Part shown: in pieces, positions 1 to 32,000 of the stretch | Layout of the letters: every line of letters begins with the position of its first letter | Numbering within the stretch: the first letter of the stretch is position 1 | From: Promethearchaeota archaeon | GTDB lineage: Archaea; Asgardarchaeota; Lokiarchaeia; Sigyniarchaeales; Promethearchaeaceae | Direction of reading: 5' to 3' | Assembly: GCA_016933055.1 (NCBI GenBank) | Contig: JAFGBS010000002.1 | Coordinates: 60,001-92,000 of the forward strand | DNA: 32,000 nucleotides | The notes under the pieces: model-generated | What the model was told of the DNA's origin: nothing | The model's database searches: none | Seen by the model: only the letters and a program-made list of their open reading frames with translations | Made by a program: the position numbers and the translations under genes

Positions 1-1
1 T

Positions 2-730
2 AAGAGCATTAAGGAATGGGGTCAACCTGCAATCTTTGAGTTATGGCCCGAACGTTATTATTACTTCATCTTGAAGTTTGAGTGGCCCGTAATTGATTCT
101 CAAGGCAAATCTGCAACGCTTTCTACCATCCAGATCGATGTAGAATCAAGCCAAGATTATATCGAGCAGTTTGGTGAGAAACGTCAAAAGTATAATATAA
201 TATACACATCAAAAGATGGTAGTACGGGTCATCCGATTATTTTACATACCAGCCCCTCTGGGGCGTTCTGCCGAATCATCTGGGCATTGCTGGAATCTAA
301 TGAAAAATATAAAGATGAGATAGTTACAGGATTTAAAACATGGCTCTCACCGGTACAAGTGCGAGTTATTCCAATTACGGATAAAGACAAGAGATATGCC
401 GAAAAAATTATGATAAAACTAAATGATGTGAAAATTCGAGCAGATTATGATGATCGGGATGAGAAAATAGGCAAAAAAATACGCTCAGCGGAAGTAGAAT
501 GGATCCCATATACAATTATTGTCGGATCAAAGGAACGGCAGAACAATACAATTTCAGTACGGAAACGATTAATCGGTGAAAAACTGGTAGACAATAAGAC
601 TAACGAACAAATTCAAGATATAAAATTAGCAGATTTGAAAAAAATTATTAACAAGGAACTTAAGGGTTTCCCACGTAAAGAACTTCCCATACCCTTCCGG
701 TACTACAGTAAAAAAATCAGTTTTCGATAA
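2..730 (+). CDS. thrS: Threonyl-tRNA synthetase, C-terminal part (5'-truncated by the window edge)
   Basis: The frame is open from position 2 (KSIKEWGQPAIFELWPERYYYFILKFEW...). It contains the class II motif-3 region HTSPSGAFCR, WLSPVQVRVIPI and the anticodon-binding domain (DDRDEKIGKKIRSAEVEWIPYTIIVG). Confidence 0.93.
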   Translation, partial: KSIKEWGQPAIFELWPERYYYFILKFEWPVIDSQGKSATLSTIQIDVESSQDYIEQFGEKRQKYNIIYTSKDGSTGHPIILHTSPSGAFCRIIWALLESNEKYKDEIVTGFKTWLSPVQVRVIPITDKDKRYAEKIMIKLNDVKIRADYDDRDEKIGKKIRSAEVEWIPYTIIVGSKERQNNTISVRKRLIGEKLVDNKTNEQIQDIKLADLKKIINKELKGFPRKELPIPFRYYSKKISFR

Positions 731-774
731 AATCTGCTGTGTATTTTTATTTTTCATTCTCCTTATTAGCTCTT

Positions 775-1536
775 ATGAAAGTTATTTTTCATGAAGATTT
801 TTATAATGTTTATGAATCCGATCCCGCTGCGGCGGCTGGTAGATTAGAGCCTATTGTGCGAAAGATACTTGATGATCCATTCTATCAGCTCATAGAACCA
901 GTACCTGCAAAGAAGGAAGATATTTTACGAGTCCATACTGAACGACATTTTCAACGGATTCAATCAGATGCCTATGTATTTCTCATGGCGATGTTGGCAG
1001 CTGGTGGAGCGATTCAAGCCGCAGATATTGCATATACGGAAAAGACAGCAACATTTGGATTAATTCGCCCTCCAGGACATCATGCAAGCCGAGATTCGTG
1101 TTGGGGTTTTTGTTTTTTTAATAATATTGCAGTCAGTCTGTTATATTTAATGCAGAAATATCCTATTCATTCTGCATTTATTCTTGATTTTGATCTTCAC
1201 ACCGGAGATGGAAATATTAATATTTTGGAGGGATATCGGGATGTCTACATTCTTAATCCCTATTCCCATGATGAAATCAAATATGTCCGAGAAATTGAGG
1301 AAAAATTACTTAGTTTAAAGAATGTTGACATTTTTATTTGCAGTGCTGGGTTTGATAATGCTCAAGGGGATTGGGGAGGAGTATTATCTACGGAATCTTA
1401 CCATAAAATTGGTATGCTACTTAAGAAATACAGCCAGAAACTGTGTGAAGGTCGTCGTTATGCTTTACTAGAAGGAGGATATAACTATTCATTAATGCCA
1501 ACCAACTTTGATGGTTTCTGTAAGGGATTTGGATGA
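775..1536 (+). CDS. Histone deacetylase-family (HDAC/AcuC-like) Zn-dependent deacetylase
   Basis: Motifs RPPGHHA, GFCFFNN, DFDLHTGDG, SAGFD and LEGGY. ATG at 775 (MKVIFHEDF) is preferred over the GTG at 739. Confidence 0.9.
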   Translation: MKVIFHEDFYNVYESDPAAAAGRLEPIVRKILDDPFYQLIEPVPAKKEDILRVHTERHFQRIQSDAYVFLMAMLAAGGAIQAADIAYTEKTATFGLIRPPGHHASRDSCWGFCFFNNIAVSLLYLMQKYPIHSAFILDFDLHTGDGNINILEGYRDVYILNPYSHDEIKYVREIEEKLLSLKNVDIFICSAGFDNAQGDWGGVLSTESYHKIGMLLKKYSQKLCEGRRYALLEGGYNYSLMPTNFDGFCKGFG

Positions 1537-1944
1537 TTAATCATCCTTTTTTCTGAAATCCAGTGAGATGGAGTTAATGCAATAACGTAATCCACCTTTA
1601 TTTCGTGGGCCATCATTGAATACATGGCCGAGGTGTGATTTGCAAGAGCCACAAAGAACTTCCGTACGGACCATGCCATGGGACGTATCCCGTTGTTCAA
1701 CAATGGCATCATCACTCACAGATTCGTAGAATGATGGCCATCCGCTTCCTGATTCGAATTTGGCGTTAGATTTAAACAATGGAGCACCACAAGCACCACA
1801 TACATATACACCTTTCTCTTTGTTATGTAAAAATTTACCCGTACCAGGGGGTTCGGTCCCTTTTTCACGCAGGACTCTAAATTGTTCAGGGTTGAGGATT
1901 TTTCTCCATTCCTCGTCTGATTTTTCTAAGTTTACCTTTGTCAT
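1537..1944 (-). CDS. msrB: Peptide-methionine (R)-S-oxide reductase MsrB
   Basis: GTEPPGTG, two CxxC Zn motifs (CGAC, CGSC), [17 protein letters not shown] and catalytic RYCINS. Confidence 0.97.
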
Positions 1945-2063
1945 ATTAAAATAGTTAAATGAAGGTTACCACTTAAACTTCGCAACTTAAGTTTATGAAC
2001 TAAGGTGTTTGTTTCATTAATTTAGGTAGGAAATTCCCCGTTTTTCATTTCAAAACAAAATTA

Positions 2064-2138
2064 ATGTGCCTGATATAAATATTCTAAGGTCGAGGTACTA
2101 GTATGTACAAGTTAGGTACTTGTAGGATAGCTATCTAC
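2064..2138 (+). promoter_or_regulatory. TATA-like box (TATAAATA) followed by stacked dyad elements upstream of NUDIX-thiC
   Basis: TATAAATA 2064-2071; palindrome TACTAGTA 2096-2103; TACAAGT-N5-ACTTGTA 2106-2124; palindrome GATAGCTATC 2126-2135. Confidence 0.45.
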
Positions 2139-2168
2139 TTCAGCCACGAATAGCAGATATGAATCACG

Positions 2169-2660
2169 ATGGATCCATTATCCCCGAAAGAATTAGAAAA
2201 ACTAAAATATGATTTAAGGAAGTACCCCATTCGTCCACATATCGGAGTTGGTGGATTATTCATACATAAAGGGCATATTCTGCTAATCCAAAGAAAATAT
2301 GACCCCGGTGCTCATAAGTGGTCTATCCCAGGAGGTCATTTAAAATTAGGGGAAATGTGTAAAGAAGGTGCAGAGCGAGAGTTTATGGAAGAGACTGCTC
2401 TTAAAGCAAATGCAAAAGACTTAGCAGGGATTATCGATACGGTAATCTATGATGACCAGCATAAAATAAAATATCATTACGTGTTAATTAATTATTTTAT
2501 GGAAGTCATCGATGAACGGTTTTCCGATGATAAGAGGATGCCGAAACTGGAAGCACATTCTGATGCGGAGGATATTCAATTTGTTCTCTTAGAGAACATC
2601 TCAAAATTGGAAATCACGGGATCATTACGAACCCTTCTGCAAGATCTTTCAATTCTCTAA
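2169..2660 (+). CDS. NUDIX hydrolase
   Basis: Nudix box GGHLKLGEMCKEGAEREFMEETAL, plus WSIPGG and YHYVLINY. Confidence 0.92.
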   Translation: MDPLSPKELEKLKYDLRKYPIRPHIGVGGLFIHKGHILLIQRKYDPGAHKWSIPGGHLKLGEMCKEGAEREFMEETALKANAKDLAGIIDTVIYDDQHKIKYHYVLINYFMEVIDERFSDDKRMPKLEAHSDAEDIQFVLLENISKLEITGSLRTLLQDLSIL

Positions 2661-2715
2661 TATTCCATTTTGCTATCCATAGGTTAATTTGGTTTGTGAG
2701 ATTGATCATGTTGTA

Positions 2716-4023
2716 ATGACGCTCCAGATGAAAAGTGCTAAAGCTGGAAATATAAGTCCCGAAATGGAAAAAATCGCGAAAAATGAAAGCATCGATGTCG
2801 AATTGGTAAGGAAAGGTATTGCAAGCGGAAGAATAGTAATTTTCAAGAGTACAACTAGTACCTGTAACCCATTAGGAATTGGAGAAGGGTTATCTGTTAA
2901 AATAAATAGCAATATTGGTGCTTCCCAAAAAGTTTTTGACATCCATCAAGAAGTGGAAAAAGCAAAAATTTCAGAACGATATGGAGCAGACACCATTATG
3001 GATTTAACATCTGGTCCCACCGAACAAGCTATACGCGAAGTGCGTTCGGCAGTTTTGAAAAATATCACAGTACCTTTAGGGACGGTTCCCATGTACCAAA
3101 TTGCAGTTCGTGCGATTGAAAAAGCAGGAGGAATCGTTAATATGACGGAAGATGATATGTTCTGCGTTGTGGAAGAACAGGCGAAAGAGGGGGTAGACTT
3201 TTTCACCATTCATGCCGGAGTAACAAAAACACTTGCCGAATATATTAAAAAACATCCCCGGTTTATGGGCATAGTAAGTCGTGGAGGAACTATAACCGCA
3301 GTTTGGACTTTACAAAACGATCTAGAAAATCCATTCTATTCTAATTTTGATTATTTATTGGAGATGGCTCAAAATTATGATTTTTCCTTATCGTTAGGGG
3401 ATGGATTCCGCCCTGGTTGCATTTTCGATTCTACCGATTACCCCCAAATCCAAGAACTTCTTACCTTATCTCGATTAGTTAAACGCGCGCATGAAAAGAA
3501 TGTTCAGATTATTTGTGAAGGTCCCGGACATATACCTGCTCATCAGATCGCAGAGAATATACGATTACAAAAATCCGTTACCGACGGAGCACCTTTTTAT
3601 GTGTTAGGACCCCTTGTAACGGATATTGCTCCGGGATATGACCATATTGTGGGGGCTATTGGGGGAGTGATTGCAGGTTTGAGTGGAGTAGATTATTTGT
3701 GTTATATTACTCCAGCAGAGCATTTAGGACTCCCCACATTGGAAGAGGTGAAAGAAGGAGTGATTACATTCAAGATTGCTGCCCATGCGATTGATTTAAC
3801 ACGCAATTGGGATCGAGCTTCCGCTTGGGATCAGAAAATGGATAGAGCTCGAAGAGACTTAGACTGGGAGGAGCAAATTAGAATCGGGATTGATCCAGAA
3901 AAAGCTAGATGTATTCGAGAAAGAGACGGTGCTATTGAACGGAATGAACCATGTACTATGTGTGGAAATCTCTGCGCCATCAAAATTCTGGAAGATACAA
4001 TAAAAAAGGATAAAGAGGATTAA
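2716..4023 (+). CDS. thiC: Phosphomethylpyrimidine synthase ThiC (radical SAM)
   Basis: VKINSNIGAS, GADTIMDL, GVDFFTIHAG, SLGDGFRPG, EGPGH, FYVLGPLVTDIAPGYDH, YITPAEHL and C-terminal CTMCGNLC (Cx2Cx4C). Neighbours are thiN and thiW. ATG 2716 chosen as the start. Confidence 0.93.
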   Translation: MTLQMKSAKAGNISPEMEKIAKNESIDVELVRKGIASGRIVIFKSTTSTCNPLGIGEGLSVKINSNIGASQKVFDIHQEVEKAKISERYGADTIMDLTSGPTEQAIREVRSAVLKNITVPLGTVPMYQIAVRAIEKAGGIVNMTEDDMFCVVEEQAKEGVDFFTIHAGVTKTLAEYIKKHPRFMGIVSRGGTITAVWTLQNDLENPFYSNFDYLLEMAQNYDFSLSLGDGFRPGCIFDSTDYPQIQELLTLSRLVKRAHEKNVQIICEGPGHIPAHQIAENIRLQKSVTDGAPFYVLGPLVTDIAPGYDHIVGAIGGVIAGLSGVDYLCYITPAEHLGLPTLEEVKEGVITFKIAAHAIDLTRNWDRASAWDQKMDRARRDLDWEEQIRIGIDPEKARCIRERDGAIERNEPCTMCGNLCAIKILEDTIKKDKED

Positions 4024-4580
4024 TCGACTAAATTTAAAATCAGTTGAATTTTTTCGATTAATTCATCTGAATTCTTAGCAAACAGACGGACCATGGGTTC
4101 TTTTCCCATTTCTCCCGTATCCCATATAATATCGGGTATTTTTTGATATTTTTGATATACATTATTGATGATCCAAGACATAGAGGAATCTTCGGTTTGT
4201 TGAGTCTCCATGGGCTGATTAGTGCGATCGATCTCCACAAGAAGAAGATGTGTGCGGGACAGGTTTTCAATGAGTTTTGGACTGTATCGAATATTAATAA
4301 CTGCTGAAATGGTTGGATCAAACTTTCTGGCGGTAAGTAATAATCTTCCTGTGTGGTTCGTTGCACCGAATGTGATAGGCCCTGCTGCTTTTGGCATACC
4401 TTGCACAATAGTGATTCGGCCATCCACACCAGCAATATCATCAAGAGATGTCGCATCTGGTGAAGCTACAGCGACATTTGTCCGAACCTCTGGAATGAGT
4501 CTAGAAAATTTCTTAGCACTGCTGATAAATTCAATAATATTTTTCACTTTTTCTAGTATTTCTTTGTGTTTTGAACGCAT
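4020..4580 (-). CDS. thiN: Stand-alone archaeal thiamine-phosphate synthase ThiN domain
   Basis: LIPEVRTNV, DIAGVDGRIT, FGATNHTGRLL, AVINIRYS, WDTGEMGKEPMVRLF. ATG at 4580 avoids overlap with the divergent gene, so the longer ORF call to 4736 looks spurious. Confidence 0.85.
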   Translation of the reverse strand: MRSKHKEILEKVKNIIEFISSAKKFSRLIPEVRTNVAVASPDATSLDDIAGVDGRITIVQGMPKAAGPITFGATNHTGRLLLTARKFDPTISAVINIRYSPKLIENLSRTHLLLVEIDRTNQPMETQQTEDSSMSWIINNVYQKYQKIPDIIWDTGEMGKEPMVRLFAKNSDELIEKIQLILNLVD

Positions 4581-4638
4581 GAGGGATTCACTTATAAAGA
4601 GTACAAAATTTTTAGGGAATTGCTTGTAGTATAGTGTT

Positions 4639-5790
4639 ATGCAAGGGTCGATCCCAAATATTGTCTTGGGTAGTATATTTTGTTTTTTTATGATTTTTCT
4701 TTCTGTTTTTATCGTTTTAATTTGGAAATCTTCCAAATTCCAAGGTATTGATCAACGTGTTTTTCTTGGGATCATCACATTTCTATATGGATTATTTGTT
4801 TTGTTAATTTCGTTCGATTTAACGTTGTTTCAGACGCAATTGGTTTTTATATTTAGTATTGGTCTAGTCAATGCATTACTCATCGCAATTTCTTTTGTGA
4901 TCCTATTAGGTTCAAAATATCTCATTGGTACTTTTATTTCTGGTATTTTTTTCATTATAGAAGTTGCTTTCATGATGATTACAACAACTATGCAAGACCT
5001 TTATATCGTTGCAGCTATTCTGATCTCAGTTCCATCCTTATTTTTCATTGTGATTGCTATCTACGCACAAAGTACAGCTAAAAAAAGAGAACTATATTTT
5101 AGTATTATATTTGCGATTTTTGGAATTGCTATTCTATCTAGTACTACTAGTTTGATGCTTATATTTAGTGATTCAGGACATTCATTATGGTTATTGATAT
5201 TATTATTAACCGGAGCCCTCAGCATATTGACATCGGTAATATATTTTCAAAAGGACGAAAGTCGGGGGTATCATCTAGCTTTACGTGTTGCTCTGACAGC
5301 AATGTTTACTGCGTTGGGCGTTGTTCTTAGTTTCATTAATCCTTTTGCGTATTTCGAATTGGGAGGTTTTAAAGTTAATCCGTTTGCTCATTTAATTAAT
5401 GCCATTGCAGGTGTATTTTTAGGTCCATTTTGGGCAGTCCTTGCAGCGTTATTTATAGCAATAATTCGGTTTAGTGTTGGCATCGGAACTATTTTTGCCT
5501 TTCCAGGGGGAATACCAGGGGCTTTAGTAGTGGGAATTGTAGCAGCCGTGATCAGTGCAATGAAACGAGAAAGATTCCGAATTATTGCTTCATTATGTGA
5601 ACCAATTGGAACTGTGGGTATTGGCGCAGTTATTAGTTACGCCTTTATGGGAGCACCTTCGACTATTTTCTTGTGGGGTGGTTTTGCTATTTCCTCAGTT
5701 CTTGGTTCCATTCTTGGTTTTACAATCCTCTTGATACTACGAAAGCGAAACATCAATTACTTTCAATTTGGTGAGAACGCGATTGGGTGA
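4639..5790 (+). CDS. thiW: Membrane protein: about 7 N-terminal TM helices fused to an ECF S-component ThiW (thiazole/thiamine-precursor binding)
   Basis: The C-terminal ~170 aa carry ThiW motifs (ALTAMFTALGVVLS, NPFAHLINAIAGVFLGP, GTIFAFPGGIPGALVVG, EPIGTVGIGA). Residues 5-203 are seven hydrophobic segments not belonging to ThiW. Confidence 0.8.
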   Translation: MQGSIPNIVLGSIFCFFMIFLSVFIVLIWKSSKFQGIDQRVFLGIITFLYGLFVLLISFDLTLFQTQLVFIFSIGLVNALLIAISFVILLGSKYLIGTFISGIFFIIEVAFMMITTTMQDLYIVAAILISVPSLFFIVIAIYAQSTAKKRELYFSIIFAIFGIAILSSTTSLMLIFSDSGHSLWLLILLLTGALSILTSVIYFQKDESRGYHLALRVALTAMFTALGVVLSFINPFAYFELGGFKVNPFAHLINAIAGVFLGPFWAVLAALFIAIIRFSVGIGTIFAFPGGIPGALVVGIVAAVISAMKRERFRIIASLCEPIGTVGIGAVISYAFMGAPSTIFLWGGFAISSVLGSILGFTILLILRKRNINYFQFGENAIG

Positions 5791-6469
5791 AGATGTAGTA
5801 TTTTACTCTAAATATTCACAATTTGGTAGAAATAATATTGTTCTATATTCTGATCCGTACTTATGTCATCAATTGCGATTATTAGCCTTCTCCGAATGCC
5901 TAGGGAAAAGTGTATTACTTTTTGGTGAATCTAATGTGGGAAAAACCGAAATTACTTCTGAATTTCTCTCTTTTGTGCTTTCCTCTTCAAAATTGGAGAA
6001 AATTTATGTTGTTGATATCGGTCCAGAGCGATTTCGGATGGGAGGGTTGGAAATCGGCGGGAAAATATCGGATTTTGATGACACATATCACACAAATCCA
6101 AAAGTTACGACATTTTCCTACCCTATTACCCCACCACGTAGTAATTCAAGTTCTTACTTGGAAATCTACAAAAAATCCTTGCAAAATTATAAAATAATAA
6201 TTAAGGATATGGAAAAAATAGTCGAATACCTTTTTTCACAACAAAGTATTTCGTGTGCTCTTATTATCAATGATCTCAGTATTTTTTTGCATATGGGTTC
6301 CTTAAGGCTAATACGATCCCTTTTAAAAACATCTCATACCATTTTCGTTAATTCCTATTATGGTACGGTTCTTTCAGATGATTTCGGTTCAAATCTTACC
6401 TTTAGAGAACGTGTGTTAGTCAATAGGATGATTCGACATTTTGATTATCCTATTCGCTTAATACATTAG
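5768..6469 (+). CDS. Hypothetical P-loop NTPase/kinase-like protein
   Basis: Walker A VLLFGESNVGKT and Walker-B-like LIINDLS. The TTG/GTG start overlaps the thiW-fusion stop. Confidence 0.65.
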   Translation: MVRTRLGEDVVFYSKYSQFGRNNIVLYSDPYLCHQLRLLAFSECLGKSVLLFGESNVGKTEITSEFLSFVLSSSKLEKIYVVDIGPERFRMGGLEIGGKISDFDDTYHTNPKVTTFSYPITPPRSNSSSYLEIYKKSLQNYKIIIKDMEKIVEYLFSQQSISCALIINDLSIFLHMGSLRLIRSLLKTSHTIFVNSYYGTVLSDDFGSNLTFRERVLVNRMIRHFDYPIRLIH

Positions 6470-7173
6470 CAAGATTGTTCAGAAGTGAGTTTTTCAATAA
6501 TATTCGCTACTTCTTCCAAAATTTTTGATAATTTAGACTTGGATAGAGAATCCCGGGATGATTCATTCAAGATCATTGTAAGATTTTGATAGGATCGCTG
6601 ATAAGCCCACAACGCTTTATCATCCAATCCTAAACTTTCAAAATCCTTTCCAAGGTAATAAAAAGCAAGAGGATACTTATAATTATTTTTGATTAAGCGC
6701 ATGAGAGTTGCTACGGAAAGGTCATACCGGCCACTGAGAAAATAAGTTTTTCCCAATAAGAATTTGGCTTCCTCATTGCTTGGATCGTCATGATCCAATA
6801 CATCAAAAATAATATTTAGACTCGCAGCGTATTTCTGTTCTAAGAGGAGCTTTTTTGCTCGGTTCAGTTTATCGATAACTACCACACATTCTTCAATTTC
6901 TGCTTCTTCATGCGGTATATCTGGGGGTAGTACTTCCTCAATTTGGGATTTTTTGGAATATCGATCCAAAATAACCTCAGAATATTTCGTATTACACACA
7001 GGACAGAATTCAGATTGTATCAGCCACATCTTTAAGCAAGGATCGATATGGAGATAATGCCCATTGTCACATGCCACATAATTTGCATCCTCTAGGTATT
7101 CCTCAGGATTTAATACTATTTTAGTATGGCATACAACACAACTGATCTCTGAATTCATGTATATCACGTACAT
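6466..7173 (-). CDS. RING-H2 finger plus TPR-repeat protein (putative E3 ubiquitin ligase)
   Basis: C12-x2-C15...C35-x3-H39-x2-H42-x3-C46-x3-W50...C57-P-x-C60, an acidic linker, then about 3 TPR-like helical pairs (AKFLLGKTYFLSGRY, AFYYLGKDFESLG). Confidence 0.8.
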   Translation of the reverse strand: MYVIYMNSEISCVVCHTKIVLNPEEYLEDANYVACDNGHYLHIDPCLKMWLIQSEFCPVCNTKYSEVILDRYSKKSQIEEVLPPDIPHEEAEIEECVVVIDKLNRAKKLLLEQKYAASLNIIFDVLDHDDPSNEEAKFLLGKTYFLSGRYDLSVATLMRLIKNNYKYPLAFYYLGKDFESLGLDDKALWAYQRSYQNLTMILNESSRDSLSKSKLSKILEEVANIIEKLTSEQSC

Positions 7174-7181
7174 CGAAGGTC

Positions 7182-7236
7182 ATTCCAAAATGGTTTTGGA
7201 ATACCAATAAATAAAACGTACAGTTTGTCTACTGTA
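7182..7236. promoter_or_regulatory. Two inverted repeats upstream of the RING-TPR gene
   Basis: ATTCCAAAA-TGG-TTTTGGAAT (7182-7202) and TACAGT-N6-ACTGTA (7219-7236). Confidence 0.4.
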
Positions 7237-7312
7237 AACCACCTCAATATAAAAAAGGAATCAGTATTAGGTGGAAATCAGTGTAGTGAATATTGCTCCT
7301 GAATTCTACGAA

Positions 7313-7633
7313 CTATTTTTCTTCGTCTTTTTTCGCAATTTCGATCTCAATGGAAGAAACGTTTGAAACTTTACCATCGGCGTTTTTTAATTGTTCTGTG
7401 CTTAATCGGATATCAACGTAGATTGCATTGGTTACAAATTTCTTTTTTAGGATTTCTGCTACATCTACTGCTCTGCTAATTCGCTTGCCGCGTGCCTTGA
7501 TCGTACAGTGTTTAGCCTTACCCGTTTCCTCATCTTCCTCATTTAAAATAACCATTGCGGCCATTACATAATTCATAATAGGTCGTGTGCCGATGTATAC
7601 GCTCTGATCATTATCTTTATCATTTCTGGTCAT
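7313..7633 (-). CDS. albA: DNA/RNA-binding protein Alba, paralog A
   Basis: VYIGTRPIMNYV, IKARGKRISRAVDVAEI, VSNVSSIEIEI. Confidence 0.95.
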   Translation of the reverse strand: MTRNDKDNDQSVYIGTRPIMNYVMAAMVILNEEDEETGKAKHCTIKARGKRISRAVDVAEILKKKFVTNAIYVDIRLSTEQLKNADGKVSNVSSIEIEIAKKDEEK

Positions 7634-7701
7634 ATCTTTTACCTCTCGAGAGTTATATCACTTTTTCTAATGTGTTAAATTGGTTTGTCGCTATGTTGGT
7701 G

Positions 7702-7755
7702 TTGTCGTTGTACAGCTTTACGACTTGTAACTTTTATATGCAGACCGTATTTAAA
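7702..7755 (-). promoter_or_regulatory. Alba paralog A promoter/leader motif
   Basis: On the minus strand: TTTAAATA box (7755-7748), 20 nt, then CAAGTCGTA-N10-ACGACAA. Confidence 0.5.
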
Positions 7756-7841
7756 ATTTTTGAAAACTATCGAATGAATCTTGTGGGGGGGAATTTGCTT
7801 CACAATTCATGGAAAAAGGAAAAATAGAGAAGAATTGTAGT

Positions 7842-8156
7842 TTATTGAAGTTTTTCTCTTTCAGTTTCGGGAATAACAAGATCAATTTCAATTGAGGAAA
7901 CATTGCTTGTCTTCCCATCGGGATTGGGTCGTTGTTCGGTATTGAGTCTTATCTCTTCGTATTCGGCTTCGGGTACAAATTTGTTTTTTAGTATTTCAGC
8001 TACGTCAACTGCGGCGTTAATGGCTCTTCCTCGTGCCTTTAGAGACACGAAACGGTTCTTTTTAATGATCAACATGCTGGCTGTTATATAATTTATTTTT
8101 GGACTGTTACCGATGTATACAGAGAGTTCGTCGTCGTTTTTTTTCTCTTGTGGCAT
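7842..8156 (-). CDS. albA: DNA/RNA-binding protein Alba, paralog B
   Basis: VYIGNSPKINYI, LKARGRAINAAVDVAEI, TSNVSSIEIDL. Confidence 0.95.
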   Translation of the reverse strand: MPQEKKNDDELSVYIGNSPKINYITASMLIIKKNRFVSLKARGRAINAAVDVAEILKNKFVPEAEYEEIRLNTEQRPNPDGKTSNVSSIEIDLVIPETEREKLQ

Positions 8157-8209
8157 TTTTCATGGATCCTTGGGGTGATTTTGATAGTAATGATAGTAAT
8201 GATAGATTT

Positions 8210-8258
8210 TTGTCGTATGTACGACTTGCTAGAAAAAATAGCTACAAATATATTTAAA
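8210..8258 (-). promoter_or_regulatory. Alba paralog B promoter/leader motif
   Basis: On the minus strand: TTTAAATA box (8258-8251), 22 nt, then CAAGTCGTA-N3-ACGACAA. A short tandem TGATAGTAA repeat (about 2.7 copies, 8182-8205) lies downstream in the leader. Confidence 0.5.
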
Positions 8259-8311
8259 TGTAAGTAATGGAAGTAGAGAAAGAGTTGGAATTGTTCTTGG
8301 AAGAATTCTAT

Positions 8312-8569
8312 TTATTGTCCAAATTCGATGAAAACAACATTATCTCCGCGTATGAGAATTTGACCTAATTCCTCGCGTTCTTCCACAAGTTCCCCGTTTT
8401 CATTCTCAATTTCATAAATTTGAGTGCACTGATCTAAAAATAGGTTCAAGTGTTGATCAAATGATTTAAGCTCGCCTCGAAACAGACGGTTTTTCTTTAT
8501 TTTTATCAGAATTATCTTGTCCAAGCTTTTCCGTAGTTCTTCAATAGGATCCCGTATTGATCTCTGCAT
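8312..8569 (-). CDS. Sm/Lsm-like archaeal protein (SmAP)
   Basis: Sm1 motif FRGELKSFDQHLNLFL and Sm2 motif LIRGDNVVFI. ATG at 8569 (MQRSIRDPIEEL). Confidence 0.93.
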   Translation of the reverse strand: MQRSIRDPIEELRKSLDKIILIKIKKNRLFRGELKSFDQHLNLFLDQCTQIYEIENENGELVEEREELGQILIRGDNVVFIEFGQ

Positions 8570-8669
8570 TTCTAGTTTCCTCCAAGGGAGAATATTATTA
8601 CATAGAGTGCGCAAAATTAAAAGGTTTTGAATAAATTTACGAGAGAAAGGAGTGAATGGAGCATTAGAC

Positions 8670-10007
8670 TTATGGATTCATCAAGTTTTTATTTTTTTTA
8701 TCTTTCAGATAGTGTTTTAGTTCCTCTCCCACAATTTCGTTAACAATGGCGTAAAATTCTTTATCGCTTACCCCAGAGGTAATTTTAGCTAAATCTTTCT
8801 TAATCCTTTCAAAAATCTTTCTTATATCATCTTTAGGTGCTTTTTCTTGATGCTCCTTGACTTTCGCTACAATTTTACCTAAGACCTCTTTAGGAAAATC
8901 CATATCAATCAATTTGAGTTTTTCGGATAATGCATTGATTATTGCGCCACTACCTGATAATTTTCCCAAGTAAAATTTGCGGTTCCTTCCCACAACCTTT
9001 GGATTAATAGGTTCATAAGTTAAGGGATGACTAAGCATCGCATTTACATGTAACCCACTTTCATGACTGAAGGAAAATGGCCCTACTACGGGTTTGTGCA
9101 TGTTCAAAGGCAAACAAAATAAGCCTTCAACTAATTGACTTAATTCGTATAATTTTTCCAGTTTTATTCCTGTTTTTATACCCAGTCGTTCCAAATTCAT
9201 TACAACTTCTTCCAAAGCAGCATTTCCAGCGCGTTCTCCGTATCCATTTACGCAAGTATGGGGGTATTTTGCACCATATAGAACTGCTTGTACAGTATTA
9301 GCTACAGCAAGTCCGAAATCATTATGCATATGCACGCCTAATCCGATGGAACCATTAATACCTTGAATTTCTTTTTTGATTTTTTCAACTAAGTAGGCAA
9401 TAGAAGAGGGAATCATAACTCCAACAGTATCACTTAGGATGATGCGTTTTACTCCATTTTCCACGGCAACTTTATTCACATTTAGCAGATGATCCCATTC
9501 GGCCCGAGAAGCATCTTCAGACACCCAATTTACAACTAATCCGTGATCTATTGCATACACGATCATCTCTTCAATTAAGCTGATTTCTTTGGAAGGAGTC
9601 AGTTTAAGAATATTCATCATTAATTGAGAAACCGGCATGAAAAGAACGATTTCATCCACATTCGCTTGAATGCATGCATCAATATCGGATTTTCGAGGAC
9701 GCGCTATTGCAAGAATTTTACTACGGCTAAATCCCTCATTAGTGATAGTTTTTACAGTTTCTAACTCCGCTGAGGAAATTGCAGGAAATCCCACGGCAAT
9801 AAGCGAGACTCCAATTTCATCTAGAGCTTTGGCAATGGTGATTTTGTCCTCTTGCGTCAAATATACACCAGGAGATTGTTCTCCATCTCGAAGTGTTTCA
9901 TCCCATATTTCAACCTTCTTGGGATAATCTTTAGGGAGCACTCCCATATCAAAATTATAATCGTAGAGTTGATCTCGTACTTCCCTACTGGAGAATCGAT
10001 ATTTCAT
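8670..10007 (-). CDS. DRE-TIM metallolyase of the 2-isopropylmalate/homocitrate/citramalate synthase family
   Basis: DETLRDGEQSPG, VHMHNDFGLAVAN, NGYGERAGNAALEE, HESGLH. No recognisable LeuA C-terminal regulatory domain. Confidence 0.9.
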   Translation of the reverse strand: MKYRFSSREVRDQLYDYNFDMGVLPKDYPKKVEIWDETLRDGEQSPGVYLTQEDKITIAKALDEIGVSLIAVGFPAISSAELETVKTITNEGFSRSKILAIARPRKSDIDACIQANVDEIVLFMPVSQLMMNILKLTPSKEISLIEEMIVYAIDHGLVVNWVSEDASRAEWDHLLNVNKVAVENGVKRIILSDTVGVMIPSSIAYLVEKIKKEIQGINGSIGLGVHMHNDFGLAVANTVQAVLYGAKYPHTCVNGYGERAGNAALEEVVMNLERLGIKTGIKLEKLYELSQLVEGLFCLPLNMHKPVVGPFSFSHESGLHVNAMLSHPLTYEPINPKVVGRNRKFYLGKLSGSGAIINALSEKLKLIDMDFPKEVLGKIVAKVKEHQEKAPKDDIRKIFERIKKDLAKITSGVSDKEFYAIVNEIVGEELKHYLKDKKNKNLMNP

Positions 10008-10018
10008 ATAAATATCCT

Positions 10019-10063
10019 CAACTTGTCGACAGTTGATTCTGAGGTTGCTTCTTTATTAATAAA
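10019..10063. promoter_or_regulatory. Palindromes in the divergent LeuA-like / GPN GTPase promoter
   Basis: Near-perfect palindrome CAAC(T)TGTCGACAGTTG at 10019-10035 and perfect TTTATTAATAAA at 10052-10063 (TATA-like on both strands). Confidence 0.35.
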
Positions 10064-10142
10064 TCTTCATGGTGTTTTCGAAAATGAAAAAAAAGATGGG
10101 GGATTGTATACTTCATTCTTCGAATTAAACAAAGGTAACAAA

Positions 10143-10922
10143 ATGATATTCAATTATTGTATCGGTCCTGCAGGATCCGGAAAAACCACTTTAATAGCTA
10201 CGACGTATAATTATCTAACCGAAAAATACAAAGAATTACGAATCATTACCGTTAATTTAGATCCAGGGGTGAGAAATTTACCATATACTCCACATATTGA
10301 TATTCGGGATTACATTTTATTAGAAGAGGTCATGGAAAGGTATGGATTGGGACCAAATGGGGGATTAGTTGCTGCCACGGACATGATCATCGATAGTATC
10401 GAGGATTTGAAATTTGAGATTTCTGAGTATAATAATCCCGATGTTGTACTAATTGATACACCAGGTCAGATGGAGTTATTTGCATTTAGAAATACTGGAC
10501 CCATGGTAGTTAGTTCTTTAGGTTATGGAGACGTTCAAAAAGTGGTTTCATTTTTATTTGATCCAACCATTTGTCGACACCCCAGTGGTTACATTTCCAC
10601 AATGTTCCTTGCAGGATCAGTTCTATATCGTTTTGCGAATATTCCTCAAATAAATGTGTTATCTAAATCCGACCTTTTAGAACCGGATATCTTGGAACGG
10701 GTTCTCGCATGGAGTGAAGACTATGATAAATTGTTCTTAGCTACTGATAAAACTGAACGGGGGTTAGTTCGAGAATTAGATAGTGGTATATCAGAAATTT
10801 TTGAACGTTTACAAAACTTTCCCCGTTTACTTAGTGTTTCTAGTCTAGAATTTACGGGAATTGAAGAATACTGGGGGGCGATTCAGAGAACTTTGAATTT
10901 TGATGAATCTCCCTATTACTAA
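10143..10922 (+). CDS. GPN-loop GTPase
   Basis: GPAGSGKTT, NLDPG, signature GLGPNGGL, DTPGQMELF, LSKSDLL. ATG at 10143; the extension to 9852 overlaps the LeuA-like gene. Confidence 0.95.
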   Translation: MIFNYCIGPAGSGKTTLIATTYNYLTEKYKELRIITVNLDPGVRNLPYTPHIDIRDYILLEEVMERYGLGPNGGLVAATDMIIDSIEDLKFEISEYNNPDVVLIDTPGQMELFAFRNTGPMVVSSLGYGDVQKVVSFLFDPTICRHPSGYISTMFLAGSVLYRFANIPQINVLSKSDLLEPDILERVLAWSEDYDKLFLATDKTERGLVRELDSGISEIFERLQNFPRLLSVSSLEFTGIEEYWGAIQRTLNFDESPYY

Positions 10923-10931
10923 AAAAGGGAA

Positions 10932-11064
10932 TGGGACAGGAGAGAATTGAACTCCCGACCACTCGGCTTCTGTACTATGTTAAATTAGTTCCCCAGCCGA
11001 GTATCAATCCGGTTACCTCCCCATTATGACAACGGGGAGAAATACCAGGCTAGACCACTGTCCC
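10932..11064 (-). tRNA. tRNA-Pro(GGG) with two introns: D-arm 21/22 (11007-11042, 36 nt) and canonical 37/38 (10968-10990, 23 nt)
   Basis: Spliced product GGGACAG TG GTCTAGCCTGGTA^TGAT A CTCGG CT GGG G^G CCGAG TGGTC GGGAG TTCAATT CTCTC CTGTCCC A folds as a cloverleaf. The anticodon is at 10994-10992. Both junctions fall in 3-nt bulges of relaxed BHB motifs. CCA is not encoded. Confidence 0.88.
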
Positions 11065-11162
11065 ACGTATTATATTTTAGAAGTATATTATCATATTCAT
11101 GAAGTTAAAAAAATTTTTCTATATCGCTAGATTATCAAGAATACTGGAATAATTTTCATTAA

Positions 11163-11237
11163 GGGTCCGTAGTCTAGCCAGGATAAGGTGCTGGCTTGCG
11201 GAGCCAGTTGTCGCAGGTTCGAATCCTGCCGGACCCG
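11163..11237 (+). tRNA. tRNA-Arg(GCG)
   Basis: Acceptor GGGTCCG/CGGACCC, G73, anticodon arm CTGGC-TTGCGGA-GCCAG (GCG at 11198-11200), T-arm GCAGG-TTCGAAT-CCTGC. No intron. Confidence 0.97.
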
Positions 11238-11349
11238 CTATTTTTCTTCTATTCCTTACTCATCTGTATTTATCTTCTGCGTAGTGCAAATAATTCGAAG
11301 AATATTATTTTTCTGTTTGGTTTAAAATTATCTTTCTGAGGAGAACAGC

Positions 11350-11643
11350 ATGAAAAAAAGAATTGATCCTTTAATTTTAGGAAAATCAGAAAACCTAATC
11401 CAGATATTTGAAACCAATAAAAATAATGAATTTCTAAAGGTTTTGCGAAAAGTTACAAATCTTATGCAGTTGGATGAAGATACTCCCTATACACAGATAT
11501 TGGCAAAAAATATTCGAAGCATGGCCACAGAAATTGAAATACGTATCGACGAGTTTTTAGACAGTAAAAACATACCCTTTCGAACAGAAGTGTTTTTACT
11601 TATTTTGTTCCAAGAGTTATTAGATACATTTGTGTCTAATTGA
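11350..11643 (+). CDS. Hypothetical small helical protein (97 aa)
   Basis: ATG preceded by GAGGAG, no overlap with other genes, protein-like composition. No motif recognised. Confidence 0.6.
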   Translation: MKKRIDPLILGKSENLIQIFETNKNNEFLKVLRKVTNLMQLDEDTPYTQILAKNIRSMATEIEIRIDEFLDSKNIPFRTEVFLLILFQELLDTFVSN

Positions 11644-12134
11644 ATTATTCTAATTTAAACATTCGTTGATTATAAAGGGAGAAAGCTAATAAAGAGGGGA
11701 ATATGGTTGTTAGGTTAATTTTTTGAATATTCCTATCATTGGTTAGCGTATGCCGATGGGACCATCAGATCAATATTATAATATACCTGTGACGTTAGGA
11801 GGGGTTTTGGGATCAATTGCGGAATTTTGCGTATATATCGGCTATATTGTTCCAAAAAGGCTGAGGGGACGGTGGATAGAATAAGGCTAATCTTGGGAAA
11901 GTTTTTTCGCGCATTTAATAATGGGTTAATGAAATACTTCTTCTGTTTTTTTAGTTTTCTTACTTAAAGAATCATAGAATAGCGGGGACCTACAATTGGG
12001 TTAATAATATAATTTAAATAAAACAGACAAAAATATCTCTTCACCGTTTTCGTCGCAATTTGGATATTCTTTGGTTAATACGCTATCGAACTACAAGATA
12101 ATTACACAATATAAGAGAATAAGGAAATATTAGT

Positions 12135-15100
12135 ATGGTAAATGCAGTTGGACAACCTCCACAAAATCCGAAAACCAATTTTGAAGATTTTTTTAGAAAC
12201 TACGAAGATAGCCCTAATCACTTCAAATATTTAGAAGAAATACAAAATGCTGCATTACGTAAAATCCAGTATATCTATGTCCTATTCGAAGACATTTTGT
12301 ACTATGATCCCTCCTTAGCAGAAATCTTACGGAAAGAGCCAGAAGAAACTTTAAAGCAAGGAGTGGATGCATTTAAAGATTTATTAAGGTATTATTCAAG
12401 AGGAAAGATCGACGATAAAAGGGACTATTTCGTTCGAATCACCACCAATAATAATTCTAATGAAGTAAATCTAAGAAAACTCCGAGCGGAGCATATTGAT
12501 AGACTTGTATATATTCATGGTATCTTGATACGAGCTTCTCAAATTATCCCACAAATCACTGAAGCAATATTCGAGTGCCCTGTCTGTCAGTTAGAAACCC
12601 GAGTTGAGCAAATTGAAAATGCTTTGATCGTGCCCAAACAATGTTCTAACTGTAAAAACAAATCGGGATTTATGGTAAAATCTAAGGACTCAAAATTTAT
12701 TGATTGGCAAAGTATTCAAATCCAAGAGTTACCCGAAGAATTGCAGCCAGGTCGTGTTCCTTATTCGATTAAAGGAATCCTAACGCACGATTTGGTGGAT
12801 ATTACTCGCCCTGGAGATCGCGTGAAAATCACTGGAATATTTAAAACCTATGTGAATGAAAATTCTCGAGGTAAAAAAACCACTCTCTTTACGCCTTATA
12901 TGAAAATCCTTAGCATTGAAGCACAGAACACAGAAAGAGATGCGTTGGATATAAGCCCCGAGGATGAGAAAGAATTCAAACGGCTTGCCGCAAAACCTAA
13001 TATCCAAGAGATTATTGCACGTTCTGTAGCACCATCCATTTTAGGAATGGACCACCTCAAAATGGCAGCTGCTCTTGCTTTATTTGGAGGAGTAAGGAAA
13101 CAAATGAAAGATGGGAGTGCACGTCGTGGGGATATTCATGTTTTATTCGTAGGAGATCCCGGTACAGGAAAAAGTATTCATGGAGACGAAAAAGTATATA
13201 TCGGTTATCCCGTGGAAAAAAAAATCAAATGGAATCAAATCCCAATAGGAGATCTTATTGATAATTTAATGAATGACAACAGGGAGGATATACTATCAAT
13301 AAATGGTTCGGAAATACTTCGATTAAATGAGAAAAATCAATTATTCACAGCTTCATTTAATTCTGATACATTTAAAACCCAGAAAGCAAAAATTATTGAA
13401 GTTAGTAGACATCAGACGGATAATTTAATTAAAATAACCACAAATTCAGGTCGGAGAATACTAACTACTCCCGATCACTCATTCAGTACTATCATTAACG
13501 GTAAACTAAAAGTGTTAACAGCAAATCAACTAAATCAAGAAATCTATCTTCCTGTCGCCAGACATCTGGAATTAAATGATTCACTAATAAGTAATTTTGC
13601 TGATATGACTATAAATATCCTTGAAAACGAAAATATAAGCGCCAACAATATTCATGAACCATGTAAATTATTAAAATCTAATCATATTGGGAAAATGGAA
13701 GCATGTGAAAATGCAAATATAACTCATGGAACATTTAATATATATACCGGCAATTTGGGTTCACTACCAAGAGGAGATTGGATAAGAACCAAGTTTGACA
13801 CACCGTGGTTTCCGAGAACCATACCATTTACTGAGGAATTCGGGAGATTAATTGGTTCTTATTTAGTTGAAGGAAATTCAGAAAAAACCATATTAAAGAT
13901 TACTAATACGAATGATGAAATTAAGAATATTCTATATTATGATTTTCACAAAATCTTTCAAAAATCTATTATCATCGAGAATGGATGCCTTTTATATCAA
14001 TCCAACATATATAAATGGTTTAAGATAAATTTTGGAACTTGTGCTACCAATAAGAAGATTCCATACCACTTTTTTATGACACCGAAGAAATTCCGTAAAA
14101 GCATACTCTCTGCATATTTTAGTGGAGATGGGTGGATTGAACTGAAAAGTGCGACTTTAAATGTATTAACCAAAAGTAAAGGATTAGCACTGTCTATATT
14201 GGATCTTCTAACTACTTTTGGTATTTATGGTTCCTATCATATTAAAAAGAAGAAGAAAGGGGAATATACGGATAATAAATATTACCAAATTAAAATCACA
14301 GGAAAAGAACTATATAAATATGCTAAGCTGATAGGATTTATTTCTGCGAAAAAACAAAGAACCCTTGAATCATTTGTCAAAACTTGGATTAGCCGTAAAC
14401 GATATCAATCCAATGACATAATCCCGAATATCGGGAATTTAATTAACGATGTAGATAATCAACTTGAACATGTCGGAAAACGAAGAAGTAGGGAAAGAAG
14501 TTATAAAGGAGAACTCTGGGCAAAAAACTGTAGACAACGAGTAGAAAGAATTTATTTACAAAACAAAGTTGAAAAATTAAAGGAGATATTTGAACAAAAA
14601 AATAAAGCATACTCAGATGAGTTACTACGTTTAGAGCAACTAGCTTATTCCGATATTTTTTGGGATACAATTATTTCTATAGAACCAGTAAAAGGAAAAT
14701 TCCTTGTATATGATATTGGTACCTCAGATGGACATTTTGTGGTTGCGAATGGTAACTTGATTGTGCATAACAGCCAGATTTTGAAGCAATGTGCGCATAT
14801 ATCCCCACAAGCAATTTATGCTTCCGGTAAAGGTTCTTCAGCTGCGGGACTTACTGCTGCTGTAGTCAGAGAAAACGATGCCGCGGGTCTATCGTTAGAA
14901 GCAGGTGCTCTGGTTCTTGCTGATGGAGGAAATGCAATTATCGACGAATTCGATAAAATGGATAATCGGGATCGTGTAGCTATCCATGAAGCTATGGAGC
15001 AGCAAAGTTATCACCCACAAACAGAAATTTTGACTACTTACGGTGAAAGAATTCAAATCGGAAAATTTGTCGACTTTTTGATGAAAAACCATTCCCAACA

Positions 15101-17042
15101 GGTGATTCAAGGGATTAATTGTGAAATTTTACCCACTTCAATCGTGGAAATCTACAGTTCAGATTTTGAAAAAGTGTTTAAAACAAGAATTGACCGAATA
15201 AGTAGACATAAAGCTCCTAATTTTTTTTGCAAAGTCAAATTTTCTAATGGACGATCGGTTATCGTCACTCCAGAGCATCCTATGTATGTGTTTAAGAACG
15301 GCGAGATTATGACCATCCCTGCTGAATATTGTAAAGAGGGGGATTTTATACCAGCTCCCTCATTTCTACCAAACTCTAGTGAACCTATAGAATTAGAGGG
15401 ACTTATTCCACCACTAGATTCAAATTCTAAGACAATTTTCCTACCAAGGAGTCTTAACAACAATATTGCACGTATTTTGGGATATCAGATTGACATAGAT
15501 CAATATTGTTGGGGATCAGCAGTAGAAATCGGATTTTCTAGTAAGGTTCTCACAGTGATCAATGATATTACACAATTATGTCAAAACGAATTTCATCTCA
15601 GTCCTACGTTTTCCACGCAACCAAATGGATTAATTACGTTGCATTTTAATTCTTTGGAATTATGTAGATGGTTTCATGCAAATTTTAGAGAAATACTGAA
15701 ATCAGACCGATATAAACGAATACCATCGAAAATCATGGCTGGAAGTAAATCCATAGCACGCTCCTTTCTCCAAGCCGTATTTAAAAAAAATGGTAGAATA
15801 AAATCGGATTCCATATGTTACCAGAGTAGATCCGATGGATTTTCAAGAGACATTCAAGATTTACTCCTCAAATTAGAAATACGATCCCGTATCATTCAGG
15901 AAATCCATAATCATGACTCCTATCAAGTACAAATTTGTGCTCATAGTTATTTAAAATTCTTTAGACTAATAATTGAGAAAGATGACAAACGGTTCAATAA
16001 GATTCTGAATCTGGTGAAGAAGAGTCCCCAGCCAAATGATCATAGAAAAATTCATTGGGAACACATCACAGAAATCCGGAAAATTTCTAATAAAGGAGAG
16101 TATTTCACTCCGTGGGTATATGATATAACCGTAGAACCCAATCATACCTTTATTTCTCAAGGCGTAATTCTTCATAACACGGTTAGTGTCGCCAAGGCAG
16201 GTATAATTGCGACTTTGAGGGCTCGTACATCCATTATTGCTGCTGCAAATCCGAAGATGGGACGATATTCTGAATATAAAACTCCTTCAGAAAACATTAA
16301 TTTAAGTCCCCCGATCCTTTCTAGGTTCGATCTTATTTTTATAGTAAAAGATACTCCCGATGAAACTTTTGACCAAGAAATTGCAGACTTCATCTTGGAT
16401 ATGAACACCGAGGATGCGTTAACAAATACGGGAACCAACAAAGATCCTATTATACCAGGTGATGAGCTACAGAAATATATTAAATATGCTCGAAATAAAG
16501 TTGTTCCAAAATTAACCCCAGAAGCTCGAAAAGTGATTCGAGATTTTTATGTGGATCTACGAAAGGTAAATAGAAATGATGAAAATGCAGCAATTGCAGT
16601 TGTTGCAAGAAATCTAGAAGGTTATATCCGAATAGCAGAAGCATATGCAAGAATGGCTTTACGTAATTATGTAACCAAAGAGGATGCCGAAGATGTTTTA
16701 AAACTAGCTCGAAGGAGTCTAGACGATACTAGTAGAGACCCCGACACAGGAAAATATGATGCCGATCGAGTATTAACCGGAATATCAGCAGCACGAGCAA
16801 AAATTGTCGGATTTTTAGATGAACTCAAGAAGAAGATTGATGCTAATAATGGGCAACCTATTGATGAGGATCAATTTCTGGCAGATCTGGAATTTGATAA
16901 GGATATCGAAGGATCGAAACTGAGAAAATTATTAGAAAATCTTGTAAATGAAGGTACAGTTTACAGACCAAGTCCTGGCAAAATAGACTTATGTCCAGAT
17001 AGTGAAAAGGATGATATTCAGTTAAAAAATAAAAAAAAATAA
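12135..17042 (+). CDS. mcm: MCM replicative helicase precursor with two inteins (mature protein about 711 aa)
   Basis: LRKLRAEHIDRLV, Zn finger CPVC...CSNC, Walker A GDPGTGK|SQ, Walker B IIDEFDKM, HEAMEQQ|TVSVAKAG, AAANP, ILSRFDLIF, ARNLEGYIR, C-terminal winged helix. Confidence 0.97.
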   Translation: MVNAVGQPPQNPKTNFEDFFRNYEDSPNHFKYLEEIQNAALRKIQYIYVLFEDILYYDPSLAEILRKEPEETLKQGVDAFKDLLRYYSRGKIDDKRDYFVRITTNNNSNEVNLRKLRAEHIDRLVYIHGILIRASQIIPQITEAIFECPVCQLETRVEQIENALIVPKQCSNCKNKSGFMVKSKDSKFIDWQSIQIQELPEELQPGRVPYSIKGILTHDLVDITRPGDRVKITGIFKTYVNENSRGKKTTLFTPYMKILSIEAQNTERDALDISPEDEKEFKRLAAKPNIQEIIARSVAPSILGMDHLKMAAALALFGGVRKQMKDGSARRGDIHVLFVGDPGTGKSIHGDEKVYIGYPVEKKIKWNQIPIGDLIDNLMNDNREDILSINGSEILRLNEKNQLFTASFNSDTFKTQKAKIIEVSRHQTDNLIKITTNSGRRILTTPDHSFSTIINGKLKVLTANQLNQEIYLPVARHLELNDSLISNFADMTINILENENISANNIHEPCKLLKSNHIGKMEACENANITHGTFNIYTGNLGSLPRGDWIRTKFDTPWFPRTIPFTEEFGRLIGSYLVEGNSEKTILKITNTNDEIKNILYYDFHKIFQKSIIIENGCLLYQSNIYKWFKINFGTCATNKKIPYHFFMTPKKFRKSILSAYFSGDGWIELKSATLNVLTKSKGLALSILDLLTTFGIYGSYHIKKKKKGEYTDNKYYQIKITGKELYKYAKLIGFISAKKQRTLESFVKTWISRKRYQSNDIIPNIGNLINDVDNQLEHVGKRRSRERSYKGELWAKNCRQRVERIYLQNKVEKLKEIFEQKNKAYSDELLRLEQLAYSDIFWDTIISIEPVKGKFLVYDIGTSDGHFVVANGNLIVHNSQILKQCAHISPQAIYASGKGSSAAGLTAAVVRENDAAGLSLEAGALVLADGGNAIIDEFDKMDNRDRVAIHEAMEQQSYHPQTEILTTYGERIQIGKFVDFLMKNHSQQVIQGINCEILPTSIVEIYSSDFEKVFKTRIDRISRHKAPNFFCKVKFSNGRSVIVTPEHPMYVFKNGEIMTIPAEYCKEGDFIPAPSFLPNSSEPIELEGLIPPLDSNSKTIFLPRSLNNNIARILGYQIDIDQYCWGSAVEIGFSSKVLTVINDITQLCQNEFHLSPTFSTQPNGLITLHFNSLELCRWFHANFREILKSDRYKRIPSKIMAGSKSIARSFLQAVFKKNGRIKSDSICYQSRSDGFSRDIQDLLLKLEIRSRIIQEIHNHDSYQVQICAHSYLKFFRLIIEKDDKRFNKILNLVKKSPQPNDHRKIHWEHITEIRKISNKGEYFTPWVYDITVEPNHTFISQGVILHNTVSVAKAGIIATLRARTSIIAAANPKMGRYSEYKTPSENINLSPPILSRFDLIFIVKDTPDETFDQEIADFILDMNTEDALTNTGTNKDPIIPGDELQKYIKYARNKVVPKLTPEARKVIRDFYVDLRKVNRNDENAAIAVVARNLEGYIRIAEAYARMALRNYVTKEDAEDVLKLARRSLDDTSRDPDTGKYDADRVLTGISAARAKIVGFLDELKKKIDANNGQPIDEDQFLADLEFDKDIEGSKLRKLLENLVNEGTVYRPSPGKIDLCPDSEKDDIQLKNKKK
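13173..14771 (+). mobile_element. Intein 1 in MCM Walker A (533 aa) with LAGLIDADG homing endonuclease
   Basis: Inserted between GDPGTGK and SQILK. Starts with Ser (SIHGDE), block B TTPDH, ends IVHN. LAGLIDADG blocks LIGSYLVEG and LSAYFSGDG. Confidence 0.93.
15006..16178 (+). mobile_element. Intein 2 in MCM (391 aa) with degenerate homing endonuclease
   Basis: Inserted between HEAMEQQ and TVSVAKAG. Starts SYHPQTE, block B VTPEH, ends ILHN. Endonuclease blocks read ILGYQIDIDQ and LQAVFKKNG. Confidence 0.93.
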
Positions 17043-17065
17043 AATAATGTTATGAAGATGAAGAT

Positions 17066-17275
17066 TTACTCAAGATTTATAGCAAGCTTCATGTCATCTT
17101 CAGTTAATTTCTTTCGTTGGGCATGTCGAGATAGTTCTAATGCTTTATTTGTTAATTCTTTTGCAATATATTCTAAATGAGCAATTAACTCATCTACAGC
17201 TTCTCGACTGACCATTTCTGCCCCACAACTCTTCATTAACTCTTTAATAGGGGACCAGGCAAATACTTTTGGCAT
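17066..17275 (-). CDS. Archaeal histone (HMf-like, tailless)
   Basis: Histone fold FAWSPIKELMKSCGAEMVSREAV...SRHAQRKKLTEDDMKLA. Confidence 0.93.
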   Translation of the reverse strand: MPKVFAWSPIKELMKSCGAEMVSREAVDELIAHLEYIAKELTNKALELSRHAQRKKLTEDDMKLAINLE

Positions 17276-17431
17276 GATAGTTTCCTCCGCAATTTTTTTT
17301 GTTATTTTGTATAGAAGCCCTTTTCAGAGCAACTATGAACTATATGTGGGATTCCATTAATAAATTTAACGGAATATGAGGTTTTGGAAGAGATTTTGCG
17401 AGTTCGACAAAAAGTAGGGAAATTGTAATTT

Positions 17432-17502
17432 CTGCCAGATCTGAAGGACCGGGGCACTGATTCGGAGATCAAATTGTGAAATCACATCTCCATCGGCAGT
17501 GC
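17432..17502. ncRNA. Candidate structured RNA element of unassigned class
   Basis: About 52% GC island in an AT-rich intergenic region with several helices: GCACTG/CAGTGC, GGAGAT/ATCTCC, CTGCC/GGCAG, GATCT/AGATC. Confidence 0.4.
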
Positions 17503-17670
17503 AATAAAAGAGTAGAAAATTACGAATTTGTTAATCAGAAAACCCCTAAAATTTCTTCAACAAATTAAATTATCCAATTTTTCTTCGTAAATGGACTATT
17601 TATAGAAATTTAAAAAAACGATCCGATGTTCCCAATTATTTATCTTCAAAGAGTTTCTACTATGATGTGT

Positions 17671-18762
17671 ATGAAATCCAAAAAGATTGCATTGATCATG
17701 GGTGATGGGATTGGCAAAGAAGTAATTCCTGAGGCAAAACAAATATTGCTTACTATCGCAAATCATACCGATCATCGATTTGATTTTCTAGAAATTCCTG
17801 CGGGTGGAGAGGTCTGGAAAGAGACAGGACAATCCATAACCGATGCTTCTTTTGAAAAATTAAGAACTGTAGATGCCATTGTATTAGGTGCACTGGGTAT
17901 ACCCGGACTACCGCAAGGTGTAGCAGAATATGCAGTTCTAAAAATTCGACAAGAATTCAATCAATATGTGAATTTACGTCCCATTTTTCTTTATGAACCC
18001 TTGAGGGATATCTGTCCATTAAAAGATGAATTTATTGGGGATGGAATTAATATGTTCATTCTCAGGGAAAATAGTGAGGGAATTTATTCTAAGATCGGAG
18101 GTAAAGTTCAAGATCGGGCCACAATCGATACTATGATCTTTACAGAATTGGGAGTAAAGCGAATCTTAGAGTTTGCATTTGAGTTTGCCCACAAAAAAAA
18201 TCATACGAGGATATGTTCCGTAGATAAAGCAAATTTACTATATACTTCTACGATGTGGCGATCTATGTTTAAGGAGCTGGGGGAAAAATATCCAAATTTA
18301 GAAAAAAAGAGCTATTACATAGATGCGTTTTGCCAGTGGTTAATTCGAGCACCCTATCAATTTCAGACTGTAGTGAGCTCGAACATGTTTGGAGATATAA
18401 TCAGTGATGAAGCTGCATTTTTAGCAGGATCATTAGGTATGGTAGCTAGTGCAAATCTTAATCCAAGTCCAAATGGAATTTCTATGTTCGAACCAATTCA
18501 CGGCTCTGCACCTGATATCGCTGGAGATAATATCGCAAATCCCATTGCATCTATTTTATCCATAGGATTAATGATGGAACTGGTATTTGCAGATTCATAT
18601 ATAGGGGAAATTCTGCATCATTCCATCGCAAGTGTATTAGAAACCCATCGAACTCCTGATATTTACCCCAAGATTAAGGAGAAACCCAAAGTAAAAAAAG
18701 TTACTACGCAGGAAATGGGTAAATTAATTCAGAACATAGTTTCAAATGAATTACGTAAATAG
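17671..18762 (+). CDS. Isocitrate/isopropylmalate dehydrogenase family enzyme (LeuB-like; could be homoisocitrate or tartrate dehydrogenase)
   Basis: GDGIGKEV, YVNLRP, RENSEGIY, SVDKANLL, NMFGDIISDEAA, FEPIHGSAPDIAG. Confidence 0.88.
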   Translation: MKSKKIALIMGDGIGKEVIPEAKQILLTIANHTDHRFDFLEIPAGGEVWKETGQSITDASFEKLRTVDAIVLGALGIPGLPQGVAEYAVLKIRQEFNQYVNLRPIFLYEPLRDICPLKDEFIGDGINMFILRENSEGIYSKIGGKVQDRATIDTMIFTELGVKRILEFAFEFAHKKNHTRICSVDKANLLYTSTMWRSMFKELGEKYPNLEKKSYYIDAFCQWLIRAPYQFQTVVSSNMFGDIISDEAAFLAGSLGMVASANLNPSPNGISMFEPIHGSAPDIAGDNIANPIASILSIGLMMELVFADSYIGEILHHSIASVLETHRTPDIYPKIKEKPKVKKVTTQEMGKLIQNIVSNELRK

Positions 18763-18886
18763 AACTCTAATCGTCTAAAAGAACCAAGATTTTTTGTTGA
18801 ATACCCGTAAGTTCTTGCGAAATCTCTTCTAATGGATTTTTTATTTCCTTTGTAGCAACGCGTTCTTCGTCTTTTTTGGGATTCCG

Positions 18887-19114
18887 TTAATCTGTGGAGA
18901 GATCAAAAAAATCAAATGTGGTTAATCGTCCTCTATCGTGTAGATCTCTATCTAATTGTAATATGGTATAATGGGAGGGGTTTCCGTGTTTTACAATAAT
19001 GGGATAAGGTAATCTCTTAGCTTGTAATACGGCTTCTTTAAGTTTCTCAGTTTTTCGGATGCTAATAAAATCATTACAAAAAGGACAAAACCATCGGATA
19101 GATTTCTCGGACAT
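18887..19114 (-). CDS. Small putative Zn-binding protein (CxxC...HxxxxH); frame stays open past the TAA to 18767
   Basis: WFCPFC...KHGNPSH...LDRDLHDRG. It follows the GIFT-domain gene after 13 nt. Confidence 0.7.
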   Translation of the reverse strand: MSEKSIRWFCPFCNDFISIRKTEKLKEAVLQAKRLPYPIIVKHGNPSHYTILQLDRDLHDRGRLTTFDFFDLSTD

Positions 19115-19127
19115 TAAAATTACACCT

Positions 19128-20480
19128 CTATTCTTTCTTTTTGTACGTCATTTCCAATTCTTTTATGCGACTTAAGGTCCGGTTGAGATCGTTGTTCAAT
19201 CGTTCTGTTTGCTTGTTATATTGTTCTTTTGTGTAGGAACCGTTTTTGTATTTAGAATCAACTAAATCCCTCAAATTTTCAATAGAGTTCAGCTTATTTT
19301 TAAGCGTCTCTAGTTCGGCAGCAATTTCTTCTTTGGTTAGCGGGAGTTGTTCGTCATCGGGTTCCTCCTTCTTGGAAGGTTTAGAGGTTGGTTTCTTTTT
19401 TGGTTTTGTCATGGATTTCGGTCTTTCAGGCATTTCAGTCAACAGATTGGGTTCTGGTTCTAGTTTCAATTCTAGTTCTGGAAGTGGACTGGGTTCGAAT
19501 GGAATAGGTTCATCAATTTTTTTCTGGGTTTCCAAAATCTGTTCTTCCGAGCTTAATATCGTATTGATTATGTTTTGCACTTGATCCTTGAGAACAGTTA
19601 TTTCTTCTAATAATCCATAAAAGAGAGCGGCAAGGTCGGATTTATCAGAAATTATAATACGAGACGATAGGTTTAATTTAGATTGAGGTATCCCACTTGG
19701 GGATAGGGGACTCGATGAGATATCACCGATATTATGAGAAATCTCTTGTATGTTGATTTTAGGTTCGATTTCCCCTGTTTTTATCTTTTCACGGTAGTCT
19801 GTTTTCAACCAATTAAAGATGTTGGTGCAAAATTCTTTGTGGCCTGCATGTTGGAATCCACCCGGAATTTCATTGCGAAACATTTCATAACTTCCGATTC
19901 CTACCACTCTGCCTTCTTGAACTTCTGCTGTAACAACCAAAGGAGTGGAAAATGGTTCAGATTCTTCATTTGAAATTGCAACGGGAACTACATTTAATCC
20001 CAGCGTGCTTAAACTGCATCCAGCGCGGAAACAAAGAGAGGTGATTCCTTCGGTGATAGGATGAGGGGGTGTGAAATTTGTAATTTCGGGGAGATTTTCT
20101 AAACCAAAATTTTTCGTATAGTCTAACACTTGATCGTTTTCATAACTAAATCCAAATTTCTCGACAAGTTCACTAAGATTGGATCTTCTTCCTTTATCTC
20201 CTCCAGCATGGGATAAACAAAGCAATCCTCCTCCATCTTCCTTTACCCATTGCGCAATCGCATCAATTTCATTTGTAGAAAATTTTGCAAAATCGGGGCA
20301 GGGGATGACAAGGAGATCAAATGCGGAAAGATTTTGCCTTGTGATTGGAAACTCCATAAAAGTTTGACAAACAAATCCCATAGATTCCAAATGTTCTTTT
20401 AGTTCACTATAATTTCCACTAATCTTGGCACGGGGTTTATGGGCTTCATCAAAAGCTACCAAATAAGAACTAGTTGTCAT
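19128..20480 (-). CDS. GIFT (GldG/IFT52-like, DUF4350-type) domain protein with Pro/Lys-rich linker and C-terminal helical/coiled-coil domain
   Basis: VAFDEAH, DLLVIPCP...FSTNEIDAIAQWVKEDGGGLLCL, NLSELVEKFGF...D.V.D, HPITEGI, GRVVGIGS..MF, NIFNWL. Confidence 0.72.
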   Translation of the reverse strand: MTTSSYLVAFDEAHKPRAKISGNYSELKEHLESMGFVCQTFMEFPITRQNLSAFDLLVIPCPDFAKFSTNEIDAIAQWVKEDGGGLLCLSHAGGDKGRRSNLSELVEKFGFSYENDQVLDYTKNFGLENLPEITNFTPPHPITEGITSLCFRAGCSLSTLGLNVVPVAISNEESEPFSTPLVVTAEVQEGRVVGIGSYEMFRNEIPGGFQHAGHKEFCTNIFNWLKTDYREKIKTGEIEPKINIQEISHNIGDISSSPLSPSGIPQSKLNLSSRIIISDKSDLAALFYGLLEEITVLKDQVQNIINTILSSEEQILETQKKIDEPIPFEPSPLPELELKLEPEPNLLTEMPERPKSMTKPKKKPTSKPSKKEEPDDEQLPLTKEEIAAELETLKNKLNSIENLRDLVDSKYKNGSYTKEQYNKQTERLNNDLNRTLSRIKELEMTYKKKE

Positions 20481-20523
20481 TTTGCATATTCCTTTTTTCT
20501 AGTTGTACTATTATTGATAATTG

Positions 20524-21735
20524 TTATAATGTAGTAGATTTATTATTTTTTGAAGATCGTATATTGGATTGATCCCCGATTATCATATTATTTTTAATAA
20601 TATCATCCATAATTACATTATCTCCGATAATCGAATTTTGAGTAATGATCCGTTCTAGATGGCAGCCGTCACCGATAACAGAATTTCGGATTATACAATC
20701 CTGCAAAACACAGTTGTCTCCTAAGGAGCAATATGGTCCGATCACACAGTTTCGTATCTGAACATCTTTTCCAATAAAAGAAGGAGAGTTAAGAGAGGAA
20801 TTTGTTAATTCTCCTATTAAATCTCCCAAAACATTGTCTTGCTGGGTTAGTAGGAATTTGTTTCCTTGTAGTAAGGTGCCATGTTTACCAAAATCTAGAA
20901 TGCCCTTGTTAAATTCCATGGGAGCTAATTTAAAACCATTTTTTACTAACTCATCTAACGCAGGAGTTAGCTGGGCTTCTCCTTCTCGATGTTCGAATTT
21001 GGACACTTCTTTTTTTAGATATTTGTATAAATTTTTCATAGTTTTAGGTTTGAATCCATACACACCAGCGATGGCAAGATTGGAATGAGATGATTTGGGT
21101 TTTTCTACTAATTTTTCAATAAGTCCCGTTTCCTTGTCAACAGTAACAATTCCATAACTACTGATTCGGGTTCTTGGTACTTTCATGATTCCAATAACAC
21201 CATCCACATCGATTCCATGAGAATGTAGAGGGGAAGCTCCTATCTCATTATTGTCTTTGAAGTCGTCTGCACGGTTTTCACTTTTTATATTCACTTCTTC
21301 CCCACATAGTAGGGAGATAAATTCGGCATAACCATCTAAAGGTACCATATCATTAAGATTGATAATAGCAAAGTCATTTCGATCGGTGGAATCATAAGAA
21401 GATATTTTATTTTTATACCAATTTTCAGAAAGCAAAATTGCTTGTCCCAGACCCCCAAAATACGGGATATTTCCATGAAATCCTTTTGGTTCTTGGGATT
21501 CAAAACTTAAATCAAAAAATGATGAATAATAATTTCTCAAATATTGTTGAACCGCTCGTTCTTCTGAACCCGTGATAATTAATAGATCAGAAGGAGGAGA
21601 TGCAATCTGTGTGAATTTATCCAATATATGATCAATTAATCGTTTCCCCGCTACTTTAAGAAAGCCTTTTGGTTTACTAAAAGTGAACGGGCGAAGTCGT
21701 GTGCCCACCCCCGCCATGGGAACGACAAATTTCAT
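20524..21735 (-). CDS. Sugar-phosphate nucleotidyltransferase (RmlA/GlmU-like) with C-terminal left-handed beta-helix
   Basis: PMAGVGTRLRPFTFSKPKG, SSYGIV, LVEKPK, AIAGVYGF, DFGK, hexapeptide repeats. Confidence 0.9.
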   Translation of the reverse strand: MKFVVPMAGVGTRLRPFTFSKPKGFLKVAGKRLIDHILDKFTQIASPPSDLLIITGSEERAVQQYLRNYYSSFFDLSFESQEPKGFHGNIPYFGGLGQAILLSENWYKNKISSYDSTDRNDFAIINLNDMVPLDGYAEFISLLCGEEVNIKSENRADDFKDNNEIGASPLHSHGIDVDGVIGIMKVPRTRISSYGIVTVDKETGLIEKLVEKPKSSHSNLAIAGVYGFKPKTMKNLYKYLKKEVSKFEHREGEAQLTPALDELVKNGFKLAPMEFNKGILDFGKHGTLLQGNKFLLTQQDNVLGDLIGELTNSSLNSPSFIGKDVQIRNCVIGPYCSLGDNCVLQDCIIRNSVIGDGCHLERIITQNSIIGDNVIMDDIIKNNMIIGDQSNIRSSKNNKSTTL

Positions 21736-22163
21736 TGAATCATTACTCGTCGAATGATTTTTTTACCAACTACATCCCAAAATTCCGCTTGGGAATCCCC
21801 AATTTGTTCGGGATTATTTTTGAGAGTTTCTAATTTATTAATTGCGTCTTCTTCGTCAGTTGGCCAATCACAGTGTAAGGTTTCAAAAGTTTCTAAATCC
21901 ATTAAAGTCACACTATTGTCTGAAACATCCGTAATCTGGCCAGTACTTTTTACTATTTCCGGAATATCTATCATCGCATCTGCGGTAAACATGACACTGC
22001 GTTTCTTTTTATCGAATAATCCTTCACAAGATATTCGCATTTTAGCATGTCCATGCTTTCCAGATTTTGAATGTTCTGTGCTAATCACTGAACAGGGTTC
22101 TCCATCGACCATAAAATAATTTCCTTTTTTAAGCTTGTTTGCTGTTGTTCGTCTTAAACTCAT
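21732..22163 (-). CDS. eif5a: Translation factor aIF5A (eIF5A)
   Basis: Hypusine loop SKSGKHGHAKMR. The stop overlaps the start of the next gene (ATGA). Confidence 0.97.
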   Translation of the reverse strand: MSLRRTTANKLKKGNYFMVDGEPCSVISTEHSKSGKHGHAKMRISCEGLFDKKKRSVMFTADAMIDIPEIVKSTGQITDVSDNSVTLMDLETFETLHCDWPTDEEDAINKLETLKNNPEQIGDSQAEFWDVVGKKIIRRVMIQ

Positions 22164-22231
22164 ATAAAAACACTATTTTTTTCTAATTAGTTCTAATCTA
22201 AGTATTTCCAATATTTGAAACTTTTTGAGAG

Positions 22232-22246
22232 TTTATAAATTTAAAA
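22232..22246. promoter_or_regulatory. Probable bidirectional TATA region between aIF5A and srp54
   Basis: TTTATAAATTTAAAA lies centrally between the divergent starts. Confidence 0.4.
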
Positions 22247-22280
22247 TGGGTGCTTCATTGATGATAAGAGTAGAAAGTAC

Positions 22281-23636
22281 ATGGTAATGGAAAAATTTGG
22301 TAAATCATTGGATAATATGATTCGGAAGATCCGAAAACTCCCTCGAATTGACAAGGATGCTTTGAAGTTAGTGATCCAAGATTTTCAAAGAGCCTTATTA
22401 TCCGCCGATGTAAACGTGGAAATTTGTCTTGCAGTAACTGAAAATATTAAAAAGAAAGCGTTTAATGAAAAGATCGCTACAGGAATTGCCCGTAAGGACT
22501 TTGTCATAAAACTAATCCATGATGAACTCGTTACTCTGCTAGGAGGAAATCAAAATGTTCGAAAACTTAAATCCAACCGCTTAAATATCATTCTGATGGT
22601 GGGAATCCAAGGATCGGGAAAAACTACTACTGTTGGGAAATTATCCCATTATTACCGTAGCAAAGGATTTAAAGTGGGGGTTGTATCTGCCGATACATGG
22701 AGACCAGGAGCTTACCAGCAGTTGGATCAATTATTGACTCCACTACGAGTTCCACTCTTTGGAGAACCTGAAGAAAAAAATGCTTTGAAGATAGTAAAAA
22801 AGGGGATTAGACATTTTACGAATGAAAATGTCGATATTATAATCGTAGATACTGCAGGACGGCATAAAGAAGAGAAAAACTTGATGAATGAAGTCCAGAA
22901 AATGGAAAAAATGATTAAACCAGACGAGGTAATTTTAGTTATTGATGGCACACTTGGTCAGCAAGCATATTCTCAAGCGAAAGCATTTTCCGAAGCAACC
23001 CATGTAGGTTCTATTATCGTGACAAAACTGGATGGATCAGCAAAGGGTGGAGGAGCTTTGTCTGCGGTTGCTGCCACGAATGCTCCCATTAAATTTATTG
23101 GAGTGGGAGAGAGAATTGAGGCTTTGGAAGATTTCATACCCTCAAAGTTCGTTGGCAACCTACTTGGGATTCCGGATATTGAAGGAATCCTTGAGAAGAT
23201 TAAAGATGCAGAAATTGAACCCGATAAAGATATGGTAAAACGTTTGATGAAAGGAAAATTTACTTTAGATGATTTATACCAACAATTACAATCATTAAAG
23301 AAAATGGGTCCATTTAAGAAACTATTAACAATGATGGGAGGACAAAATATTCCCGATGAAATGAAAGATATGGCAGAATCCAATCTAGAGAATTGGAAAG
23401 TCGTTCTAAGCAGTATGACCCAATTTGAGAAAGAAAATCCCAATGTGATTAAAAAAAGTCGAATTGAACGGATCGCTAAGGGAAGTGGCAAAAGTTACTC
23501 GGATATTAAAGGATTATTGAAACAATATGATGATATGAAAAAAATGATTTCTCATATGACTAAACCTCGAAGAGGAAAGAAAGGTCCAGGGGGACTGCCA
23601 CCAGGTATGCCAGATCTTTCTAAACTAGGAATGTGA
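22281..23636 (+). CDS. srp54: Signal recognition particle protein SRP54
   Basis: GIQGSGKTT, DTWRPGA, DTAGRH, TKLDGSAKGGG, M domain (SMTQFE...SRIERIAKGSG). Confidence 0.98.
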   Translation: MVMEKFGKSLDNMIRKIRKLPRIDKDALKLVIQDFQRALLSADVNVEICLAVTENIKKKAFNEKIATGIARKDFVIKLIHDELVTLLGGNQNVRKLKSNRLNIILMVGIQGSGKTTTVGKLSHYYRSKGFKVGVVSADTWRPGAYQQLDQLLTPLRVPLFGEPEEKNALKIVKKGIRHFTNENVDIIIVDTAGRHKEEKNLMNEVQKMEKMIKPDEVILVIDGTLGQQAYSQAKAFSEATHVGSIIVTKLDGSAKGGGALSAVAATNAPIKFIGVGERIEALEDFIPSKFVGNLLGIPDIEGILEKIKDAEIEPDKDMVKRLMKGKFTLDDLYQQLQSLKKMGPFKKLLTMMGGQNIPDEMKDMAESNLENWKVVLSSMTQFEKENPNVIKKSRIERIAKGSGKSYSDIKGLLKQYDDMKKMISHMTKPRRGKKGPGGLPPGMPDLSKLGM

Positions 23637-23650
23637 TCCTTGGGATTGGT

Positions 23651-24304
23651 ATGGATTTCATATATATCATAAATAAGTTCCCGTCCTTATCTAAAAACGA
23701 TATCGACCAAGATCATGTTTCCGAACAGATTTTATCTATTTCCGATATTTTACGTTCGGTATTTCTCTTATCTAATTCATTGTTACATGAAAATAATTTT
23801 TTTATTATTTGTTTGGATCAATTTCTTGAGTTTCCCAAGGAATTGATGATATTTTTTCAAGGAGATAAATTACGATATTTAGCACCCGATGAACGAGGAA
23901 TATTGTATCTTCTCTTAAAAATCCACAAGATTATCACAGGGGAAGGAAATAAGAAACAAGAAAGAAAAGAACATGCAAAATTTATTCAATTACAACGTGC
24001 TCAATCAACTCCCGGGATTTTCATGCAAAAGATATCCATCGAAAATATCTGGCAAATGCATAAATTTCAAGCAGAGAATTATATTATCATAGGAAATTTT
24101 TCCAACAAGTATAACAGAATTCAATCTGTTTTCGAATTACAAGAAACAATAACCTCAAATTCAGTACTTATTATTCCCACAACAGATCTCAATTTCGATT
24201 TCCCTGAAGAATGGAACCTATATGAATTCAATAGTATGGATTGGAAAGAAAAATTTTACGTAAGTGAACTGATTAGTTATATACAAGCAAATATTGCTGA
24301 GTGA
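23651..24304 (+). CDS. Divergent TrmY-like (tRNA pseudouridine-54 N1-methyltransferase, SPOUT) protein
   Basis: ILRSVFLLSN, FQGDKLRYLAPDERGI and QSTPGIF match TrmY hallmarks. The C-terminal SAM-knot motifs are not recognisable. Confidence 0.6.
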   Translation: MDFIYIINKFPSLSKNDIDQDHVSEQILSISDILRSVFLLSNSLLHENNFFIICLDQFLEFPKELMIFFQGDKLRYLAPDERGILYLLLKIHKIITGEGNKKQERKEHAKFIQLQRAQSTPGIFMQKISIENIWQMHKFQAENYIIIGNFSNKYNRIQSVFELQETITSNSVLIIPTTDLNFDFPEEWNLYEFNSMDWKEKFYVSELISYIQANIAE

Positions 24305-24316
24305 GGCATCCGCAAA

Positions 24317-25825
24317 GTGCGATATTTATTAGAAAAAGGATGGATTGTGACACCATTCTCGACACAAATAGGTACGATTCTTATTAAAGGATCGAAAATT
24401 TCCCATATTTTTACTGAAGATGAACAATTGCCTGCGATCGATGAGAAACAAAGAATAAATTGCAGGGGAAAATATATCCTACCTGGTATTATTGACCCCC
24501 ATGTACATTTACGAGACTTGAACCAAATTCATAAAGAAACGATTGAATCGGGTACTCAGGCAGCCATATCCAATGGAATCACGAGTATAATTGCAATGCC
24601 GAATACCTCCCCCCCACTGAATTGCATTGAAACCATTAAAAAGTATACTAGGAAAATTAGACAAACCGCTCATTGCAATGTGGGTATATATGCAAAGCTC
24701 CCCTCGGTTTCACAAAATCTCAGAGAATATTGTCGACACTTGAAGAAGCTTGGAGTATTTGGGATAAAAATATACCCAGGAGACAATCCTGAAATAATAA
24801 ACTGGGAACCTTTGGTGAGAATATGGGAGGACAACAAAGAAGAATTCAATGAGTATATTGATGATCAAGATCGACTCCTCGTGAAAATTCAAAATTATGT
24901 TGACAATCTATATTCAGAAACTCAATTTGCCCAGCAAATCCATGGATGGGAAGAACTTTTTATGGAAACTGCTAAAAGTCACCTTCATCTTTTATTTCAC
25001 GCTGATGTTCCTCTGGATTCTCAAGTCCGGGAGATTCGTTTTAAAACCTTTGACGCAATTCATAAATCTTCCTTAGTTGCCCACTCCACTAATTATAATA
25101 AGCTTCAAGAACTATTACACATCTTTTTTATTTTCAAGATTTTGAATTCAAATCAATCATTCCTATGCCCTCCGATAACTTTTTGTCATGTTTCATCAAT
25201 GCAAGCGATTCAACTGATAGAAAAATTACGAAAAGACCTTCCACATATTAAGATCACCATCGAAATCACCCCTCACCATACCTATCTCTCCCAAAAAATA
25301 GAATTACCCTATTCATCCCATGGAAAAGTTCTGCCTCCACTGAGATTGGAAGAAGATAATCTGTATATACAACATTTATTACATTCTCATAATTTATCAC
25401 AGTTTTATTATGGTAGTGACCATGCACCTCACTCCGAGAAAGAGAAAGCGAAAAATTTTTTACTCACTCCTTCGGGATTCCCGAGCTTAGATGTGTATAG
25501 CAAATATATTTTATCAAAGTATTTTGAAAATGAATGGGATTTACGGCATTTCACTTTTTACTCTTCCTATAATCCAGCAAGAATTTACCATATAAAGAAA
25601 AGGGGATTAATTTATCCAGGTTATTTTGCGGATCTCATAATTTTTGAAAAGGTTCCCGTTTATTCTCTAAATAAGGAGGATTTCAAGAGTACCTCACCTA
25701 TCTGTCCATATCCACTAAACAATATTCAAGTACTCATATCTGATGTATTTTTGAATGGCAAGAACTTATTAGAATCAAAGGGAACATTTATTGCGAGGTC
25801 ATATAATTGGAAACCAACTCATTAA
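24317..25825 (+). CDS. pyrC: Dihydroorotase-family amidohydrolase
   Basis: PGIIDPHVHLRD, AMPNTSPP, FCHVSS, EITPHH, GKVLPPLR, GSDHAPH, NPARIY, ADLII. Confidence 0.8.
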   Translation: MRYLLEKGWIVTPFSTQIGTILIKGSKISHIFTEDEQLPAIDEKQRINCRGKYILPGIIDPHVHLRDLNQIHKETIESGTQAAISNGITSIIAMPNTSPPLNCIETIKKYTRKIRQTAHCNVGIYAKLPSVSQNLREYCRHLKKLGVFGIKIYPGDNPEIINWEPLVRIWEDNKEEFNEYIDDQDRLLVKIQNYVDNLYSETQFAQQIHGWEELFMETAKSHLHLLFHADVPLDSQVREIRFKTFDAIHKSSLVAHSTNYNKLQELLHIFFIFKILNSNQSFLCPPITFCHVSSMQAIQLIEKLRKDLPHIKITIEITPHHTYLSQKIELPYSSHGKVLPPLRLEEDNLYIQHLLHSHNLSQFYYGSDHAPHSEKEKAKNFLLTPSGFPSLDVYSKYILSKYFENEWDLRHFTFYSSYNPARIYHIKKRGLIYPGYFADLIIFEKVPVYSLNKEDFKSTSPICPYPLNNIQVLISDVFLNGKNLLESKGTFIARSYNWKPTH

Positions 25826-25835
25826 GGGAGTGCCT

Positions 25836-26714
25836 ATGAAAAGTTTATCTACCGTTGAAACTCATATTTTGAAACGGAAAATCGAGCAATTTCTTGAAGA
25901 AGACATTCGCTATGGGGACATAACCAGCACTTTACTTGAAAATTTGGAAGTAAGTGCAAAAATTTTATCTAAAAGTAATGGAATAGTGTGTGGAATTCAA
26001 GAAGCAAGAATTATGTGTGATATTTGTGGTGTTCAAATCCTTTTCAGCTTAAATGATGGAGATAATATTCAAAAGGGATTGGAAATCATGCATCTATCTG
26101 GTAAACTTCATGACCTATTGATTATGGAGAGGACATTGCTTAATATTATGATGCGGATGAGCTCAATCGCAACAACCACAAACGAATATGTGAAATTAAT
26201 TAATCAATCAAAGAATACCGTGAAAATAGCTGCAACACGAAAAACAACTCCTGGTTTTCGGTTATTTGAAAAACGGGCGGTATTGGTTGGAGGAAAAGGA
26301 TATTCCGATACCCATAGATGGAGTTTAGATGATATGGTTCTGATTAAAGATACCCATATCGCTGCATCTAACCGAACTATCCCAGATTTAGTTGCTTTCG
26401 CGAAAAGTCAGACGTCATTTTCAAAAAAAATAGAAATTGAAGTACAAACCGCAAAAATAGCAATTTTAGCAGCGCGATCGGGTGTGGATATTCTCATGTT
26501 TGATAATATGAAGCCATCTATCATTAAATCGACCATCCAAAAAATAGTTACAGAATTAGGTAACCAAAGGATTCCAATTTTTGAAGCGTCTGGAAACATT
26601 ACCCTAGAAAATGTGAGTGAATACATTGAAAGCGGAGTTGACGTGATAAGTACGAGTCAAATTACATTTCATCCGGAAAAATCAATTGATATATCATTGG
26701 AAATCATGGACTAG
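25836..26714 (+). CDS. nadC: Nicotinate-nucleotide diphosphorylase (carboxylating)
   Basis: EEDIRYGDITS, ERTLLN, ATRKTTPG, HRWSLDDMVLIKDTH, EIEVQ, MFDNM, EASGNI. ATG at 25836. Confidence 0.95.
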   Translation: MKSLSTVETHILKRKIEQFLEEDIRYGDITSTLLENLEVSAKILSKSNGIVCGIQEARIMCDICGVQILFSLNDGDNIQKGLEIMHLSGKLHDLLIMERTLLNIMMRMSSIATTTNEYVKLINQSKNTVKIAATRKTTPGFRLFEKRAVLVGGKGYSDTHRWSLDDMVLIKDTHIAASNRTIPDLVAFAKSQTSFSKKIEIEVQTAKIAILAARSGVDILMFDNMKPSIIKSTIQKIVTELGNQRIPIFEASGNITLENVSEYIESGVDVISTSQITFHPEKSIDISLEIMD

Positions 26715-26717
26715 AAA

Positions 26718-27101
26718 TCAGATGAATGTAGATGCCGTCAGAGTGTCTTTGATTTTATTAAATGACTGAGTAAAATCATAAATACGAGAATGTTCTCCTA
26801 TTATCACGTAAATCCGTAAAGTTTGTTCATCTAGCATGTACTCAGAAAACGACTTGACTATGTCCTCAAAACGGTGCTCTATTGTTGCAAATTCTTCTGA
26901 TTTACTCGGATCAGGAGAATAGATTACAGAAATAATAGCACGTTTGATTTCTAAACTGTCTTGTCTGCGTTCATGCTCCCCTATAAATTTTAAAATGGCA
27001 TCCCGCAATGCTTCACTGCGGGATAAGTATCCCGATTTTCGCTGTACTTCGTCAAATTTATTTAAAATATCATCAGATAATTGTAAGGAAACCATTGGCA
27101 T
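26718..27101 (-). CDS. NikR/CopG-family ribbon-helix-helix regulator with ACT-like C-terminal domain
   Basis: MVSLQLSDDIL...GYLSRSEALRDAI and a NikR-like C-domain topology. Confidence 0.82.
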   Translation of the reverse strand: MPMVSLQLSDDILNKFDEVQRKSGYLSRSEALRDAILKFIGEHERRQDSLEIKRAIISVIYSPDPSKSEEFATIEHRFEDIVKSFSEYMLDEQTLRIYVIIGEHSRIYDFTQSFNKIKDTLTASTFI

Positions 27102-27157
27102 AAATTATATCTCCAAATTCGATACAATAATATAACCTAGTCTCTCAAAAAAGAATT

Positions 27158-27814
27158 ATGCATACAGACGAGTTTATGGTAAAAGTACATTCAGATACGG
27201 AGAACATTCTCATCGAAGCCAGATTATTTCTTATCGATAAGAACAGAGATTATCCAATCGTTTGTGTTATTTGTCATCCCTATTCCCAGTGGGGCGGCTC
27301 TATGAATAATAATCTTGTTGTTGGAGTAAGAAATCAACTCGTGAAATCAGGTTACCCATGTATTACCTTCAATTTTCGGGGTGTGGGGAAATCTACTGGT
27401 AAAATGGGCACAGGTGTTGAGGAACAGCAGGATCTACAAGCGATATGTACATATGCTCAGAAAATATTTCATTTTACCTCTTTATTTCTTATTGGATATT
27501 CTTATGGGGGACTAATATGCCTTTCTTCAGCTTTACACATAGAAAATCTTACCGGTATGAGTTTAATATCTTATCCTATCGGATTCGTTCCTCATATACA
27601 ACCTGATTATGAGATAGACGTCCCTCTTCTTTTTCTCCACGGAAAACAAGATGATATTATCCCAATCCAAAATGTCCAACAAATAATTCACAGATTTCAT
27701 AGAATTGAGCCCATTTTAATTCCAATTTCCACGGATCATTTCTATAATGGAAAGGAAAAAGAAGCAGGAATAAAGATCAGAGAATTTATAGATTTGATAG
27801 GTCCTCCAAAATAG
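27158..27814 (+). CDS. Alpha/beta-fold hydrolase
   Basis: CHPYSQWGGSMNN, FNFRGVGKS, nucleophile GYSYGG, GKQDDII, DHFY. Confidence 0.92.
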   Translation: MHTDEFMVKVHSDTENILIEARLFLIDKNRDYPIVCVICHPYSQWGGSMNNNLVVGVRNQLVKSGYPCITFNFRGVGKSTGKMGTGVEEQQDLQAICTYAQKIFHFTSLFLIGYSYGGLICLSSALHIENLTGMSLISYPIGFVPHIQPDYEIDVPLLFLHGKQDDIIPIQNVQQIIHRFHRIEPILIPISTDHFYNGKEKEAGIKIREFIDLIGPPK

Positions 27815-28181
27815 GAAGAGCATTTTCCACTGCCCAATCAAACAGTTCATTATTATATTTATCGACTTCATGGTTTTCTGGTTTATCAGTGAGTCCTATA
27901 AGAAGATACACCTTCCCCGATGAAGTTCTAATATTTTGACATAGTATACAACCATCAGAATAAATTGTCTTAAAATATTCTAAATCTGATAAGCCCAAAT
28001 CATCTTTTGCACGTTCACTAGATTCGGAAAGCATTGCACCCATTGCAGCCACCATTTTTTCATTTATATCCTCTATTTTTTGAGAAGCAATTGGCAAACC
28101 ATCCTTCAATGCAAAGATTACACATTTGTATCCATTCTCAGTGAGTTGTTTCAAAATTTCCATCAATCGTGAAGTTGACAT
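27786..28181 (-). CDS. Roadblock/LC7 (MglB-like) domain protein
   Basis: VIFALKDGLPIAS...VAAMGAML..SSERAKDDLGL.DLE. Confidence 0.85.
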   Translation of the reverse strand: MSTSRLMEILKQLTENGYKCVIFALKDGLPIASQKIEDINEKMVAAMGAMLSESSERAKDDLGLSDLEYFKTIYSDGCILCQNIRTSSGKVYLLIGLTDKPENHEVDKYNNELFDWAVENALPILEDLSNL

Positions 28182-28250
28182 TATTTGTGGAACCCTACTA
28201 AATTCGTTATATTTTATATATTTATCTTTATCTCATCAATCCCAATATAG

Positions 28251-28778
28251 TTATCGAAGAGTGACGATATATGCACTTGACAATTCTTCGTCCAAATCCA
28301 AAATTATTACGGTGGGAAGGGGTTTACGTTGAACTTGATAGCGCGTATTTAATGGAGGGGCTTTAGGATGTGTGGGGGAACCGGGGTTAAGATATAAAAA
28401 TCCATGATTTAATTCATAAAACTCCTTGATTAGAGGAATATGCGTATGGCCACTAATAAGAATATCCAAATTTTCTTGTTTCACAAAAGAAAAGGAGGGC
28501 ATTATATGGATTAATCCAATATTCTTATGGTAAAGTTCTAGTTTCCTAAAGGTGGCAAATCTCTCATGGATAGTAGAGTCATCTACATTACCTGCAACAG
28601 CTTCCACAGGTGCAATCCGTTCCAAATCATTAATAAACGCAATATTGGTAATATCTCCAGCGTGTAGGATAAGGTCAACTTCTGCAAAGGCTTGTTCTAT
28701 ACGTTTATATAGTCCCGAATAATTTGCTGTCGAATCTAAATGAGTATCAGATATGATGCCGATTTCCATATGATTCAT
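28251..28778 (-). CDS. YfcE/MJ0936-family metallophosphoesterase
   Basis: ISDTH, HAGD, AGNVD, SGHTH, NPGS. Confidence 0.92.
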   Translation of the reverse strand: MNHMEIGIISDTHLDSTANYSGLYKRIEQAFAEVDLILHAGDITNIAFINDLERIAPVEAVAGNVDDSTIHERFATFRKLELYHKNIGLIHIMPSFSFVKQENLDILISGHTHIPLIKEFYELNHGFLYLNPGSPTHPKAPPLNTRYQVQRKPLPTVIILDLDEELSSAYIVTLR

Positions 28779-28781
28779 CTC

Positions 28782-29843
28782 TTAAATGAAAAAAATTCCA
28801 ATAGCCCAGAATAATAATCCAAAGAAAATGTCTGCAAGAATAATTTTTCTTCTTATATAGGGTTCTGGTAATATGATCTTATATGACTTAAAAAACCCAA
28901 GATAGGATTTTATCCCTGTTCTAAGCTCACGAAAGAACAACGCAGCTAATATCACCGATACACCTATTAAAGGAAAGTAGACTAATTTTGCTAGGTTCCA
29001 TAAGGTAAAATTTTGAGTACTATATAACCACAGAGCGCTGGAGGATATTACATTATTTAAGGTGTGTGCAAGGATAATTGGCCAGATCATACGATTTTTA
29101 AGGAGAAATGTAGCTGAAATGGAACCCACCAAAAATCCCCCCAAACTCCATACGATCGCCGGTAAGATATCGATAACTAAATTTTCACTTGTAAATAGAT
29201 AGGCAAAATGAGATAATCCGAAATATAAGGATGAAATTAAAATCGACGAACTGGGATTAAGGTATTTTTCTGCCCGTACAGTTAAATATCCTCGAAAAAA
29301 GGTTTCCTCCCGGATTCCAACCATCAAATGCAGAAAGATAGAATAGATGATGAAGGTGACAAAGCTTGGAAAATTAAGATATGCATTCACATCAGGGTTT
29401 GTGTTTAAGGATCTTTTTGAATAATCCAAACCCCCTGGAAGGGAATAAGTCAGAAAGTCGAGAGGTATGTAAACCAAAAAAAGCAATAAGAATGTGAAAA
29501 GAAGCTGTGTACCAAAGTTCTTAAAAGTAAATAAGGAATAAGTTTCTTTCAAAGGGGGTTCAGGATTTAGGAGAGGCAACTTGCTTTTGTAAAATACCAA
29601 CTGAACGAATATCAATGAAAGTATTGTTGCAATAAGAACGGATAACAAATTTGTGCCATACAACATTAAACCTTGATATGGATTGGATTCGGAAATCGGG
29701 ATAAGTCGAATTAAGTATTGTAAGCCAATTATAATTAAAAAATTCAGTAACATCAACATAAAGACTTCTAACAAGACATAAAATCTGCGAGTTACAATAT
29801 GAGTGGAATAATCTGCGGGGCTCTCGGGGTTTACATCTGACAT
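28782..29843 (-). CDS. CPBP-family (Abi/Rce1-like) intramembrane glutamic protease
   Basis: EETFFRG, FGLSH and AHTLNN within a multi-TM protein. Confidence 0.9.
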   Translation of the reverse strand: MSDVNPESPADYSTHIVTRRFYVLLEVFMLMLLNFLIIIGLQYLIRLIPISESNPYQGLMLYGTNLLSVLIATILSLIFVQLVFYKSKLPLLNPEPPLKETYSLFTFKNFGTQLLFTFLLLFLVYIPLDFLTYSLPGGLDYSKRSLNTNPDVNAYLNFPSFVTFIIYSIFLHLMVGIREETFFRGYLTVRAEKYLNPSSSILISSLYFGLSHFAYLFTSENLVIDILPAIVWSLGGFLVGSISATFLLKNRMIWPIILAHTLNNVISSSALWLYSTQNFTLWNLAKLVYFPLIGVSVILAALFFRELRTGIKSYLGFFKSYKIILPEPYIRRKIILADIFFGLLFWAIGIFFI

Positions 29844-29884
29844 ATCGGATACCTTTGATTTTGGATTTCTTAATCCAGTAGCTC

Positions 29885-31087
29885 CTAAACAATTTTTCCT
29901 AGAATTTTGGAAAATTGAAATTTTCCCTCTGTAGTGTCAAGTAGAAGATGATTTTTTCTATCACTGTCAGGAGATTTTTCTATGTACCCAATTATTTTTG
30001 CAGGGATGTTGAATCGTTCGGAGATGTTGATTATATCTTGGGATAATTCTTCGGATATAATTATCTCCATACGATGTCCCATATTAAAAACTTGGTACAT
30101 TTCCTCCCAGGATGCTCCCGATGACGCTTGAATTAAACGGAAAATAGGGGGGATTTCAAATAAATCATTTTTAATGTAACAGAGATTGTTCCCAAAATTC
30201 AAGCATTTAGTTTGACCACCTCCCGTATTATGATATATTCCATGGATTTTAGTTTTAAAATGCTGAAAAATCTCCACAATTACGGGAGAATAGGTGCGGG
30301 TTGGAGAAAGTAATCCCTCTCCAACACTGAGATCCGTTCCAGACAATGGTTCAGACAAGAGATGTTTGCCATAAAAAATTAGTTTTTCATCTATGCCATT
30401 ATCATAACACTCAGGATATTTTGTGTAATATTGATGATGAAGAGTTCCATGTCTAGCCAGTGTCAATCCATTACTCGAAATACCACTGTTATACCTAGTT
30501 TCGTAGCTAGCTTTTCCTGAACTTGCTAATCCCACAATAATATCCCCTTCTTGCACATTGTTAGCATCAATTATTTGAGATCGTTTTATTCGGGAAAACA
30601 GCGATACTCCCACTTCCAATGTACGACATAAATCACCTACATCTTCCGTTTCTCCCCCAGCTAAATGGATAGGAAATCCAAGGGCCGTTAACCATTTACA
30701 AAATGAAATATGTTCGTGGATCAATACAGCAAGAATTTCTCCATTTATTAGGCGTTTGTTTCGACTGATAGTGTCTGATATGAGCACGTTTCCAGAAACA
30801 CCTACACATAGTACGTCATCCACATTCATTATGATAGCATCTTGCACGATTCCCTTAAAAAAGGAAAGATCTCCCGTCTCTTTATACATCATATACGCAA
30901 GATTTGCTTTAGTACCTGCAGAATCTGAATGGAAAATCGAGCAATAATCAGTATCCCCACTAATATCTGGAAGAACTTTGCAGAATGCTCCCGGATAAAG
31001 CCCTTTTTCCTGATTTTCTAATGCTTTATGAACCTCTTCTTTAGATGGGGAAACTCCCAGTTCCTCATATATCGTACGTTTTTTCAT
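29885..31087 (-). CDS. purM: Phosphoribosylformylglycinamidine cyclo-ligase (AIR synthase)
   Basis: YEELGVS, GAFCK, DSAGTK, MNVDDVLCVG, GGETEDVGD, SNGLTLARH, HNTGGG, VFNMGHRME. Confidence 0.92.
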   Translation of the reverse strand: MKKRTIYEELGVSPSKEEVHKALENQEKGLYPGAFCKVLPDISGDTDYCSIFHSDSAGTKANLAYMMYKETGDLSFFKGIVQDAIIMNVDDVLCVGVSGNVLISDTISRNKRLINGEILAVLIHEHISFCKWLTALGFPIHLAGGETEDVGDLCRTLEVGVSLFSRIKRSQIIDANNVQEGDIIVGLASSGKASYETRYNSGISSNGLTLARHGTLHHQYYTKYPECYDNGIDEKLIFYGKHLLSEPLSGTDLSVGEGLLSPTRTYSPVIVEIFQHFKTKIHGIYHNTGGGQTKCLNFGNNLCYIKNDLFEIPPIFRLIQASSGASWEEMYQVFNMGHRMEIIISEELSQDIINISERFNIPAKIIGYIEKSPDSDRKNHLLLDTTEGKFQFSKILGKIV

Positions 31088-32000
31088 GACTTGTTCCCTT
31101 GTGATCGATCAAAATACTTTGATTGAATTACTTGTATTAAATTTTCTACCTGTTCAACCGCTTTTCCAATGTAATTCTTCGGATCCAGCAATTCATCCAA
31201 TTCCGTTGGTGAGAATTTATTACTGAATATCGGATGAAGTTTTAAAAGATCTCGTATAGATTTCTTTTCCGTTCTTGCTTGAATTGCCACTGTACGCAGA
31301 ATTTCGTGGGCTTCTTGTCTCCCAATGCCTTTATTTACTAATTCTAGCATAAGACGTTCCGTTAAAATCGCTCCTTCGGTTAAATACAGATTTTTGGTAA
31401 TGTTCTCTTTGTTAAATTCTAACCCACTTAGGATCGTGTGCAATTCTTTTAACATATAATCTAATAAGACAAATGTCTCAGGAAATAAGACTCGTTCTGA
31501 TGCGCTATTGGTCAGATCTCGTTCATCTTCAAGAGTCATATTCTCCAGCGCAATGTAAGTGTTAGATTTAATTACTCTACTTAACCCGCATAATCGTTCA
31601 GATTTATGGGGATTACGCTTTTGGGGCATTGTAGAACTCCCAACTTGTTTCTTTTTAAAAGGTTCATATAATTCAGCTATTTCATTTCTCTGCAATATGC
31701 GGATCTGCCGTGCAATCTTATCTACAGTACCTGCAATTAATGCAAGAATAAGAATCAATTCAGCATATCGATCTCGTTGTAGGATTTGGTTTGCGATTAA
31801 TACAGGTTTTAGATCCAGAAGTTCCATCACTTTGTTTTGGATAGGGACTCCAAGTTCCCCATAGCTTGCCATTGTTCCTACGGCCCCAGACATCTTGCCA
31901 ACCGATATACGAGGCAATAATTCTCTCATCCTATCGATGTGGCGACAAAATTCTGCAGCCCAAACTCCAAAACGCATACCATACGTAGTTGGTAGGGCAT
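31084..32000 (-). CDS. purB: Adenylosuccinate lyase, C-terminal part (5'-truncated by the window edge)
   Basis: The frame is open from the window end (..ALPTTYGMRF). GKMSGAVGT, signature GSSTMPQKRNP, ERDLTNS, GRQEAHE. Confidence 0.95.
   Translation of the reverse strand, partial: ALPTTYGMRFGVWAAEFCRHIDRMRELLPRISVGKMSGAVGTMASYGELGVPIQNKVMELLDLKPVLIANQILQRDRYAELILILALIAGTVDKIARQIRILQRNEIAELYEPFKKKQVGSSTMPQKRNPHKSERLCGLSRVIKSNTYIALENMTLEDERDLTNSASERVLFPETFVLLDYMLKELHTILSGLEFNKENITKNLYLTEGAILTERLMLELVNKGIGRQEAHEILRTVAIQARTEKKSIRDLLKLHPIFSNKFSPTELDELLDPKNYIGKAVEQVENLIQVIQSKYFDRSQGNKS

Follow-up and report, generated by a model that had tools for sequence, protein, structure and literature searches.

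A gene in the analysed window, a stretch of 32,000 nucleotides from a Promethearchaeota archaeon, encodes one 13-helix membrane protein in which a ThiW domain, an ECF S-component, lies behind a receptor-shaped seven-transmembrane (7TM) domain. We read this protein as a functional thiazole importer whose 7TM domain is an accessory co-evolving with ThiW, and give that reading a probability of roughly 0.5. ECF S-components, at ~20 kDa, are thought to topple as free subunits and to dock on a shared motor, and an S-component tethered by 9 residues at its docking helix is a natural test of the freedom that toppling needs.

The gene is a single open reading frame (4639-5790, plus strand) of 383 codons and a stop, read from an ATG (Table 1). 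An AlphaFold2 model of the whole protein, built on a 20-row alignment, had a mean pLDDT of 78 and a pTM of 0.67. Helices in the N-terminal part were predicted at residues 4-31, 39-57, 63-90, 94-114, 118-145, 156-175 and 183-203, within a few residues of the bounds given in the initial annotation, which had described seven helices and a ThiW in the same frame. The linker at 204-212, with a pLDDT below 50 at residues 206-210 and a length that is constant in 10 of 11 aligned members, is followed in the model by six S-component helices, and the protein ends 14 residues past ThiW helix 6. Lysine and arginine residues of the N-domain are limited to the alternate loops 30-40, 91-93, 146-155 and 204-212, which places the N-terminus outside and the junction in the cytoplasm (N-out/C-in). 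This orientation agrees with the cytoplasmic N-terminus that an S-component needs.

Table 1. Features of the fusion gene and its neighbours (positions in the window; residue numbers are those of the fusion protein).
Feature	Position	Strand	Basis or remark
thiC (HMP-P synthase)	2689..4023	+	Pfam ThiC_Rad_SAM E 2.6e-177, synteny; thiamine island
thiN (thiamine-phosphate synthase), divergent from the fusion	4020..4580	-	Pfam ThiN E 8.9e-56
Promoter-like element, common to divergent thiN and the fusion gene	4588..4638	.	Near-invariance in five loci
Whole fusion gene	4639..5790	+	13-TM protein; frame also open in G001 and P0004-P0014
Orphan 7TM domain, residues 1-204	4639..5250	+	AF2 helices, topology, conservation, fold matches, dN/dS 0.29
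TM1	4648-4731	+	7TM domain
TM2	4753-4809	+	7TM domain
TM3	4825-4908	+	7TM domain
TM4	4918-4980	+	7TM domain
TM5	4990-5073	+	7TM domain
TM6	5104-5163	+	7TM domain
TM7	5185-5247	+	7TM domain
Cytoplasmic linker, about residues 204-212 (~9 residues), charged	5251..5274	+	AF2 confidence, alignment
ThiW ECF S-component domain, residues 213-383	5275..5787	+	Pfam, NCBIfam, fold, dN/dS 0.08
P-loop NTPase of no known family	5768..6469	+	Adjoins ThiW; RecA/AAA-like fold

The public gene call in the source genome (P0002) comprises only 211 amino acids and starts at M173, and the ThiWs of relatives are about 170-185 amino acids long. Both facts would fit an annotation artefact in which the 172-212 N-terminal codons are untranslated and translation yields a stand-alone ThiW from an internal start, an explanation that we consider extremely improbable. 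A codon alignment with G001, the sole genome of the same genus, showed that M173 is absent at the matching site there; in G001 the same frame is open for 379 codons to the end of the contig, with 59% identity. Over the N-terminal part this alignment gave 48% amino acid identity, two one-codon indels and a dN/dS of about 0.29, and over the ThiW part 72% identity and a dN/dS of 0.08. As judged from the codon comparison, the N-domain is truly coding and subject to purifying selection. At least 12 sequences have the open frame, the upstream element is conserved, the MQ start is kept in 10/10 full-length members of the alignment, and the start ATGCAAG is common to all five loci compared. The public start calls of P0008 and P0014 are too short; the frame stays open upstream. 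None of the aligned fused members keeps a shared internal methionine between TM7 and ThiW helix 1, and P0004 has no methionine at all over this interval, which argues that ThiW is produced only within the fusion.

The initial annotation had also considered that the fusion might be unique to this assembly, with reads supporting a stop or frameshift near 5250-5275, and this was not borne out, the frame being open in the relatives. A contig from the source sample covered the whole gene without differences. Two hot-spring runs yielded only short stretches, identical in sequence, none of which spans the junction. Sequence words of the locus were absent from two metatranscriptome runs of the source study, and no metatranscriptome contig over the locus was found. 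One metagenome contig of 1.1 kb (P0003; 1142 bp) has an in-frame stop precisely where the two halves join and would give an N-domain-only product of 201 amino acids, and thus the two halves may function as separate chains. Prediction of a complex between the N-domain and the ThiW domain as separate chains scored 0.00, which is no verdict either way.

We then surveyed the distribution of the fusion. ThiW is present in 21 of 41 relatives, and the N-terminal extension was found only in G000 and G001; the other ThiW-bearing relatives have a stand-alone ThiW with a short hydrophilic leader. A HMMER search of 1.84 billion representatives with a profile of the N-terminal part returned two proteins only, a 386-amino acid fusion on a 61-kb metagenome contig and the 201-amino acid product described above. 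In 400 species-representative genomes of the phylum, the same kind of profile found nothing credible beyond G000 and G001, and three matches at E about 0.005-0.01 contain stop codons. A word-indexed search with the N-domain found only the source genome's own short gene call. When proteins of 210-671 amino acids were searched with the ThiW part, 11 fused proteins of 286-389 amino acids were recovered, one of them partial, and those bearing a source name are from Promethearchaeota. The fusion of a 7TM domain with ThiW is thus real and in frame, as initially annotated, and is conserved in the same-genus genome and about 11 database proteins of 349-389 amino acids. Its conservation across Asgard genomes held in part: it extends to approximately one genus and about 11 metagenomic proteins, while other genera carry stand-alone ThiW. 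This narrow distribution, about one genus, limits the present weight of the fusion.

In a maximum-likelihood tree of the ThiW domain, all 13 fused rows fell beyond one branch (support 100/99) with a stem of 0.79. The fused ThiWs are therefore one clade, and the fusion arose once. Along the stem, 15 residues, F272, R314, G327 and V331 among them, are fixed in the clade and rare outside it, and the fused ThiWs have a shorter helix 5-6 loop and a distinct C-terminal tail. The length of the stem together with the 15 clade-specific residues suggests that the two halves have co-adapted. No membrane-protein gene that could be a precursor of the N-domain was found adjoining stand-alone thiW in other genera.

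Residues 1-212 matched no Pfam or NCBIfam family (for Pfam, none at E up to 10), and an N-domain profile found no match among PDB sequences at E up to 10. By these sequence searches the N-domain fits into no known family and has no significant relative outside the clade, and the Asgard repertoire gains an orphan receptor-shaped 7TM domain. It had seemed possible that the N-domain was a known S-component or an EcfT-type accessory. This is unlikely: comparison with the ThiW profile gave an hhalign probability of 0.4%, the structure matches were 7TM receptors and rhodopsins, and no S-component or EcfT chain was among the 50 best structure matches for residues 1-205. A diverged S-component copy, arising by internal duplication, was rejected at the same hhalign probability. 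No internal 3+1+3 repeat of the SWEET/Pnu type was detected in the N-domain (probability 1-2%). A PAQR-type hydrolase was also considered and dropped, there being one partly conserved histidine only.

The N-domain loops are all 10 residues or shorter. Five of its polar residues show no variation (N7, D38, R40, N78 in TM3, and K93), and 10 of 12 members also have E108 in TM4. Conservation scores were 0.64-0.76 for TM1-4 versus 0.48-0.50 for TM5-7; on this alignment TM1-4 are the conserved core of the domain. None of 12/12 members has a retinal lysine inside TM7, and the N-domain is therefore not a rhodopsin.

Residues 1-205 of the whole model superposed on a designed GPCR-like fold (Z 14.3 over 199 aligned residues, rmsd 3.8) and on the 7TM domains of class C and adhesion GPCRs (Z 12-13). 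Modelled alone, the N-domain had a pLDDT of 62, weaker than in the full-length context, with the same helix arrangement; this model matched the GABA-B receptor (Z 17.0, rmsd 2.9, 203 aligned) and, at Z about 14, microbial rhodopsins and the adiponectin receptor. Helical bundles can reach Z-scores of this order (14-17) without kinship, and the modelled fold is best described as a generic GPCR/rhodopsin-type 7TM bundle, a likeness of fold and not homology. The nearest ESM Atlas shapes were 7TM modules at the N-terminus of bacterial histidine kinases and of AraC/GerE-type regulators (TM 0.63-0.72), and the language-model neighbours of the N-domain were 'histidine kinase' membrane clusters (score 0.90). 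A collinear match to 7TMR-DISM_7TM (PF07695) reached 16.1 bits against a cut-off of 29, and was seen in 2 of 10 members at E 0.011 and 0.61. These three kinase-like hints are weak and mutually dependent.

The C-terminal part had been annotated as a clear ThiW over residues ~213-383, and both family models confirmed it above their curated cut-offs: Pfam ThiW PF09512 at residues 218-369 (E 9.4e-33, 113.9 bits vs 30.3) and the NCBIfam equivalog TIGR02359 thiW at residues 216-371 (112 bits vs 84.35). By VIA, residues 208-380 matched the S-components ThiT, RibU, PanT and BioY (Z 12.4-13.9), with Z 13.1-13.9 for the first three over residues 208-379. Foldseek with the whole model against the PDB gave nothing at E <=0.001, and S-component rows at a probability of about 1.0. 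An Atlas shape search with the whole model returned only ThiW clusters, over residues 208-380 (TM 0.75-0.86), and no 13-helix look-alike among clusters of at least 50 members. The domain is the sole ThiW of the genome, and its substrate, the thiazole moiety of thiamine, is a genomic prediction.

Helix 1 of the ThiW domain carries a stripe of small residues, A214/A218/A221/A225. An AxxxA motif in helix 1 is needed for EcfT binding (Partipilo and Slotboom 2024, PMC11109136). Here it occurs as A214xxxA218 and A221xxxA225 and is retained throughout the fused members, which have either A or S at positions 214, 218 and 221, and A at 225. A ThiW profile found chance matches only among PDB sequences, so that sequence does not fix the register of the stripe relative to ThiT. 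The window holds no ECF module genes, as first noted, and the four EcfT homologues of the genome are all on other contigs. S-components that share a motor normally have no ECF genes adjacent to them. One contig (C6) contains an EcfA-EcfA'-EcfT row, two ABC ATPases and a CbiQ/EcfT, flanked by unrelated genes; a row with no S gene is the hallmark of a shared-type module. The remaining EcfT homologues are parts of dedicated systems, of which one is YkoEDC-like, and EcfT was found in 40 of 41 relatives. These observations would fit a fusion that depends on the shared ECF module.

The surroundings of the gene place it in a thiamine island. The order thiC-thiN-fusion is kept in six loci, and four loci have the order of the window, SelR, NUDIX, ThiC, ThiN (on the opposite strand), fusion and P-loop protein, followed, where the contig reaches, by a RING/TPR gene, two Alba genes and LSM. 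The probable start of thiN is the ATG at 4580, and its syntenic orthologues are 187-190 amino acids long. The P-loop NTPase gene overlaps the 3' end of the fusion by 23 nt and adjoins ThiW, fused or not, in every ThiW-bearing relative (22 vs 21 of 41 genomes); in G003, ThiW, the P-loop NTPase and ThiD stand in one row.

The genome is 91% complete. It encodes ThiC and ThiN within the window, and ThiD and ThiL at other places. No Thi4 (TIGR00292, above cut-off), ThiG or ThiT was found in it, and its sole hydroxyethylthiazole-kinase match, which could have been ThiM, belongs to the NAD(P)HX repair enzyme. With ThiC, ThiN, ThiD and ThiL present and no thiazole synthase found, the pyrimidine half of thiamine is made and the thiazole half is apparently imported. 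The fused clade would then be a thiazole auxotroph, relying on neighbours for half of its thiamine. Thi4 is likewise missing from 19 of 21 ThiW-bearing relatives, and one genus shows the reverse, with Thi4 but without ThiW. With a single ThiW and no thiazole synthase found, a purely sensory or receptor role is unlikely and the ThiW domain would have to transport.

As a thiazole importer, the protein would bind the thiazole precursor on the outside through its C-terminal ThiW, which would dock, via the AxxxA stripe of helix 1, on the shared EcfA-EcfA'-EcfT encoded elsewhere, and topple once docked to release the substrate. The imported thiazole would be phosphorylated, possibly by the adjoining P-loop NTPase, and ThiN would join it to HMP-PP from ThiC and ThiD. 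The 7TM bundle, captured once in the ancestor of the clade, would act in cis on the S-component by stabilising or anchoring it, or by gating docking and toppling. Since the linker ties the 7TM domain to the EcfT-docking helix, this domain is most likely a cis accessory partner, and we infer a role in docking or toppling; an independent signalling receptor is less likely. Set against the importer reading, the sensor-kinase-like 7TM shape fits sensing as well as it fits a structural role, and a bulky tethered domain beside the docking helix could block EcfT docking and not modulate it. The attached 7TM bundle may also constrain toppling, as the initial annotation suggested.

A self-contained transporter that is independent of ECF has also to be weighed, in which the 7TM domain would be a static scaffold for elevator-like toppling of ThiW and the P-loop NTPase a kinase that traps thiazole. 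The long stem, which includes changes in helix 5 of the fused clade (F327G, for example), would suit a scaffold, as would the pTM of the whole model and the higher confidence of the N-domain in the full length than alone. An S-component working without an ECF module is on record in BtuM (PMC6072759). No ThiM was found and a P-loop NTPase invariably adjoins ThiW, as trapping would predict, but stand-alone ThiWs have the same partner without a 7TM domain, and the partner thus does not demand a scaffold. We know of no GPCR-like bundle that serves as a transporter scaffold. ECF-independent transport, which the initial annotation had put forward, is not required, given the shared EcfAA'T in the genome and the retained AxxxA stripe, and we regard such a transporter as unlikely. 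A broader form of the idea, in which the 7TM domain alters ThiW as an inbuilt membrane partner, either as an ECF-free cis scaffold or as a ligand-sensing gate on uptake, is doubtful. If the scaffold or the gate were true, this S-component would be the first to carry a covalently attached membrane partner of its own, and the fusion is a possible case of regulated or motor-free vitamin-precursor uptake.

The 7TM domain could instead sense an external cue and gate ThiW, or signal ThiW binding to a partner, as a sensor or transceptor. The Atlas shapes, the language-model clusters and the PF07695 match are all of this kind, the conserved intramembrane polar residues N78 and E108 could be read in the same way, and the S-component fold is also found in 5TMR sensor kinases (PMC11109136). 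All of these similarity scores are, however, below significance, and helical bundles can give such values by chance. There is no output domain through which the coupling to signalling suggested at first could act, and no gene for two-component or other signalling lies in the conserved neighbourhood; the P-loop NTPase next to the fusion is found beside stand-alone ThiW as well. A sole ThiW would still have to transport, and we think a sensor quite unlikely. Less probable again is a chain of two transporters, the 7TM domain being a channel or carrier for another compound that is fused for co-expression only. The archaeal NRAMP-5TMR protein shows that a polytopic transporter can be fused to an S-type fold (PMC11109136), and the junction stop on the 1.1-kb contig hints at separable halves, but this contig is the one exception to an N-domain that never occurs alone in 400 phylum genomes or 1.84 billion representatives. 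The domain also matches no transporter family by sequence or fold and has no SWEET/Pnu-type repeat.

Comparison with known systems sets the importer reading in context. The protein resembles other ThiWs (PF09512/TIGR02359) in passing both cut-offs, in its six-helix S-component fold, in the AxxxA stripe and in its thiamine gene island. Unlike the ThiWs compared, which stand alone at about 160-200 amino acids, it has 212 additional N-terminal residues with seven helices, as well as the substitutions, the loop and the tail that mark its clade. With 7TMR-DISM_7TM and other sensor-kinase 7TM modules it shares seven helices, an N-out/C-in orientation and a position at the N-terminus of a larger protein, but it has neither an extracellular DISMED domain nor a cytoplasmic output, and a ThiW membrane domain follows directly. 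Class C GPCRs (GABA-B, GPR156) and microbial rhodopsins can be superposed on some 200 residues of the predicted N-domain (Z 14-17, rmsd 2.9-3.8), with 5-13% identity to it, no family match and no retinal lysine in TM7, a likeness that we read as one of fold only. Solitary S-components (BtuM, solitary BioY) are similar in that they are proposed to work without a dedicated ECF module, and no ECF genes are adjacent here; they are single-domain proteins, whereas the genome of the fusion has a shared EcfAA'T, so that solitary action is not required.

By analogy, the nearest precedent appears to be the archaeal NRAMP-5TMR fusion, described along with the 'transceptor' concept (Partipilo and Slotboom 2024, PMC11109136). 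Both proteins are archaeal and have an S-fold domain C-terminal to a second polytopic domain. In NRAMP-5TMR the C-domain is a 5TMR sensor without AxxxA and the N-domain a known transporter (PMC11109136), whereas here the C-domain is an AxxxA-bearing S-component and the N-domain an orphan receptor-shaped bundle. In the literature we found no other case in which an S-component and a second polytopic domain of such a kind form one protein.

Finally, we analysed the region between thiN and the fusion gene. A scan with Rfam found no TPP riboswitch in the window, and only one tRNA. Across five loci, the promoter-like element of ~50 nt upstream of the fusion hardly varies, although the N-domains encoded there share only 33-55% identity. 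The element occurs once in the genome, and an operator of a regulon was rejected on account of this single copy. The element holds TCAC, GAGTACAA, TTTTTAGGG and TTGTAGTATA. The TTTTTAGGG box lies at 4609-4617, its centre about 27 nt 5' of the ATG of the fusion, a spacing that would fit an archaeal TATA box and an mRNA with little or no leader.

The P-loop NTPase gene that overlaps the 3′ end of the fusion co-occurred almost perfectly with ThiW across 41 relatives (22 versus 21 genomes), and among these, ThiW was always adjoined by a P-loop NTPase gene. One relative (G003) showed a gene row of ThiW, followed by the P-loop NTPase and then ThiD, and no ThiM was found in the source genome. Taken together, this co-occurrence and adjacency, the gene row in G003 and the failure to find ThiM mark the P-loop NTPase out as a strong candidate for one of two roles: that of the missing thiazole kinase, or that of an energiser. 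The Atlas model of the protein displayed a RecA/AAA-like fold, and hypothetical proteins resembling it were present in Thermoproteota, Bathyarchaeota and Methanobacteriota.

Features of the fusion locus and related loci
Feature	Location	Strand	Remark
Intergenic element, ~50 nt	window 4588-4638		nearly invariant; between divergent thiN and fusion gene
Part of fusion gene concerned by public start calls	window 4639-5154		
P-loop NTPase	window 5768-6469	+	unknown family; overlaps 3′ end of fusion
P-loop NTPase, further loci	L028-L032; L004:2053-2751		
RING-H2 plus TPR gene	window 6466-7173		
RING-H2 plus TPR gene, further locus	L004:679-1392		
YkoEDC-like dedicated ECF system	L034, source genome contig C15: 124561-127604		ABC_cobalt-type S-component, fused double ATPase, EcfT
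Fourth EcfT homologue	L016 / L036, source genome contig C31: 36724-37308		

A gene encoding RING-H2 and TPR domains, on the minus strand of the window, adjoins the thiW cluster, and this neighbour is retained even where thiW is unfused, in another genus.

The intergenic element was kept in five loci despite strongly diverged coding sequences, and occurred only once in the genome. Its probable function is that of a compact bidirectional promoter, perhaps together with an operator. Measured from the conserved start, the fusion proteins are 383-395 aa long; public gene calls shortened the gene in three assemblies (P0002, which is the source genome's own call, P0008 and P0014), yielding products of 211, 349 and 370 aa.

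Database protein P0003, from a 1142-bp ENA contig, is a 201-aa product comprising the N-domain only, with its C-terminal end exactly at the domain junction, and the next gene call on this contig lies 45 nt downstream in the same frame. Either the gene is naturally split here, or a nonsense error interrupts it. A further unusual ThiW architecture was seen in the metagenomic protein P0015 (265 aa), in which a stand-alone-type ThiW carries a C-terminal cytoplasmic extension of ~100 residues with a weak hint of a helix-turn-helix (HTH_PafC, E 0.089).

Elsewhere in the source genome, we found a YkoEDC-like system, of a type tied in Bacillus to uptake of HMP/thiamine precursors, and a fourth EcfT homologue with one in-frame TAG within the match.

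The source sample was a sediment metagenome. Short contigs (143-221 nt) from two runs on hot-spring metagenomes, which belong to other studies, partly covered the ThiW domain and the P-loop gene (window 5272-5553 and 5885-6464), and were identical to the window or differed by one base.

Follow-up and report, generated by a model that had tools for sequence, protein, structure and literature searches.

ThiW-linked P-loop proteins of archaea as predicted non-orthologous hydroxyethylthiazole kinases

Introduction

In many archaea, Asgard lineages and several cultured hyperthermophiles among them, the thiazole half of vitamin B1 cannot be synthesized, and no known enzyme of those archaea phosphorylates the thiazole that they salvage. 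In published reconstructions, ThiW is treated as an importer of hydroxyethylthiazole (HET), and HET auxotrophs make HET phosphate (HET-P) by uptake plus ThiM (PMC6593275). How, then, is HET phosphorylated in an archaeon that has ThiW, and what is the function of the P-loop protein encoded next to it? We address this question at a thiamine gene island of a Promethearchaeota genome, within a stretch of 32,000 nucleotides (the window) that was analysed as a whole. The initial annotation of the island had proposed that the P-loop protein is either a missing kinase of thiamine metabolism, acting on the thiazole, on HMP or on thiamine, or an energiser of the ThiW protein.

Results

The maximal open reading frame of the P-loop gene covers positions 5768-6469 of the forward strand, begins with TTG and encodes 233 amino acids. 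A second TTG, at 5783, is more likely to be the start, giving a likely extent of 5783-6469 (+), because residue 6 is where both the public gene call and the Atlas record begin and because a GGTGA sequence lies about 10 nt upstream. As initially described, the start of the gene overlaps the stop codon of its neighbor, and it does so for both TTG candidates: the 7TM-ThiW reading frame ends with a TGA at 5788-5790, and the overlap with it amounts to 23 nt from TTG 5768 and to 8 nt from TTG 5783. This upstream partner (4639-5790, +) joins an N-terminal multi-pass membrane domain to a ThiW S-component matching Pfam ThiW at 114 bits and TIGR02359 at 112 bits, with the ThiW domain at residues 216-371 (nt 5284-5751).

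The other thiamine genes of the source genome (3.76 Mb, 91% complete; about 35% G+C in the window) leave a single gap. The island itself encodes a NUDIX hydrolase (2169-2660, +), which adjoins ThiC and recurs as a neighbor in the L001 and P0010 contigs, the HMP-P synthase ThiC (2689-4023, +; Pfam ThiC_Rad_SAM, 590 bits) and the only thiamine-phosphate synthase ThiN of the genome (4020-4736, -; Pfam ThiN, 189 bits), for which the coordinates are those of the maximal reading frame and the true start is probably internal. ThiD (328 bits) and ThiL (202 bits, above the cut-off) are encoded outside the window. Elsewhere in this 91%-complete genome, ThiM is represented only by a 26-bit match in an Nnr protein, Thi4 only by matches to its FAD motif, and ThiG and ThiE by nothing at all. 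With ThiC, ThiD, ThiN, ThiL and ThiW present and ThiM, Thi4, ThiG and ThiE missing, the sole unfilled step is thus the phosphorylation of HET. A canonical thiM elsewhere in the genome would have counted against the initial proposal, and none was found in the 91% that is available. No TPP riboswitch was detected in the window at the Rfam threshold; a tRNA at 11163-11237 passes it.

Homologues of the P-loop protein are closely tied to ThiW. Related loci were located from a 15-sequence sub-alignment, and purpose-built HMMs were run over the reading frames of 88 loci, drawn from Asgard archaea and from many orders of Thermoproteota, the sample including Thermofilaceae, Desulfurococcales, Sulfolobales, Nitrososphaeria-type lineages, Brockarchaeota, Bathyarchaeia and Methanomethylicia. 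ThiW stands immediately upstream of the P-loop gene and in the same direction in 70 of the 88 loci, usually overlapping it (gap mostly -83 to +45 nt). It is divergent in nine, convergent in one and fused in one, and it is absent from six, three of which are at contig ends. Three homologues sharing 33-50% identity each come directly after ThiW in otherwise varying contexts. The neighborhoods of homologues, which the initial annotation had suggested be searched for thi genes, therefore show tight thi linkage. The association holds across two archaeal phyla and many orders, and it is kept whether the genes are co-directional, divergent, convergent, 1.5 kb apart, on separate contigs or fused. The fused form, a single protein of about 385 aa with ThiW at its N terminus and the P-loop domain at its C terminus, belongs to a clade of Bathyarchaeia comprising six clusters at 90% identity (P0048 and P0165-P0169), one of them on a 759-kb contig, and at locus L040 it is followed by ThiC. 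When the natural fusion P0048 was folded with an alignment of the six fusions and ThiW rows, the model (pLDDT 79.9, pTM 0.53) had a disordered linker at residues 192-202 and no confident docking between the two domains.

The wider context of the ThiW-P-loop module points to the same pathway. Of 27 loci that were scanned with Pfam, 26 have a ThiD-ThiN fusion next to the module and 5 have a CytX-like permease there. Judged by gene content, those operons would supply importers for both precursors together with the HMP kinase and the coupling enzyme, and the P-loop protein would take the slot of a thiazole kinase.

The phylogenetic distribution of the family follows ThiW and avoids ThiM. Among 251 Thermoproteota genomes, ThiW was found in 79 and the P-loop family in 78, all of them within the 79; among 201 Asgard genomes, ThiW was found in 42 and the P-loop family, adjacent to it, in 44. 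The sampled genomes are related, and these co-occurrence counts are not counts of independent events. Full-length ThiM (248-288 bits) occurs in 11 of the 251 Thermoproteota genomes, and the P-loop family in none of those 11, so that the anti-correlation with thiM that the initial annotation had thought worth checking takes the form of mutual exclusion. True ThiM was found in none of the 201 Asgard genomes and in none of 50 further module-bearing genomes. The one ThiW genome without a P-loop gene among the 79 Thermoproteota, G409, has a full-length ThiM of 259 bits. Its operon reads ThiW-EcfA-EcfA'-(membrane protein, EcfT); the 80 nt past ThiW are too short for a P-loop gene, of which no remnant lies within 4 kb. 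Each sampled Thermoproteota ThiW genome has exactly one of the P-loop gene and ThiM, a complementarity that rests on one genome with both ThiW and ThiM within the sampled phyla. Weak PF02110 matches were also considered as a hidden ThiM; they are Carb_kinase/Nnr proteins, that is NAD(P)HX dehydratases, with 170-185 bits against Carb_kinase. Thi4 is depleted in Thermoproteota genomes with the module (23 of 78, versus 113 of the 173 others) and occurs in 10-11 of the 50 further module-bearing genomes. Its presence in about 30% of module-bearing genomes indicates that the P-loop gene is not always essential.

The P-loop protein had initially been regarded as an orphan; an exhaustive HMMER search instead showed a family that spans at least 186 representative clusters (50% identity) at E<=1e-3, with most members about 190 aa long. 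It matches its own family profile at 185 bits, no family model in Pfam or NCBIfam covers it, and a profile of 82 members searched against the PDB and Pfam gave P-loop-local matches only. The Clp1/Grc3 polynucleotide kinases were set aside as candidate relatives, Clp1 being the best PDB sequence match at a non-significant E of 0.29 and absent from the top list of the profile search. An AlphaFold2 model built with the family alignment (pLDDT 95.5, pTM 0.91) confidently predicts a RecA-like (ASCE) fold, to which the clade of the window adds about 40 N-terminal residues modeled as three confident beta-strands. The structural matches of the model, which for Rho, FlaH, DMC1 and RecA span about 150-170 residues, include proteins of the RecA superfamily (Rho, Z 14.4; FlaH, 12.7; DMC1, 11.0; RecA, 10.4; KaiC, about 10) as well as enzymes acting on small molecules (CobA, 12.8; CobU, 10.6; thymidine kinase 1 (TK1), 10.1) and THEP1 (9.7), and Foldseek gave a probability of 1.0 against both F1-beta and Rho. 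Since the fold class holds motor ATPases together with small-molecule kinases and transferases, the fold cannot decide the function.

As initially described, the protein has the Walker A sequence GESNVGKT, found at residues 53-60 (nt 5924-5947, +), and a hydrophobic strand LIINDLS ending in ND, found at residues 165-171 (nt 6260-6280); together, a GxxxxGK[ST] Walker A and a Walker B strand (ALIIND) ending in Asp identify it as a P-loop NTPase. In an alignment of 82 homologues, the invariant residues are G53, K59, P86, R124, N140, D169 and E214, and T60, D83, G97, N168, S/T171, H/Q175, T191, Y197 and G199 are conserved in at least 95%. Within Walker A, G53 and K59 are present in 100% and T60 in 98%, and position 54 is acidic in 93%; one Asgard subclade has deviant versions such as GETNTKKT. 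The D-x-x-P motif (D83...P86; nt 6014-6025, +) lies at the end of strand beta-2 in the model, with position 83 being D in 95% and E in 5% and P86 in 100%. A Pro-Arg pair past strand beta-3 (P123-R124; nt 6134-6139, +) is conserved at 94% and 100%, respectively. The Walker B-like strand IINDLS (nt 6263-6280, +; strand 163-168 in the model) has N168 in 96%, D169 in 100%, L, V or I at position 170 and S/T171 in 100%, and the invariant E214 (nt 6407-6409, +) sits in the last helix, past a conserved D-x-G-S-G-I-S loop.

Such conservation is not chance, to judge from the alignment, and some 14 invariant or near-invariant polar residues within about 190 aa would be typical of an enzyme pocket. The water-activating Glu of RecA-type ATPases stands at the end of strand beta-2. 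In the 82-homologue alignment, that end is Asp83 rather than Glu, followed by a hydrophobic residue, and we take Asp83 to be the site of the RecA-type catalytic Glu; nor is there a Glu or a 'DE' pair after the Walker B Asp169, position 170 being hydrophobic. The missing Walker B Glu and the Asp at the end of beta-2 appear to fit an enzyme better than a motor. From general P-loop chemistry, K59/T60 and D169 would bind the Mg-nucleotide. D83 (or E54 or E214) is a candidate base acting on a substrate hydroxyl; for D83, R124, N140, Y197 and E214, any role is guesswork based on how well the residues are conserved.

A bearing on the energiser question comes from the transport genes that accompany the module. 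EcfT is present in 47 of 50 module-bearing genomes and four times in the source genome. In Desulfurococcales and Sulfolobales, the operon consists of ThiW, the P-loop gene, two consecutive ABC ATPase genes and a gene for a membrane protein of 220 aa, which carries a GRG motif and resembles a short EcfT. At L110, the order is ThiF/ThiS-like, ThiW, fused EcfAA', EcfT, DUF2284, P-loop, Thi4 and ThiD-ThiN, and Methanomethylicia-type genomes have ThiW about 2 kb from an EcfT gene and the P-loop gene on another contig. A divergent P-loop subgroup with a shorter loop before E214 comes after ThiW, after EcfA-EcfT or after an MFS transporter, the last in two contigs with a 4-nt overlap. The P-loop protein itself has no ABC_tran match and no SGG motif or ABC signature (LSGGQ); weak, P-loop-only ABC_tran matches occur in 2 of the 82 family members.

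Discussion

Our analysis suggests that the P-loop protein is a non-orthologous hydroxyethylthiazole kinase that replaces ThiM and is coupled to uptake by ThiW. We put the probability of this prediction, which is drawn from comparisons of genes and genomes, at about 0.7. Among the kinase and energiser options of the initial annotation, the thiazole kinase is thus the one that stands, strongly supported by the ThiW neighborhood, the natural ThiW fusion, the complementarity with ThiM and the single gap in the pathway; the HMP kinase, the thiamine kinase and the energiser are disfavored. That the protein has kinase chemistry, that HET is its substrate and that it docks physically on ThiW are our inferences.

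According to this prediction, HET or a close precursor such as a carboxylated form would enter the cell through ThiW and an ECF module, either shared or dedicated, and during or just after import the P-loop enzyme would phosphorylate 4-methyl-5-(2-hydroxyethyl)thiazole or the close precursor by transferring the gamma-phosphate of an NTP to the hydroxyethyl group of the thiazole. The enzyme is probably held at ThiW, as the fusions suggest. ThiN would then couple HET-P to HMP-PP, supplied by ThiC and ThiD, to give thiamine phosphate, and ThiL would convert the latter to the cofactor. A bolder version, which we consider rather doubtful, has the P-loop enzyme docked on the cytoplasmic face of ThiW so that uptake and phosphorylation form one vectorial step resembling group translocation. 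In some lineages the EcfAA'T motor might then be dispensable, and the Asgard forms, in which ThiW carries an extra multi-pass membrane domain, would be examples.

The principal challenge to a kinase is that the protein may be a dedicated ATPase subunit of the ThiW transporter, serving as an energiser, gate or assembly factor rather than as an enzyme of thiazole metabolism. Such a subunit would show equally tight coupling or fusion to the transporter, and the P-loop gene does adjoin, overlap or fuse with ThiW; moreover, the top structural matches of the RecA-like model are motor ATPases, and one subgroup directly follows EcfA-EcfT. Nevertheless, we regard this explanation as unlikely. The protein has neither an ABC signature nor a Pfam ABC_tran match, nearly all of the 50 module-bearing genomes have EcfT, and an energiser role is hard to reconcile with the canonical EcfA, EcfA' and EcfT genes that several lineages carry in the same operon. 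In G409, ThiW-EcfAA'T exists without the P-loop protein when ThiM is present, and the members that follow an MFS transporter accompany carriers of a kind that works without an ATPase. An ATPase subunit would also leave the module-bearing genomes without any thiazole kinase. The part of the initial annotation that made the protein the ATPase partner of 7TM-ThiW is accordingly disfavored.

The strong thi-gene context would also suit a different thiamine enzyme, be it an HMP kinase, a kinase of thiamine or thiamine phosphate, or a nucleotidyltransferase making an ADP-thiazole-like intermediate, and the same fold occurs in CobA and CobU, which transfer adenosyl or nucleotidyl groups. We consider this quite improbable. 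The HMP kinase that the initial annotation had listed is already supplied by ThiD, both in the source genome and in the ThiD-ThiN fusions adjoining the module in most Thermoproteota loci, and a thiamine-phosphate kinase is not needed where ThiL is present; the exclusion is specific to ThiM and so points to the thiazole kinase step, and nothing in salvage requires an adenylylated intermediate. Finally, the protein could be a regulatory or chaperone-like NTPase, or its link with ThiW could be inherited gene order without shared function, given that related genomes share operons by descent and that the function of the family is so far only predicted. This we judge highly improbable, because ThiW and the P-loop gene stay linked through changes of gene order, across two phyla and many orders, and because so dense a set of conserved polar residues is typical of an enzyme pocket.

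The predicted thiazole kinase would carry out the same reaction as ThiM (EC 2.7.1.50; Pfam HK, PF02110) and shares its genomic niche, that of a partner to the HET importer ThiW that supplies a thiamine-phosphate synthase. The two differ in that ThiM has a ribokinase-like fold and an unrelated sequence, whereas the P-loop protein is RecA-like; PF02110 matches neither the P-loop protein nor its 82 relatives, and scores 288 bits against a true ThiM. The adenosylcobinamide kinase/guanylyltransferase CobU, TK1 and the corrinoid adenosyltransferase CobA are likewise compact, single-domain RecA-like P-loop proteins with small-molecule substrates, but they have 9-16% identity to the P-loop protein, no profile-level sequence match to it and a motif set different from that of the family (D-x-x-P, P-R, N, N-D, Y-x-G, E). 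Rho, FlaH and KaiC are its best overall structural matches, yet their sequences match in the P-loop only and the family lacks a Glu after the Walker B Asp. The EcfA and EcfA' ABC ATPases are also nucleotide-binding proteins encoded beside S-components such as ThiW; the P-loop protein differs from them in its size of about 190 aa, in having neither the ABC signature nor ABC_tran, and in coexisting with EcfA, EcfA' and EcfT in one operon.

If the prediction is true, the family closes the thiazole-kinase gap in metabolic reconstructions, adds to the examples of unrelated folds arriving at one enzymatic step and puts a name on proteins for which Pfam and NCBIfam have no family. Vitamin auxotrophy and cross-feeding in anoxic and hot habitats would also be predicted better. 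Our search of the full-text literature, with subscription journals mostly outside its coverage, returned no paper linking ThiW to a P-loop partner. PnuC with NadR, and PnuT with thiamine pyrophosphokinase, are pairs of a vitamin-precursor carrier and a kinase that traps the imported substrate, and the predicted pairing of ThiW with the P-loop protein would follow the same logic. It differs from those pairs in the class of the carrier, an ECF S-component, in the family of the kinase, and in being fused into one protein in one clade.

Variation in the P-loop family and its transporter partners

The ThiW gene of the window (4639-5790, + strand), directly upstream of the P-loop gene, encodes a fusion of 383 aa overall in which a hydrophobic domain of ~210 aa lies N-terminal to ThiW. 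This long form is also present in the syntenic contig L001 (379 aa); the majority of the remaining ThiW proteins have lengths of 165-200 aa. The P-loop family varies as well. In an Asgard subclade comprising the homologues P0012, P0013 and P0023 (e.g. L002:8001-8588), Walker A departs from its usual form: the second glycine is substituted, giving GETNTKKT, GETNTNKT or GETNTRKT, and the other family motifs are retained. In one genome (G250, L094:5953-6520), the P-loop gene is found in two pieces (90 and 75 aa) beside an intact ThiW gene, and this split may reflect a frameshift or a pseudogene. A divergent family member at two further loci (L105:1558-2154 and L106:379-975) is preceded not by ThiW but by an MFS transporter gene, which it overlaps by 4 nt in both cases; the L105 transporter gene is itself apparently split (335 and 118 aa).

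Components of the ECF transporter also occur near the P-loop gene. Within a large thiamine cluster at L110, ordered ThiF/ThiS-like, ThiW, EcfAA', EcfT, DUF2284, P-loop, Thi4 and ThiDN, the DUF2284 protein (L110:3597-4190) is encoded between EcfT and the P-loop gene. Membrane proteins of ~210-235 aa are encoded after two ABC ATPase genes, the position of EcfT, at L079:7856-8560, L084:7865-8527 and L111:1554-2180. None of the three has a Pfam match, and those of L079 and L084 contain a GRG motif. These short proteins are probably a divergent T component that the CbiQ model failed to detect.

Genes surrounding the thiamine genes

Directly 5' of ThiC lies a NUDIX hydrolase gene (2169-2660, +), an arrangement also seen in L001 and the contigs carrying the P-loop homologue P0010, and its product may be a thiamine-related Nudix enzyme. 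Convergent to the P-loop gene is a gene for a 235-aa protein (6466-7173, -) with a RING-like zinc finger at its N-terminus (weak matches to zf-RING_2 and related models) and TPR repeats at its C-terminus; L001 and the P0010 contigs likewise have a protein of similar size adjoining the ThiW module, 248 aa long in L001 and 244 aa, with faint TPR, in the P0010 contigs. Farther downstream (7313-8614, -, and 9852-10922, +), the window carries a pair of Alba genes together with genes for an LSM protein and a GPN-loop GTPase (ATP_bind_1), and L001, a contig of 50% identity, has these genes in an identical order. At 12135-17042 (+) the window has an exceptionally long ORF (1635 aa), whose syntenic counterpart in L001 encodes an MCM helicase with two inteins that bear LAGLIDADG domains.

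Follow-up and report, generated by a model that had tools for sequence, protein, structure and literature searches.

A conserved motif array upstream of the Lokiarchaeial histone gene, with a candidate small-RNA element at its distal end

The main histone gene of Loki-type Asgard archaea is preceded by about 140-200 nt of conserved promoter-upstream sequence with GATCT and TTTTGTCGRA boxes, and its leader contains a covarying stem-loop. The comparison of related loci favours a view of the upstream sequence as control DNA to which proteins bind at the histone promoter, a reading held with a probability only somewhat better than even (roughly 0.55). In the window, i.e., the whole stretch of 32,000 nucleotides that was analysed, the distal end of this region falls within a 71-nt element (17432-17502), which the initial annotation had described as a candidate sRNA or a switch between two mutually exclusive hairpins, termed here Fold A and Fold B. 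This candidate mostly dissolves, and what remains is the comparative result on the histone upstream region. To our knowledge, almost nothing is known about the regulation of chromatin genes in Asgard archaea. The motifs offer handles for such work, as baits for the regulator, as sites for methylomes and, with the leader hairpin, as an object for testing.

The element sits within a 395-nt divergent intergenic region, with a histone-fold gene on one side and a LeuB-like gene on the other. The features of the locus, including their state in the same-genus genome G001 and in the homologous locus of the metagenome contig L045, are the following:
12135-17042: intein-containing MCM gene, with the gene end at 17042
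17066-17275, minus strand: histone-fold gene, 69 aa (PF00808, 3e-11), 91% identical in G001, owner of the conserved upstream region
17284-17288, minus strand: Shine-Dalgarno site GGAGG of the histone mRNA; GCGGAGG / GTGGAGGAAT is conserved before the ATG across the order
17317-17330, minus strand: stem-loop in the histone 5' leader (GCUCUGAAAAGGGC), with compensating stem changes within the genus
17350-17372, minus strand: 23-nt block with the histone BRE/TATA (TTTATTAA, 17364->17357), invariant in all three genus sequences
17403-17413, minus strand: TTTTTGTCGAA box (plus strand TTCGACAAAAA), the best-conserved upstream motif
17418-17433, no strand: dyad GGAAAT-TGTA-ATTTCT, kept in all three genus sequences though two of the four central bases change
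17437-17442, no strand: AGATCT palindrome (proximal GATCT box; 5' arm of the Fold B outer stem), invariant in the genus
17449-17465, plus strand: inverted repeat CCGGG-N7-TTCGG, giving Fold B its loop and inner stem; CCGAG/CTCGG in G001 and CCGAG/CTTGG in L045
17464-17472, minus strand: distal box TGATCTCC (3' arm of the Fold B outer stem), where conservation ends
17472-17502, no strand: tail specific to the genome of the window, in which lie the 3' arms of Fold A, one K-loop half and CAGTGC, the partner in the pseudoknot
real start most likely 17671, plus strand: isocitrate/isopropylmalate-dehydrogenase (LeuB-like) gene (PF00180)

Homologues of the element were sought by a DNA search in 60 relatives, which returned only G001, and by a pattern scan of metagenomes, which added only L045. 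The comparison at the genus level comprises three sequences in a gap-free alignment, those two and the genome of the window (G000). The wider comparison covers 13 loci of the family (seven genera) and 25 loci of a sister family (~11 genera), and the sequences of these relatives are not independent of each other. For RNA structure, the upstream regions of 23 sister-family sequences were aligned.

Histone orthologues with 65-74% identity were found in every family and sister-family genome examined, and the same ordered motifs precede the orthologous gene in every one of the 13 genomes of the family and, with few exceptions, in the 25 from the sister family. The order runs from the GATCT boxes through TTTTGTCGRA and TATA to the leader hairpin and the Shine-Dalgarno site. 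Across the seven genera of the family, the upstream 300 nt read in histone direction (GATC-N-)GATCTC, an A/T-rich dyad, TTTT(T)GTCGRA, GATCG, TATA (ACATTTAAATAT), CCATA..ATTAGTAG, the leader, GCGGAGG, and ATG, with spacers between the shared motifs that differ in length among genera. Their equivalents in the window are GATCTCC (17472->17466), the TTTTTGTCGAA box, and the TATA box TTTATTAA. The sister family shows the same architecture, better conserved, as an A-run, ATCTCTGATCTAA, GCTCAGA, TTCTTCTCAGACATCGCAA, TTTTGTCGATCGG, GAAATTATTAACC, TATCGAAAAT, ACGCAA, and TATA. The gene order MCM, histone, LeuB is syntenic across G000, G001, and L045, and both the MCM-histone and the histone-LeuB neighbourhoods are limited to the genus. 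The upstream neighbours of the histone gene vary by genus and lie 350-800 nt away. The region thus travels with the histone gene, since flanking synteny is confined to the genus and other genera have different, distant neighbours. Ordered motifs at 38 loci from ~18 genera, kept next to varying neighbours, are what a cis-regulatory upstream module should present, and the comparison shows a motif array that was inherited together with the histone gene across two Lokiarchaeia families, its neighbours notwithstanding.

Single boxes can be followed over the same distance. The BRE/TATA block aligns with ACATTTAAATAT / TTTATATAT of other genera, and TGATCTC of the distal box aligns across all genera of the family and has its counterpart in the sister family in ATCTCTGATCT. 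The outer pair of the dyad at 17418-17433 is G·T in the window and A-T in G001 and L045, and the genus g6 carries GATATATC / GAAATTTC at the equivalent place. The palindrome TTAGATCTAA was likewise confirmed upstream of the histone gene in another genome. Column entropy in the sister-family upstream regions is punctate and without 3-periodicity: boxes of 6-10 nt alternate with spacers of variable length. An RNAalifold consensus fold of the 23 sister-family sequences is empty on the sense strand and has five trivial pairs on the antisense. Short ordered motifs and the lack of a consensus fold argue that protein-binding DNA fits better than a structured sRNA.

The one RNA structure recovered lies elsewhere, in the histone leader, a few nucleotides downstream of the predicted histone start. 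Its stem is GCUC/GGGC in the window, AGCCA/UGGCU in G001, and GUCC/GGGC in L045. In the sister family (L104-L128, alignment A7 columns 20-47), the stem has 9 bp, and six of the nine pairs show double changes; 84% of the cells are paired, against at most 50% when the stem is slid, and none of 500 shuffles reaches that value. By this covariation, the histone 5' leader contains a real RNA stem-loop. The covarying hairpin also places the histone promoter at 17357-64, with a probable transcription start just downstream of that TATA box, and from there the element would lie at about -100 to -140, in the territory of upstream regulators. As the leader hairpin was recovered, the method detects RNA structure in this same data set where it is present.

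Within the genus, conservation spans 17335-17471 and then collapses in the comparison of the window with G001 and L045. The BLAST synteny between G000 and G001 ends exactly at 17471 and restarts at 17633; 17391-17471 is 83% identical, and 17472-17632 is unalignable. The left 40 nt of the element (17432-17471) are ~83-87% identical in the relatives, where the adjoining intergenic DNA is randomised, and the comparison supports selection on these 40 nt. Of the tail, G001 and L045 retain nothing but AAAT and GGCA (17495-98), each with its offset unchanged, and both relatives have a plus-strand T5 directly after the hairpin, which is absent from G000. The alignments thus indicate that the 71-nt element is not one unit: its left 40 nt form the distal end of the conserved histone upstream region, and its right 30 nt are specific to one genome. 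Of the sRNA or switch candidate, the conservation of the left 40 nt and the ability to form Fold B in all three sequences stand, whereas the switch, the pseudoknot, and the K-turn need the unconserved 17472-17502. Conservation by itself does not single out the block upstream of the histone gene, because six of the 13 intergenic regions in the 40 kb of G000/G001 synteny hold conserved blocks of at least 50 nt, one of which covers a tRNA (81% identity). The intergenic block 10923-11124, which adjoins tRNA-Arg, is also conserved, with 77% identity to G001; the tRNA-Arg at 11163 is the sole call of the tRNA/tmRNA scan.

If the upstream region is control DNA, 17432-17471 would be the outermost part of a stretch of ~140 nt of non-coding control sequence (17335-17472) upstream of the minus-strand histone gene. 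In histone direction, the array would comprise the distal GATCT boxes (17472->17437), the GAAAT/ATTTC dyad, the TTTTTGTCGAA box, BRE/TATA, the initiator region, the leader stem-loop, the Shine-Dalgarno site, and the ATG. The boxes may be double-stranded DNA sites for one or more transcription regulators or for chromatin proteins that set the expression of the main histone, and the dyad-symmetric GATCT sites resemble operators of a dimeric factor. Archaeal operators and upstream activating sequences are bound by dimeric factors, such as regulators of the Lrp/Ptr2 or TrmB type. The histone array is like their sites in its short dyad-symmetric boxes, tens to ~100 bp upstream of BRE/TATA, which are conserved with the regulated gene and in which sequence rather than base pairing is kept. 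It differs from them in being unusually long (~140 nt) and conserved across the order. The motif set of GATCT and TTTTGTCGRA is not known to fit a described regulator. Some observations speak against the control-DNA reading. The nearly continuous conservation of 81 nt in the genus is long for binding sites, the substitutions in the dyads have a strand bias expected of a plus-strand RNA, and G001, L045, and the majority of sister-family sequences have a T-run on the plus (antisense) strand after the distal box, reminiscent of the 3' end of an RNA.

The main alternative, possible though rather doubtful, is a short non-coding RNA of ~80-110 nt on the plus strand, running divergently to histone transcription. 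Its start would be near 17394, ~30 nt downstream of AATAAA-TTTAAC on the plus strand of the invariant AT block, and its end near 17472 with Fold B and a T-run, so that it would span from just upstream of CGACAAAA to the T-run by the GATCT box, antisense to histone. Such an RNA would act via its conserved sequence (e.g., CGACAAAAA) or be a promoter-upstream transcript. The profile of the genus, with a TATA block, 18 variable nucleotides (17373-90), a conserved block from 17391, and an abrupt end at 17471, is consistent with it, as are the T5 after the hairpin in the two relatives and runs of T6-T8 after GAGAT(C) in the sister family. However, G000 has no T-run until 17582, and some genera contain an internal T5 on the plus/antisense strand. 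The tRNA promoters of the genome have GAAAAA-TTTAAAT 35 nt before the gene, to which the plus-strand AATAAATTTAAC is similar, but a matrix derived from seven of these promoters, too weak to decide the strand, gives the plus site only 3.2 bits. Divergent or promoter-upstream transcripts of archaea and eukaryotes usually are not conserved in sequence; the putative transcript would resemble them by adjoining a strong promoter, pointing away from it, and having a T-run at the far end in most relatives, and would differ from them by the conservation of the region across the order.

The structural tests of Fold B bear on the same alternative. Fold B can form in G000, G001, and L045, and its outer stem GAUCU/AGAUC is invariant in the genus. 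Each of the three changes in the inner stem is one-sided and yields G·U in the plus-strand reading, A·C in the minus-strand one. When the dyads and Fold B are taken together over the three sequences, every one of the 57 plus-strand cells is paired, and all four one-sided changes are of the G·U type, compatible with pairing on the plus strand only, since the same four substitutions make A·C mismatches on the minus strand. The p-value of this bias under strand symmetry is only ~1/16, and the changes are not all independent. A check for covariation gave no double change: Fold B has no compensatory pair in the three sequences, a sample size at which the shuffle control is powerless. The putative 80-nt plus-strand RNA has fold z-scores of -0.5 to -1.9. 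Fold B is probably largely apparent, because two copies of a palindromic AGATCT box are complementary by necessity; AGATCT is its own complement, so the pairing of the two GATCT boxes needs no RNA. In the sister family, the 4-bp dyad AGAW-N4-WUCU shows weak covariation, but its G·U pairs are on the sense strand, opposite to the bias of the genus, and this, like the lack of a consensus structure in the 23 homologous sequences, weighs against a divergent RNA.

An extension of the control-DNA reading concerns the GATC sites. The tetramer occurs 12.2 times per kb at -260..-60 and 3.0 times per kb elsewhere in the same 38 loci, a 4.1-fold enrichment, and control tetramers of the same composition are not enriched except those inside conserved boxes. 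The genome encodes a D12-class (Dam-type) DNA adenine methyltransferase (PF02086, 9e-70). By analogy, the GATC/GATCT boxes, clustered and fixed in position, might be read through adenine methylation by this enzyme, with hemimethylation after fork passage switching histone transcription, although this is improbable. In bacteria, GATC/Dam-controlled promoters and SeqA-bound GATC clusters occur at dnaA, pap, and agn43, and we know of no such promoter control in archaea. The histone region resembles these bacterial promoters in the GATC cluster upstream of the promoter and the genome-encoded methyltransferase, and differs from them in that G000 has only two GATC sites in the region. If the idea were true, the closest archaeal relatives of eukaryotes would couple histone supply to replication by means of an epigenetic device of bacterial style.

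The TTTTGTCGRA box is present in 12 of 13 family loci and in ~18 of 25 sister-family loci. The genome of the window holds 55 copies, 21 of them (38%) outside long ORFs, DNA that makes up only 12% of the genome. In one place the box precedes a second histone gene (a Lys-tailed paralogue) by 139 nt on the same strand (chance ~0.007), and in another it precedes the D12-class methyltransferase gene by 41 nt. Three copies, on both strands, occur in one 1-kb intergenic region, two other intergenic regions have inverted pairs 30-40 nt apart, and several copies are placed 126-165 nt before a start codon. Recurrences on contigs of the genome include:
C16:187206-187563
C2:65014
C27:31365
C16:209187
C27:140517
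A replication origin, suggested by the MCM gene next door and the repeated TTTTGTCGGA boxes, was considered and rejected: the synteny with MCM is specific to the genus, and the genes by other box clusters encode a polyprenyl synthase and an FAD oxidoreductase, not Orc1/Cdc6. A 10-bp phasing of CpG upstream of the histone gene was also discarded; the histogram of distances goes back to a single inherited arrangement in which CGs occupy two opposite faces of the helix, and there is none in the family.

Transcription of the region in the sense direction, either as a ~200-nt histone leader from a far-upstream start or as a small sense RNA terminated by the T5 in TTTTTGTCG, seems very unlikely. The T5 on the sense strand is conserved, and a TATA-like TTTTATTG (17510->17503) lies ~30 nt upstream of GATCTCC in G000, with a similar one in G001, but this putative upstream TATA is missing in L045 and conservation extends past the T5. 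Runs of T6-T7 inside the region on the sense strand of other genera would stop such transcription, the stems contain A·C mismatches on the minus strand, and the covarying leader hairpin directly follows the proximal TATA.

The original proposal, that 17432-17502 is one structured sRNA or switch with Folds A and B, a pseudoknot, and a minus-strand L7Ae K-turn or K-loop, has even less probability. The description of the letters is accurate. All the complementary segments are present in G000:
17454-59 and 17497-502: Fold A outer pair GCACTG / CAGTGC
17464-69 and 17486-91: Fold A inner pair GGAGAT / ATCTCC
17438-42 and 17466-70: Fold B outer pair GATCT / AGATC
17449-53 and 17461-65: Fold B inner pair CCGGG / TTCGG
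17432-36 and 17495-99: end-closing pair CTGCC / GGCAG
The G+C content given as about 52% measures 52.1% in 17432-17502, compared with 23% in 17503-17630 and 36% in the window. The minus strand does contain the pattern GGAGA-TGT-GA...GA-TCTCC and a T5 (plus-strand A5, 17409-13), and the element lies, as described, outside the TATA boxes of the flanking genes, at 17357-64 (minus strand) for histone and 17636-44 (plus strand) for the LeuB-like gene. None of the listed sequence features is statistically unusual. The minimum free energy of the 71-mer is -19.1 kcal/mol on the plus strand (z -0.64) and -21.9 kcal/mol on the minus strand (z -1.68), where the optimum is Fold A, and between 10 and 50 of 200 shuffles were equal or better. 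K-loop-like patterns (5-bp stem, NNN, GA, loop, GA, stem) occur 11 times in the window and 8.2±2.4 times in Markov-random sequence.

Conservation also speaks against this proposal. G001 and L045 lack the 3' arms of Fold A, the K-loop's right half (17472-91), and the CAGTGC that should pair with the GCACTG loop, although GGCA (17495-98) keeps its offset in the three sequences. A two-state switch is thus not conserved, and neither the pseudoknot nor the L7Ae site survives the comparison. A covariance model of the region (R1, three sequences) found no match outside the genus among the 60 relatives. The alternation of Folds A and B as a riboswitch fails likewise, with Fold A unconserved and no compensatory pairs. 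The Rfam scan gave no match in the element at the gathering threshold or at E<=10, nor any at gathering and permissive thresholds over the window and 10 homologous loci. As read from the alignments, the switch/K-turn model is largely refuted by lack of conservation. In comparison with L7Ae-bound K-turn/K-loop RNAs (C/D and H/ACA guides), the minus strand of G000 can be drawn as a stem, a 3-nt bulge, GA ... GA, and a stem, but the closest relatives have only one half of the motif, its frequency is that of chance, and there are neither C/D boxes nor an ACA box. A C/D box sRNA was rejected on finding no RUGAUGA on either strand of 17380-17502 and no Rfam CD-box match in the element; the two plus-strand CUGA of G000 read CUAA and CCAU in G001 and L045. 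An H/ACA sRNA was rejected as well, for the basal stem is followed by CCCGG on the minus strand and by AAT on the plus strand, and the internal loop has only 4-5 nt per side. A literature search on Asgard small RNAs found nothing relevant.

About equally improbable is a minus-strand micro-ORF, MIS(E/K)(S/M)VPRS(F/L)RSGRN from 17472, as a 15-residue peptide or histone uORF: its start is kept (TTG in G000, ATG in the relatives), three of the four codons differing between G000 and G001 are synonymous, and G001 and L045 have a stop after codon 15, but in G000 that stop is missing and the frame stays open through the histone TATA for 56 codons, the two differences between G001 and L045 both change the residue, a Shine-Dalgarno site is lacking, other genera keep neither the ATG nor the frame, the entropy has no 3-periodicity, and the 'synonymous' changes are identical to those that keep the dyad. 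No reading frame is open in all of G000, G001, and L045, with stops at different places in every frame, and a 62-aa plus-strand ORF of L045 was set aside for its in-frame stops in G000 (two) and G001 (one). A repeat or mobile element was rejected too, the element being single-copy, with no second copy in the 3.76-Mb genome.

The ORF of the LeuB-like gene is listed from 17626, and a conserved TTATTTATC at 17636-44 precedes the ATG at 17671 by 32 nt. The gene of the relatives starts at the Met equivalent to 17671. From this TATA box and the equivalent Met start, the LeuB-like mRNA is probably leaderless from 17671. An attenuator or riboswitch of this gene was rejected, as it has its own conserved TATA at that distance and the 160-nt spacer is unconserved. 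On the other side of the histone gene, the MCM gene of G000 contains an extra insertion of ~1.17 kb, an intein (window ~15007-16178), between ...AMEQQ and TVSVAKAG..., and the MCM of G001 is without the intein and reads AMEQQTVSVAKAG uninterrupted.

In genus g6 (L076, L079, L080, L081), a second module with ~95% conservation (…GAAAAAGATCATATCAAAACCCCCCCATTTTTTTTCTTGCTCGTTTATATTTAG…) is found ~490-400 nt before the histone ATG. It is similar to the distal module in g4 and g5, lies ~220 nt further upstream, and looks like a duplication of the control module.
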